Assembly (NCBI RefSeq): GCF_022045235.1
Contig: NW_027266308.1
Coordinates: 53,816,001 to 53,880,000, forward strand
DNA from: Haliotis cracherodii
Lineage: Eukaryota
DNA length: 64,000 nucleotides
Direction: 5' to 3'
Shown here: piece by piece, positions 1 to 64,000 of the stretch
Numbering within the stretch: the first letter of the stretch is position 1
Layout of the letters: each line of letters opens with the position of its first letter
Notes under the pieces: generated by a model
Told to the model about the DNA's origin: nothing
What the model saw: only the letters and a program-made list of their open reading frames with translations
Databases searched by the model: none
Made by a program: the position numbers and the translations under genes

Positions 1-191
1 AGGAATATATATGATATATGGGGCAAATATACGCGAATCATTACGTAACAAGTTGACACTTGTTTTAGCGATACCCGTTTGCGCTTAGACGGAACCCAGT
101 CTCAAAAATGGCCACGGGAGAGGCACGAGTCGCGATTCGGCTTGTCCGGGAATAACACGAGTTGGTCACGAATGCAATAGCAATAACTCAC

Positions 192-1911
192 CTATCAGTG
201 CTCTGTTCATTTTCACCCAGCGCGTCACACACACGGCGTCGTCCAGACACGCCGGCAGTTTGTTCTCTGGAGCAAGTCTGTACTCCACACTCACTACTGT
301 GCAAGGAGTATCCCTGTGTGAACACAATCACGTGTAATTACTATAAAACTCAGTATACTACGATTTATCAGAGACACTTTATGTTGCCTTTTTTAACTGA
401 ATTAAGAAATACGTAGCATTGATATATTTAATATCAATTCGTCCCCAGCAATTGTGTAGTATCAAGAAGTGAGGTTGTTTTAATGCCGCTTTCGACTGTG
501 TTTCAGTTATACCAGTATATTCAGTGTCAGCTTGATCCGGGAGGCAGCAGTTGTATTTTAGACAGCCATGCGTCCTCGATTGTCCAGTGTATATTTGTCA
601 AGCATATATTTCTAAATCAGTGAGTGAAGTTTTAGAATGCTTGAAACAATATTGCAGCATTTTTAATCAATATTAAAGTATTCTTGTAATAGTATTGCAG
701 CATTCTTTAAACAATATTGCAGTATTTTTGTAACTATTGCAGTATTCTTGTAACAATATTGGAGTGTTCTTTAAACAATATTGCAGTGTTCTTTTAACAA
801 TACTGAAGTATTCTTGTAACAATATTGCAGTATTCTTGTAACAATATTGCAGTGTTCTTCAAACAATATTGCAGTGTTCTTGTAACAATAAGACAGTGTT
901 CTTGTAATAATATTGCAGTAATCTTTTAACAATATTACAGTATTTTTTACACAGTATTTCAGTATCCTTTTAACAATATTGCAGTATTCTTGTAACAATA
1001 TTGCAGTGTTATTTAAACAATATTGCAGTATTCTTTTAACGATATTAAAATATTCTTTTAACGATATTGCAGTATTCGTTAAACAATATTGCAGTGTTCT
1101 TTTAACAATATTGCAGTGTCCTTTCAACAAAATTGCAGTATTCTTGTAACAATATTGCAGTGTTCTTTCACTGCAATATTGCAGTGTTCTTTAAACAATA
1201 TTGCAGTGTTCTTTTAACAATACTGAAGTATTCTTGTAACAAAATTTGAGTGTTCTTTTAACAACATTGCAGTGTCCTTGCAACAATATTGCAGTATTCT
1301 TTAAACAATATTGCAATATTCTTTTATTACTATTGCAGTATTCTTTAAACAATATTGCAATATTCTTTTAACAATATTGCAGTATTCTTTAAACAATATT
1401 GCAATATTCTTTTAAAGATTTGCAGTATTCTTTAAACAATATTGCAGTTTCCTTGTAACAAAATTGCAGTGGCACCAGGCCAATGGGCGCGGAGACGAGT
1501 ACACGTGTGGACAAATTTACACTTGTCTTGAAAATCCTCATTGTGTCATTGTGTACACGATTGATACATTTGCATGAATAAATAACTACTCATATCTTAA
1601 ATATGTATGTTCACATATGTCTACAGCAGCTCATGTTTAGTCTTCACTGAAAGGAAATAAGAGATTAGCTGCGATGTAAACATAAAAGTGTTTATTTTTC
1701 CTTCAAATACATCTCGGACAGGGCCTGCCGGGCGCTAAACGACACTGAGCCTCACTTCCTGCATAGCGACCTATATGTAATACAACTAGGTGGTTTATTG
1801 GGAAAGGATCTGCTTCCCGAAAGGGGCTGAAGCTCAGCCTCTCCCCCTGGATAAGATTGATGATGTGTGTAGTGTGTGGACTGTGTGATTTCAGTGTAAG
1901 TATTCAGATGG

Positions 1912-1961
<50 letters not shown>

Positions 1962-3794
1962 AACATATAACGATCGGAATATGGTCTCTGCATAGATACA
2001 CACACGACCGCATATGCACACACACAGACACACAGACACAGTCTACTGTCTCACCTGGCGAGGGATCTGCATGTACTGTCTACATTCCCACCTGACGAGG
2101 GATCTGCATATACTGTGTACTGTCTCACATAGCGATGGTTCTGCATATACTGTTTACTGTCTCACCCTGCGAAGGTCCTACATTTACTGTATAACATCTC
2201 ACCTGGCGAGGGATCTGCATATACTGTCTACTGTCTCACCTGGCGAGGGATCTGCATATGCTGTCTACTGTCTCACCTGGCGAGGGATCTGCATATACTG
2301 TCTACTGTCTCACCTGGCGAGGGATCTGCATATACTGTCTACTGTCTCACCTGGCGAGGGATCTGCATATACTGTCTACTGTCTCACCTGGCGAGGGATC
2401 TGCATATACTGTCCACTGTTGCCCGTGATCCTACGACGAAGCCCCCACCATGAAAGTAGACAACGACGGGGGCTTCTGGGGGACATTTCGTTGTTCTGTA
2501 GACGCTCACTGGTATGCTGTCTGGGAAAATGGCCATGGATGAAGTGGGTGACGTTTAACGACGTTCAGTAAAACAACATCTGTATCACGGCGGCAAGTAC
2601 AGAATCGGGCCAGCCAGTGATTGATAGTATGAGCAACGATAAACCAGGTGACACCGTGTTGCCACATGACCCCATCTCTCGACTGTTACGACAGGTATGG
2701 CCGGGGTGCTTCCTAGATTTTGTTCACCGGAAATATGACGAGGGTGCGATGACGGAGTGCAGCTAACCCGCGTGTCGATGTGAGAAAACACGCTGCTAGT
2801 GTATTGTCACACAAAGTAGTTTACAGACTCCCACGGTGTAGAGGTCGTCGAGGGCGTCGTCGGATGCACATGAGTGGGAAATAACAACACAGTTCATGCG
2901 TGCATATTGTCCACTTGCACAGCACAGTCAGCTTGTACGATATGACGCACTGGCTGTCCTACCTGTGAGAACAGTGCTTACATCCAAATGCAACACGTTT
3001 GTGAAGTGTATTGAGACAATACACATTACGAGGCTAACGTCGAATAATGCTTCAGGGACAACAAGTAACATTTATAAATACTTGCGTAAGGATGTTTCTG
3101 TGGGCATTGACAATGTACATACAAAGCTAAAATCGAATAATTTAATAGTGTTGGCTAGTACTTAATCTATCACTACATAGGTAAGGGTGCATTAGGACTA
3201 TACATATTATGGGACTATCATCCAATAATTCTACAGGTATAAGCAGTAGTCTTTTATTTTTGTTTGAGGGACAATACACATACAAGGTTAATATCCAGTA
3301 TTTCAACAGAGGTAAGCAGTAATTTAACAAATACTTGTGTAAGGTGTATCTGTTGTGACAATACACATACAAGCTAACATCGAATAATGCATCAGGGATA
3401 ACCAGCAACATATCTTATAAACATATTTGTCTAAAAATCCCTGTATTTTTTTTTTCACGCTTCAATCGTTCATTGTTATCGGTTTATCAATAAAAAGGCT
3501 TTTACTTTCACACAGCAGCAGATGTAATCAGTGCGCCGAGTCGTACTCCGTTCACGTGGTTGACCTACCTTGATCCGCAGGTGACGGAACCCTAAACTCT
3601 TTGATCTGACCGTCAAACTCAACTTCACCCCCGAACAACTTGGCTGTTATCAGTCCCGCCTCCCGAGCATCGGGGGGTGTCAGCTCGATTATGGGCCGGT
3701 CCTTCCGACCCTCCAGGATTCGGAAATAATCCAGAGTTTCCTCGTGAATGTCATACTTGAGACCCGCTTCACCCCACGCCTCGACTGTAGACAT
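192..3794 (-). CDS. HSL-family (family IV, alpha/beta hydrolase_3) carboxylesterase, paralogue 2; 5' part only (exons 1-3), gene continues beyond the left window edge
   Basis: Exons 3794-3569 ([11 protein letters not shown]...SPADQ), 2520-2388 (DSIPVSVY...[14 protein letters not shown]...RSLAR) and 313-192 ([20 protein letters not shown]...RALI). All GT-AG with matching phases. Exon lengths 226/133/122 nt equal those of paralogue 1. HGGG oxyanion-hole and YRLAPE motifs are diagnostic of the family. Confidence 0.9.
640..1470. repeat. Minisatellite, ~21-22 bp unit (aacaatattgcagtattcttt), in intron 2 of esterase paralogue 2
   Basis: Tens of tandem degenerate copies visible; each unit contains the palindrome caatattg. 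Confidence 0.95.
1912..1958. repeat. (CA)n microsatellite
   Basis: Direct sequence. Confidence 0.95.
2040..2412 (-). repeat. 37-bp tandem repeat derived from the exon-2 3' end plus splice donor of esterase paralogue 2
   Basis: Unit actgtctactgtctcacctggcgagggatctgcatat, about 10 copies, most conserved next to the exon and decaying into the intron. Confidence 0.92.
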
Positions 3795-4250
3795 GCTGGT
3801 CCCGTCCCGTGTCTTATACAGGGATGTGATATGACTTATCTATTCCGGAGTGAGGTATACAGCCCTGATCAGCTACGTGTGACCTTGCCTTGTCGCCACC
3901 TCCGGGACTCTCCCGACTCTTCTATCGCTAGGCCCTTTTTACACGCTTCGAAGCAGATATATATATTTTCACTCCATATATAGAGCAGCGACAGTACACG
4001 CCGACTGGTTATCAGTCGATGCGTGATAAGGCGTTGTAAGCACTTATAAATACAACATGACTTGTACACGTAGTGTCCCTGTATCAAGTCAATTACTGTA
4101 TATAACATACACACTGTGGTGTTATACATGCGTTTTGTATGATATTTGGCAATTATAAACAAATAAAATTTACCACTTAGGTTCATCATGAATTGTACAT
4201 TAAACACGGCTCTGCTAATAAGTCATGAAACAACATAGCTGGGAAATCGA

Positions 4251-4253
<3 letters not shown>

Positions 4254-4302
<49 letters not shown>
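4254..4302. repeat. (GA)n microsatellite
   Basis: Direct sequence. Confidence 0.95.
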
Positions 4303-4304
<2 letters not shown>

Positions 4305-4508
4305 ATTATTGAGCATTATTTGAAGCAATCACCATAAATAATACCAATTCTTCCCACACCACCTCGCAACCCCAGTACTAAATGGCTGGTTCCAGATTTC
4401 ACCCGGAGTAAATAGATATGTCGTCATAACCCGTCTCACAGCAGAGGAAATGTGAAAGTTGCATGATGATGACTGGAAGGTGTCCGAAGTCCTCGCTCTG
4501 AAGTAAAT

Positions 4509-4728
4509 ATGTGTGCAGTATTCTAGAAGAAAGCCTGACTATTTTCTTGCATACGTCTGTGTAGGTGTGTGTGCAGTATTCTAGAAGAAAGCCTGACTAT
4601 TTTCTTGCATACGTCTGTGTAGGTATGTGTGCAGTATTCTAGAAGAAAGCCTGACTATTTTCTTGCATACGTCTGTGTAGGTGTGTGTGCAGTATTCTAG
4701 AAGAAAGCCTGACTATTATACGTCTGTG
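4509..4728. repeat. ~58-bp tandem repeat, ~3.7 copies
   Basis: Unit gtgtgcagtattctagaagaaagcctgactattttcttgcatacgtctgtgtagg repeated nearly perfectly. Confidence 0.93.
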
Positions 4729-4959
4729 AGATTATCCTTAAGATCCGAGGTTGTTACAAATCCGGGCCCAGGTCACGGTAACCCCAATACTTAGCAGGTA
4801 TATTCTCAGGTTCGTTTATGCACCTCCAACAAACTTGAAATTGTGACACTGTTGGTCTGAGGGCCATGCCAGTTGTATACAGGAGAACCTGGCGACATCA
4901 AACATACCTTTACCCGTCATAAACCTGATATTTAGATGTCTCGATGATGACGTCCATGA

Positions 4960-5257
4960 GTGAGGTGAAATGGGGTTTACCGTCGCGTTCAAGATTATTG
5001 AAAATAGCGACGTGCATGCACGTGTGTGTGTATGTGACTAATACCGGCTTTATAGTGCCAGCCCACTATGCCTCAGTATAACATGAATACCCCACTCAGA
5101 ATACTGACTCCAGTTTTTGTTTTATCCCCTTAATGTCGGCCAGTGTGACACCAAGTACCATTTTTTAATGTATCTTAGTATGTCGCGGCCGGGGATCACA
5201 CCTCGAACTTCCCTCCTCCGGACAGCCGCATTATCCATTAGGCCACGGAGACGGCTG
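4960..5257 (-). mobile_element. SINE family C copy (related to the 54742-55100 element)
   Basis: Reverse complement matches the ...gctagcactataaa... body and aaaccccatttcacctcac tail of the copy at 54742. Confidence 0.7.
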
Positions 5258-6131
5258 CACAAAGGCAATGATAGAGTCCTGCTTTGCAACTACTCCGTGA
5301 AATCTGAACTTAGTGAATCGGTTTTAAACCCAAGTCACGCACGCATATCAATATCCTTTGTATGTCACAGGCCACTTTGTTCTTGTCTGCTACCTTGTTA
5401 TTTTACACCGCAATTTTCAAGATATATGACGCCGGCTTGAAAATAATTGAGTCTGGACAGGACAAACCCGTGATTGATATTATGTGCAACGTCTAACGCC
5501 ATAGGGGAAAGATGTCACATAATCCACCACATCACCAAACCTGATCACCCGATCCACGACAGGCATAGGTTGCCAAGGCCGTAGTTAACATTTTTTGACA
5601 GGGAGGGCAAATATCTGTACAAGTATCACTTGTCCCCAACTTAATTCAAATAAAACTGTTTTCTATAAAAAATCCAGGGGGGGCAACTGCTGACGACCAA
5701 TTCTAATCTAGAATGTGCACGGGGCGATTATCGTTCCTGACAGTGGGTTGTACGATGAGAAACAACAAAACTATAGGTAGTGGTTTGATCATTTGTTTAT
5801 GTATTTTATTACAAGTGATTGTGAACATGCATCTTGAGGAATTCTAGCTATGATCAGTGTCTGCTTACACTATAACAACTGCTTTGAGACAGGTCACATA
5901 TTATGGGGTGGGGGTGGGGGTGTCTAAGTTCTAAGACAAATATCAACTCGCCTCCCTACAATAAATGACCAGTCCCTTACGGCTGTACTGCGGTTCCGCG
6001 AGAGTTGCAGGGTAGTTTGGCAAAACATTGGCGCTTACAAAATGACCAAGGTACCTCTGTACGCTTGTTCTCGTATCGTACCGGTCTGGTACTGCAAAGA
6101 TATGACGAACATTATAACGGAAAAAGAGATA

Positions 6132-6503
6132 CCGTATTCGACTAAATAAGCTCCCGGGTCGCTCTCAAAAATCTCAAAAAGGAGGAGGCTCTTATTAGAA
6201 TATAATTTTGGTGAGAAAAAACAGAGCTGAAAGATCGTAAATTTCGTGGTTTATGCTGACAACCTGAAATGATACAAAAGAAAAGTATGTGCGTATCATA
6301 CACGACAGATATATTTTTCAGAATTTAATTGCCCATATAATTAAGGGTGCATATAACACACGAGTGCGTATTTTACACGAATAAATAAGTCCTGTGTACA
6401 TCAATCGGAAGGGGTGCTAATTGGGATTGTTCTCTAGCCAATATAATACCCAATATTGCCGCGGGCTCTTATTAAAGCGGGGCGCTTATTACGTCAAATA
6501 CGG
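6132..6503. mobile_element. MITE, Tc1/mariner-pogo type (TA-flanked, CCGTA termini)
   Basis: TA|ccgtattcgactaaataagctcccg ... gggcgcttattacgtcaaatacgg|TA imperfect terminal inverted repeats. Confidence 0.75.
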
Positions 6504-6615
6504 TAAGTACTTGTGAGCAATAGCGTACATTGTCTGCTCAGTTAAGAGTCACGGGCCCTATATTTGTTTTCTGCCTGTATCCCTTCATGGAGCTTCGTGG
6601 TTTTGATCCTTTTTC

Positions 6616-9600
6616 TCAGTGACTAAATTTGCGGATGAACCTTGTAACAGCTTCGTAGGACAAACGGCAGTTCACTTCATAGTTTCCTAAAAACGATAAA
6701 AGGACGTGATGATAACAATGTATTTACCTGATTAAAGCTCTAAATCAGAACAATATGCGATATAGTTTGAAAGTGATAATACATTTTTTATTTGATTATA
6801 AATGATTCTGGTTATCCCAAATAAAGATGATGAGGTCGTTATAACCGTAACATTGTCGCATCACAAACTGAGCGAGATGCTACAGAGCATGGGTCTTAGC
6901 CTTTCTATAGAGTATAAATTCAGAGGACCTTGACCTTCTTCTTAACCAGTAACGACAACGTTGTTTCATAATGCATGACTAGGGCAGATTGATGGAACAA
7001 TTGACACGTCTGCCATTAAGAATTTAACGTCGTGCAGCGATAACGATGAATTGTATTCCCCTTTTATCAGATATATAGCGAATCCAAATCACCCTGAGAC
7101 GACACTGAGGCAATTATCTGTTCCGAGGAACTAGCAAGAAGTTTGCAAATTTGAGTTAGTGAAAAGGATAGATGGACGTTATCCGCACGCACCGTAATAA
7201 TCACATGCTGTTTATAATGTTAAGGTTTTCGTGATGGTGTCTACCTGTACAAGCTATTAACTGTTTAACTTATTACCTGGCATGTGGAAAAATGCATGGG
7301 GCGCCCCCTGGAGAGTGATGCAGTCAGTTGTAACGCCAGCAGACGATAATTTATCCCGATAGGCTATGGAAAGCATACACATCATTTGAAATATATATTC
7401 AAACTCACTGGGGCTTGTAACGCGAAAAATAGCAGCTTCAAGATATATGGCCACAACCAGTGCTTATATAAGAATCCTTTTATATAAAACCCTGTTTTCA
7501 AACTGAACTGAATTATATGATTATGACAAAAGGGCTTTGGCAGAAGAGTGTCATCGGGAAACTGTCAGATCAATACACACACCCAAATGTGTGAGACGCA
7601 CCATGTATATACAGGCAGGACATGACATAAGGTAAAACCAGCAAACAACTTCAGTCTGTTTAGGGACGCACCATTAAATAGTCTAGGAGTGAGTGAGTGA
7701 GTTTGGTTTAACGCCGCTTGTAACAGTTTTCCAGTTATATCACGGCGTGTCAGCTTAATGTGGGAGGAAAGCCCGAAGTGATGCAGGTCTCAGACGTTAT
7801 CCACTTCGGTGAAACCCACGAGCACGGGTATGGTGCTGACAAACCTAGAAACATAATCGGGGCGAACCGGGAAAATAGTCTAGGAAGACGCTTGGACACA
7901 AAATACAGAAACATTCTCTATGAAATATAATCATAATTTAATTTTAGATAATTTTCATGCGTTGTTCTATGACCTTTGTATTTTTGTTCATGAATCCCAA
8001 AGACTGAAGGTTTATGTCATTATTTGGCTAATAGCCAAGCTTAAAATCCGCTTTTTTGGTACACAGATACATATCAAGATTACTGTCGTTATTTAAGCAC
8101 GTAAGCTGACGTCCTTAATTCCCCGAGTCCGTATTGTTAGATCATGCACTGCACTTAAGTCACCTACCGTATCCACAATCTCTTAGAGGGTCCAGTTCTG
8201 CTATTACAAATATTGCCGGTGGCAGGCGACTGAAGTCTTTGTGTAGTAAGGGAGAGTAGCGGGGATCTTTCACTTCTTCAGGGGAGGAGAAGTGAAGGTC
8301 CTGGAACCTACAACAACCATACATGATGGAGAGGCAAACGTCAGACCTGCAGACATCAGAGAAGCAGAAAACAGTGACCAGCAGACATCAGAGATAAGCA
8401 GACGAAGTAAACACGCAAACATCAAACACAGGTAGACGACAGTGAGTCACAAATATCAGGGAGAGGAAGTCGACAGTGAATTGCGGACATCAGACACAGA
8501 CAGAAGACAGTCATCTGCAGACAGAGAGAATCAGACGAAAGTGACTAACAGACATCAGACACAGCCAGACGACAGTGATTTGCAGACATCAGAGAGAAGC
8601 AGACGACAATAAACACGTAAACATCAGACACAAGCAGACGACAGTTACTTGCAGACACCACAGAGAATTTATACGACAGTTACTCACAAATATCAGAGAG
8701 AGGCAGTCGACAGTGACTTGCAGACGTCAGAGACAGGCAGACGACAGTGATTTGCAGGCGACAGTAAACATGCAAACATCAGACATAGGTAGACGACAGT
8801 GACTTGCAGATATCTGAGATAAGCAGAAGACAGTGAATTGCAGTCACCAGAGAAAAGTAGACGACAGTGAATTGCAGTCATCCTAGAAAAGCAGACGACA
8901 TTGAATTGCAGACATCAGAAAGAGGCAGACGAGAGTAACTTGCAGACATCAGAGAGAAGCAGACTACAGTAACTTGCAGACATCAGAGAAAAGTAGGCGA
9001 CAATAAGATGCAAACAACAGACGAAAGTGACCAGAATACATCAGAAGCAGACGACAGATAACATCAAAAAGAAGCAGGTGACAATAACTTGCGGACATCA
9101 GAGAAAAGCACACGACAGTCACTGGCAGAAATCATACAGAAGAAGGCAATAGTGACTATAGCAAACATCTGAGAGAGGCAGACCAGACGCAGATATGAGA
9201 GAAAAGCACAGTCGTAAGCTAAAGTCAAACGTCAGTAACATGCAAACATTAAAGAGAGGCAGACACGCGGTTAATAATAACATTAGCTGGACCGAACTTA
9301 GGTGTTTACTAACGTGCCTAGTCTAAGGTTTGGTGCATCGGTTTGGTAACATTGTAAAACGATGATGTGGTACATCCTGCCAGGTCCTGGTCCCGTGAAG
9401 ATTCCGGGCCAGAATTGGTCTTCAGCAACCCATTCTTGTCGTAAAAGGCGACTAACAGGATCCGGTGGTCAGGCTCGCTGACTTGGTTGATGCATGTCAC
9501 TGTATCCTAGTTGCGCAGATCGATTCTCATGATGTCAATCACTGGATTGTCTGGTCCAGACTCGATTATTTACGGACCGCCGTCATATAGCTGGAATAGT

Positions 9601-12600
9601 GCTGAGTGCGGCGTTAGATAATAACAACAATAACAACAACCTGTCAAGTCCTGAATTTTTTGCTTAGAATTTGTCAGCTACTGATGTTTCAGCAAATATG
9701 GTTCACTGGATACGTGTAGCTGCTGCAACATTTCATAAGGATCCACGATGGTTACTGAGACTGGAAACAGAACATTGTGACCTGTCTAATTGTGTGCCCA
9801 CACCTAGTAATCCTGACGCGTGTACACTGCAAGTGCACAGGCCAAGCTCTGTGTGATAAAGGTGTACCATAGCGGACCTCCGTGATGCGGGTCCAATGTC
9901 CCGGATACAACGTAACACGCCATTCTATCATTGGCCCCTTCCCGACTTACCACTGAATCATGCTTTGGTTAAGTCCCGGTGTTGTGGCAAACTCGCCGAA
10001 AGATGGCTGTGAGCACGTGTGGTCCGTCATAGGGTACACTAGAACCTAAAACAAGACCAGTTCATCTACTTCCACTGTTTTATCTCATTGGTTCTGTAAG
10101 TATCAGGACAATACAGCCATGGTATATCTATACGGCCTTGGAAAAAGAGTTGGGGTTCTTCTTAAAATTGTTTGGCTCCTATTTTCGTCGAGTAGGGCTA
10201 TAGTTCTACCATACTTAAATAGCCATATATTCTAATTGTAACTGTGCTATGGAATGTGCGTACATATAATTACGGTAAATAGAGACATAATTAGAGCTCA
10301 TGCCTTTTGTATCATTTCAACATGGGGCGGTCGGGTAGCCTTGTGGTTAAAGCGGTCGCTCGTCACCCCGAAGACCAGGGTTCGATTCCCGATATAGGTA
10401 ACATGTATGAAGCCAATTTCTGGTGTCCACCGCCGCGATATTGCTATAGAATTGCTAAAAGCGGCGTAAAACCATACTCACTCACTAACTCATTTCAACA
10501 CTCCATCGAGCACTGCATCTGGCACTCACCTTGAAATCCGCATCGACCTTGAAATCCAACAGCTAAGTTGCTTCTCCTTCAACCCCAGCGAATCTTAGTG
10601 ATACTTGCCCCCGAAAACACCAGTGTCTCACCTGAAAGTCGAGATCTCGCACCTCTATTCGACTAGAGTTACTTGCCCCTGAATTTGCTCACCTGATTGT
10701 GATACACGGTTCCCCAAACACCAACTCCATTGGAGTTACCTGCCCCTGAATACACAAGCCTCTCACCTGGAAGTCGACGCTGACGTGGTGACAGACGGAC
10801 GCCGTCAGGTTTCCCCCTGCACTGTCTCCTCCAACACCAACTCCATTGGAGTTACCTGCCCCTGAATACACAAGCCGCTCACCTGAAAGTCGACGTTGAC
10901 GTGGTGGCAGACGGACGCTGCCAGGTTTCCCCCTGCGCTGTCGCCTCCAACACCAACTCGACTAGAGTTACTTGCCCCTGAATTTACAACAGTAGAGTTT
11001 TTAATTAGCTAAATATAAATATATTTCTTCCGACAATTGAGGCTTTAAAAAATACAACTTGAACAATAACGATAGAATATATAAAGGCTACAGGTTTCTT
11101 ACATTAGTACGTTAGGATTTGTACGGGGGAGAGTTTATACCGGGACACCGGCGACATAGCTGGAATGTTTCGGAGTGTTGTGTTAAACACCAAACAAACA
11201 CAATCAGACAGACTGTATAGAAGCTCTGGATAGAATCCATACAAGATTTTATATCTTAGGTGTGAATGTCAGTTTGTCGTCATTAGTAAATATTTTGTTT
11301 CGGGTGGAGTGGACAATTCGTGATGCCATGTTAATAAAATTACCATTGAGCACATACCTACGGGTGCTTTGGTGCGTTACGTGATGACAACATTGCAAAA
11401 GACAAGAACGCAAATATTAAAGATGAAGTAGATTTTTAAACTTCAGCTCCATAGTGATTGGAAACTCGTGGAGCCAGCTGGACACCTTGAGGCATAAATC
11501 TAAACTCCTTGTTTCTAAAGTTTCTTCAGGGGTTTTTCAAGTGAACAATTGACTTTCCTTTGCACGTGTTTGTGACGGTGTCACCGGTGGTAGCAGGATA
11601 CGGTAACCTTTTCGCTAACACCTACTTAGAAGTGATCCAAAAACACATTCTTATGATATAGTTGGAATTGTACAGTGGACTCTGCTTTTAGTAGATATTT
11701 CTTGTGATGATGGAAATGGTTTTTGTCACTTTTATTTTATATGTTGTCTTATTCTGACAATGAAACACGCGTTATATCATTACTTCTTACAATCATCTAG
11801 ATTGTCAAAGACAGCAGAAATCAATTAATATGAATACATATAATCGTACATCTTCCCAAGGCAAGGGAGTTAACTGACTATAAAAGTCCAGTTTCCACCC
11901 TTGCCGAACTAGGCTGGAATTCCTGGGCTCGACCGTAGCGCCACCAATGGTTATTACGAGTGATGTTCCTTCTAAGCCTCTTCTATGGACCAATCAGATT
12001 CCACCTCTCGTATCACTTGCATTTGTTTCAAACAAAATGGTGGCGCCCAGTCAAAACGATCTGATTGATAATCAAGATCTATATTGTGATAAAACGGGTC
12101 TTACATAGCGAAGTGCATCAAATCACGTGAGCACCTTGATTAAAAACATGAAAAGACTTGGAAAATATCTGTTGACAACGAGTTGGCGGTGCATATGCTT
12201 TGCAAATCCTGCAATCGACAGAAATCTGCACGACATTTTACAAACCGGATTTCGATTTCGGTGAGCCATTTTGATTGGACTATGCATAGACTCGTAAGCA
12301 CAGCCAAAATGTAACTCCATAATACCAGCCTAGTTCGGCAAGGGTGGCAACTAGACTTTTATAGTCAGTTAACTCACTTGCCTCGGGAAGATGATAATCG
12401 TTATATGTTTGGAGTAAATTAGAAAGTTTGCTTTTACGCCGCATTTAGCAATATTCCAGCAATATCATAGCGGGGACAACAGACATAGCCTTCACACATT
12501 GTACACATGTGGGGAATTGAACCCAACTCTTCAGCACGTCGAGCGAACGCTTTATCCACTAGGCCACCAACAACACTTTTGAGTAAATGAAAAGTATTTA

Positions 12601-15600
12601 TGCAACATTTAGTTGCCAAGGGTCCCGGGTTATATTGACCAGAGAGAAAAACACCAATCACCCATTTCAGAACAGTGTAGGACCTCTGGTCCTGCTTCTG
12701 AAACCTGGTCTAATTAAAGGGTAATTCCGCCAGTAATGGATCACCTTTCTATAATATAAGGGTTCTCAATGATCTGAAGTTGTGTAATTGAAAGGAGACA
12801 CGTGTACCTATGAGTGCCTTGTTCATGCAGACCCATCTAGTGACGCACTCCACGTCCTTGAACTGTGCAGGGAACCTGTGTTCCGGGGCCAGGCGGTACT
12901 CCGTGTTCACCACTATACAGGGCGTGTCTCTGAAACACAGCAGCAGGTGCCCGTCACAGGTCGCAATATACAGGTGGGAGGCAAAATACATAACAGACTA
13001 CGACATGCATTAGGCATTTTTACACAATCATATCTTATGTAACCGGAGGTGATGATTGCTTACATGTTAGTAAATACTGAATGGTTGAAAAATATTATGT
13101 GGAGCCATGTGTAGTTTAATAGTTGTATTTGTTTTTACATCTAAATTTGAAAAAGAACTGTATAGCGAGATAACACGTACTGCCCATTTTACACGGTACT
13201 GTCACATGGTCAGGTTCGTTGACTTGGTTGAAACATGTCATCGATCCCAATTGCGTGGATCGATGCTCATGTATCAATCACTGGATTGTCTGGTCCAGAC
13301 TCGATTATTTACAGACCGCCGTCATATAGCTGGAATATTGCTGAGTGCGGCGTAAAACAACTAACCATCCAACAAACCAACATGAATTTCTAAATGGGTG
13401 AACAAGATTGACTGCCTCTCTTGCACTTCCGGGGGTGAAGATCAACGCATGGGTGATAGAGGTATATTTTTACCCAAGTGATTGTTTCTATTTTTATAGA
13501 AATCATTCATATTTGTTTGTCAATATTGTCTTTCGTGAAACACCTTTCCTTTCATAACACCAAACATCGAAAAGAAAATAACAAAACGTACCTGGCTATT
13601 AGTTTACAGGTGACATCATAAGCCTGTCTGGAGCCTACCACCATTCCTCCGCCGTGGAAGTAGACGAGCACTGGGGCTGTGAGGGGGCAGATGGAGTCCT
13701 TGTACACGCTGACAGCCACGCCCTCTGGGCACAGTCAAGGTGGGGATGTAGACATATAACATGGTGACATTCGGCGCTAAGGTGGGTGAGTATGGATTTA
13801 AATTGCTTTAAGATATTTTTCAGCCATAACACGGCGGGAAATGGGCTTATAGCATTGTACTCATTTGGGAATCGAACCCCAGCCTTTCGTGTTACGAGCG
13901 AATGCTTTAAACCGCTATAGGCTTCCCAACCGCCTTTACCACTAAAAGACATGGTGGGCACCACAATTATAAAACATTAAGTCGGTTGTTTTTTTTAGAT
14001 GTGCATTAATCATAATAGTATTCAAAACTTCTTCTTCTTTTATCTTCTACTCATACTGTTTCTCTTGTCAGAGTGGACATGTTTTATATCTGTAATCCAC
14101 CATACCAGAAGAAGGCCAAGTCAACTTCATTGCGTAACGGGGCGTCGGGTAGCCTTCTGGTTAAAGCGTTCGCTCTTAGCACGAAAGGCCGGGGTTCGAT
14201 TCCCAAATGAGTACAATGCTTTAAGCCGATTTCCAGCCGTGATATGGCTGGAAAATATCTGAAAGCCGAAGACCCAGATTCGATTCCCGACAGGGGTACA
14301 ATGTTTGAAGCCCATTTCTGGTGTCCCCCGCCGTGATATTGCTGGAATATTGCTAAAAGTGGTGTAAAACCATATTCACTCACTCACTCATTGCATACCT
14401 TATATTTGCATGTATATGTTACTTGCATTCGCGTTAATTTCAAGCACAGGGTCATTTGTTCAAAAACTAATGAACTTAATGTGGTTATTTCAATACAGTG
14501 TAAATCAAATTTAACAAAACATTTAAAAGGTTTGTCTTGTATGCTATTAACAATACAATATAGCAATATTTGTAATATAAACATTGTATGAAGAAGATCT
14601 AGGTGGCCTGTTGATTTCATACTCATGTTTAAAGACATTTTTGTGTTTAAGATATGAACCTTTTTGTGTACGGCCTTGACCTTGGACGTAGATAGTAAAG
14701 ATAAAATTCAACGATTGAGGGGCCATGTGTCTGTTGACAACAGTATCATAAATAATGCGTCGTGACAACGCGTACATATATCTGTATTCATGTCACCACT
14801 TCAAATGAACGTGACTGATCATACCACATATCAATCCTGGTGAGAGTGTATTGCTTCGTCACTGTAAAAACATTGTGAGGTAGTGGATGTTGTTTAACGC
14901 CGCAGTCAGCATATTCCAGCGTTTTCACGACAGTTTGTAAATTATCGAACCTGGACAAAAAACACGTCATCGGAAGCGGTTGACACATGAAGGAGTCGTT
15001 AATAGCCTGACCACCTGGTCCATTTTGATCGCCTTTTGGGACACGCATGGGTTACTAGGAGCCAATTCTAAATTGCATTATCAACACCGGGTGTTATTAC
15101 GTCGCTTAACGTCGTCGACGTTTTATTTGTGGCATCGTCATTATCATCAAATACTGGCATTTAATACTGGCTGTGTATTCAGCCCCGTCATCGGGAGACA
15201 ACATGGCACATCAAACAGTTATGCAAGTGCTAAGAGCAGGAAAGATATATACAGCGATGTAATTAAGTTTCATCATTTTCGTAAACTGTCATATTAGTGG
15301 CATGATTGCGGCAATTATGGTGACATGAATCCGCTGGAAGTGTAGTCGGTGTGTTGTGTTGGACTGATAACGTGCGAAAGATCTGGGTTACTTGCCGGGT
15401 AAAAACACTGTCCCACTGATCCGCTTATATCACCTTGACCTATCATGGCCGTTCACTGGGCACATATAACTGAACTGGTCTGTCGAGCAAACAGCTGACA
15501 TGAATACCCGTTAATTATTTTCTGCTGTGTATACGACGGTACCCATACGACAGTGGCGAAAAGCCATCATCAAGATTACACTTTGCAAAAATAATTTTAC

Positions 15601-16084
15601 GTGAAAATATTGTTTGATTATCTTAAATTACGCTTGCCTCCGAAAACACGACGAAGTCCATGCATGTTTAAGATGTAACTATGTATGCCATAGTACTTGC
15701 AGGTAGCAAACGACTTGCTTGTTATATATAACATATAATAAATAACAGCATAGCGAAGTCTCTCGTTGAATAAAAGGACCCCTGTCGTAGTTTTTTTTCA
15801 CCGATAAGAATGGGCAAGATAAGAGGGCCCCCGTCTCTGTTTGTAAATACGGCCTTACCCGGACAATGAACGGAAGGAACTGTGAATTCCTTGATGCTGC
15901 CTTTGAATTCAGTGTCTCCGGCGTAGAAAAGTGACGTCTGCAAGTTGGCTTCACGCGCTTCCTCCACACTGAGCTCTGGATAGGGTCTTGCTCCCCTCTC
16001 TTTTTGTTGGCGAAAAAACGCAAGGGTCTCCTCGTGGATTTTATACTTCTGCCCCGCCTCCCCCCACGCGTCTAAAGTCGCCAT
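6616..16084 (-). CDS. HSL-family (family IV) carboxylesterase/lipase, paralogue 1, complete, 8 exons, 322 aa
   Basis: Exons 16084-15859, 13724-13592 (YFHGGG), 12929-12808 (EYRLAPEHRFP), 10977-10883 or the alternative 10861-10767 (GGDSAGGNL, catalytic Ser), 10045-9951 (VLVYP), 8307-8168 (ELDPLRD, catalytic Asp), 7363-7277 (PHAFF, catalytic His), 6686-6616 (stop TGA). Total 969 nt, all phases consistent, GT-AG introns. Confidence 0.92.
8335..9265. repeat. Degenerate ~33-35 bp tandem repeat (gcagacatcagagagaagcagacgacagtgactt) in intron 5 of esterase 1
   Basis: Recurrent acatcaga / gacgacagt motifs at regular spacing. Confidence 0.85.
9392..9638 (+). mobile_element. SINE-like family B copy; other copies at about 13206-13380(+), 16350-16790(+), 22903-23070(-), 28440-28616(-), 38212-38452(-), 43425-43630(-), 47822-48050(+), 61372-61588(-)
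   Basis: Shared body cttgtcgtaagaggcgactaa...ggtcaggctcgctgacttggttga...ctggtccagactcgattattt and tail gctggaatattgctgagtgcggcgttaaacaacaa. Confidence 0.85.
10324..10490 (+). mobile_element. tRNA-derived SINE family A copy; other copies at about 12432-12570(-), 13785-13932(-), 14138-14390(+), 16437-16596(-), 37140-37307(-), 39855-40008(-)
   Basis: Pol III A box (ggtagcctagtggtt) and B box (gggttcgattccc), shared body gaagcccatttctggtgtc, tail aaaagcggcgtaaaaccatactcactcac. Confidence 0.88.
11849..12393. mobile_element. Non-autonomous DNA transposon (MITE) with ~70-bp TIRs; second copy at 52854-53342
   Basis: TIR catcttcccaaggcaagggagttaactgactataaaagtccagtttccacccttgccgaactaggctgg and its reverse complement; flanks ataatcgta / ataatcgtt look like an 8-9 bp TSD. 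Confidence 0.9.
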
Positions 16085-17272
16085 GTTGGTATGATAGTCA
16101 GAGGCAGACGACCGTAAGCATATGGAAGAAATCTGCTCGATCAGTTCATATGCAGACGACAAGAGTAAGTGAGCGGTCTCTCTGCATTGTCAGGCGGACA
16201 GATATCGGGCGTTGAGGACAGTGTATTGAAGCTGTCGTCTCCCTGTTGAGGGACACGCTGGCATGATTTCAGATTAGGGGGTGTCAGATGTGAAGATACT
16301 TCAAAGTACAAGATCATTGTCCATAGTTCATGATATGGGTGGCTATTGTGACCCTGGGACAGAAGAGTTCCCTAGAACACCATGCTTGTCGTAAGAGATG
16401 ACTGATAGATCTATATATAGAGTGCTTGGAGTAAATTAGTGAGTATGGTTTTCGCCGCTTTTAGCAATATTCCAGCAATATCACGGCAAGGAACACTAGA
16501 AATGGGCTTCATACATTGTACCCATGTGGGGAATGGAACCCGGGCCTTCGGCGTGACGAGCGAACGCATTAACCACTAGGCTACCCCACCGTCCCCTTAT
16601 ATATAGAGGACCGGGTGGTCACAATGCCTGTGACGTGAGTGACTGTTGTCAACCTCCTCAGCCAGCGTGGATCGTGCCCATACTTGAGATTCAGTCACTG
16701 AGTTCCCTGACCCAGATTCGATTATTCACAAGCCGCTGTGACATTGCTGAAGGATTGTGACTGCTACGTAAAACAACATTCACTCACTCACACGTGGGAT
16801 ACCGATGACACCTATATCTGAAACATAACTAAGATTTTGCTCCACACAACAAACATGAGGATACCATTAGATTCACAAGGCAACTTTATTTAAACCTCTG
16901 ACATTTTATGCCATGTTGAAGGTCAATTCGACTTTTCAAAAGATGATTTTAAAAACGTTAAAATGAAAGTGTCATTAATGAATACATTCAGCTAACAAAT
17001 TAAAATGGCGGCCCTTCTTCCGTGCCCGATCACCCTTGTCAAACAAGAAATTGCCATTCGTGAATTATTTATAGGTCAGATTAGGTGTGTATCGGTTTGG
17101 GGATGTGGCTTTGTTGTTTATTTCTATCCGGTATGGGGGTGGGTCTTTTTGTAGTTTGAGATTAGAGTTTGTTTTGGTAGGGCTAGCTGGGAAGCCCTCT
17201 TCTTCAACCGGTATACAAGACATACATTAGAAGGTATATTCCCTTCCTTTCAACTGGTATATAAGACTTATA

Positions 17273-18741
17273 AACTCTTCAAAAATAGAAACGCACAGGT
17301 AGATTTTTTGTAAATTTATTGTAACTAATAAAGTCGATATATTTCATTTAATATCATAGATACAAATATGAAATTTTGGAGCTCGATAGTCACATGTTGT
17401 CTTTGTACAAAGGCATTGAAAACTGTTCATTGTCACATAAGGCCACAAGGTTACGCTGAACTCAGTATCTCGTGTGACCGCCCGGGCAGCAATCACGGTT
17501 CTGCATCTCCTCGGCACTGACTGGATAAATGTACGAATTCTGTCCTGCGGAATTCTGCTCCATTCTGCTTGTAACGCGTTGGCCAGTTGTGGGAGTGACT
17601 GAGGCGTCTTTTGACGTTGACGTACACGTCGATCGAGTTCATCCCAGTGGTGTTCGACTTGGTTGAGATCTGGAGATCTCGACGGCCAGGGCAAGGCGTT
17701 GATATTGGCATTATGAAGGTAGTCTACCGTGACACGAGTTGTGTGCGTTGGAGCGTTGTCCTATTGAAACAGCTCCCTCTGGCGGTCAATGATTGGAAGA
17801 AGGTGAGGTTGAAGAATTTGATTCATGTAGCGATTTGCTGTCAAATTTGCCTGAACCACAACCAAGTCAGATCTCGTGGTGTAGGATATGGCCCCCCACA
17901 ACATGACAATACCGCCACCGAAATTGTCGAATTCACGTACACAATGTGGGGGAAAACGCTCATTTCGACGACGATAAACACGTTCTCTTCCATCTCGCCG
18001 GTGAAGAAGAAATCGTGATTCATCGCCAGTTTCTCAAATTCCAAGGCTGTAGGGTATGGCACCAACGCAAACGTCGCTGTCGATGGATCTGTTGCAAATC
18101 AGGGACGATAACTGTTCTTCTGGGTCGGATTCCAGCCTAGCGAAGATGATTCCTGACAGTCTGGTCCGATATCCTCTTCAAACCAGGGATGCGTCCTGCA
18201 GTCTCCGTAGCTGTGGCATTGCGATGACGTAGGTGGAAAAGTCGAATATAGCAATCCTGTGCAAGGGTTGTAACTCTTGGTCGGCCGGTTCTCGGACGGT
18301 CTGCAGCGGAATTGAACTGTGTATATCGGTCCATTGAAGTGGCGTGCAACAGAAGATTGCGAATCCCCTCTCTGGATACGTCCTATGGCGATGTCCCAAT
18401 CGGCAGCCCTGAGTCTCGGCATTTTCGAACTTGAAAAATGTTGACAATTGAATGACAAATTATTGGCTTGCCTTTTTATAGCCACTACCACGAGTTATGA
18501 ATGCCATAACTTGCACATGCATTTGGCTTTCCTGTTTTCCTCCATGACATTTTGTACATGTGTGAAAACAATGCCGTTTAAGACATTTGAAATCGGGATG
18601 CCTGCGTTTTGACGCACCGTTTGTCGAATATCAGGCCACCAACATTTTCCAATAACATATATCCAATTTATATACCGGATTTTCTGTGTAGTCAGGTTCA
18701 ATGAACTACATACTACCTGTGCGTTTCTTCTTTTAAGAGTG
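17273..18741 (-). mobile_element. Tc1/mariner transposon with frameshifted (dead) transposase
   Basis: TA-flanked TIRs (a/c)actctt..aaa.agaaacgcacaggtag. Minus-strand fragments: MPRLRAADWDIAIGRIQRGDSQSSVARHF (paired-type HTH), DRPRTGRPRVTT (GRPR motif) and WPSRSPDLNQVEHHWDEL (Tc1 catalytic motif), in different frames. Confidence 0.95.
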
Positions 18742-18743
18742 TA

Positions 18744-19220
18744 TATTAGGAGGTATATTCCCTTCCCTTCAACTGGTATATGACGGCATGTATATTAGGT
18801 AGTATATTTTTGCTACTGGTATACGAAGACATATATTAGGAGGTATATTCCCTTACCTTCAAATGGTATACGAAGACATATATATTAGGAGGTATATTCC
18901 CTTCTCTAGCCTTGCTCCAAGTCTGTGCTGAAAGAAAAGTCCAAGAATGTGTAGTAATTCTATCCTCCTCATAGGCAAGTCTAGATATGTAGACAGACAA
19001 CTTGTTCTTATTATTTACATAATCTAGAAAGTATGATCTAAACTAATAAAAATATTGCTTTCGAGACTTGTGCAGGGCTATCCCTTCCCTTCAACTGGTA
19101 TATGACGACATATCTATTAGACAGTATATTTCCTTCAACTTGTATACGAAAACATATATTGGGATGTATATTCCCTTCCCTTCAAATTTTATACGAAAAC
19201 ATATATATTCCCTTCAAGTG
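18744..19220. repeat. Degenerate ~45-bp tandem repeat (aggtatattcccttcccttcaactggtata...), also at 17200-17265, split by the Tc1 insertion
   Basis: Same unit on both sides of the Tc1 element. Confidence 0.75.
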
Positions 19221-20559
19221 TAATTACAATTTTAAGCCATTAGTTAGGCATTGGCATTATCTTGATATGTCAACACCGTATCATGAAATTATACCTTGCA
19301 ATTATTGGTACCTTGCATTTTCAAATTTATAATTTCAAGAAAGCATAAAAATGGTATGGCCCTAATTGGTTTCCGTAGGGACACATCCCTGTCCTATTAA
19401 ATATATTTGACGATACATGTTTGGGGCATATTTCCTTTGTATCTTTTATTAATTTGTTACATTCCCTCTCACTCTCTAAAGTACCAGTTCCACTGAAAGT
19501 AGTCCCTTCATAATTGTACTAGTTGCTGGTGTAAACATATGCCTTGTGTCTCGTCACGCGGCATCATGTGTGTAATTATAATGCTGAACGTATTATAATA
19601 TAGATGTTTTTGTCTCCAGAAAACTGTTGGCAAATCTGTAAATGGTCGTTCCATAATATAGAGACTCTGTCGGTTATACTAAAATATAAATAAACACAAC
19701 ATTCGTTGATTACTTTCAAAGAGAGTCTCATGATATCCAGTCATGGGGAAGTACGCTTACTAAAAATAGCACCGTTTCTGGAGAAAGCCAAATTCTTGTT
19801 TCTAGTGGTCAGTATTGATACAAAGGACTTGTAAGAACTAGTCTGCCAGGGTATGTCAAGGTAAGTGTGTTAATTATGTCTCTTGACCGCTGAATTTATT
19901 TCTCGATCACCTCCCAGGCAACGAAGCATCGCTCAAATAGTTACATCAGTACGGCTGTGGGATCGCGCATTGATCCGGACTGTCCACGTCGATGTTAGCA
20001 TCCGGGGGGCGTTATATGTTGTTAACATGTATCGTGTGAAAGTTCGTCATCTCATGAAGCTCTGTAAGTTTGAATTGTTGTACCATGTTGGTGGTTTGAC
20101 GATTAGGTATCAATTACATGGTGTTTCTTTGAGGGGACAGAATTACTTCCGGGCAAAGGATGTATACACCCATGTTTGATGGTGTCTAAACATGAAACAA
20201 AACAAGAAATGGTTATTCGATGATGATGTGTTTGACAGACAGACAGACAGACAGACAGGCAGGCAGACAGAATATTTTATTTTCGTCTCACCCCAGGAAC
20301 AGATAAACAACATATACAACAATATATAACTGAGCCATCCCCTGCAGGATTATGAGAGACGTAATTATTTACACGTACTATTTAGTATAAAATATAATAT
20401 ACACACACGGGTATCACAGATATTTCATGCATCATATCAATGAGTATCCCACAACAGGCGACATGGTCATGACGTCTCAGGGAAGATGGGGTCGCAGTTT
20501 CACACTACACAGTAATGAGCAGGGTCAAGTGTGAAGTTACAAGTCCATGCTTTCATTTG

Positions 20560-22660
20560 TTCGGCAGTGTACATGTTGTTTATTACATTAAGGGGACATA
20601 AAATACATTTTGTTTATCACTTTTAGTGGACATAAAATAAGGCTGTTAGTTACATTTATGAGATATCAAAGAAAGGTTGTGATTTACATTTAGGGGACAT
20701 TAAATAAAGGTTTCAGTTACCTTTAGGAGACATAAAAGTTTAAGTTACATCTGGGAGACATTACATAAAGGTTTTAGTTACATTTAGGGGTCATTAAATA
20801 AAGGTTTCAGTTACATTTAGGAGACATTAGATAAAGGTTTTACTTACATTTGGGGGAAATAAATAAAGGTTTTAGTTACATTTAGGAGTCATTAAATAAA
20901 GGTTTCAGTTACATTTAGAAGACATTAAATAAAGGTTTTACTTACATTTGGGAGAAATAAATAAAGGTTTTAGTTACATTAAGGAGACTTTAAATAAAGG
21001 TTTTACTTACATTAGGAGAAATAAATAAAGGTTTTAGTTATATTTAGGAGACATTAAATAAAGGTTTTAGTTACATTTAGGAGATATTTGATAAAGATTA
21101 TGATTTATTACGGGACATTGAATAAATGTTTCAGTTACATTTAGGAGACATTAAATAAAGGTTTTAGTTTCATTTAGGAGACATTAGATAAAGGTTTTAA
21201 TAACATTTAGGAGACATTAAATAAATGTTTTAGTTATATTTAGGAGACATTAAATAAAGGTTTGAGTTACATTTAGGAGACATTAAATAAAGATTGTGAT
21301 TTAGTAGGGGACATAAAATAAAGGTTTTAGTTACATTTGGGAGACATTAAATAACGGTTTTACTTACATTTAGGAGTCATTAAATAAAGGTTTCAGTTAC
21401 ATTAAGGAGACATTAAATAAAGGTTATAGTTACATTTAGGAGACATTAAATAAAGGTTTTACTTACATTTGGGAGAAATAAATTAAGGTTTTAGTTACAT
21501 TCAGGAGACATAAAATATGGGTTTTACTTACATTTAGGAGACATTTGATAAAGATTGTAATTTATTAGGGGACATTAAATAAATGTTTTAGTTACATTTA
21601 GGAGACACTTAATAAATGTTTTAGTTACATTTAGGAGACATTAAAAAAAGGTTTTACTTACATTTGGGAGAAATAAATAAAGGTTTTACTTACATTTAGG
21701 AGACATTAAATAAAGGTTTTAGTAACATTAGGAGAAATATATTAGGTTTTAGTTACATTTAGGAGACTTTAAATAAAGGTTTTAGTTTCATTTAGGAGAC
21801 ATTTAATAAAGGTTTTACTTACATTAGGAGAAATAAATAAAGGTTTTAGTTACACTTAGGAGACTTTTGATAAATGTTTTAGTTACATTTAGGAGACATT
21901 AAATAAAGGTTTTAATTACATTTAGGAGACATTAAATAAAGGTTTTAGTTACATTTAGGAGTCATTAAATAAAGATTGTGATTTATTAGGGACATAAAAT
22001 AAAGGTTTTAGTTACATTTAGGAGACATTAAATAAAGGTTTTAGTTACATTTAGGAGTCATTAAATAAAGGTTTCAGTTACATTTAGGAGACATTAGATA
22101 AAGATTTTAGTTTCATTTAGGAGACATTAAATAAATGTTTTAGTTACATTTAGGAGACATTAAATAAAGGTTTTACTTTCATTTGGGAGAAATAAATAAA
22201 GGTTTTACTTACATTTAGGAGACATTTGATAAAGATTGTAATTTATTAGGGGACATTAAATAAATGTTTTAATTACATTTAGGAGGCATTAAATAGAGGT
22301 TTTAGTTACATTTAGGAGACATTAAATAAAGGTTAGAGTTACATTTAGGAAACATTAAATAAAGGTTTGAGTTACATTTAGGAGACATTAAATAAAGATC
22401 GTGATTTATTAGGGGACATTAAATAAAGGTTTTACTTACATTTAGGGGTCACTGAATAAAGGTTTTAGTTACATTTTGGAGACATTAAAAAAAGGTTTCA
22501 GTTACATTTCAGAGACATAACATACATGTTGTTGGTCACATTTCGGGGACAAAAAAAGCTGATAGTTACATTTAAAAGAAATACAGTTTTTTAGCTACAT
22601 CTAGGAAACATAAAATACATGTTGTTCGTTACATTTAAGAGACATTAAATAAAGGCTCAG
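20560..22660. repeat. 33-bp satellite array (ttacatttaggagacattaaataaaggttttag), ~2.1 kb
   Basis: About 60 tandem copies, degenerate at both edges. Confidence 0.97.
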
Positions 22661-23228
22661 TAGTCAGTAGTAATGTTAACAGGCATGGCATGTGAGTTTA
22701 CAAAAAATATATAAAGGTTTCTATGTTCTGTTAACTTCGGATGTCAACTGGGAGTGAGTTCCATAGTAGTGGGGATGTCTTTCCCAGCATCTGTCACCAA
22801 GTGATGGGCATGATGAGAGTATTGTAAGTAAATGCTCACCAACGGACAACAAGGCTCGCGTAGGATAAACTCATGTTGTAAATATTAAGGAAAGTAATAA
22901 ACAGTCCAATGACTGACATCATGAGCATCTATCCACGCAATAACATGCATCTACAAAGTCAGAGAGCCTGACCACCCGATCCTGTTTGTCGCCTCTTGCG
23001 ACAAGCATGGTCGCCTTTTACCGGAAGTATGGGTTGCTGAAGACCTATTCTACCCTGGATCTTCACGGATCGCGATTTTAAGGAACTTTTGGGGACAATA
23101 TACATATTGCTATTGTTACATTGTGGGGACATAAACATGACAGTTCAGTTGTAGGGCCAGGTTACTCTGACTGAATGGGTGAGTGAATGTTTTACTCTCA
23201 TTCAGCAATATAACAATTATGTCACGGT

Positions 23229-23470
23229 GAGGTGGCACGGGTGGTCCAGTCGTCTTAGGCGCCGTCATTCGCTGTGCAGAGTTGCGTCCCTTGGGGACAC
23301 CAGAAACCGAAGATTGTGGGTTTCGAATCCCGGTTCGCCCGGTGATCATCATACCTGTGCTCACCAAGTGGTAAACGTCTGTGACCTGCATAACATCGGA
23401 CTTTCCTCCCACATAAAGCTGACACGCGGTGACATTACTGGAATACTGTACAAACCCAACTCACTCACTC
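23229..23470 (+). mobile_element. tRNA-derived SINE family D copy; others at about 28990-29258(-), 7688-7870(-, partial), 28690-28770(-, partial)
   Basis: ggcacgggtggtccagt A-box-like, gtttcgaatcc B box, shared body aagtggtaaacgtctg.gacctgc, tail actcactcac. Confidence 0.8.
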
Positions 23471-23646
23471 AATCGTTATGTCACATGTCTGGGTCTGGGT
23501 ACCATGACAAACAATCAGACAAGTCATCTTCTAAATGTACAGATGTACTGGGTGTCTATTCTGACTAGGAATCTTCAAGAGATCGATATACTTCAAACAA
23601 CAATGACTTAAAACCATACGAGCCTATCAACTTATGGAGACAAATA

Positions 23647-23797
23647 CAGTAAACTACGTTTATAACGAACTGACGGATATAACGAACTTATTTTTTAGTC
23701 CCGGCCATTTGATGTATATATGCTGTTTATATGTTTATAACGAACTACGGTTATTACGAACTGGTCCCTTTGAGTTCGTTATAACCGTAGTTTACTG
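23647..23797. mobile_element. Short TA-flanked MITE (CAGT termini)
   Basis: TA|cagtaaactacgtttataacgaac ... gttcgttataaccgtagtttactg|TA. Confidence 0.85.
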
Positions 23798-24335
23798 TAA
23801 AGAAATCATACCTAAGTAGTTCATCACTTTGGTGAAACCCAAACGCACTGGTATCACCTTGTCAGACAAAGAATCATCAGTGGGATGAATCTAGGATTTG
23901 AACGCCCAACTAGTAGCTGTTGATCTGGCAACTAAGGGAGACAACCCTGCGCAAAGAGTTGATGCTTCTTGGACCACTGGCTACCTATTCGAGCTAGGAT
24001 CTCCACCATGTATACATGGCCTTGAGGTGTATATATGTGTGGTCTGTGTTCAGAGATCATTACCTGTCACTTTGTACTGGTCCCTCCATGTTCACCACAT
24101 GACATTGTCTGAAAACAAACACAAAACCATGCAACATTCACATGCATCTGTGTCATATAACGCAGTATGCATATTTTGTATGTAATAGGGATACCAATAG
24201 TAGTGTGCAGCTGCAGTCCTAAGTTTAGACTTTCTATAGAGTAAAATATTTCGTGTGTAGTAACATATTTGTTCATTGCTTGAATACATGATTGAAATTC
24301 CATGTTAATATGCATGTTTTCCTTTATAATACAGT

Positions 24336-25877
24336 ATGGCAGATCCAACTCTTAACGCCCTGGTGAATAGCGTGTCCAGTCACCTTGAACCACGCGAAGT
24401 AATGGATTATTTATATCAGGAACATGCGCTCAGCGAGGAGGACATGGACTTGGTCAATGTGAAGGTCACACGTAAAGATAGATGTCGTCTGCTGGTGGAG
24501 AGACTGACTTTCAGGGACAACAAGGTCAAGGCCTTGAAAACATTTGTGGACAGCTTGAGGTCGGATTATAGTTTCTTGGTGTCACCGGTTGCTGCTTGCG
24601 TCAAATCTGTTATTTCGTCAATCCATGAGACTGCTGCCATCCAAACACGCTCAGTTTCAGTGGTTGTCCCCATCCGTGATAGTTCCACTGACTCAGACGA
24701 GGAAAACTCATTTACAAACAGGCGACAAGCAAAAACAAAGGGAATTATTGCGCGCCCGTTACCGAAATCGGGAGTAATCATAGACAGGAGAGTCCATCGT
24801 GTATTCAACATCCTGAGTAACTCTCTCAACAAGGGAGACTACTCGCAATTTCGCGACAATTCCCAGAAACTGATGTCGTGTTGTCGATGTCCGGCAGACG
24901 TGCGATGCACTGTCCTCTACCTACAGTGTTGTCAGTCCTTGTTTCAGAACGACCTGAGTCAAACTAAATTGTTGTGTCAAGAAGCATCAAAGTTGTTACA
25001 ACATACCAGCAACCCCCTCGGATTCTCTGTGGACATTCTTTCCAAAAAAGCGTGGAGATATTTTAAACTTAACAAACTGAGTAAGTTAGAGAGTTGTCTT
25101 CGAGACGCCATGCAGCTGATTCATCAAGATCCACTAAGTTGCTCCGGGAAAGCGGCAGGGTGGATATTTGTTGATCATGCAAGACTATTGACATCTATCC
25201 TCGAAGTAGCTAGTCCACGTCGAAGTCACAATCTTAGACAACAAGCGCTCCGCAGTTTGGAGGAAGCAATAGAACACTTCAAAAGAGAAAACAGCAATGA
25301 TGGACTCTTTGGGCAATCTCTTGCCTTCGTTAAGTATGCCTCACTTCTTCTCCAATGTGGGGAGAGTATGCAGTTTTCTGGGCTGAACCTCAATTCATTA
25401 AGTGTGGAAAAAGCCAAGGATGTTTTGCGGATTGTTGAAGAATCGGAAATTGGCGTCCCTGAGATTCTTCGAGTGACGTACTACACAGCAATGTCGGACC
25501 TTCGTTACCGCCAGCAGAACGTCCAGCGGGCTCTAGAGTACGCTGCAGACGCCTCGGAACTGTCGGGAAGACTTGGAATGTGCGAGGAGCAAAGAAACGC
25601 AGGCACGAGGGTAGACTTCTACCAAGCACGAAGAAGTAAAGAACAAATTACCTTAATTAAGGCAGATATCGAGGCAATGTGGGCAGAGAGTGCCAGAGAA
25701 ACAGACGCAGACGACACATGTGTACCGGTTTCAGAAACAAAGAAGGTCGGATCGGATAAGCGATGTAAGAAAAGTAACTGGATAAGGGAGGTTATGTTGT
25801 GGGTGCGCTTTGTGGCTCTACTTTTGTGCATCATGGTGGGGTTTGTCGCGCCACTTACGCTCAAAGATGTGCAGTAG
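24336..25877 (+). CDS. CARD-domain protein with TPR-like helical region and C-terminal transmembrane (tail) anchor, 513 aa, encoded on one large exon
   Basis: Uninterrupted 1542-nt ORF in AT-rich DNA. Residues ~5-85 fit the CARD pattern (LEPREVMDYLYQEHALSEEDMDLV..KVTRKDRCRLLVERL....KALKTFVDSL..DYSFL). Amphipathic TPR-like helices at ~150-435. Hydrophobic VMLWVRFVALLLCIMVGFVAPL near the C-terminus, preceded by basic residues. Splice acceptor tttcctttataatacag|T directly before the ATG. Confidence 0.85.
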   Translation: MADPTLNALVNSVSSHLEPREVMDYLYQEHALSEEDMDLVNVKVTRKDRCRLLVERLTFRDNKVKALKTFVDSLRSDYSFLVSPVAACVKSVISSIHETAAIQTRSVSVVVPIRDSSTDSDEENSFTNRRQAKTKGIIARPLPKSGVIIDRRVHRVFNILSNSLNKGDYSQFRDNSQKLMSCCRCPADVRCTVLYLQCCQSLFQNDLSQTKLLCQEASKLLQHTSNPLGFSVDILSKKAWRYFKLNKLSKLESCLRDAMQLIHQDPLSCSGKAAGWIFVDHARLLTSILEVASPRRSHNLRQQALRSLEEAIEHFKRENSNDGLFGQSLAFVKYASLLLQCGESMQFSGLNLNSLSVEKAKDVLRIVEESEIGVPEILRVTYYTAMSDLRYRQQNVQRALEYAADASELSGRLGMCEEQRNAGTRVDFYQARRSKEQITLIKADIEAMWAESARETDADDTCVPVSETKKVGSDKRCKKSNWIREVMLWVRFVALLLCIMVGFVAPLTLKDVQ

Positions 25878-28252
25878 GATCCATGACAACATTTTGATCT
25901 ACGTGCGTTGTGTAACTTGTAAATTGGGTCACTTGTAATGAAATTATGTCAAACACAAAGAGTCTACAGTTTTCAAAAGAAACCAGACACTCTGTTTTAA
26001 CCAATAGGTGAATACTACTAGTCTGCTGGTTAGAAACGATGTTGCAAAAGAAGCAGTGCTCAATACGTCTTCTGTGGAAATCTCGTTTAAGGTTTGTCAT
26101 CAAAGTGTTTCAGTCTTTAACTTTCGTATAAAATGACATAAGCGAACAATGTCTCTACTTGTTGGGGCTTTCCAGCCTTATACGGGTGGCAGCATGGTAG
26201 AGAGTAGTACACAATTATCATCAAAAGCAGGGAATTGTATGGTGAGGGATAAAAGGGGCATGTGAGGCTACTTACTATCGGTCATTTACTGGACAACAAT
26301 TATGGTTAACAAAACGTCCGTTGTGCGGTGCTTGGTAATGTTTTGCATACCGTTTAATGCGGATCTCAAGGAGATGTTGAATTACATGTTTAAATGTATG
26401 TGATTAGGCGTGACGAGTTATGTCGACCAACAATCTTGACTCGATTTAGTCACGAATGAAATCTTTATTAAGCCCATTGCTGAATATATTATACACACCT
26501 GGAAAAACGTTAAGCACCCCCTCCTGTTGTAGCTATGAGTTTTGAAACCTGTTCCCTGACCCCAAATCTTTGGCATACAAAGCAGAACATTTCATTGGGT
26601 GTATTATTGGCAAAATTGGTACGCGATTTAAGTATGGAGCTGGAGGGTTCCCTATATTGTTATGGCTGGTAAGATGCTAACTACAAATGACCAATATGGC
26701 TTGAACAGGACTGTGTAACTACCACTTGCCCTGATAACTGCTTGAACATTCTCCACATAACCCCAGTGACTGATGCGTTCCTGGGGTAGGTTTTCCCATT
26801 CTCAGTGCAATAATGCTTGTGACAATTCCTGTAGTTTGACTACTGTTGGGTCCAGGTTTGCGCGACAGTGATCATCTTTGTCATGGGGCACTAACTTCTT
26901 CCCACGTGTATCCATGACGGACTACTTGGGGTTTTACACTCTGTTTCAGTATTCAGTTTGTTACTTTAACGCCTATTATCGTTTGGCACATGGATTGTTA
27001 GTTCATATAACATACGTTTTGTTATATCATGTCAATATAGTGCAAAATCATATTTTTGATTGTGTGTATTGTAACACTTCAGCATTTTAGCTGAACACTA
27101 CACTTTACTTTGCAGTGGCGTTAACGAGCCTTTCACTGGGTGGTGCAATATCATCGTTTCAGTTGACTCAAAGAGTACATTTATGTCACAGTAGCCAATA
27201 TGTTTAAAACAAATATCAGATTTTGCTTGGGATGTTCCGGTAATTGCTTAACACACCAAATGGACTAGTAATGACCTGTCGAGATGAATAGTGGCGAAAA
27301 TATGAAAATCCCAAACGTTGAGTATGTATAATAACTCAACGTTGCCCCCTTATAAACCTCAATTTGATGAGGATATTTGAGTTGCAAAATATAGAGCAAG
27401 GAACCTTTTGTTTTGAGCAAATATTTGTTTATGAGGGTTATTCCAGGGTATATGTCCCTTCCAGGGTTGGAACGTTGAGCTGTCTTACATATTGCTTTGC
27501 CTTACAATTCGATAACACTGTTGTTCAAAAAGCAAGGAACTTTCCATACTTTGGTGTACTAAGAACAAATACAGTAGTTATGTGACACTGTAGATTATTA
27601 TGGCTACATTTTAAAGGTGTGGCGAGGCACTAATATAGAGACGTTTGTGCGCGTGCGTGTGCGTGCGTGCGTGCGTGCGTGTGTGCATGCTTTATGCACT
27701 GTTAGTTTTATGGTGCTAGCCCACTGAGATACCAGGCCGCAGTTTAACATAAATACCCCGCTCGGACATAGAATACTCCGATCTCCGACCAGTCCTTGTT
27801 TTTGACCCTTAATGCAGAGCGCCAGACAGGAAAATAACGTACCATTTTTAGCGTCTTTCGGTATGAACCACCGACCATCTCCGGGCGCTATCAACAAGAC
27901 CACAGAGGTGGTCGCTACATAGTCATTGGCTGGATACACCAAACTGAGTGTCTACATGTACTTTGCTCCCTTTGGCGATTGCCCATTCTAAACGGCATTT
28001 TCAAATAAAGTCTTTTCCTATTTGAAAAGTTAATTAATTTCTCACCTTGAAAGAAGAGTCCCTTGTTTGGAGTGATGCTTGTGTCGGGCGGTGTTAAAGC
28101 TGAGAACCGCGTCTTGTGTCCAGTAGGGTTGTTTGTGTAATTACGTTATTACTGTTGTGTTTTTGGAAACAATTGCATGGTCACTTTTCATTTAATTTTT
28201 TCAAATATAGTTTTGAGACTAATAATTGGGGTGCCGGTTTGCTAAAATGGGA

Positions 28253-28413
28253 NNNNNNNNNNNNNNNNNNNNNNNNNNNNNNNNNNNNNNNNNNNNNNNN
28301 NNNNNNNNNNNNNNNNNNNNNNNNNNNNNNNNNNNNNNNNNNNNNNNNNNNNNNNNNNNNNNNNNNNNNNNNNNNNNNNNNNNNNNNNNNNNNNNNNNNN
28401 NNNNNNNNNNNNN
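28253..28413. other. Assembly gap (161 N)
   Basis: Run of N. Confidence 1.
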
Positions 28414-30161
28414 GAGCTACGCCACAATTGTTTTTCTTTTGTTTGTTTGTTGTATAACGCCGCACTCAGCAATATTCCAGCTAAATAATCGCGTCTGGAC
28501 CAAACAATCTAGTGATTGACATCATGAGCATCGATCCACGTAATTGGGGTCCGATGAAATGCATCAGTTAAGTCAGCGAGACTGACCACCTGATCCCGGT
28601 CGTCGCTTATTACGACAATCGCGACAACTGACGCATGTCTTGGTCATTTACCACAAGCACCGATATGGTGCTTCCAATATAAGAATGACAATGCGAGCAA
28701 ATCTGGGATTCGAACCACGACCACTGAATGATAACACGTCCAAGGGGCGCAACTCTGCCAAGCGAATTGCTGCTTGTACGAAGCGTGATCGCAGGAATGC
28801 CAAAATATTCAGGAACATTCTGACAGGCCATATCAATTGTCAATGGGGGTTTCCATCCCCATAATCATCTATAGTCTGCTTTATGGTGAGTTGAAATGGG
28901 GTTTAACGTCGTGTTCAAGGTAATGGAACGTAGCTATATAAGTGCAAAATTCTTGAACACGACGTTAACCTCAATTTCACCTTACCTCAATGAGACGCTT
29001 TTAACATTATTCCAGTTATATCCTGGCGTGTCAGCTCAACGTGGGAAAAGGCCCGAAGTGAAGCAGGTCTCAGACGTTTACCACTTCGGTGAAACCCACG
29101 AGCTCGGGTGTGGTGTCGACAAACCTAGAAACAATCGGGGCGAACCGGTATTTGAACGCACAATCATAGGTTTCTGGCGTGCCCAAGGGACGCAACTCTG
29201 CACAGCGAATCGCGGCGTCTAAGACGACTGGGCCACCCGTGCCACCCGTGCCCCCTCACCTCAAAGAGAGGCGTAATTCTACACACAAACATACATACCA
29301 GGTATGGATGAAAACGTCCACGCCAAACTACGATTGACTGTTTGAGTCTATGCTGATTATGTTTCACTTTTTGTGAGTTTTCCCAGGACGTTCAACCTTG
29401 ATATTATCATGTAGTTGCCCCAGCAGATAAGCTGAATATTGGTCATTAATGGTCAGGCCTTTCGGGAGGGAGTCACCTATTAGGAGGATCCCTTTGGGAT
29501 CCCAGAAAACCGAAGACATGTTGCCAGCTGATGAAACAGGGCTAGCTATAGGAGACGTTTAATGGTTCCATTAACTGTGGTTTAGTCTCTGGCTGATGTG
29601 AACCCAAGAGTTATCCATGGTTACAAATCCATGGTTACAAATCGCTGAAACACATCGGCTGGGTCTTCTTCAAAACGGCTGGGTCTTCTTCAAAACGACA
29701 AGCAAGGACCCGTTCTGACAGACCAGGATCCCCTTTCGGCTGTTTCATTGTATATAGCATGAATAACATTTCAATTGTGAAGAATCATCACAATCCATAG
29801 TTTGGTGTGTGTGTGTGGGGGGGGGGGGGGGGGGGGAAGAGTTTCATACAGCCCAGTTGCCATATTCCTGTCATATCATGGTGACATCTAACTAATCAAG
29901 CTGTGACCTGTATAGTCAGTGATGAAAAGCAATTCTAAAAGCATGTGCAACATTCATGGTGACATTGATGCACACATCTCACACTCTCCATTTGGTTCTC
30001 ATTTTGGTCCCCATCAGATGCCGAGGACCTATTGCACAAAGGAATCCCCATTGGGTACATACTCATGTTCACATCATATGAATCTGCTTAACACTTGTAA
30101 AATGAGTTGATCAGCTCACTGGTGAGGAAAAAGTAATCAAATACTTCTAACTTTGAAACAT

Positions 30162-30167
30162 TTTATT
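30162..30167 (-). promoter_or_regulatory. Probable polyadenylation signal (AATAAA) of eIF5
   Basis: Overlapping AATAAA hexamers on the minus strand ~870 nt after the stop codon, followed by T-rich sequence. Confidence 0.55.
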
Positions 30168-31031
30168 TATTACATAATTTAGTAATATATAGTTGTTTCA
30201 TTGTGTACAGAGTACCTCAAGAGTAAGCAAACAATACCCCACATGAATAGCACATACATCCCAGCACTGAAGCCACAGTTGTCTCACAGATGAAGAAACG
30301 GATCACTATAGGATGTACTATAAAATAGCAAAGCAGACATTTTCTCAAAGCCTCCTTAAAACTTAAAAACAGAACTTCACAAAAATATACAAGGCTACAA
30401 CAAAGTGATACAATACACAGCTTCATAGAACATACCATAAATCAAATCACTAAAACAAGCTGCATCATTTCATCAAGTTAGTCTTGAAAAGTCAGTCCAT
30501 GCAAAACTCAATGGGTCAATTTTGAGAGTCCTTGCAACTGCAGGGAAACAACTCTGGTGGGGAAAAAAGAATTTAAGAACCACAGACCTCCAAAGAAAAT
30601 CAAATGTATGTTTACAACAAAAGTGCTAAACTTCAACAAATTCCCAATATACAAATAAGGTTGATTACAAACATAAAGACAAGCCGACATATCTACAATA
30701 AACATTGAAAATCGGTTCTGATCAACCCTTTAAACAATGATATATTAATAAATTATGCTCTAGGTGATCAGATAGTGGTCAAATAGATGAAAGCCTGGAT
30801 AACATATCTGAGACTTATCAGACTCAAAGTTCCATATTGGCTGAATGTTTCCGATGACTGGTATAACTGTAACTGGCGGCCCATCCTAACCTACAAGAAT
30901 GTTCACAAGAAAGTCAACAGAACAGCCTAGTCTTCTCCCCTGTGATAGTACATCTGTGCTAGATAGATAGATAGCTATGAAGCTTGCAGTTAGACGGGGA
31001 GTGCTAGCTTGGTCTGCCAGTGGGGCATCAT

Positions 31032-34000
31032 CTAGATGTCATCTATGTTGAAGTCATCTATCTCAGCAGTTTCAGGTTTAGGCTTCTCCTGCTGGCCAAC
31101 CCTCTCAGTTGTGGAGTACACAACCTGAAACAGATCATAAAATGAGTTACTGCAAAAGAATTAGCTACTATATTATTAAGAAAAACTGAGTAAATTAAGG
31201 ACCTGCTTCTCAATTAATCAACAAACCCTGCTGCAGTCAAACATAAGCCAATTTAAGATTCCATATTCTGAATGCAGTCATGACGGACAACCATTTGTAA
31301 AATGAAATCCCTACTTCATTGTAAATGAGACATATAAGTATTTAAAAAAATACCCATCGGTGACAAAGTTTGGCATAAAAGGCTGTATATTCAACTTATA
31401 TTTAGAATACTCAAAAATGAAACCCTATCAACTCGCACGGATGTCAAAGTTGAATCTATCATAAGAACCATCAAGGTCAAGGTCATACTTTTCATCAACA
31501 TATATACATAAACTGTAACATCCATGAATATAGAGAACCAAGAGAATTGATAAAATGTTTAAATGACTCAAATCGTGGAAAATAGATCAACTGGATATAG
31601 AATTAGGTACTTCAAAATGTGCTTTTCCTGCAACTGTTTTAGTGTCAATAATGATGCCAGTTTCTAAATAGGAAAGCCATAATGACATGTTTTGCCATAC
31701 CTCCAGGTTTTCATCATCATCTTCATCTTCCGTTTCCTCTTCAGCTTCTTGCAACCATGTTATGAATGGTGCAGCCTTCTCATGGATCTCCGCCGCAACT
31801 TGCTTCGACACATATTTCTTAGAAACCTGTAAACAATTTTCAAAGTGATAATTTTGGGGAAACTATCAAGCAATTCTGTACTGAACATCTGTTAAAAAGA
31901 AAATGAGTATTATGCTGAAAAGCTACATGTGATGAGCAGAAAAATATTCTATATATGTAACTTACTTAAAAATGCTTATAACCAGCAGAAACTCAAGGGT
32001 GCCATAATGGCAAAGATCACTACTTTAAAGAAAGAATGTTGCCAGCCGCAGTCAGTAATATTTCAGCTAAATCAACAGTCTGAAAATAATATTAACCCAA
32101 AAACCCAACAACCCACTTACTGATAACATAAGCAACAATACACACAACCAGGGTATGATGGAATTAGTCAAGATCAGTCAAAGATACACATTTAGTCACA
32201 TCCTACAAAAGCATCGGGTACTGGTGACCTAATCTGAACTGGAATATTTGAAGAAGCTGGTCATGTCTAGGTGTCTAAAGTGAGACTCGAGGAAATGGGC
32301 CTTACCTTCTTTGCCCAGTCTAGTAGCACTTCCTCCTCCAGGATGTCGGTATCGTACAATGCTTTGAGGATGTGAGGCATCTTAGGCAGCAGTGTGTCCT
32401 TGTGAACATTCCCCACCAGCTGCTCAAGGCCCCCCAACAGGTACTTCTGGGCTTTCTGGTTGCCATGGCAGAACTGAAAAAGGCAATACAGCCAATACCT
32501 TTTGAACATTGTCGGGAAATGACAACTGTAAACATATTTATCATGTTTATAAGGCTAAGTAACAGGAAAATGCATAATCTTTAATACTTCAAATGCTTAA
32601 TGCCTGTTTGTTCAGAGTTCAGTCTGCATTACAGTTACATTGTAGGGGAACTATTTGCCGCAACATACACCTGGATTTAATCGGTGGGGGGGTGGGGGGG
32701 TGAGGGGGTGGGTGTGTTGGGGTAGAGTGACAGTTAGGGGCAGCAGTGAACAAACAGTTCTCTGCGGAGTATCCTGTTAAACATGTAACATACACAAGAA
32801 TATATGGACTGTCATAAATATTTGTTCAGAAAAGGGGCACTAGTGAAGATTACATACAGATTGGTTTAGAAGTTGGTCAGGAGGCTTATGGGAGCGGGGC
32901 ACTTAATAGGGGTGAATGTCAGCAAAAAGACTTAGGTATTCCTAGTAACACATGTATGATCAAGCTTATCCGACATATAAAACTCATAATTTTCATTCAA
33001 AGGTAAGCAAGATAAATGTAGAGTACCTTAAATCTAATTCAAATATGCAGTCAGAGTGTTTTTTCTCAATCAAGAATCTTGATGGGGAATCCAACACAAA
33101 GAAACTCATCATGTCTGCATTAGACTTAATTGTAGAACCTTGAACAGGCAGGTGTGAATATAAGAGGATAAACAGGAACTGTTCACAAACAACCCAGCAT
33201 GAATGTACTTTTACTTTGAACATGGATGACAAGTCATTCACATTCTTAAGTTGATGACACTGCCAAAGATGACATACCACTCGGAAGAGCTTCTCATGCT
33301 CTTTGAGCTGTGCAAGGATCTTGGCACCGAGCAGCAATTCCACCAGAATTAGAGTAGCTTTGTCCTTCACCTCCAGCCTCTCAGCCTCAGAAACCACTTC
33401 CTTAAGGGTACTCTTCAAAGTTCCATTGTCACGACGTGTCTAGAGAATAAAGTAAGTCAAGAGTATTGTATAATGATCAGGACAAATCTGACTTTCAAAA
33501 GAATGACCTGCAGATCCAGGCAACCAAGGGAATCAACTATGCACGGCGCGTTACAGCATCTCAGAACTGATCAATCATGTAGTCAAATCAGCATGATTAA
33601 AAGTTAGCCTCATCTCAATATGGTTTTTGATGCTGCGACACTGGGTACTGATTGAGCATTATTTCAATGTTTGGGGAATACAGTATCAAAGCCGACCAGT
33701 CTTTGTTTTAGCCCCTTAACTCTTTCAACACCTGTCAACCAGAAGTGTTTACTGCTGGGACACCTAGTTCCCGGAGACTCTTGTGTGATAGATGAAGCCA
33801 ACATTTATCAAAGAAAATATCTGCTTGTAAAACATCTTTGCTACCATGTGTTATACACAATTTGAAAGGTCTGATCCTATGGTTCATAAATATGAAAGTT
33901 ATGTTTATCACATTATTTAAAAAATGCATTTACAACTTAATTAATTTTGTTGTAAATAAAAAAATATATGCTAACACGTTGATAACGTCCAGATTAAGGA

Positions 34001-37000
34001 AGCAAAAAATAGACGATTTTCGGCAAATATAAGATTTAATAAAATCCACCTACCTATTACTGTTTTATTTCCATTGTTTACGTAAGTGAAATCATTTTAA
34101 AAAGAATTATAAATAGTATCTGTCATCATATGTTCCCAATAACAGCGGCTGTTCGGTCAGTAACATGAAGAAATACCCCCTATTCGAGGCTTTGTATGAA
34201 TAACACTTTCGAAGACTGGCATATGAAACACCGCCAGAAAGCTTATTCCTTCATGTACATGCTCGTAACATCACCTGCAGTTTTTTCGTAGTTATGACAT
34301 ACAATTTCATTGGATAAAAATTGGTTTCTAATGACACTTTCTTGACAAAATCTGCTACAAGCTTCGTGATTGGTCTAATTTGAGTACTTGACCTAAGGCA
34401 GACAATCAAAATTACAGCTATTGTACTGCCTCGTGGATATTAAAAACTTCAAAGGTTGACGCAAGATTTTTGTTAACTCATGTTATACTGATAGTTTTAA
34501 GCAGCAAATCACAATATATATTAAAAATAAGGAACTTTGTGAATGTATCGTGCAAGGTTACGAGATGTGACAAAGATTTTTTATGCATATATTTTTGCAA
34601 TAAACATCGTGTCCGAGCCGAGAATTCAAGGCGACAAAAGCCAAGATGTCATTTGACTTACATTACACAGAAATGTCTTTATTTTGCTCTTTGACATGTT
34701 CGATGTGGACCCATTGTCAAGTGTGCCCGAGAATTTTATTTTCAATAACATTGCTGGAAATGGTGAATATTTTTTTAATATATCAATAAATAAAAAATGA
34801 TAAATTGAAATGGAATACATATTTCAGACATTGTGAAATGTGATAGATTTAATAAATGAATGATATGACAGGTAGGTTCATAAAAATATATACTATTTTG
34901 ACGTGACTATGGCTTGGTCGGTAAACCAGCCTATGGTGTCTGGGTACTCGATGCTTCTGGCAGGTATACCGGCCTACGGTGTTGAAAGAGTTAATGCTGA
35001 GTGTCAGGGCAGGGTAACAACAGGGTAAACGCAGCTGGGTACCACAGAGACAGTCTTGTAGCCATTCAACACTCAAGTTTACCTCAATGTATTTGTAGAG
35101 AATGTCAACCCTTTCCTCCGATGTTTTTTCAAGATCTTCTGTGAAAGCAAGTCCTTTAGCTGCATCCGTCAGTTCTTGCATCCGCTGTTTGATGGCTTCC
35201 GCACTTGTCTCCTCACCCCAGTCATCATCGTCAATCTCACGTGTCTGGATCAAAACAAACATAGGAGTATACATTTCCACCACAAAAAATAACATAGCAA
35301 ACAAAATCACAAAATTTATTGGATGACATATCAGTGTTTTTTCTCAGTCAAGATTCTTGATGGGGAATCCAACACAAAGTAACTCATCAGTTTTGCCATA
35401 CCAAATAGTTGCAAGGAAAGTAGATGTGTAAACTGTCACAGAGACTCATTCCATTTTTTCACCAGAATGCATCAAACAATATTATCTGGCACAACTTTAT
35501 GCTATCAAACGATGCTAACATAGATAACATTATACTGTAGAAGTGGTCACATGAAAGCAAAACAAAAACATTCTTTGTACCATAATCTTGAGTAAATAGG
35601 TATAGTACAGCATGAGTATGGCCTTCTTATGGTTTGATAAGCATAATAAAACTGTTAAGGGAGAATTCTGGTTAGGCAGGGATGTCGCAACAAATGCATT
35701 ATTCAAGGGCGAAAACTGTATTAAGATGTGACTGACCTCCTCAGGTGGAGCATCAATGACACCTCCAGAAGCCCGCTGAGCAGCCATTTGTTCCTGTGCG
35801 TTGACTTCTGGGCTGGCACGATCATCCTCCTTCTCCCCATTCACTGTTCCTTTCTTGCTTCTCTTTTCCTTCTTCTTGCCACCTTTCTGGGGTGTCGTCG
35901 ACACTTCCTTAAATTTAGAAGTAATTAATGCAAAAACAGTTCATTGCTAAATCATTCTATTTATTTTTCTGACTTACATTCAAAACTAACACTGAAGGGT
36001 ATGGGGCAATTCTGTTCCCTGTACCTAGGGAAAACACAAATCACTTTAAATAATAATGACACAAAATAACAATATGCCACTAGAATTTGTTGGAAGTCTC
36101 AAACCAATAAATGTACTACATACCATGTCTGGTGGATTCTTCAAAATGTAAGTGGTGACTTTATGAGTCAATGGGATGTTGCCAGTATACCCACAAGCAA
36201 TGCAGCGCTGGGATATGGTTTGTTTCTTGGCATGAACAGTCTGCAACAAAATATAAACTTGTACTGTCAATGTCTCACATGCATGAAACATTTGGGCATT
36301 TTGTGGAGACAAGTCTTTTTGTGATAAAATGAGGAAGTGAAAGACAAGACTATGGTAATTGAGCAGTCAGAGTGTTTGTTCTCAGTCAAGACTCTTGATG
36401 GGGAATCCAACACAAAATAACTCATCATACCTGCATAAAAACAATTTTAAAATAAAAAAATCTGTGACATGAGCCTCTAGTCTAGTAAAATTTCAATCTG
36501 ATAAGTTCAGAAAATACATGAAATTTTAGTCCATATATCAGGATAATATATTCACAATTAAATCTACTGAAAATGGTGCTGAGACAACTTTGGGCTTGCA
36601 AACTCAATTTTTGTCACAGACTTATTTAACATAACACATACAAATAGACACACAATTATGAAATGAAACCATTTATTCTTAAAAGTGATCATCGACCATC
36701 GAAAGCCATGTTAGCTTCATCCTACACTGGGCTAGTCTAGGGATCAATCAACTTACAAGATTTGTCTCCGGATTGGAGCATTCCGGACACAAGACAAATT
36801 TCTTGATAAAGCCGTCAAGCAGATCCTGAAGCTTGTTGGATTCGTGAGAGCCATTGACAATGAAGCGATCGTTTTTTAAATCGAACTGGGTTTGAGCGCC
36901 AAGTTCACAGCCAAAAAACTTGGTGGGATCTGAAAATAAATTAACAGCAGCATCAGTGAATGTTAACAATGTCAAACTGTGAATCATTACAATCTGCCTA

Positions 37001-37960
37001 GTAACAAGTGTGAAAGAATCAAATGAACATGTTCTGAAAATACAGAGACAGAAATGTTGATCTTAAAAAAGGCAGCTCAAAATTAGCTTGTTAATTCCAT
37101 CCCAAAGCATGGTTCTGTATTGGACTTAAATGTGTGTGTGAGTGAGTAAGTGAGTATGGTTTTACGCCGCTTTTAGCAATATTCCAGCAATATCACGGCG
37201 GGAGACACCAGAAATGGGCTTCACACATAGTACCCATGTCGGGATTCGAACCCGGGTCTTCAGCGTGACGAGCGAACGCTTTAACCGCTAGGATAGCTGA
37301 CCGCACCTGGACTTAAAGGTAAAGTAAGTCAAACAAAGACCAAGTGACACCTGGTTTTCATTAAGCTTTGTACATCTAGAATCATGTCAAGCTTTGTAAT
37401 CATTCAAACTTACAAGTCGGAGGCCGTGCTAGGGCTTTGGCGATCTCCGGCATATTCACAATAACTGTTTTGATTCCATTTCCCTTTCCTTCCACCTGCA
37501 TTGAAAGAAATGTCATTGTTAAGACTTGTACATGTTGTACGCAGAAGAAAAATCACTACAGTATCCAAATATATATACATATCAGTCATGCATTTTTTTA
37601 ATGATTTGATCCAAGGCATTTAATCAGTTATTAACCAACATATTTTGTCACTATATCCTTCCTGAGAAACACTGGTTTGATCGGCATAGTTCAAAACATT
37701 TGAAAGAAACTTAAAATGTGATGTTTCATAGGTGTTTTTTCCTTGATCCTCGTTTCGCCTTAAAACATATTTCCATGAGATCAGCAATATCAATCCTTAA
37801 GGTAGATACATGACTTCCACAATACTTCTTGGCCAACAGTTACCTGGAATGGATGTTATAAGCAATAATACAACAGTAAAATGCTTACCTTGGCTAAGAG
37901 ACGAGGCATCTTGTAACGGTAGAAGGGGTCGGTATTGCTTCTATCAATGTTGAACGACAT
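31032..37960 (-). CDS. EIF5: Eukaryotic translation initiation factor 5, 10 coding exons, 441 aa
   Basis: Exons 37960-37889 ([24 protein letters not shown]), 37495-37414 ([10 protein letters not shown]), 36929-36757 ([14 protein letters not shown]...CPECSNPET), 36240-36124 (CIACG), 35907-35737 (AAG acceptor), 35244-35083 (DDDDW), 33439-33278, 32473-32306 ([16 protein letters not shown]2 AA-box 1), 31826-31701 ([13 protein letters not shown]-box 2), 31124-31032 (...NIDDI*). Total 1326 nt, phases consistent. Confidence 0.98.
33045..33120 (-). ncRNA. Intronic box C/D snoRNA, copy A (eIF5 intron between coding exons 7 and 8)
   Basis: Minus strand: stem atgcag, C box ATGATGA (33112-33106), guide gttggattcccc, C'-like ttgattga, D box CTGA (33054-33051), stem ctgcat. 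Confidence 0.88.
35323..35399 (-). ncRNA. Intronic box C/D snoRNA, copy B (eIF5 intron between coding exons 5 and 6)
   Basis: Stem atggca/tgtcat, C box cTGATGA (35390-35384), identical guide, D box CTGA (35334-35331); ~86 nt upstream of the 3' splice site. Confidence 0.85.
36363..36434 (-). ncRNA. Intronic box C/D snoRNA, copy C (eIF5 intron between coding exons 3 and 4)
   Basis: Stem gcag/ctgc, C box ATGATGA (36428-36422), identical guide, D box CTGA (36370-36367). Confidence 0.88.
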
Positions 37961-40900
37961 CTTGATAGATTTTTCTGATAAGGTTTCCTCTTCCTATGAA
38001 TACTACTATCTGCTTGATTTAAATGAGCAGCTTGCTTGAGGAACTTCATAAACCTTTCTGACGAAACTTTCCCCAAACCACTTAGCTCTGGTTCTATTAT
38101 TCTTGTATGCCACCACAAGGGCCCTGCAACATCAAAATCATTCAATGTTTATTGACTTGTCACCCCAAAAAGTGATAGTCAGAATACTTCATGAGGTTGA
38201 TGTTGTTGGTGTTGATTGTTGTTTAACGCCACACTCTGCAATATTCCAGCTATATGATGGCTGTCTGTAAATGATCAAGTCATAATCCATTGATTGACAT
38301 GAGCATCAATCTACACAATTGGGATACGATGACAGACATCAACCAAGTCAGCAAGTCTGACCACCCGATCCTGTTAGTCGCCTCTTACAACAAGCAGTCA
38401 CATAGGCAAGCATGGGTTGCTGGAGACCTATTCTACCCCTTATTTTCACAGGATACTTCATAAAGAGTATCTTCCATATCACTACAAAACCCAGAATAAC
38501 ACAGACACCTCTATTCAGCGACATAATAATTGAGTGTTGAGGGCATGCAAAACCAACTTAATTTGTCTAAAACATACTGCCAAAACCTTGAACAGGATGC
38601 AATACATTTTCATTGATAGGGCCAACATTTTATAATACCTTTAATATTTTGGATTATTTTAATAAAGAAGCTGATAGATGTGACTAAAAATATTACAAAA
38701 ATATAGTTGTTGATTTCTTATCATTATTGCATGTGTTATGTTCAACTTTCATTTTGTTTTATTTTGCTTCAATACAACACTTCATCATTAATTAGTGAGT
38801 GAGTGAGTGAGTTAAGATTTAACGTCACATCGGCAGTATTTCAGCCATATCGTGACGAGAAGTACATTAATAATACACATAATTATACGAAATCAAAAAC
38901 TGTCGACGAAGGACAGTAAAATAACTAGATTTATCACAGATCATGTCTAAAACTAGTAGTTAGCAATAAAAATATAACAACATACGAAACAATACAAGAT
39001 AAAAATGAGCTATAGATCGCCAGCCACTGAAGAGAGATCACCATGCTAGGGTCCATGGGGACTTACAGTACTTTTGCTACCTGCATGGACCCTAACCGGA
39101 TTTACATCATCCCTTCAGCAGTTGGCGATTATTGACAAATTTAGCAAACATTAAAATAACACATATGCTACGATTAAAACCGTGGTACAAATAAATATAC
39201 TTTGAAAGACGTGGTCTTACATACCCTCTTAGGGGGACAATAATTTTACACTACTTCAACCCCCTTCGAGGATATAGCCACTAACGATCTCAGTTATTAA
39301 TTTTATTCGACCAATTATAAAAAAACTGATTATGTACAGAAAATAACATTCAAAATTTATGCAATAATTCAATTTCCTTTAAAAAAACAATAATTAAATG
39401 AGAACTAATAGTATTTAAAAGATCCTTCATAGATGTAACCTTGAAATAGTTATCCCTTGTGATGGAAAAATCAATGCAGTCAAGCAGGACATGCTTGACC
39501 GTGATTCTTTCATCACAAGGGACACAGAATGGAGGATCCTCACCTTTTAAAATATATTCATGAGTATAACGTGAATGGCCAATACGACATCGTCTTAAAA
39601 TGACCTCTTCAAATCTGGACTGACAACCCAAGTAGGTATAACCGATATTCGCATCAATTAAAACATGTAGAGTTATTCCAAATATAAGCATCAAGAATGC
39701 GTGAAGTGAAATGGGGTTGAACATGTTGAAGATTATGTTGTTCTATAATGTTAGCTACCATGCCACAGTTTTAACATGAATACCACTAGACCAAGGTCCC
39801 ATAACTTGATAAAGATGAAGAAATTGCACTTTAACAAATTATATATCCATACAAGCGAGTTTGATTTGACACCTCTTTTAGCAATTTTCCAACGATATCA
39901 CTGCACCGAACACCAGAAATGGGCTTCCCACATTGAACCCATGTCGGGACTCAAACCCGGGTCTTCGGCTTGATGAGCAATTGCTTTAACCACTAGGCTA
40001 CCCCACCGAACCTATATCCATACAAGGCAGCATTATTATGAACTGCAATTAAAAGACTAAAATACATAACATATGGTCATTTTCACTTTCAAGATACCAC
40101 AGATTTTTCCTGAACAAACTCAAGTGAAATATGTCAACATGGTTATCAGTCTGTGTCAGTTGTAAGGAACTTTCCAGCTGCTTATAATAGGTCTGAAGAA
40201 ACTTAGTGTTCTTGCTTCACTCCACTAGGCAAAAATCCCATATGTATCCAATCAATCCATTTATTGGAAGTCAAACAGCTAAGGAAGTGAATTAGCTCTA
40301 CTTTCATGACCTTGTCCGAGAAAAAAATAAACTAGAGCTTTTTTACAACCTAATGTGACTGTTTGCCTGATGTTTGTTGTTACGCAACAGTCAGCAATAT
40401 TTCAGCAATATCACTACAGCCTGGAAATGATCCAATCAGAACTAGAAACTAGATCCCCACAGGAGTGTCAACCTTTCTATCAACATGACAATCCTTCTTG
40501 ATATGCTACAAATCTAGCCCTTAAACAAATATATCTGAAACAGCCCATGCCATTCTATATATGTTCATTTCAGAGACTAGATGTTAGTCTATCTACTAGT
40601 CCTATGGTTAGCATAATCATTAGTCCTAGTTGGCTATAGGCCTGTAAATGTGTATTTGATTAACACAGCACTTAACAATATTAAAGCTGTATGACAGCAG
40701 ACTAATTAATCTGAACCAGACAATCCAGATATTGAGATTATGAGTAACAAATCACGCCATTGGGGTAAGATGACACACTGTCAACTTACTTGGTGACCGA
40801 AATGATACTATAGTTGGTAATAACTAATTAAATGGGGAACTATGCTCACTGTGCTAGCCATTTCCAGTCTAGGTCCAGACATTTAAATAAGTGCCATGAG

Positions 40901-41532
40901 TGAACCCACACGCACCATTTCAGTGTGCAATTAGTAGATTATCATACGTCTGTATATCCAAACGTAAGGGCTGTCTGAAAGACTTGCTAGGATAGTCAGC
41001 TGGTCCGACCATGGTCCCCCTCATTAATACTTGCACTCAAAGCATGTTGTTACATTTCAATTTACTTTGTAACAGCATGTGAAGGTTAGAATTAGTTAAA
41101 TTGTTTTATACTGACCTTGTTCGAGAGGTGAAATCATTAATAATTCTCATGATAGCTAACTATGCTGCCTTATTAGACAATATATGGTCAATGACGTATC
41201 ACAAAATACCAATCCTTGAAAGGAAGACTTTGGTAGCAATCAAGCGACGGCAAACACCTACGCCACGTGTTGGTGTCGCAGATATAACACAGAGCAATAT
41301 GGCCGACACTTCAACATATTTCATCATAATAGAACATGTCTACGACAATTTAAATCGACAACTGACTTAATTGTAAGTTAAAAACATCAAACTTACCGTC
41401 TGGTCGCACAAACGTCATAAAAACGCTAAAAATGAGCGAAGAAATTTGTAAGCAAACTGTAATTGGCAATCGCCCTGGGGAACTTGGTCCCAATATGTTA
41501 GATGAAATCTTCCTTCTACGAGTATTTCTCAT
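37894..41532 (-). promoter_or_regulatory. Spliced inhibitory uORF in the eIF5 5' leader (three in-frame poor-context AUGs, overlaps the eIF5 start out of frame)
   Basis: Leader exons 41542-41397 and 38123-37889. uAUGs at 41532 (ugu AUG a), 41418 (uuu AUG a) and 38049 (uuu AUG a) share one frame across the splice. Stop at 37896-37894 lies inside the eIF5 CDS. Main AUG context is aag AUG (A at -3). Confidence 0.85.
38795..39652 (-). mobile_element. 5'-truncated non-LTR retrotransposon (I/Nimb-group LINE) 3' end in the eIF5 leader intron
   Basis: ORF2 C-terminus SRFEEVILRRCRIGHSRYTH...PPFCVPCDERITVKHVLLDC (RxRIGH plus CCHC zinc knuckle typical of I-group elements), a 3' UTR and a (tcac)n tail. 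Confidence 0.85.
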
Positions 41533-41660
41533 ACACCAGAATCTGAAAATACAATACAAATAAATAAATAAACCAAGCTGATGAATAGTAAAAACTGATT
41601 ACAAAAGTCAAACAATTAACACGAGACAATGCGAAAGTTCAACTACGTTCGTCCACATAC

Positions 41661-41700
41661 TTCTCCCACTCTGGTAGCGCTATGACAGAATGCCCGGATG
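41661..41700 (-). other. Putative non-coding first exon / TSS region of eIF5
   Basis: Donor gggagaa|gtatgt at 41661/41660; CpG-richer sequence immediately upstream; TSS position not determinable. Confidence 0.5.
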
Positions 41701-42019
41701 AACACGCACCGACGTGCGCGCAAAACTATCTTCCAATGAACTGTTTAGAAGGTCCGTGACATTCAACATAATAGATATATGTTAATCGTTTCCACCTACG
41801 CAACCCTTTCAACGTATTGCAAAATCGAACGTAAACACATACTGTTTTATATACAGTGACACAGCAACATACTACTGTGCTTAACAAACGTTTCTTTGTA
41901 TAATGACGGGTACACATGTACCACTTTCTGTCGCTAATTTCCTCAATTGAAATGGATTAAGCTTGAAAGAAACATTAAAATCAAATAGTTGTCAGATAGT
42001 GCAGTAAAGTGAGAGATTA

Positions 42020-42022
42020 TAT

Positions 42023-42107
<85 letters not shown>
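42020..42107. repeat. Compound (TA)n(GA)n microsatellite
   Basis: Direct sequence. Confidence 0.95.
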
Positions 42108-42109
<2 letters not shown>

Positions 42110-43279
42110 TTTTATATACATATATAATCTCTCTTTTCTTGCCTGATGTGGATGTTCTTTTCGTTGGCATTTTTCGTTGTCTAATGTTGGCATGGGACGC
42201 GCATAAAATATATGATTCGGTGATATTCTTAATGGGAGGACAACCCTTAAGCAGGAATCAGCACACGATTATATTTATACAAATAACACAAGCCGCACGT
42301 GTATATTCAGTATTGTGGGCGTTCTGCATGTAAACACGCCGATCAATACATGTTTCATTTTTAATGACATATTAAACTAGTAGCACCAGATCTTTTGCAG
42401 TCTATTAACACAAAAACCTGTTTGATGACCACCAGTTGCGACATTACACTATTTCGAAATTCTTTTGTGTACACAATGTTTAAGGGCGTGTCGTTTTGCC
42501 ATGATGAAAGTCACGGGGTTTCCAATAAACCGCTTAGATTTACCACATAATATACAATAAAGCTAATATATGCCTGTACTTATGGATGTATACGTAAGTA
42601 ATAATAAAAACAGTCTATGGTACACTAATTGAATTGTGTGAAATGTTGTGCAAGTCTTCTTGCATGCCCCGTTGCTTTAAAACGTATGGGAGCGTCCTAT
42701 CTCATATCTCCCATTCATACTTATACACGGACGAATACAGTGTAGCGTCAATAACACCCCAGTAAGCAAACCTCGATACGCATCGTGGGGAGTAAATGTC
42801 CCTGTGAATAGGAATTGTATATAGTGAGTAAGGACCCGTTTTCACAGAGAACTTTCGTAAGTTATGTATAAAAGTTGAAACGATATTCCCCAAGATGGAC
42901 TCATTTCAAAGTCTGGATAAGCTAGTGGTTGGTGCATGTCTTTTGAACTCTATATTCTGTAGCGCGTTGAGAATGCTTGTATAGGTGTGAAAGCATATCC
43001 TCATGCAAGCTTACACAACAGCACCATATTTCTAAAGGCATGATTGTATATTCGTTGTTAATACTACTTGCAATGCAGATACAGTTAACCGCCTGCGTGC
43101 TCTAAATTATGTGCAACCAGTCGTGTGTGTTTTGGACTCAGCAAATTCGGAGGCCTGTAAATAATCGAGTCTGGACCAGGCAATCAAGTGATTGATATTA
43201 AGTGCAACGATCCAAGTCGTCCATGTAGACGCCCAGCATACGTTGCCGGAGGTCAATTCTAACCTGGAATCCCCCCCAC

Positions 43280-43282
<3 letters not shown>

Positions 43283-43353
<71 letters not shown>
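43283..43353. repeat. (CT)n microsatellite
   Basis: Direct sequence. Confidence 0.95.
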
Positions 43354-44211
43354 ATTATTTAGAGAGGTGGTGTGGGAAAAATGGGGTATTGCTTGAAATA
43401 AACTGTTTTATGTGAATGGATATGTTTGTTTGTTTGTTGTTTAACGCCGCACTCAGCATTATTCCAGCTATGTGACGGCGGTCTGATAATATTCAAGTCT
43501 GGACCAGACAACCCAGTGATTGACATCATGAGCATCGTTCTACGCAATTGGGATACAATGACATGCATCAACCAAGTCAGCGAGCCTGACCACCCGATCC
43601 CGTTTGTCGCCTCTTACGACAAGCCTGGGTTGGAGAACACAAGTAACAGCTGCGTGCTCAACGAACAGTATATTTGTCTGGTAAATCCTTATGGCAAAAT
43701 ATTACTTTCCTGTATCTGGAACAAATACAGTCACAAGAAATCCGCTTTCCGTATTGATTTTGTTGTGTGTCCTGTTGAAAGCCTCAGTTTGATATATGGT
43801 GTAGAACACGTTGTTTTGGACTGGTTGCGTACACTACATTTCCCACATGTAGGGTCGCTATATAAGTGCAATAATCTTGGACGCGACGTTAAACCCCATT
43901 TCACCTCACCACCTCACCCCATATGTAGGATACCAAGGTAAAAATGTTCGACTTTTCGGTATTTTATGTGCGCTTCAAGTATTTCTGTTCCCATACCCAG
44001 ACGTTGAGTAACATGGTATTTATGGGATTTTACTGCGTGGAGACATTGTTTCCCACGGGATTTGACTGACTTGACAGAGATAAAGTACGCGAGGAAAGAC
44101 GGGAATTCTGCGTTTCTGTTACTTGAGTTGATGATAGAGTGATTTCATGAAAAACCTGTGTGTCAAATGAATTCGAACCCGGTAAATGTTTTGTCACGAC
44201 TTCGTAAACAT

Positions 44212-44324
44212 CAGGGTGCCGTTGTACAAAGCGATCTTAGCGATGAGGTTATGGTAGCTTCTATACTTTAACATAGACTTACGACTGTCGTAGCGCTAAG
44301 GTCGTTTTGTACAAGGACACACAG
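44212..44324. mobile_element. Short palindromic MITE-like element
   Basis: gtgccgttgtacaaagcgatcttagcg ... cgctaaggtcgttttgtacaaggacac imperfect inverted repeats. Confidence 0.6.
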
Positions 44325-45267
44325 ATGTGGAATTAACAATTCGATATTTTCTTGCTATAAAACTAAAGAGATAATCCGTTTATGCGCCAGGGATATACTC
44401 GAATGGTTTTATTCGAACAGTGTGCTTCTGTATGCCCCGAACGTGCCTGTAATCTTTTTATACCAATTTTGTATAGCTTATTGGTAGCTGAAACGAACAG
44501 ATAGAACCATGCATGTATTCAACTGTAGATCAGGGCTACGAGTTATATAATACAGGCCCATAACATGGATTTGTAATATCAAGGTGACTTATAAAAATAT
44601 TTAAGTTGGCCCAATATAGAAATTTGCATACTTGCCCTATACTCTGAATAAGATTTAGATTAAAAACCAATATAAGAAAGTGTTGCCATGGGATCCGTCA
44701 ACTTGTGTTCCTAAATTCGTACGGGTTTTGTTTTTGATGTTGAAGTCTTATTCACTATCCTAATATACTGCAGATGACTGTCATTAATAAAATCCCCATG
44801 ACAACGGCTCGACGCCGAAACACCATAAGATGTCTAATTAGGTTTAATAGCTGAGAGAATGAAAGACCATGTATGCAGTATAATATATATTGTCCCACAC
44901 CTTCCTATTAAATGGCATTTTATTAATTGCATAAACTTATTCAAATTGTCAGCGATCAAAAATAATATTTTCGAACCGAAAATATCACAGTTTACGTTTT
45001 AACTCCTTTTTCTTCATTTTAGACGGTTTAATTCCATCACTAACTCACAGGAAGGACTCGATGTGAGAATTTGAAGAATCCCTGTACACTAGTCACTATT
45101 TATTTCACTTGTAAGTAATTATACTAGATTAATACCATCCTAAGTTTCGCGGTGTGTTTACGGTCCACAATGCCATATCGCACCGACACGTGCTAAATGA
45201 CTAGTTTTACACCAACTAGCACGCCTAACTTTCCCTTCGAGATCATGCGAGATTTCCGTAAAACATT

Positions 45268-45277
45268 CCGCCATCTT
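45268..45277 (+). promoter_or_regulatory. YY1-type motif (CCGCCATCTT) in a CpG-enriched putative promoter/TSS region of a plus-strand gene divergent from eIF5
   Basis: Matches the YY1 core CGCCATNTT; local CpG enrichment at 45140-45320. Confidence 0.45.
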
Positions 45278-45797
45278 TGATGATGACTCGATGGGAGGAA
45301 ACCGAAGTTTTCGGCATTCCTTTACAAATCAATCAAAATTTTCGTAAATACTGAGCAATAATTCTATGAAAGGCAAAATTCCAACAGAGCCATTTTGTTG
45401 AATGCAATCTCGACGTTCGAGTGGAAGAGGTTCCCATCCCATTTGAGATCGGAAGCACAGTTGTGTTTTCAGAACATATCGATCCAGTTCGCCTCTGTCT
45501 GGTAAGTTGTTCATGAATATTAAATCTACCATCAACCACTGCCACTTCCTTTTATAAATTATGAAAATTGTCACAGGCGTAGAATATTCTTTGCACGCCA
45601 GTGTCCGATGTGAGGAACAATCGCTTCACTGCACCATCTGACAACTGTCATTTGACATAACGAGCCCAGATGATACAGGGTTAAAAGGACAAGTGGCCAA
45701 ATGTAGACTCATATATCACGTGCAGCGATTTTTAGTTTAATTACTTGTATATTTAATTACGTCAGTGAACCTGAGACATATCGATCCTGACTTAAAA

Positions 45798-48700
45798 ATG
45801 GGTTCAGTCTACAGGTGAGTAGGTGTAAGCAAACAGAAAATGACATCTTCAAAAGTCAAATGTTGTTGGTGTGTATTTACGTGTAGCAATAGAACTAGAC
45901 TTAGACCTAGTAGGTGTTATATGTGTCCTTTTGAACATATTAGGTTCAGTGGTGTATGTGTGAGATTTGACATTTCAGGAAAGACTACACATATGCAGAT
46001 CCATCATATTGTTTATTTGCTAACCATATCCTTGGTACAATAATCAGGAACAATGAAGGAAGTTGTCAACAGTGGGGTATAAGGCCGTTGACACAAAATA
46101 TTTCCTGGGCGCATGAATAATTTCTGTGTGAAATACATTATTATCTTTTGACAAATTATAATTATTAGTTGGTCACCAATTGCCCTAATAGTAATATCTC
46201 TGTTTCTTTGCTGTTTTCAGTTACATGTAGCTGGCATTACATGGTTAACAGCTGTCAGCTTTGACTGCACACCTTATAGTTCAGGTTCACAAAGGAACCA
46301 CAGTTTAGAAGAGACATAAAAGTATCTGCATATTTTATGTACATTTTGATTCATAACCATGATAACTTCAGTTACATGCATTATTTGATAAAAGTCCAGA
46401 CGGTTGACTCCCAGTCCAACGTGAACTTGATTAAGCAAAGATCATTCTTCTTTTGCATGTGAAAACTAATATGACTGGTTCTTTGCACCTGTTTGTCCAT
46501 ATTCTCAGAGTTCACGGTGATGAAACAGAAAGATAGACTGAAATACTGATTATCAGTTGCCATCGTCAGGCACTTTCTATAAATAGATGAGTGAGCATAC
46601 TTTGTAAGTGACTCCTAACACACATTCAAATGTGGTTGTTTGTTTAATATCAAAATAAATAATTAGACATACAGACAGGTGTGTTTATTTTTGTGAGTAC
46701 AGTACTCAGTAAGTGTTGTGTTTGTGATTGACACATCTTGAACTGCAACTTTCATTCATGTATGAACATTTTCAGCTGATATGTTGGTTGTTGCAAAATA
46801 GAAATTTATACAAACTTAATCAATCTTTTTCATCATATTCATTGTTAATCAGAGTTGGTAAGCATTGTTCGAAATTAAACAGGAAAATCAAGGTATCAGT
46901 AAATTCACTGATATGTTTTGGTGTATCTTTGTATTTTACATATGTCCTCAGTGAAAGGGAATTGCTTTATGTTGCCATAAAATCCCATCATGTATTATGT
47001 GTTCTACCAGTGTTCACTGCCAGTCTCAAAAGCTGAAAGGGTTTGAAGGGTTTATGAGAAAAAGTAGATGACCATGTAACATGTAAAACCTTTGACTGAA
47101 CATTGTGATGAAAGTGTTAACTTTATCAGCATCTTTTGCATATTCCAGCCATTCCAAATTGATTAAGTATAGTTATAGTATGGTTTCAACCAATGTCGCA
47201 TACTTCTGGTTGTGTATTACATTATTTTGCTCTCTGTGTCATTTTGGGGTTTGCACTGGTATATTATCTAACAGATTACAAGTATGAAAATAGTTAAATA
47301 TGTCCCAGTCATCAAAATCATCACCATTCACTCCTCATATTTTTTCATTTGAGATTTTAAAATGAATATGAAGACTGTTATTTGGTAGGCTTACAAGTTG
47401 AAATACATGTAAAACAAATCTGACTTTTGACTAGTGGTTTAAGTCACAAACTGTATGGATCTTTACTCCTTACGACTTACAGACTTACAGACCTGCACAG
47501 ACTTAGTGAGAACATGAATTTCAGCCATCTGACATAACTTTGCAGTCATTATTGGAAACTACCAAAACGTTGATGGATGAGTTAAAAATTATTTAGATTC
47601 TTGGATTAAGGTACTGTAGCTGATGATCCCCCAAAAGAAAGTTATTGAGTTAGTGAAATTTTTTTTTGATTCTTAGATTCAAGTACCGCAGCCAAACATA
47701 CCAAAGATTTCTGAATAAATAAGCCTCCTTAGGTTTTTTTTGTCTTAATATCTGCTGTATTTACTGAGTCCTGATAATGCAAATGAGCACTATTTAGTAC
47801 CAGTTACCTCTGCCGACATGGAGTCCGGGTTAGAACAGGACTCCAGTAACCTTTTCTTGTCGTAAGAGGCAACAAGGTGGATTGAGAACTGTAGGCTAGG
47901 CACAGTGGCTTGTTTGAATGCATGTCATTGTACCAGAACAGCATGAGACATTACTGTTATCAATAATTTGTTTGGGTCCAGACTTGATTATTTACAGTCT
48001 GTCATCAAGATATACCTGAAATATTGCTGAGTGCAGTGCTAAGCAACAAACATATCACTACAGAAAAAGTGTATTAGTTTTGGGCATCAGGCTGTGAGAG
48101 AGCATGTTGTGATGTCCCAAGTCTTGAAACAACATGACTGAAAAGAATATTTCACATTCTTTGTATCAAGGAACACTTTTGCCTGCGAGATTTTCAGCAT
48201 GACCATGATTGCATGTAATTTTAAATGATGATTTTTCAAACATTATTGTTGTCATATCACTTTGATGAAACTCTACTTGACAGTAACACCAGAGGGCTTC
48301 AGAAAAAACACACAACATATTACCCTTTATTTCAGGAAATGAACACGAGAATGTACTTCCTGTACAGTGTTGCTCTTAAAATTATCTGAAGATTCAGTAT
48401 GTTCTGAGATTGATCAGAATGAAGAGGAAGGGGCAAACTTTCAGAAGCATTTAGTTTTGTCAGTTGATTTATGAAACTTACCAACAAAACAAAAATGAAA
48501 TAAGAAAAAAAATATTGACTTGCTTTGAAGAGTTGTAGGGGGACACAGTGGAATTAAGGTGAAGCAACAAACTGTAAAAACATACATCCCTTAGCTGTCA
48601 AGATCCTGTTGTTGATTCACTCTCATTATCATCCATGGCAGTATTCAACATGTTCGAAATTACGAGACTTTCAAGATTCCAAACATTTGCACCTACTATT

Positions 48701-51700
48701 CCCAGTTTGCCTGTGGCATTTTTTCTTTTGATTTGAAATTAGGAATATCGATAGTTTCGATTGTATTTACCATATCAATAAAGTACACGCAGTGCTGTTC
48801 AAATTTGTTTTTCTTTTGATCATGAGTGGTAGTAATTTACACATGGTAATGTGGAAGTTTCTTTTACTTAAATTATTAGGGTAAAGAAAAAACAAATCAG
48901 TCATATCTGAAACTTTACTTTTTATTTGTTGTTATGGTTATCACATTCAAAGGAAACTTCAGTTCCAAGGTTTATTTCAACTCTAAAATCCATCTAAAAT
49001 GATACACTGAAAACAATTGATATTTATCGCAATAGTTGCATGCAGTATCAATAGTTATCGCAGAAGTGATTTCCAGACCAATAGTCACCCCTAATAAATG
49101 ACATGAATTGACTTCTGACATTGGAGGCAAGTCTGTTTCACATGTTGAGGTATCATCCAAGGAACATGGGAGTGATACAGTTATTAATGTAATTAATAGC
49201 TGTTTGGAGGATGAAACCATTACCATTTACACACTGATGACTCTAGCTATTTAGCTGGAATATAGCTGAGTGCGGCGTTAAACAACAAACAATCCAAACC
49301 AAACCAAATCAGAGTTAATCAAAAGTATTTGTGTTTGTCTGCACAATTAAATCTCAATGGAAATATCTAAACCTATTTGTGGTGCACATGGATACTGAAA
49401 TGGTATCCCAGTATAAAGGTGCATGTGAATGCTGCATGGTTTTATGTTTGTTTTCAGACAATGTGATGTGGTGAACATGGAGGGACCAGTACAAGGTGAC
49501 AGGTAATGCTCTGAACAACGCAGACCACACATATATACACCTCAAGGCCATGTATACATGGTGCAGATCCTAGAATTCTGGGTTAGGATGTTTCCTGCAC
49601 CCAGCTAACCCTCTTGTTCTCAAGTCTTATGTACATGGGGGATGGGTAGCACAGTGGTCAAAGGAGACTCAATTATTGTGCAGAATTGCTCCCCTTAGAT
49701 CAACCAGTGCGTTCAAATCCCAGATTCATCCCAGTAAATGATCCTTAATCATTCAACATGATACCAGTGCTTGTGGGATTTTCCAAAGTGACGAACTTCT
49801 TAGGGTTAGGTACTTTAGACTTAAGGATAGCACAGTGGTCAAAGGAGACTCAATTATTGTGCAGAGTTGCTCCCCTTAGATCAACCAGTGCGTTCAAATC
49901 CCAGATTCATCCCAGTAAATGATTCTTAATCATTCAACATGATACCAGTGCTTGTGGGATTTTCCAAAGTGACAAACTTCTTAGGTTTAGGTTCTTTTGA
50001 CTTGCGGGTAGCACAGTGGTCAAAGGAGACTCAATTATTTTGCTGTTACCTCCTTGTTCAACTAGTTGTGCATTCAAATCCCAGATACATGCCAATGATG
50101 ATCTTTAGTCTGTCAACAGGATACCAGTGCTTGTGGGTTTCTTCTAAATGATGAACTTCTTAGATTTAATTTCCTTATGCTTCTGATTCTGAATTAGGCT
50201 GATGTGCTGTTATTGAAGTATCACTCTCATGTCCACAATGCCAGTATCATGAAGAGCATTTTGAAGTGAAGTGTGAATTGGGTGTGGTCATTGTGTTCTC
50301 AGAAACTTAGTTTCATGTGTTAAGGCCACTTCAAATTGATAACTAGTTTACAGGGGCGGTGGGATAGCCTAGTCAGGGTTAGAAACTAACAGTTTTTGTC
50401 CACTAGTCCTTGTAATGATAACATATAGCAAAACCCTTAAAATGGGCCAATTTCTACTAGTCCTTAGGATACCTTTACTATTGGGCATTTTGGTAAGGAC
50501 TACAGGACTAGTGCCAATTTCTAACGCTGCTAGTGGTGTCCTTGATGTTTCTAGAAATGAATCTGGCACAGCTGATCAACAGTTAGTCAACCTGTTGCCG
50601 TGTAACTGTATTGAATAGACCAACAGTCCTTAGGACAGCCCTGTCTGTTGCAGCACACTATGTAGTATGACTTAGTTGTTTGTCCATGTAAGATGTTTTC
50701 AGCATTCAAATGCATCATGAAGAGAACAACATCCTTGGTATTGATTCAACTATGAATCAGCCAATTGGCCAATCACTGAATATGCTTCTGTTTATCGATT
50801 TGTTTTACAGAAGAATTCATGGAGCGTCCAATAAGTACTTTAGTGTGACGCGGTCATGGACTGCAATCAGTCTACTGTAGATCTGATACCAATGGTAGAG
50901 AAATAAGGCTGTATTATTCTAAACTTTCATAGCTTTTAATAATGCTTTTTCATACTAATTTCAATATCGTGCTGTGAACTGAAGCATTCAAAGGCCTGTT
51001 GCAGATCTGAAATAAGTTTATAAACAGCTTGTCACTGTGCAATTGACAACTCCAGGGTTGAGTTGTGAATTGTCTTCCTTTTAGCAACATGTTTCCCAAT
51101 ATATGTCGGTGGAGGTGTTTGTGTCTGTCTCAGTAGTAACATGCAGTGTTCATGTGCATACCCTCTGGCTTCTCATCAAATTCTGATTACCGGTTTTGTA
51201 ATGTCGTCACTCACCCTAATTCACTGCCTGAGGCTGCTTCACTTAACTGTGTTTGTTAGCTTTAGAATATTTGATATCGTCATCATAGAATTGAACTGTG
51301 ACTCATTTGTAATAATTCAATGGTCACATTATTTGATATTTACTCTAATAACTTAATGTAATATGGTTATCAAGGATATGTCTTGTAATACAGGTTGTAA
51401 CTGTAGTGTATTCAGTAGTATTCAACCCACTCATCAAATACTTTTAGCTTTCAAAGATTCCTTCCATTGTCAAAATTCAGCTGACAGTGGCATGAAATAA
51501 GTATCATGTAGTACTAGTAGTATGTTATGCAATAGTATTTTTCATCATGTTCAGTCTTTTTATCATGTGATGAGCAAAGGATGTTTGAGTTGTCTAGGCA
51601 CAAATTTGGTTTTCTGCATCACTTTCTGTACCTGTTTTACCCAAGCTTATGGATTGCCATTACCTGAGCTTACTCACATAAAGAAATGTTGCTGAACAAA

Positions 51701-54700
51701 GGGCAAAAGCTTCAGCCTGCTGCATCCCATCTACAGAGGGGATGTTGTAATTGAACAGTTGTCTCATATATGAGTGCTACAAGCTTTTTGACATTACCAT
51801 ATTAAGTGACTATTTGCATCTGTCTTAGTATCCCTTACCAGTTATTCTTGACATAATGTTGATCAAAGGTAATATTGCAGAGCGGTACAGGTCATCAGTA
51901 ACAGTGCTGGTCAGGCATAAAACAACATTCACCCATCCAGTCACTAGACTTAAAGAAATTACAAGATTCTGCTTAGAGCGTGTGGCTGCAGTCACAGAAT
52001 GTGTATTGGATCTGTGCCAAAATGTTGAGTCTATGAGCCCAAACTTTGCTTCTCGCATCAGTAGATTTTAATGTAATATTATAGACCATTGTGACCTGAG
52101 TTGACTTGATCAAACAGAATACCCGATTTAGGCTTCAGACTGGTGGCTGAAGTCGTAGACTATATGTATGTATATGGGAATTTTACTACAAGGAGGAAAC
52201 CACAGCATCATGTAGTAGTGCATCATATATTCTTTAGTAAAGCTCATGCTTTTAAATGCATTGGACTTCCAGGTGAATGTGATCTAAATGAATGGAAACA
52301 GTGAATACATTAACATTGTACCAGGTTGTATTGTGATTCTGTTCACTGGTTCAAATCGAGGGCTGATCTGTGACAGTAATGAATATGAATATTAACTGCA
52401 ATATGGTTCTCACACTCCTACATATCACACCCAAGTATGTGTACACAGGGTATAGTAGAGCTTTGGCGGGTTAGTTTATTTTTGTCTCGATATGGTGACA
52501 TGCTATTGATAAGCGAGGTAAGGTTATGCAGTGTAATCAATCATGTGGTGATCCATCTGCCACTTTGTTTTCACTGGACTTGCATAAGGTAACAGGTATG
52601 TCCTTGGGGTGTCTCTTGCGTTGATGTTAAACCTGTCATCTTTGGTTGGTATATTTTGAGATTTCATCATTAGTCATCTGTTAGTCCTTAGCAGTCATTC
52701 ATTTGTAACATGATCTTGAAATTGTATTCTTTTTAGTTATTTTGCACCTCATTTACAGTTTGCCTCTATGTTTGAATTGTTTCCTCTCTTGATTAAGAAC
52801 CTTTATGGTCAATCCTTTTGTTAGATCTAAGAGCAGTTTGTGAAGGGTCAGATCATCTTCCCGGGGCAAGGGAGTTATCTGACTATAAAAGTCAAGTTGC
52901 CACCCTTACCGAACTTGCCTGGAATTTCGGGGCTTGCTTCTAGCACAACCAGTGGCGATTACAAGTTATGTCCCTTCTACGATCCTCCTGATGATTCCAC
53001 CTCTCTTATAACTTGCATTTGTTTCAAAGAAAATGGTGATGCCTAGTCAAGACTATCTATTGTAATAAACCGAGTCTTACTTGCATCAAATCATGTGAGC
53101 ACCTTGATTAAAGAGATGAAAAGATTTGGAAAATATCTGTTGACGCTTAGTTGGCAGTATACATACTTTGCAAATCCTGCAATTGATTGAAATCTGCATG
53201 ACAGTGTCATTGCACAATTTTGATAAGACTATGCATAGATTCGTTAGTCCAGCCAAAATCTAACTCCATAATTCCAGCCTAGTTCGGCACGGGTGGAAAC
53301 TGGACCTGCACAGTCAGTTAACTCCCTTGCCTCAGGAAGATGAATGTTATTGTTGTAGTTTGTATGATACAGCATGTGCCCTCGTGAACAGAAGGCTGAG
53401 GGTTTGATCCCTGGCCCTGTCATACAAAAGATGTTAAAAGATGGTACTTGTTGTTACCCTGCCTGGCTCTTGGCATTAAGGGGCTTAAACATGGACTGGT
53501 CAGCTTTCACTCACACGCACTCATGCATGCAAGTCGCTATGCAAGTGCAATAATCTTGAACAATAAAACCCATTTCACCTCACCTTGTTTGTATGATGAT
53601 GTCTGATTAGGATAAAGACATTCTAGAGATAGCCTTTATCATACATTCAGGGATGATGACACACCACTATACCATTTTTCTATTCATGAAGGTCTTGTGT
53701 ATATGGGTCACCGGTCAGTCTGGTGAGAATCAGTGTCACCAAGCCATGCAGCAACAGGGGTCATTAGGGATCCTGGACACTAGTTTGTCCTGAGTAAACA
53801 TGCTAACATGTTTAAGTGTGGTCCTTTCCAGCTTTGGTGTGAGGTACTTTATTGAGGTACTGACCTAACAGGGACACAGCATTGGTAACTCTTTGTGACA
53901 GCTTCACAACAGTGGTGTGCGCTGGCCCTTGCACCGCTTGGGGTTTCATTCATCTGACCTGAAGGACTTCTTCCGTAAGCGTGAATGTTTGTTCATGGAA
54001 TCACAATTAATTTTATTAAGTGAACATCATCTCCTTGGAAACCAAAAAGGTAATGTGGTACTGAAATTTGGAACAATTACATGGAGAATATGCATTCTTC
54101 ATATCAAACTGACCAGATTACATAGCGAGTTAACAGACAGTCTCCTTACTATTCAGATTACTATGAATGTACCAGGTGAACAACAGTGCACTACTTTCAT
54201 TTTTATTTCAATGCAGTCGTTGCTCCATTTTTATGTTTCTAGTTCGTAACATTGTCTGTAGGTAGTGTGCATTGATCCATGAGGTATAAGTTATGCTTTT
54301 GTGTGTACTTAATTTGGTTCTAAATTGTTTACACAGCCTGTGAACTTGCTCTCTCACTCCTGCGAATATGTGCATTTTGATTTTATCGAAATCACAAGAA
54401 CAATGAATCAGAAACTTTTTGTCTCATTGTTTCCATAGCAACCATATTGAAAGATGAGTTGTTGATTATTGGCCGTAATAATGACACATGCTGATATTTT
54501 GGTTGCGTTCTACTCAAGCAAGGATGTTCTCATGCTGACAGCATTTGAAACTGTTCACAAACTTGTCGTTTTCATTGCAAAGGTGTTTGAGTGCTTGTGC
54601 TCTGTTTAGTCATAGACAGCAATGATGCAGATACTTACCCAGTGTTGGAAATTAAGGCGGAGTCCTATTGTATTTGGGGCTTTAAGATTTTGATAAAAGG

Positions 54701-57396
54701 TTCATGACAAAAGACCCTTGCCTTTCATACTTGGTTTCCACTGCCTCCGTGGTCTAGTGGTAGAGCGTCCCCCCGGAGAGCGGAAGGTCCTGGGTTTGAT
54801 CCCCGACCGCGTCATACTAAAAGACGTTAAAAGATGGTACTTATTGTTACCCTGTCTGTCGCCCGGCATTAAGGGACTCAAGCAAGGACTGGTCGGCTCA
54901 GAGTCAGTATACTTTGTCTGAATGGGGTATTCATGTTAAACTGCGGCATGGTATCTCTGTGAGCTAGCACTATAAATCAGCATCAGTCCGGACTAGTACA
55001 AGCAGCCACAATAACACACACAAGTACATGCACGTCGCTATATAAGTCATGAAGTGCAATAATCTTGGACGCGACGTTAAACCCCATTTCACCTCACCTC
55101 ATACTTGGTTTCACTGCATACCACTCAGTAAGCATGGTAAGTTTACCGTATGATATATTAACCATGAAATACACAATTTGTGTCTCAATGTTACCAGAGC
55201 AATTTGAGTAAGATTTTGTTGAATATTCTTACACTACTGATCTGTAGTGAATCAGAGATGGGAGGCATTTTAGTGTATGAGCAATGGAAATAAAGTGTTA
55301 CTTTGAAGATGAAAGGTTTTCTACATATGGAATGTTTGATTTAGAGGCAGCATATTTCCAAGGACACATCACAGATGATGTGAGTTGACGACTATGGATG
55401 TATCCTGGGATCTGCTCATTGTTGACACAAATTAGAGTGTCAGGCCACCGTTATCGCGCCAATTAGGCACCTTTCCCCTGCCTTGCTCCCTCCCAACACT
55501 GTCCCACTGTCTTTCTCTCTCCGGCTTCACCCTTCAGTGGTGGGGGTATGAATGAGGCAGGTCTGTTACTGTAGGAGAAGGTGAATTCCTATGTTTCCTG
55601 GTGCTAGGATGAGGGTAGCCAGGTAGAAGTGTCTTTGTTAGGTGTCAACAGGGCGTGACCAATGTGACTGGCCACTCTGAATACATGGACCTGCACCAGT
55701 CCTCCTAGGTGGGACTAGCACTTGTGTGTTGTGAAGGTCAGTGTTTGGGATGTTTTATTTCCCATAGTTGACAATATCAATAAGATATTAATGTACAGTA
55801 TAGAGTCATTGATTGAAGCGGTCTTATGGTGATGTTATATGTTTCAGACATTGATACTTGACACGAGGCTGAGCTGGCCCCTACCCATTGTTGACACAAA
55901 CGCTAGTGATACTGTATAGTAGCACATTCCTTGCACAATGCTCGGTCTCAACTTCATTGTCAGCATCAGTTACAAGGCCTCTCCATGTTCATTGTAAATA
56001 GGCCACTGAAAAATCAGTAGTGAACAAAAAATATCTTCTCAGTCAGAACCATTAGTTTGGAAGTTTTACTGTCTGACACTCTTAGCTGATTGTGAAGCAT
56101 TGCCATTGGTAAGCTTGCCTAGATGTGTATTAAACTCAACAGTATGTAGACATTCAGCTCCTTTTCCATCCTCACCCTCAACACCTGCTGGTTGTGCTGC
56201 TTATCTACTCAGGTATGTTGCCCTAACAGTATTCTTCAGAGAAATCATAACATGCTAAGGCTTAATAAGTTATGTAGATGTTCCAATTACTCTCAAATCC
56301 AAAACAGGGTTGGTCAGGTTTTCTCTTCCATATGTTTCCCATCCTCCATTTATCCTACTTTCAAGTTTATAGTATTTAGGTGAACACCACTGAGAACTAG
56401 TCACACTATCAGGACCTCATTGTTTTCTTATGAAGTAACACTGATGACAAATCAGAGAAAATCAAATATATATATACACCGATTCACAAAATGGCGCTTC
56501 ATTGTTGATGGCAACATATAACGATCATTATGAGATTAACAGCTTCCCACATTATGAAAGTGGATGACTGGTTTGTTAAATCTTTATTAGAAATAATAAT
56601 GACTTTTTCAACGTTTTTCATCTTATATTTTTTAATATCTGCGATTACCGGCACATGTCTTGCAGTCCGACTTCGCAGTGTTTTTTGCCTTTCAGTTCCT
56701 GGTTCGGCATATCTGCGGGTCATATCATTTTCTTTCATATTTCAATGGTCAAGTTAACACCTCGGCTTATCTACGGGGTCGGCTTATCCGCGGTCATATA
56801 CGGTAAACAAGCATTGTTCACTAGAAACATGTTTTTTTTCCAGTGATTTAAAATAATCATTGCATATGTACATCATAGACATGGTTACGTCAGATCATTG
56901 TCAGGGTTTATAGGCAGGACTGAAGACGTCACATTTTTTTATGCTTATGTAATTTTAAAAAATCTCCACTCATGTTAGAAGCCCAAGTTATAGTTTCTAT
57001 ATATGGCCAGAAGCTGTGTGTAGGTGTTTCTTACACAACATGTGAAATGGAGTATGAACACGCACACAAATGATGCGACAAAACCCACATTATTGCTTTA
57101 GAGTCACAATGACCCTCAGGTTTTGTGGAGCTGTTGTGAATATTCGATCAACACCGAATTAAAATAAATCACTCTCATCATGTGTGTCGGCTGCATTGAA
57201 TGACGAATGAGTCAAGAGGTATTTTTAAAAACAGATTGACTGATTATCTTGGCGTCTTGAAGCTGAGTTAGTGTGACCACTTCAATACGCTCACACGTAT
57301 GTTGAGACTGGTTTATTGTCTTGCGGCAGATGTTGCCAGTCGTCCCATCATCTTTTGCCACACCAAGGTGTTCAATATCTTCCTGACCTAGCTCAG
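45798..57396 (+). CDS. Putative 5' exons of an unidentified gene (MGSVYR[QCDVVNMEGPVQGDR]CCQSSHHLLPHQGVQYLPDLAQ...)
   Basis: aaaATGGGTTCAGTCTACAG|gtgagt (45798-45814, strong Kozak and donor, phase 2). Optional 45-nt exon 49458-49502 (ttttcag|...ag|gtaatg, phase 2-2). Exon 57330-57396 (gcag|...cag|gtgaga). All join in frame without stops. No homology recognised; it could be a uORF in a long leader. Confidence 0.4.
49644..50165 (+). repeat. Tandem triplication of a ~180-bp decayed tRNA-SINE-derived unit
   Basis: Three copies beginning g(g/a)tagcacagtggtcaaaggagactcaattat, each with a gttcaaatcc B-box-like motif. Confidence 0.88.
50374..50529. mobile_element. 156-bp MITE inserted in a SINE head with a 5-bp duplication (ctagt)
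   Basis: ctagt|cagggttagaaa ... tttctaacgctg|ctagt; removing it restores ggggcggtgggatagcctagtggt, the family A SINE head. Confidence 0.7.
52854..53342. mobile_element. Second copy of the long-TIR MITE (see 11849-12393)
   Basis: Same TIRs and internal sequence (aaatcatgtgagcaccttgattaaa...ggaaaatatctgttgac). Confidence 0.88.
54742..55100 (+). mobile_element. Full-length tRNA-derived SINE family C (resembles molluscan RUDI/V-type SINEs); others at about 27700-27912(-), 53372-53585(+)
   Basis: A box ggtctagtggtag, B box gggtttgatccc, body ...gtgagctagcactataaa..., tail gacgttaaaccccatttcacctcacc. Family name is from recall and unverified. Confidence 0.8.
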
Positions 57397-60300
57397 GTGA
57401 GAAAACCATCTTATATGTTCAGGGACAAGAAACCATCACAAGGTATTCCAGTTTTGGCAACATTTGCGCACAGCAGGAACAAATGGATTAAGGTTTTGAG
57501 CTCAACTGGTTTAAAGGTAATTGAGGTTGAGGTCCCTGCCTTGCTTTGTAACAATGGGATACCAACAGCAGTTAGACGTTAATGTGCTTGAAATGTTTGT
57601 GCTTGTTTTGCTCTAATTTATAGGAGTTAACGGTTAACATACTAAGAAGAAATGTAATTGGTAAGGGTGAACAATTAAATAATGCATAATTATTTTTGGA
57701 CATGATGCAGAACGTGCATTTGTTTTCAGGGTGATACAATAGAAAGATGCAATATAGGATGCAAATAGCGCCCCAGGTGTTGAACCATTGTAGTACTCAG
57801 TACTGATGATATACTGATCAGCAGGAGTTTGAAGACAAGCCCAGACTCTATTTTGTGTGAAACATCCTAGTTATACATTTGGAAGTACTGTAGTAATACA
57901 CATTGAACTGTAGCTTATTTGACCATCATGTTCATGGAATCCAGGCAATGTCTAAGCTGCTAACAGAGGGAAACACAGATTTGAACAGGATTTGATATTA
58001 TTCACAAACCTTGGCTACCTTACTCATGCTGGGCTATACAGGTGACCAGAAACCATTGCAAATGGTTACTGCATATCTTTGAGATTCCTAAAGTTCAAGG
58101 TTATGATATTTTTTGGTTTAATTCAACCATTACGTTATCTTATATGGATAAATATCTGGAACAACATTTGTACTTTTGCTATGTTTCTGTGATTGCAATT
58201 AACAACTATATATAAATTAGCACGGGTTCTATGGTCCTTGCCAAACTGCCCACTAGTTCAGGTATCATAGGAACCAGAAGAAATTAGCCATTTTTAACGG
58301 TTTTGCTATTTGTTTTCATAAAAGGACAAGTGGACTATAAATGTTACTTTCTAACGCTGACAAATCTATTACTTTATTGCTGAGCAGTTAAGATCTTATT
58401 GCTGATATGCTTACACTGATTATCTTAGTGTCTTGCCTGTGTGTTGTGTGTTATTCAGTGTTACCTCATCTTTGTAGCTGTTGGTTCATCATGACAAGAC
58501 AATCACAAATCAGTTTGTCTTCTTGTTGTCATTTTGTAGTCTTCTTTCATATGTGTAACCATTGCAGGGTTATTTATTTGGAAACATTTCAATGCAAGTC
58601 ATGGTGGTTCAAAATAATCATTAAGATATGGCGAGGAATGTCGAAACATGCTTGCATGAAAATGTTCCAGAAATTAATTAATTTCAGTTTGTCAAAGATA
58701 TGACTGTTATGTTATCTTAGCCATCAATTCCTTATCTTAAAAGGTGTTTGGGACGAGCTGATGGTGGTGTTTCTGGTAATTAGCATGCATTGATGAGCCT
58801 CATTAAGGAGCCCATCACCTGAGTCTGTTGCCATGACCTTGTTACATTGACAAAACGCTTGGCTTCAACGTCAGCAGATAAATTATGAAAATCATTGTTA
58901 CTGTCAGCAGCTGTTCAGGACAGAACTGCTGCCACGAAATATATCTACCTTCATATCCAACAAGTCGCATATGACACAACCTGTATTTTGTTGGTACTGT
59001 GGTTAGAAATGGTCATAAGTATTGAGACATGAAAGTATGGGTCGTCCATTACTAATATATGAAGCAGTGATGTCAGCACTGTGGCGATGCAGCTACAGCA
59101 GCCTCTTATTGATTGCTAGGGAAAAATCAATATCGCTTTGCTGGTGGTAGTAGGAAATTTAGAATTCACTGGCTGTGTACTGCTATAGTTGGACAGGTCC
59201 ATTGTTGAGAGAAGGGGAGCAGACACCAGGGTGGCATTTAGAATTGTGTTTTTACCCAGAGTAGTCTGATTATTATAATGCAGGCATCTGCAATGCAGAC
59301 TTTACTTCACCCAAGTCTAACTACGTACTGTCTGGAGATTATAAGGATCAAATTCACCTCTACCAACTGAGCCTGGCTGTAAGTCTATCTACCTGCTCCA
59401 CCCATCCCGAACTTGGGTATGCCTTGTGTGCTTGTCAATTGCTTCTGCCATGGTGGCTATTTGGTGGACCACGGGGAAGCGACAAAAATTCTAGAGAATA
59501 CTCTATCTTCCATGATGAATTCTGAAACGGCCAAGAACTTTCGAGTGTAAGTAGTTTTCAGATGAAAAGATTGAAACAAATCATTCTAATATGTGCTGTT
59601 CTATCACATATGAGTCATTTGCATATCATTCACCAGGCTACCAATTATAATAAGATGGCATTGTGCAATGATGTGAGTTTTCATCAAAACATTGAAGACA
59701 TATTGAACAAATTCAAGTCCTTTTTTCAATGGTATATTGTGAGAATATCTTGTGATGTGAGCCAGATGTATTTGAATCGCTGATCAATAGAATGTTGATC
59801 AGACGATATGTGATTCACCGGTGGACTGGGTAGGCTGTGCCACGGACTGTAGGTCTGCTTCTCAGTCTGCGTACTGTGACTGAGTCAGTGGAAGAAAGCC
59901 CACAGTGTATGTATGTGAGGGAGGGAGTTCACCTGACCTTGCTGCTAACATGTGATAGTGATCCACAGGAAGTCCTGACTTTGTATTTTTACCTCGCCTG
60001 GCTCACAATGCAGGCTGCCATGGCTCGCTGCCTCATGTTTATATAGTCTGTGTTGTTACATCTGAATGCCACTGTAGTCTTCTTCCACTTCCGGCCTATA
60101 ATCATTAATTATATTATCACACTCAGCCCAAACATTACATCAGCACTTTAAGTCATGTCATTCCTCAGGGCCATATCAGTAGTCAACTACCTCAACTCAA
60201 CATAATCGTCATTCCAATTTGAACCTGAGATAAATTAAAGGAGGCTTAAATTTGGGTTGAATTCATACAAATAGAATATCATGGTAGTTTTTGCTCAATC

Positions 60301-63300
60301 ATTTTCATGTTGTGCAGTGTCATATGATGAGAGTGTAGAGATGTATGCCCTACTGTCTATTCTGAGTGACTCATGCTATTATGTGTCTGTCACCTGATTT
60401 GATAGATATACATCAAATAGTCCTATTGGTGTCTCTCTTGAATTTAGTAAAAAAATACTGTATACAGCACAGCTGAGATGGAAGTGCATGTTTCTAGTTA
60501 TGTGGGAGCCCCTGTTCGGGCTGTCTGGGAGTAATCTGAACTGTACCCTTGATTACCTCTATTGTTAGACAGATTCATCACTATCTTCTAGTTTTGTTGA
60601 CAGGGTATGACAATGTATGGAGGAGCTGTTAGCGGTTTCCCACTATTAGTGCAGAGTAGACAGTCTGCAGCATTTTACCTGTTTATGAAGGTTTCACTCG
60701 GTTCATATTGGCTGTTTTGGTGTATCATGGGTCAGATAAGTTGCCTATCAGTAGTCTTCTTAGCTAAAGATTAAAACTACAAAACAAAAAGACCATGTCT
60801 GGTGTAAATGTCAATTCATATTTTATATTTTGTACCTCAAAGGATGGTACACATTTTAATGTAGTATGTGTGACTTCATGTTTACACTGGAGTGTGTCGT
60901 TAAAACAATAGTGCCTCAAGAGGAGAGGTGACATAAGCATATGTATGCTCAAATCGCTCCTCTGTAACATCTTTTGTAGTTTAATGAGAACAAATAGATT
61001 TTAATAATATTGTTGGATGAGAAATATCTGCTAAGAACTACCTTAGTAAGTCAGTGACGAAGTAGTATAACATTTACTTCAAGTTGAGGACGTGAAATGG
61101 CCGAAATGATCAACATAACAGGTTTTTTTGGTTTTTTTCCAAAAATTGTCCATGAACGTATGGCCATCATAAGTGTTAGTCGTTAATCAATAAGCTAAGT
61201 ATGAAGATATGTCGAATAGATACTGAACTAAAATTCATAGATTGTTGTGGAATGTTGTTGACTGTCACTGTCAGGCCAGGCAAGGGTCAAGTTGATAGGC
61301 TCATTTGGGGGTGCTTTCTTTGTTTTCTTTGCTAGGATAGGTTGTAGCAAGGATATTCTATGATTTTGTTTTTGTTTGTTGTTTCATGCTGGACTCAACA
61401 ATATTCCAGCTATATGACAGCGGTCTGTAAATAATTGAGTCCAGTGATTGATATCATGAGCATCGATCAGACCAAATGGGATACGATGACATGCATCAAC
61501 CAAGTCAGTGAGCCTGACAACTCGATCCCGTTAGACGCCTCTAAGACAAGCATGGGGTTGCTGAAGACCAACTCTAACCCAGATCTTCTATAAGGGGCAT
61601 GCAGTCAAACACTCCTTTTCCATAGCACAAACGCAGACTTCAAGATTAAGTTGTCTAAATGATCAGGAACAACCCTTATATAGGTAGTCATGCTAGGGAA
61701 TTCCCAGGGGTTTTACATGCTTTCATATGACCATTATTTTCAGTCATGTGACCGTCCTTCTCGTCCAAAGGAAAAACTGTATTTTATGTGAAGTTCACCT
61801 TAAAAGATATTTTACCATGTCACACAGCCTGCACAAATATCTATATGTAAAATAAGCTTCATTTTATTGCATCCTCTCTAATGGAAAACGATACACAAGC
61901 AGGTATTCCGGTTTGTTGAACTGTATGCCTATGTAGTACATCACTGTACAATATGGATAAGTAAACGGTTGGTCACAGATGTTGCATATTCTAGGCTCTT
62001 CAGAAATGGGCTACATTAGATATACAGCATATTCACTTCGTGCCAATATTTATCTTTCTTGTGTCGCTAAAAGCACCGCACATCTTTGAGATAATAGCTA
62101 ATTGATGTAGCTTGATGGAACACAGAGTACGAATCAAGCGCAAAACTGCTCATATCATTTTTGGAACTTTATGTGAGATCTATACGTTTTGAACTGTGGT
62201 CATGCCACATAAACTGATAACTTGTAATGTTAGAGTTTGTCTAACATTTAACAAATGCAACTACTCATTTAGTTAACATGATCGTGATGATTACAGGGCA
62301 CTTGCAGACTGAAATTCGAACATCGTCGGAAAGGGGATATATAGAGGATATTTCATGTGTTGTGAAGTATCAAAGCCAAGAGTGAAAATATCTCTTCTCT
62401 TCTGTCACAAGATAAGAGAAACATAATATTTCCCAAGACACATGGAATATCCGATTCATTATATACTTTTTGTGTAGTTGTCTACCAGAATTTTTTTTTT
62501 TTCATTACAAATGTAAAACCTTGAAACGTAAATTGTCCCTACCAAACACACTGGGACGTTTCACCATCTCTTGTAAATGCGACTTAAAAAGTAGTTCTGA
62601 GTTTGAAAGATCTTTATATTAAAAAAAAAGTAATAAAAAATTATTCGAGATGACTAAATTTCTTTATCATACTTTTGGATATAATAATGTACATAATCAA
62701 CTTAAAAAAACACAATTTATGAAACCTAGGACATCACTATTGGAAGCGAAGGTATAACAAAAAGGGCACTTTGCGAAACGAACAGTCTCGATTGACAAGA
62801 TAAATAAGTGAGTTAAAATTTAACATCTCATCAGCATTATTTCAGCGATATAGCGACTTACATGATAAATTTATAGTTTTTAATGAAACATTTACAAGAG
62901 AATAACAAACAACAAGAAGTGATGTTAACTCCATAAATGACCATCTGTCAATGTGGTACTAACGTTAAGAGGAAGTCAACAGTTTGTGAACGGGCCAGAT
63001 ACTTACGATAAAAGAGACAATTTCTGTGCATGTTTTCATGTTTTTGTATGACAATAGTTCTGTCAAAGTGTTATATTCACTGCAGTGAAAGTATACTTTT
63101 CTCAACTTCAGAAAACTCAGTCTTTCACACTGAAGTATATAATAAAATGTGTTATTGTAAGAGGAGTCCATTACGCATTACATGTTGTAATGCTAAGTAG
63201 TTTTACAAAAATCACTACTTTTTCTGTTTCTGTAGTTTAATTACAAATGCTTTTGATTTGATCAGAATTTACGCGTTCATTTCTTTGCTATTCTTGTGAT

Positions 63301-64000
63301 TCTTTCATATATATTCATTACCATGGACAAACTCAGCTGAATATCAATTAATTCGTAGAGCATGTTTTGAAATGTACCAAATGTCTATGATATTTTCGAT
63401 CTCTTATGTTCACAGCTGTCTGCAATCTTAATTGCCTACTCATGATAACACTGCTGTAAAGTTGGTGCTGCAAATGTTTAGTGTACTGCTTGATTACTTA
63501 CATCAAGATATAGTTGCTTGATTTACAGTTTATTATATCCAGTGCATTTTATTATATCTTTGAGCGTATATATGTACTACATCACAGTCTTTGTGGGATG
63601 TGGGCCTTTCTACATCTCCATGCAAAACTAGAAATGTCTTCTCACTGTAGGTGGTAGGTCAAGGTGCAAAGTAACATATTTGCACTCTTGAGACTAGAGG
63701 CTTTGCGCTGCATCAACACACTTGATCACCCCTGTCACTATTTGTTTACAAACTCAAACAGACCTGCACAGTTTCAGAGCAGTTCATTTTCTAGGCCATT
63801 GACTAAGTGTACATCCAAAATGTCCTAATAATTTTGTTCAATGATATAGGGGAATATCCTATCAAAACTTATACAATCGTAGAAATGTCCTACTGCCTTT
63901 TGTCTCAGGCACAATCACTGTTCTGAGAATGTAGCTTTGTTTTCCTTTTAAATCTGACAGGATAATATAGCAGTATTTCCCTAACCTGTTTGAAAAAAGA

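What the first reader, a model, noticed from the sequence alone, without database searches (positions are those of the whole stretch)
24336..25877. Single-exon CARD + TPR-like + tail-anchor protein: a candidate membrane-tethered sensor-adaptor with MAVS-like topology
Seen: an intact 513-aa ORF with a clear N-terminal CARD, an acidic Ser/Asp linker (DSSTDSDEENS), ~280 aa of helical repeats with TPR-like periodicity, then basic residues, ~22 hydrophobic residues and a very short C-tail. Known: N-terminal CARD plus C-terminal tail anchor is the MAVS architecture, and TPR solenoids (e.g. IFIT proteins) bind foreign RNA or peptides. I do not recognise CARD-TPR-TM in one chain as a named family. Inference: a lineage-specific innate-immune or cell-death receptor on mitochondria, ER or peroxisomes that fuses ligand sensing to CARD signalling. 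Asp-rich sites in both linkers (STDSD; RETDADD just before the TM) could allow caspase-type release from the membrane.
Basis: partly seen in the sequence, partly recalled or inferred. Interest (0 to 1): 0.8.

Follow-up and report, generated by a model that had tools for sequence, protein, structure and literature searches.

The report
Tail-anchored CARD–TPR adaptor protein in abalone
This black-abalone gene encodes an expressed, well-folded protein with a death-fold CARD, a TPR-like helical domain and a C-terminal membrane anchor; it belongs to an unnamed family found in molluscs, brachiopods and annelids and is a testable candidate for the antiviral adaptor (MAVS) reported missing from abalone and other gastropods.

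Summary
ORF 24336-25877 (+), 513 aa, is intact and matches an NCBI 'uncharacterized protein' of Haliotis cracherodii. Transcript contigs from four studies show it is spliced and expressed. Pfam CARD scores above its cut-off, and AlphaFold2 (pLDDT 88) gives a six-helix CARD closest to Apaf-1. This is followed by a disordered acidic linker, a 13-helix TPR-like superhelix (Z 17-21 to TPR proteins), a basic juxtamembrane stretch and a terminal TM helix four residues from the end.

Corrections:
- The CDS has two exons, not one; a 5' exon adds Met-Ser-Arg.
- The protein is not an orphan. The solenoid defines an unnamed family of at least 90 cluster representatives in molluscs, a brachiopod and an annelid.
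- The family has an anchored single-CARD group and a soluble group with acidic tails, most members carrying tandem CARDs.
- This abalone also carries at least four, probably five, divergent paralogues, one of them anchored.

It is not homologous to vertebrate MAVS or oyster MAVS (CARD-Death-TM, ~330 aa) beyond the CARD. [quoted passage not shown] Two papers report MAVS missing in gastropods, while this genome appears to have CARD-bearing RIG-I-like receptors. A MAVS-like role is therefore possible but unproven, and a caspase-recruiting role is equally plausible.

The parts
23219..23226 (+). Inferred end of the 5' exon: ATG TCA CG followed by the GTGAGG donor. It supplies Met-Ser and two bases of the Arg codon of the annotated 516-aa protein.
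   Evidence: Only match to ATG-TCN-CG|GT in the 14 kb upstream. It reproduces the MSR start of the NCBI protein. The position is inferred and was not seen in reads, because it lies inside a high-copy repeat.
23227..24334 (+). Intron of about 1.1 kb, ending in the polypyrimidine tract ttttcctttataatacag.
   Evidence: Sequence read. Contigs of four runs stop matching the genome exactly here.
24335..25877 (+). Main coding exon part. The ORF ATG is at 24336 and the stop TAG at 25875-25877.
24345..24650 (+). CARD (death fold), six helices; ORF residues 4-105.
   Evidence: Pfam CARD 37.7 bits. AF2 pLDDT above 94 for most of it. Foldseek: Apaf-1 CARD TMt 0.73-0.78. Profile against PDB: Apaf-1 at 3e-12.
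24651..24785 (+). Disordered linker 1 holding the acidic Ser/Asp run DSSTDSDEENS (24678-24710).
   Evidence: pLDDT 37-51. 62% identity to H. rubra against 85-90% in the folded domains.
24786..25700 (+). Conserved TPR-like alpha-solenoid of 13 helices (ORF residues 151-455). This is the family-defining domain.
   Evidence: AF2 pLDDT mostly 89-98. VIA Z 17-21 to APPBP2, APC/C, TSK and MalT domain III. Shared by at least 90 cluster representatives. 90% identity to H. rubra. 4 synonymous and 1 non-synonymous change in related transcripts.
25701..25790 (+). Disordered linker 2 and the basic juxtamembrane cluster KRCKKSNWIRE (25758-25790).
   Evidence: pLDDT 44-50. Flank charge +3.
25791..25862 (+). 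C-terminal transmembrane segment VMLWVRFVALLLCIMVGFVAPLTL (ORF residues 486-509), followed by the 4-residue tail KDVQ (25863-25874).
   Evidence: Kyte-Doolittle maximum 2.56. AF2 helix. An equivalent segment is present in all anchored relatives.
25878..28025 (+). 3' UTR of about 2.1 kb; the only AATAAA is at 28004.
   Evidence: Contigs are colinear to beyond 27400, with 290-350 more letters. Poly(A) signal scan. The end point is inferred.

Best explanation
The gene encodes a tail-anchored, cytosol-facing signalling scaffold. It is an anchored member of an unnamed lophotrochozoan family defined by one or two N-terminal CARDs followed by a conserved ~305-residue TPR-like solenoid. The proposed mechanism is as follows. 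The C-terminal helix is inserted post-translationally into an organelle membrane, so the rest of the protein sits on the cytosolic face. The CARD is joined by a flexible acidic linker and engages another CARD protein through homotypic, nucleated CARD-CARD assembly. The solenoid is the most conserved part. It acts as a protein- or peptide-binding platform that recruits or holds a partner, or that keeps the CARD in check until a partner binds. Anchoring on a membrane surface concentrates the molecules, and that favours polymerisation. This is how MAVS works in topology and logic, but it is built from different parts. Shown here: the gene, its splicing and expression, the three modules, their conservation, and the family. 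Inferred: membrane insertion, the CARD partner, the solenoid's ligand, and an immune or cell-death role.
For: The CARD is confirmed by Pfam, by fold prediction and by fold search. The solenoid is predicted with high confidence and is TPR-like. Its length is fixed at 286-321 residues in 51 relatives. The C-terminal hydrophobic segment with a mostly basic flank recurs in every member of the anchored group even though its sequence is not conserved. On the solenoid tree, all anchored members, including Haliotis, chiton and Capitella, fall in one group (SH-aLRT 87), and label shuffles never cluster as tightly (0 of 500). The folded domains are 85-90% identical between two Haliotis species against 49-62% for the linkers and TM, and substitutions in the solenoid are mostly synonymous. 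Spliced transcripts are present in four runs from four studies. The same genome carries at least four, probably five, divergent CARD-solenoid paralogues, which are possible partners: hhalign 99.3%, E 3e-20 for one of them, and one is itself anchored.
Against: No experiment and no interaction data exist for any family member. No TM-prediction program was available; the anchor rests on hydropathy and a predicted helix. The TM contains an Arg. TPR-like folds are generic, so the fold gives no ligand. An immune or cell-death role is inferred only from what CARDs do elsewhere. Expression under challenge could not be examined.
Confidence: 0.55

Rival explanations
1. It is the functional substitute for MAVS in abalone. 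CARD-bearing RIG-I-like receptors nucleate its CARD on an organelle surface, and the solenoid replaces the proline-rich or Death region as the recruiter of downstream factors such as TRAF6, TBK1/IKK and IRFs.
For: [quoted passage not shown] BLASTp with human and oyster MAVS found nothing in five abalone proteomes, and the authors say a highly divergent MAVS may have been missed (PMC11103948). The same is reported for Aplysia (PMC9334734). In this genome, CARD_2 hits lie 14-22 kb upstream of RIG-I C-terminal domains on the same strand at three to four loci. So CARD-bearing RLRs probably exist without a known adaptor. RIG-I and MDA5 second CARDs are detectable relatives of the family CARD at about 2.5e-6.
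Against: The CARD does not match the RIG-I/MAVS-type model PF16739 even at E 10. MAVS CARD is not among the 60 PDB sequence hits shown and ranks below Apaf-1, CARMA1, RAIDD and CARD8/9 by structure. There is no proline-rich region (2.5% Pro), no conserved accessible TRAF motif and no pLxIS motif. CARD_2 hits in relatives fall on the extra N-terminal CARD, not the homologous one. I could not test whether the anchored group is absent from taxa that have oyster-type MAVS. RLR gene structures were inferred from colinear hits only.
Confidence: 0.2
2. It is a membrane-bound caspase-activation or cell-death platform. Its Apaf-1/RAIDD-like CARD recruits a CARD-containing initiator caspase to an organelle surface, and the solenoid acts as the regulatory or sensing arm.
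For: By sequence profile and by structure the CARD is closest to Apaf-1, ASC, RAIDD, CED-3, CARD8 and caspase-9. The nearest CARD elsewhere in this genome is a small RAIDD/caspase-like CARD exon on C67. TPR-plus-tail-anchor proteins on mitochondria that regulate death, such as FKBP38, appear among the fold matches.
Against: There is no NTPase oligomerisation domain as in Apaf-1 or CED-4. Similarity between CARDs does not identify binding partners. No caspase partner was identified.
Confidence: 0.2
3. It is a direct receptor. The TPR groove binds a foreign RNA or peptide, and binding releases the CARD.
For: Ligand-sensing TPR modules are among the structural matches: MalT domain III, Rap/NprR/PlcR and the ALPK1 N-terminal domain, and IFIT5. 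The soluble sister group with tandem CARDs resembles RIG-I with the helicase replaced by a solenoid.
Against: The matches fall off smoothly through all kinds of TPR proteins, so none is specific. The solenoid evolves slowly (90% identity between Haliotis species, 4 synonymous and 1 non-synonymous change), unlike most receptors under pathogen pressure. Its best-conserved motifs lie at helix turns and point to a fixed partner.
Confidence: 0.1

Closest known systems
Vertebrate MAVS (IPS-1/VISA/Cardif)
   Same: N-terminal CARD, C-terminal tail anchor, whole protein cytosolic, similar length (about 500-540 aa). It would be expected to signal by CARD polymerisation on a membrane.
   Different: The CARD is not the RIG-I/MAVS subtype. 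The middle region is a folded TPR-like solenoid rather than a disordered proline-rich region with TRAF and pLxIS motifs. From my own knowledge MAVS has a basic C-terminal tail, which this protein lacks. There is no detectable homology outside the CARD.
Bivalve MAVS (CgMAVS of Crassostrea gigas, KY630189; scallop CfMAVS)
   Same: A mollusc CARD protein with a C-terminal TM. Oyster MAVS binds RIG-I CARDs, dimerises through its TM and recruits TRAF6 (PMC5557890).
   Different: CgMAVS is CARD + Death + TM with a CDS of only about 1 kb, roughly 330 aa. It has no room for the solenoid. No Death domain is found here. None of the family members carries the CgMAVS terminal motifs.
CARD19 / BinCARD-2 (from my own knowledge, not tested here)
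   Same: A small vertebrate protein with an N-terminal CARD and a C-terminal TM, located on ER and mitochondria.
   Different: About 230 aa with no TPR domain. No sequence comparison was made here.
TPR proteins anchored on organelle surfaces (Tom70/71, FKBP38, PTPIP51/RMDN3)
   Same: A TPR superhelix held on the cytosolic face by a single TM. Tom70/71 matched by Foldseek and yeast Tom70, PTPIP51 and FKBP38 by VIA. From my own knowledge, Tom70 cooperates with MAVS by docking Hsp90-bound TBK1/IRF3.
   Different: None of them has a CARD. Tom70 and PTPIP51 are N-terminally anchored. The resemblance is at the level of the generic fold only (Z 12.7-14.5).
Apaf-1 / CED-4 and NLR-type STAND proteins
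   Same: An Apaf-1-like CARD joined to a C-terminal repeat domain. MalT domain III, a STAND sensor arm, is a top fold match.
   Different: There is no NB-ARC or NACHT NTPase between the CARD and the repeats. This protein is membrane-anchored.

Membership tests
CARD (Pfam PF00619, death-fold superfamily) | Profile score above the curated cut-off | tested here: met
   37.7 bits against 23.9, E 2e-9, residues 15-84. 41 of 51 relatives also match.
CARD (Pfam PF00619, death-fold superfamily) | Six-helix antiparallel bundle resembling solved CARDs | tested here: met
   Six helices, pLDDT 91 for the CARD-only model. Top Foldseek hits are all death-fold domains, nearly all CARDs. Apaf-1 gives TMt 0.73-0.78 and rmsd 2.4-3.5 A over about 90 residues, though E is only 7e-3 or weaker because the domain is small.
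MAVS | CARD of the RIG-I/MAVS subtype (Pfam PF16739 / IPR031964) | tested here: not met
   No PF16739 match even at E 10. MAVS is not among the 60 PDB profile hits shown. MAVS CARDs rank 25-40 by structure, below Apaf-1, CARMA1, RAIDD and CARD8/9.
MAVS | Proline-rich region with TRAF-binding motifs and a pLxIS motif | tested here: not met
   2.5% proline. No PxQx[ST] and no pLxIS. The only TRAF-like strings lie inside folded helices or are not conserved in H. rubra. The region is a folded solenoid.
MAVS | C-terminal tail anchor | tested here: met
   A single hydrophobic segment ends 4 residues from the C-terminus, and there is no N-terminal signal sequence because the N-terminus is the CARD. 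The target organelle is not testable here.
MAVS | Binds RLR tandem CARDs and forms signalling filaments | not testable with these tools
   Needs binding and assembly assays.
Bivalve MAVS (CgMAVS type) | CARD followed by a Death domain and a TM in about 330 aa | tested here: not met
   No Death domain by Pfam in this protein or in 51 relatives. The model has no second six-helix bundle. The CgMAVS CDS is about 1 kb. A direct alignment was not run, because the CgMAVS sequence is not a stored sequence.
TPR / TPR-like superhelix | Sequence match to a TPR profile | tested here: inconclusive
   TPR_2 at E 0.55, below the cut-off. Single relatives reach E 1e-4 to 8e-4 on TPR_2, TPR_15 and TPR_12.
TPR / TPR-like superhelix | Stack of antiparallel helix hairpins forming a superhelix | tested here: met
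   13 helices. VIA Z 20.8 (APPBP2), 20.1 (APC subunit), 18.7 (TSK) and 17.6 (MalT domain III) over 250-275 residues, above the helical background of about 14. Foldseek gives only TPR proteins and designed helical repeats. Nearly all of the nearest named atlas clusters belong to the TPR clan.
Tail-anchored membrane proteins | One TM within about 30-50 residues of the C-terminus, no signal peptide, bulk of the protein cytosolic | tested here: met
   by sequence only. Insertion and topology were not tested.
STAND / apoptosome-type proteins (Apaf-1, NLR) | NB-ARC or NACHT NTPase domain | tested here: not met
   No such Pfam match. The CARD and solenoid are joined by a 45-residue disordered linker.
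Unnamed lophotrochozoan CARD-solenoid family (defined here) | Conserved ~305-aa solenoid with motifs TSNP, DPxxCxGxAAGW, DGPFG and LLLxCG, preceded by one or two CARDs | tested here: met
   92 representatives at E 1e-3 or better and 39 at 1e-30 or better. Nearly invariant columns are listed.

The most novel reading that the evidence does not exclude
This protein, and the anchored branch of its family, is the long-sought RLR adaptor of gastropods and perhaps other lophotrochozoans that lack an oyster-type MAVS. On this reading it is an independently assembled, non-homologous MAVS analogue in which a TPR-like solenoid replaces the proline-rich or Death region. The soluble CARD-solenoid relatives would be its cognate cytosolic sensors or regulators.
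Probability: 0.2. Interest if true: 0.85.

Novelty: new variant of a known kind. Interest (0 to 1): 0.62.

Why it matters
Abalone suffer lethal herpesvirus (HaHV-1) outbreaks, yet their cytosolic RNA-sensing pathway appears to have receptors without an adaptor. Two genome surveys, one of abalone and one of Aplysia, explicitly leave open whether a divergent MAVS-like protein exists. This gene gives that question a concrete, clonable candidate. More generally, it defines an unnamed domain family, a CARD plus a specific TPR-like solenoid, that is spread across molluscs, a brachiopod and an annelid and comes in membrane-anchored and soluble forms. If the anchored and soluble forms work together, this would be a death-fold signalling system built without a STAND NTPase or a helicase. 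It would also show that the 'CARD on a tail anchor' design arose more than once.

Tried and rejected
- **Oyster-type MAVS orthologue: rejected.** CgMAVS is about 330 aa with a Death domain, and its terminal motifs are absent from all stored family members.
- **MAVS-type CARD: rejected**.
- **Haliotis-only orphan: rejected** by the deep search. The word-index search had found only two Haliotis proteins.
- **Word searches that added little.** The word search with the family profile added nothing. The one with P0007 found only one further unnamed relative (P0108) and one newly named one, Mizuhopecten yessoensis for P0038.
- **Rival MAVS candidates at C45 11.89-11.97 Mb: rejected.** This CARD cluster of about 300-337 aa was examined; the ORFs are CARD plus coiled coil without a TM.
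- **Conserved caspase sites in the linkers: not supported**.
- **Specific structural relative for the solenoid: none found.** Matches are generic TPR.
- **Exon 1 not confirmed from reads.** It lies in a high-copy repeat that swamps the joint table.
- **Model coordinates are not exposed,** so conserved residues could not be mapped onto the groove.
- **Other notes.** The N run at 28253-28413 was left alone.
Full report
**The gene.** The window comes from Haliotis cracherodii (black abalone). The 513-aa ORF at 24336-25877 (+) is 100% identical to a 516-aa NCBI 'uncharacterized protein' of that species and 82% identical to H. rubra LOC124267175. The annotated protein begins MSR before the ORF's first Met. 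Directly upstream of the ORF there is a polypyrimidine tract and an AG acceptor ending at 24334. The only upstream sequence that can supply ATG-TCN-CG plus a GT donor is at 23219-23226. So the CDS has two exons, with all but 8 nt in the second. The position of exon 1 is inferred.

**Expression.** Contigs of four runs from four studies were laid on the region. They carry four organism labels and are about 98.7% identical to the window. Each lies colinear with the genome from exactly 24336 to beyond 27400, and each carries 12-74 further 5' letters that do not match the intron. That boundary at the acceptor shows these are spliced mRNAs, so the gene is expressed in several closely related abalones. 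The only poly(A) signal downstream is at 28004, which gives a 3' UTR of about 2.1 kb. The gene is single-copy at this level of similarity.

**The modules.** Pfam CARD matches residues 15-84 above its curated cut-off. AlphaFold2 run with 51 relatives gives mean pLDDT 88.3 (residue numbers below are those of the 516-aa protein):
- a six-helix bundle at 7-108
- a disordered linker at 109-144, which holds DSSTDSDEENS
- 13 helices at 154-458
- a disordered stretch at about 459-481
- a final helix at 482-515

A CARD-only model (pLDDT 91) retrieves only death-fold domains, nearly all of them CARDs. Apaf-1 is the closest natural protein (TMt 0.73-0.78), and MAVS CARDs come at ranks 25-40 (TMt 0.60-0.67). 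A profile of the family's homologous CARD finds Apaf-1 (3e-12), ASC, RAIDD, BCL10, CED-3, CARD8 and caspase-9. RIG-I and MDA5 second CARDs follow at about 2.5e-6. MAVS is not among the 60 hits shown.

The helical domain has no sequence relative in the PDB. Structurally it is a TPR-type superhelix. Foldseek returns Tom70/71, NprR, LGN, IFIT5 and APPBP2 at E of about 1e-3. VIA-align gives Z 20.8 (APPBP2), 20.1 (APC subunit), 18.7 (TSK) and 17.6 (MalT domain III) over 250-275 residues, then falls smoothly through every kind of TPR protein. Language-model look-alikes are nearly all in the TPR clan. The fold class is therefore settled, but no specific relative emerges.

The C-terminal segment VMLWVRFVALLLCIMVGFVAPLTL has the highest hydropathy in the protein. 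It follows a basic cluster and ends four residues before the stop.

**Conservation.** Between H. cracherodii and H. rubra the CARD is 85% identical and the solenoid 90%. The linkers are 52-62% identical and the TM 49%. Seventeen substitutions are listed in the related-species transcripts: 7 synonymous and 10 non-synonymous. Within the solenoid the split is 4 synonymous to 1 non-synonymous. The folded modules are under constraint. In the anchor, the hydrophobic character is kept rather than the sequence.

**The family.** The exhaustive search found 92 cluster representatives at E 1e-3 or better, of which 39 are at 1e-30 or better. Nearly all match through the solenoid. The members that carry a source organism come from:
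- a chiton, Liolophura sinensis (same CARD-solenoid-anchor layout, aligned over residues 13-441)
- scallops: Pecten, Argopecten and Mizuhopecten
- a freshwater mussel, Sinanodonta
- the brachiopod Lingula
- the annelid Capitella

All are labelled uncharacterized, hypothetical or 'CARD domain-containing'. The solenoid is 286-321 residues long in all 51 aligned members. Its nearly invariant positions sit in motifs such as TSNP, DPxxCxGxAAGW, DGPFG and LLLxCG.

A local CARD HMM shows three architectures:
- one CARD, the solenoid and a C-terminal TM
- two tandem CARDs, the solenoid and a short acidic tail
- a few long proteins with two widely spaced CARDs

On a tree of the solenoid, all anchored members fall in one group that includes Haliotis, chiton and Capitella. 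The other large group is entirely soluble, and nearly all of its members carry tandem CARDs. Each group has SH-aLRT 87, and the anchor label is far more clustered than in shuffles. The anchored form therefore probably predates the mollusc-annelid split.

No Pfam model covers the solenoid. No paper in the library mentions 'CARD-TPR' or the gene identifiers.

**Paralogues in this genome.** A profile search of the H. cracherodii assembly finds further distant members. There are four single-exon ORFs of 493-597 aa clustered on contig C78 (31.03-31.08 Mb) and one of 470 aa on C1. The C1 protein aligns to the family profile across both the CARD and the solenoid, with hhalign probability 99.3%, E 3e-20 and 19% identity. 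Two of the four C78 ORFs pass the Pfam CARD cut-off. One C78 protein (L020, 597 aa) again ends in a strongly hydrophobic segment followed by an acidic tail. So the abalone has two anchored forms and three to four soluble ones.

**Relation to MAVS.** Oyster MAVS was described as CARD + Death + TM. It binds RIG-I CARDs, dimerises through its TM and recruits TRAF6 (PMC5557890). Its cDNA in the paper's supplement has a CDS of only about 1 kb. It cannot contain the solenoid, and none of the stored family members carries its terminal motifs.

A 2024 survey found no BLASTp match to human or oyster MAVS in five abalone proteomes. It concluded that abalone may lack a conventional MAVS and noted that a highly divergent one might have been missed (PMC11103948). 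An Aplysia survey says the same (PMC9334734), and I found no later report.

In this genome, RIG-I/MAVS-type CARD hits lie 14-22 kb upstream of RIG-I C-terminal domains on the same strand. This occurs at C80 near 57.95 and 57.98 Mb and at C3 near 40.43 Mb, and probably also at C3 near 36.04 Mb. CARD-bearing RLRs are therefore likely present, although their gene structures were not verified.

This makes the protein a legitimate candidate for a MAVS-like role, but the defining MAVS features fail:
- There is no PF16739 match.
- There is no closeness to the MAVS CARD.
- There is no proline-rich region, no conserved accessible TRAF motif and no pLxIS motif.
- The CARD_2 matches seen in relatives belong to the extra N-terminal CARD, not the homologous one.

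It is not a member of the MAVS family. Whether it works like MAVS remains open.

**Mechanism.** The best-supported statement is general. This is a cytosol-facing CARD scaffold held on a membrane by a tail anchor. The CARD assembles with another CARD protein, and the conserved solenoid binds a fixed partner. I put this at 0.55.

More specific readings compete:
- An RLR adaptor (0.2), supported by topology and by the gap in the gastropod pathway.
- A caspase-recruiting death platform (0.2), supported by the Apaf-1/RAIDD-like CARD.

The target organelle cannot be decided here. The segment is fairly hydrophobic and has a basic N-terminal flank but an uncharged 4-residue tail. From my own knowledge of tail-anchor targeting rules, that pattern does not clearly indicate mitochondria.

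The caspase-release idea has no comparative support. DADD|T is missing in H. rubra and in the other anchored members.

**Limits.**
The taxon range therefore rests on nine named species.
- No TM predictor, multimer prediction or challenge RNA-seq was available.
- The CgMAVS sequence was read in the paper but not entered into any tool.

Noticed in passing
window 22900-23900: High-copy repeat upstream of the main exon. It covers the inferred exon 1 and part of the intron. Summed contig depth is 1e4-1e5 in all four runs against about 7-21 for the gene, and there are many internal joints, as for a dispersed SINE-like or transposon-derived element present in many transcripts.
   Followed up: no
G000:C78:31027900-31077500 (L017, L020, L018): Cluster of four single-exon CARD-solenoid paralogues of 493-597 aa on both strands. 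One of them (L020 6372..8165 -) has its own C-terminal TM and an acidic tail.
   Followed up: partly
G000:C1:38246700-38248150 (L019 1220..2632 -): Solitary soluble CARD-solenoid paralogue of 470 aa; hhalign 99.3% to the family profile.
   Followed up: partly
G000:C45:11890000-11970000 (L008, L021-L024): Tandem cluster of at least four CARD + long coiled-coil ORFs of about 300-337 aa ending in ...PRNRFQ, resembling CARD9/CARMA, with no TM. It lies on the same contig as the window but 42 Mb away.
   Followed up: partly
G000:C67:35277000-35441200: At least five nearly identical 160-aa open frames with a CARD, several with identical E-values, spread over 165 kb. This looks like a recent tandem amplification of a CARD exon or gene.
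   Followed up: no
G000:C80:57948018-58034961 and G000:C3:35857334-36061493, 40421949-40449787: Two arrays of RIG-I-like receptor genes, seen as CARD_2 hits followed 14-22 kb downstream by RIG-I C-terminal domains. One C-terminal-domain copy on C3 (35857334) carries an in-frame TAA.
   Followed up: partly
family members P0005-P0032 (soluble group): The soluble relatives (mostly tandem-CARD) end in a recurring acidic tail motif of the type ...EEE..RILFEESS..SD. It resembles the acidic Ser/Asp linker of the abalone protein and might be a ligand for the solenoid groove. This is speculation.
   Followed up: no
family members P0046-P0048, P0053, P0055, P0057, P0059: Long relatives of 936-1156 aa have about 500 residues between two CARDs. 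Pfam gave no match there in the five that were scanned (P0046-P0048, P0053, P0055), so this may be another uncharacterised domain.
   Followed up: no
window 20001-22000: A stretch of low G+C (0.30) with strong GC skew (+0.32), unlike the rest of the window. It is probably simple or strand-biased repeat.
   Followed up: no
window 26189-26830: The 3' UTR differs from the related-species transcripts by several small insertions and deletions, for example a 7-nt insertion behind 26432 in three runs and a 3-nt deletion at 26809 in all four. The coding region shows none.
   Followed up: no

Follow-up and report, generated by a model that had tools for sequence, protein, structure and literature searches.

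What kind of element is a short sequence that recurs in three introns of one translation-factor gene, and what does it do? The question is raised by the eIF5 gene of the abalone Haliotis cracherodii, located in the 64,000-nt stretch of genomic DNA analysed here (the window), for which a first-pass annotation had proposed three paralogous box C/D snoRNAs with a common antisense to 28S rRNA. The reading preferred here, to which a probability of about 0.8 is given, is that they are intron-encoded box C/D snoRNAs, homologues of SNORD101 and snoR60, which guide 2′-O-methylation of the third G of GGGGAAUCCGAC in 28S rRNA (human Gm3627).

Copies in the introns of eIF5 and CCT4

The host gene is on the minus strand (31032..37960) and is composed of 10 coding exons (37960-37889, 37495-37414, 36929-36757, 36240-36124, 35907-35737, 35244-35083, 33439-33278, 32473-32306, 31826-31701 and 31124-31032) encoding 441 aa. 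Its nine introns are all GT..AG and its frame is open; the product is identical to the NCBI protein P0002 at 441/441 positions and to P0001 at 440/441 (both named Haliotis eIF5-like), and contains the eIF-5_eIF-2B and W2 domains above the Pfam cut-off (PF01873, PF02020), which bears out eIF5 as the host. A protein atlas search gave no usable match. Human EIF5 hosts SNORA28 (PMC11347989), as the first-pass annotation had said. In the abalone DNA, Rfam matched no H/ACA family in 28000-42000, and the 50-nt miRNA libraries, poor for H/ACA RNAs, were read outside 38100-41500. Another C/D-like string, spotted by eye near 33560-33630, had zero reads and no Rfam support.

The three copies (family D3; 33047-33120, 35325-35398 and 36363-36436, minus strand) share 81-91% identity with copy A across 74 nt. 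Their 17-nt core occurs exactly three times in the window, where chance would give a mean of 0.22 even with up to 3 mismatches allowed (0/100 shuffles reached 3). As had been noticed, all three lie sense to eIF5 in separate introns, and each has a C box and a D box. Copy C (36365..36431, mature length 67 nt) lies in coding intron 3 (36756-36241), with C box at 36428-36422, guide at 36411-36400, D box at 36370-36367, likely D′ CAAG at 36397-36394, C′ UGACUGA within 36389-36382, and the stem GCAG/CUGC at 36434-36431 / 36366-36363. Copy B (35329..35393, about 65 nt) is in coding intron 5 (35736-35245), with a non-consensus C box CUGAUGA at 35390-35384, guide at 35373-35362 and D box at 35334-35331, just before which 2 nt are deleted. 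Copy A (33049..33115, mature length 67 nt) is in coding intron 7 (33277-32474), with C box at 33112-33106, guide at 33095-33084, D box at 33054-33051, likely D′ CAAG at 33081-33078, C′ UGAUUGA within 33073-33066, and the external stem AUGCAG/CUGCAU at 33120-33115 / 33050-33045. A fourth copy (copy D) is located in an intron of CCT4, also sense, 0.5 Mb from the eIF5 copies. The C box is AUGAUGA in A, C and D and CUGAUGA in B, a form also given for an expressed Drosophila U14 copy, and the D box is CUGA in all four.

A flanking terminal stem of 4–6 bp is present in 4/4 copies. That is to say, each has a stem as claimed, although not one of its own: there are only two sequence types, GCAG/CUGC in A and C, and AUGGCA/UGUCAU in B, like that of the CCT4 copy. 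Similarly, A, B and C have no related flanks between them, but copy B has about 60 nt of 3′ flank in common with the CCT4 copy (score 47 against a shuffled 95th percentile of 23; the significant one of 12 flank comparisons) and is, judging by sequence, its sister. The pair would have arisen by DNA-level copying between two housekeeping host genes. In the interior, the D′ box is degenerate (AUCA or CAAG) and the C′ box, UGAYUGA in the abalone copies, has a one-base insertion, a pattern also found in the SNORD101 and snoR60 consensus lines. The internal hairpin described earlier cannot close on its 1-nt loop; it spans the D′/C′ region and folds instead as 5–6 bp around a loop of 3 nt, with an energy of −2.2 to −2.8 kcal/mol, and consensus folding of the four copies gave covariation at 0/14 pairs.

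Expression and family assignment

The predicted RNA of about 70 nt is seen in public small-RNA reads as a sharp-ended species of about 67 nt. None of the listed runs that contain the stretch is recorded as RNA; the reads are from three samples of one public study, chosen by a species label that is coded and may not be that of the window's species, and they cover 57–62% of each run. Within the three snoRNA bins they are on the minus strand only, and in all three runs their 5′ ends are sharp, 3 nt before box C: at 33115 for copy A (376/387, 311/322 and 280/284 reads), at 36431 for copy C (311/324, 281/290 and 259/265) and at 35393 for copy B (32/38, 37/45 and 43/45), the source of the last being either B or the CCT4 copy. 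Few reads run through to the 3′ end; for copy C, 12 reads of run X20 stop at 36365 with adapter, that is, 2 nt past box D, which gives 67 nt, and the 3′ end of copy A is taken from this. The loop letter of B and D was found in 40, 66 and 48 reads, only 6, 26 and 2 of which match the CCT4 copy at 99%; the attempt to assign reads to one or the other failed (one G>C difference is seen on the window). Most of the RNA comes from copies A and C. By established box C/D biology, exonucleases would trim it out of the spliced eIF5 intron, the Snu13/Nop56/Nop58/fibrillarin core would protect it, and fibrillarin would catalyse the methylation that it guides.

SNORD101 (RF00186, clan CL00074) is the best Rfam family of all four copies, with 34.3 bits for the CCT4 copy, 32.6 for A, 29.6 for C and 19.6 for B, all below the gathering score of 47, and at gathering level Rfam had no match in the window. 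When the SNORD101 model was run on the whole genome, its matches (E≤10) were only copies D, A and C, three among 64 scored candidates, so that model and genome are reciprocal best matches among those scored. The snoR60 model (RF00339, same clan) did not return the copies genome-wide, and they are below its gathering score of 40 bits; its one match among 60 scored, elsewhere (26.2 bits, on C23), has neither a terminal C box nor a terminal D box and was rejected as a paralogue. The clan's D′-side guide, GGAU(A/U)CCCC followed by WUCA against GGGGAAUCC of LSU rRNA, is present. On sequence, therefore, the copies are filed as a homologue within clan CL00074 and not as a member of RF00186.

The abalone RNAs agree with SNORD101 in length, in the distance from C box to guide (within 2 nt), in a guide ending in CCCC before a two-base spacer and CA, in the inserted C′ (consensus AUGAGUGA; abalone UGAYUGA) and in the 28S segment addressed. 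They differ in having U where the mammalian guide has A (a perfect 28S pair and a broken tRNA-Pro pair), G:U where mammals have G:C, and four copies hosted by introns of eIF5 and CCT4, the human host being RPS12. With snoR60 (AtU60) they share the identical guide core GGAUUCCCC, the two-base spacer followed by CARG, an inserted C′ (AUGGgUGA in the snoR60 consensus) and intronic position in housekeeping genes (fibrillarin introns for snoR60); the host genes are different and the score is lower than for SNORD101, same-clan overlap being suppressed. Arabidopsis snoR12, the guide for 25S Am2127, acts on this rRNA segment as well, two bases further downstream, but it is a distinct RNA that also targets Am945, and the abalone copies had no Rfam match to it. 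Yeast U18 and snR48 are comparable in their off-consensus C′/D′ motif, with an inserted C′ in U18, although their targets and families are other ones; two-site activity like theirs would be hypothetical for the abalone RNA. It counts against the preferred reading that a relative in zebrafish differs in its antisense element (PMC7668251).

Could the copies instead be a short mobile element or a chance intron repeat? The eIF5 introns do carry high-copy repeats (33607-35028 and 36925-37398, by depth of DNA contigs), and one of the copies has changed its host gene. Against this, three search methods, in which the top candidates were scored, found four copies in total in the 1.18-Gb genome, on one chromosome-scale contig and all intronic and sense, not the dispersal in high copy and both orientations expected of such an element. 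A 20-mer search gave four exact matches and five with two mismatches, the latter without the remainder of the copy. A loose box-plus-guide pattern matched 52 places, 48 of them outside the family; the four-copy profile, compared with the flanking DNA of 23 of the 48, found only a 10.2-bit fragment in L037, without a D box, and the others were judged by their matched strings alone. Since no further copies were found in the genome, the copies are not a transposon; together with the strand-specific reads with box C/D-type ends and the homology to SNORD101 and snoR60, this refutes a mobile element within the limits of the searches and makes such an origin extremely improbable. The terminal boxes, the stem, the discrete RNA, the intronic sense position and the homology all uphold the identification as box C/D snoRNAs.

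Guide, target and register

The invariant segment GUUGGAUUCCCC can form 12 bp, one of them G:U, with GGGGAAUCCGAC of the 28S encoded in the same genome, as had been proposed from the conserved LSU sequence, and thus exceeds the at least 10 bases next to D or D′ by which a box C/D guide is recognised. This contiguous helix was equalled by 8/500 shuffles; its energy (−22.2 kcal/mol) was matched by 8/60 shuffled guides, so that energy alone is unexceptional. On the D side the best duplex is 8 bp, equalled by 262/500 shuffles, and the segment next to D probably does not serve as a guide on rRNA, in agreement with the first-pass annotation, which had called this segment variable; it is instead nearly invariant (one substitution in C and the 2-nt deletion in B).

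The guide ends as CCCC-AU-CAAG in abalone, CCCC-UU-CAGG in plants and CCCC-UU-CAC(U/C) in mammals, with the same spacing in each. It follows that the degenerate D′ would begin two bases past CCCC, and that the fifth base upstream would pair with the third G, i.e., position 2394 of the 28S gene as defined by Rfam (L009 5821). SNORD101 and snoR60 have the third G of GGGGAAUCC as their known target, namely human Gm3627 (3606; 3628 in PMC10576143, where it is shown by PARIS2 and RiboMeth-seq). In mouse, Snord101 knockdown led to complete loss of 28S-G3283 methylation (bioRxiv 2024.09.19.613955). For Arabidopsis Gm2125, in the context CGGACAAGG-Gm-GAAUCCGAC, PMC8583080 gives human Gm3627 as the equivalent and snoR60 as the guide, and this methylation is reduced in fib1-1, where U60.1F is not expressed (PMC8053127). 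The same site in Drosophila, Gm2502, has a MethScore of about 0.91 (PMC11014333). Human G3606 was earlier assigned to SNORD12 (10.1101/037259) and, in PMC11014333, to 'SNORD31?'. Xenopus laevis lacks the mark (PMC8797249), and the entry for it is blank for yeast and Dictyostelium in PMC11014333, so it is not obligatory.

The earlier statement that a G of the GGGG run or the following A is methylated, ambiguously, is thus narrowed: the G stands and the A does not, since homology to RNAs with a validated target points to the third G as the probable register in abalone. If AUCA were the D′ box, the plain D+5 rule would select the first A of GGGGAAUCC (28S 2396, the equivalent of Arabidopsis Am2127), a choice also made in the automated column for human SNORD101, and this A would be methylated instead of or beside the third G. 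AUCA is nearer to CUGA than CAAG is, and the +5 pair is intact because the abalone guide has U opposite that A, where the human guide has A; Arabidopsis does methylate this A (PMC8583080), and yeast U18 (inserted C′ AUGAGUGA) and snR48 each methylate two positions per guide (PMC5389607), the two sites of snR48 being two bases apart. However, plant snoR60, with the same U and spacing, is assigned the G and the A is assigned to snoR12 (PMC8583080), while this A, two bases beyond the third G, is unmodified in human and Drosophila (PMC11014333), so that methylation of the first A is unlikely. The bolder proposal of a two-site guide, in which overlapping AUCA/CAAG D′ boxes and the inserted C′ would direct methylation at the third G and also at the A, doing the work of snoR60 and snoR12 in one RNA, and by which a protostome profile would find the missing Drosophila Gm2502 guide, is regarded as quite doubtful.

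It is equally doubtful that the RNA pairs with 28S or tRNAs and methylates no rRNA in abalone, acting in a chaperone-like or tRNA-directed way. The human SNORD101 guide cross-links to tRNA-Pro and tRNA-Glu (PMC10576143), the rRNA mark has been lost in some lineages, and the D′ box departs widely from its consensus; but mammals and plants work with equally degenerate D′ boxes, and the human tRNA-Pro duplex (GGGGUAU with AUACCCC, 7 bp) needs the guide A, where abalone has U. Among 8 tRNA-Pro D-arms in 4 loci (an Rfam tRNA search gave Thr and Asp genes only), the best abalone duplex is interrupted and weak, −11.2 versus −22.2 kcal/mol on 28S, and tRNA-Pro was rejected as a target.

Meaning for the guide family

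In summary, the abalone RNAs preferred here as guides for the third G add an invertebrate homologue to a guide already known, and their kind is an ordinary, familiar one. A family described from chordates and plants (PMC10576143) now reaches a mollusc, and the recent copying of a snoRNA between the eIF5 and CCT4 genes is put on record; with scores such as those of the abalone copies, cut-off-based annotation would likely miss them. Drosophila Gm2502 is among 3/61 sites without a guide; no snoRNA sequence in the Drosophila supplement matched the guide strings, and a literature search for Or-CD11 found no sequence. As far as the aligned sequences tell, plants, a mollusc and mammals have all kept the off-consensus D′ spacing, with the result that the plain D+5 prediction would pick the wrong base, and this misprediction may be the reason why the fly guide stayed unfound. 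The guide sequences further suggest that the mammalian guide A, which pairs with tRNA-Pro, is not common to plants or abalone.

Host gene and layout of the snoRNA copies

A repeat search of the window recovers three box C/D snoRNA copies of 74 nt each on the minus strand, at 33047 (copy A), 35325 (copy B) and 36363 (copy C), and their 17-nt core occurs 3 times against 0.22 for shuffled sequence, so the three-copy repeat claimed by the first-pass annotation is borne out. The proposed host, eIF5, also holds: its model has 10 coding exons with GT..AG introns and encodes 441 residues, identical at 441/441 positions to an NCBI-named Haliotis eIF5-like protein, which identifies the animal as an abalone. 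Copies C, B and A occupy coding introns 3, 5 and 7; their D boxes and the 3′ splice sites are 126, 86 and 577 nt apart, respectively.

Read on the minus strand, each copy consists of a C box, a 22-nt spacer with GUUGGAUUCCCC at its end, AUCAAGA-N-UCUUGAYUGA, an A-rich tract and, finally, a D box. Both boxes are present in every copy, as had been stated, but the C box of copy B is off-consensus (CUGAUGA). The internal palindrome is the D′/C′ region; it can pair over 5–6 bp, but as a hairpin it has a loop of 3 nt and little folding energy. Two earlier descriptions had to be corrected: instead of its own stem for each copy there are only two types, GCAG/CUGC common to A and C and AUGGCA/UGUCAU in B, and the D-adjacent region, thought to be variable, is near-constant: copy C departs by a single substitution and copy B by a deletion of 2 nt.

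Repeats also lie in this region. In eIF5 intron 6, 33700–34990 is an inserted high-copy repeat with terminal inverted similarity, at very high depth in X15, a set of DNA contigs from a second organism, which suggest its absence at the same place there. A tRNA-like short interspersed repeat has two copies, 80% alike, at 37148–37308 and 39853–40013, the former missing from a long X15 contig spanning the place. At 28885–28986 a 35-bp inverted repeat, 86% complementary, lies amid repeats, with weak microRNA-family scores far below cut-off.

Expression and copies in the genome

Three raw public miRNA-seq runs of one study (X19–X21), whose source species may differ from that of the window, were mapped to 31000–38100, with 57–62% of each run used. 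Almost all read depth falls within the three snoRNA bins and on their minus strand, and 695/753, 618/693 and 537/601 mapped reads show an identity of 99% or more. Sharp 5′ ends lie 3 nt upstream of box C in each case: 33115 for copy A (376/387, 311/322 and 280/284 reads), 36431 for copy C (311/324, 281/290 and 259/265) and 35393 for copy B (32/38, 37/45 and 43/45), the last being indistinguishable in source from a fourth copy in CCT4; this B/CCT4 class makes up 4.5–7.4% of read starts. Moreover, 12 X20 reads of copy C reach the adapter at 36365, 2 nt past box D, which gives a 67-nt RNA and agrees with the ~70 nt expected, in runs whose species may differ. Ends just outside boxes C and D are typical for mature C/D snoRNAs.

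Searched at the DNA level, the 1.18-Gb genome yields four places, that is, A, B, C and one 0.5 Mb off on the same contig; a 20-mer search gave the same four exactly, and 5 further matches at two mismatches. Since these searches score top candidates only, four copies is a lower bound. Even so, a dispersed transposable element, named beforehand as one of the refuting cases, is excluded by these searches.

The CCT4 copy (L010 5005–5071; G000:C45:54356004–54356070, minus strand), ~0.5 Mb from eIF5, has intact boxes and lies in sense within an intron of CCT4 (TCP-1 delta subunit). It shares with copy B the stem, the spacer letters and ~60 nt of 3′ flank, the only one of 12 flank comparisons to exceed shuffles, and by this likeness it is the sister of copy B. 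As the shared flank has no poly(A) tract, copying at the DNA level from one gene to the other, in either direction, is suggested. Both loci are present in X15, where one contig of 65 nt, about twice as deep, agrees with the CCT4 copy from box C through past box D, suggesting that copy B of that organism would be without the 2-nt deletion. Elsewhere, at L037 3142–3168 (plus strand, G000:C56:27189142), within an intron of a gene with EGF repeats, UGAUGA precedes the 13-nt guide string with no D box; it scores 10.2 bits against a profile of the four copies and is probably chance, possibly a decayed copy.

Family assignment

The best Rfam family of all four copies is SNORD101 (RF00186), in clan CL00074 together with plant snoR60 (RF00339), with 34.3 (CCT4), 32.6 (A), 29.6 (C) and 19.6 (B) bits, all below the 47-bit cut-off; among the top candidates scored genome-wide, the model matches the CCT4 copy, A and C only. 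The SNORD101 consensus is GGAUACCCC-UU-CACU...AUGAGUGA, mouse Snord101 is GGAUACCCC-UU-CACC...AUGGGUGA, the snoR60 consensus is GGAUUCCCC-UU-CAGG...AUGGgUGA, and the abalone copies have GGAUUCCCC-AU-CAAG...UUGAYUGA. Because these lines align feature by feature, the abalone family is placed as a clan CL00074 homologue outside formal RF00186 membership, and likely the SNORD101 orthologue. No molluscan member appears among the papers listed on SNORD101 and 28S, on EIF5 snoRNAs and on molluscan snoRNAs and their host genes. Counting against the reading, PMC7668251 gives a zebrafish relative another antisense element.

Likely 28S target and predicted methylation site

Within the rDNA unit, all four copies find their best antisense match in GGGGAAUCCGAC, at positions 2392–2403 of the genome's own 28S gene (L009 3428–7144), so the proposed pairing with a conserved LSU segment stands. 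The 12-bp helix adjoining the box is reached by 8/500 shuffled guides and the duplex energy equalled by 8/60; the pairing by itself exceeds chance only moderately, and the case for the target rests on homology. L009 (G000:C10:29299000–29308999) holds a complete rDNA unit of ~9.45 kb period; 5.8S matches number at least 14, on several contigs.

Human SNORD101 targets Gm3628 (numbering of PMC10576143), and Snord101 knockdown in mouse abolishes G3283 methylation (bioRxiv 2024.09.19.613955; PMC11863803). The methylated base is the third G, according both to the printed context of Arabidopsis Gm2125, CGGACAAGG-Gm-GAAUCCGAC, equated with human Gm3627 (PMC8583080), and to human G3606, 74 nt upstream of C3680 (10.1101/037259), against 76 nt from the first G to the C3680-equivalent in human 45S coordinates and in the genome's 28S. 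Since plant, mammal and abalone guides have equal spacing after CCCC, the likely site in abalone is the third G, 28S position 2394, and by the +5 rule CAAG would be the working D′. Off-consensus C′/D′ motifs can shift or double the site (PMC5389607), so the A two bases further might, with low probability, carry a second mark; according to PMC11014333, this A is modified in Arabidopsis only, via snoR12.

Some observations speak against this reading: Xenopus laevis lacks the mark (PMC8797249), yeast and Dictyostelium have blank entries for it (PMC11014333), and human G3606 was formerly assigned to other guides (10.1101/037259; PMC11014333). Human SNORD101 is also described as binding tRNA-Pro and tRNA-Glu (PMC10576143), whereas the abalone guide has U for A, which breaks the tRNA-Pro helix. 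A tandem tRNA-Pro array of at least 28 kb, with alternating AGG/TGG anticodons and a 592-nt period, runs through L060–L062 (G000:C11:16719498 onwards); the tRNA-Pro D-arm motif has 186 matches genome-wide, 183 on one strand. In Drosophila the same site, Gm2502, is highly methylated and no guide for it was identified (PMC11014333); Table S6 of that paper lists the orphans Or-CD11a-c (62–65 nt, three copies in RpL28); these resemble the abalone family in size and arrangement and may be a candidate lead for the missing guide. In summary, the four copies are a family of real, expressed C/D snoRNA genes, homologues of SNORD101/snoR60, which are likely, with a probability of roughly four in five, to guide methylation of a conserved 28S G.
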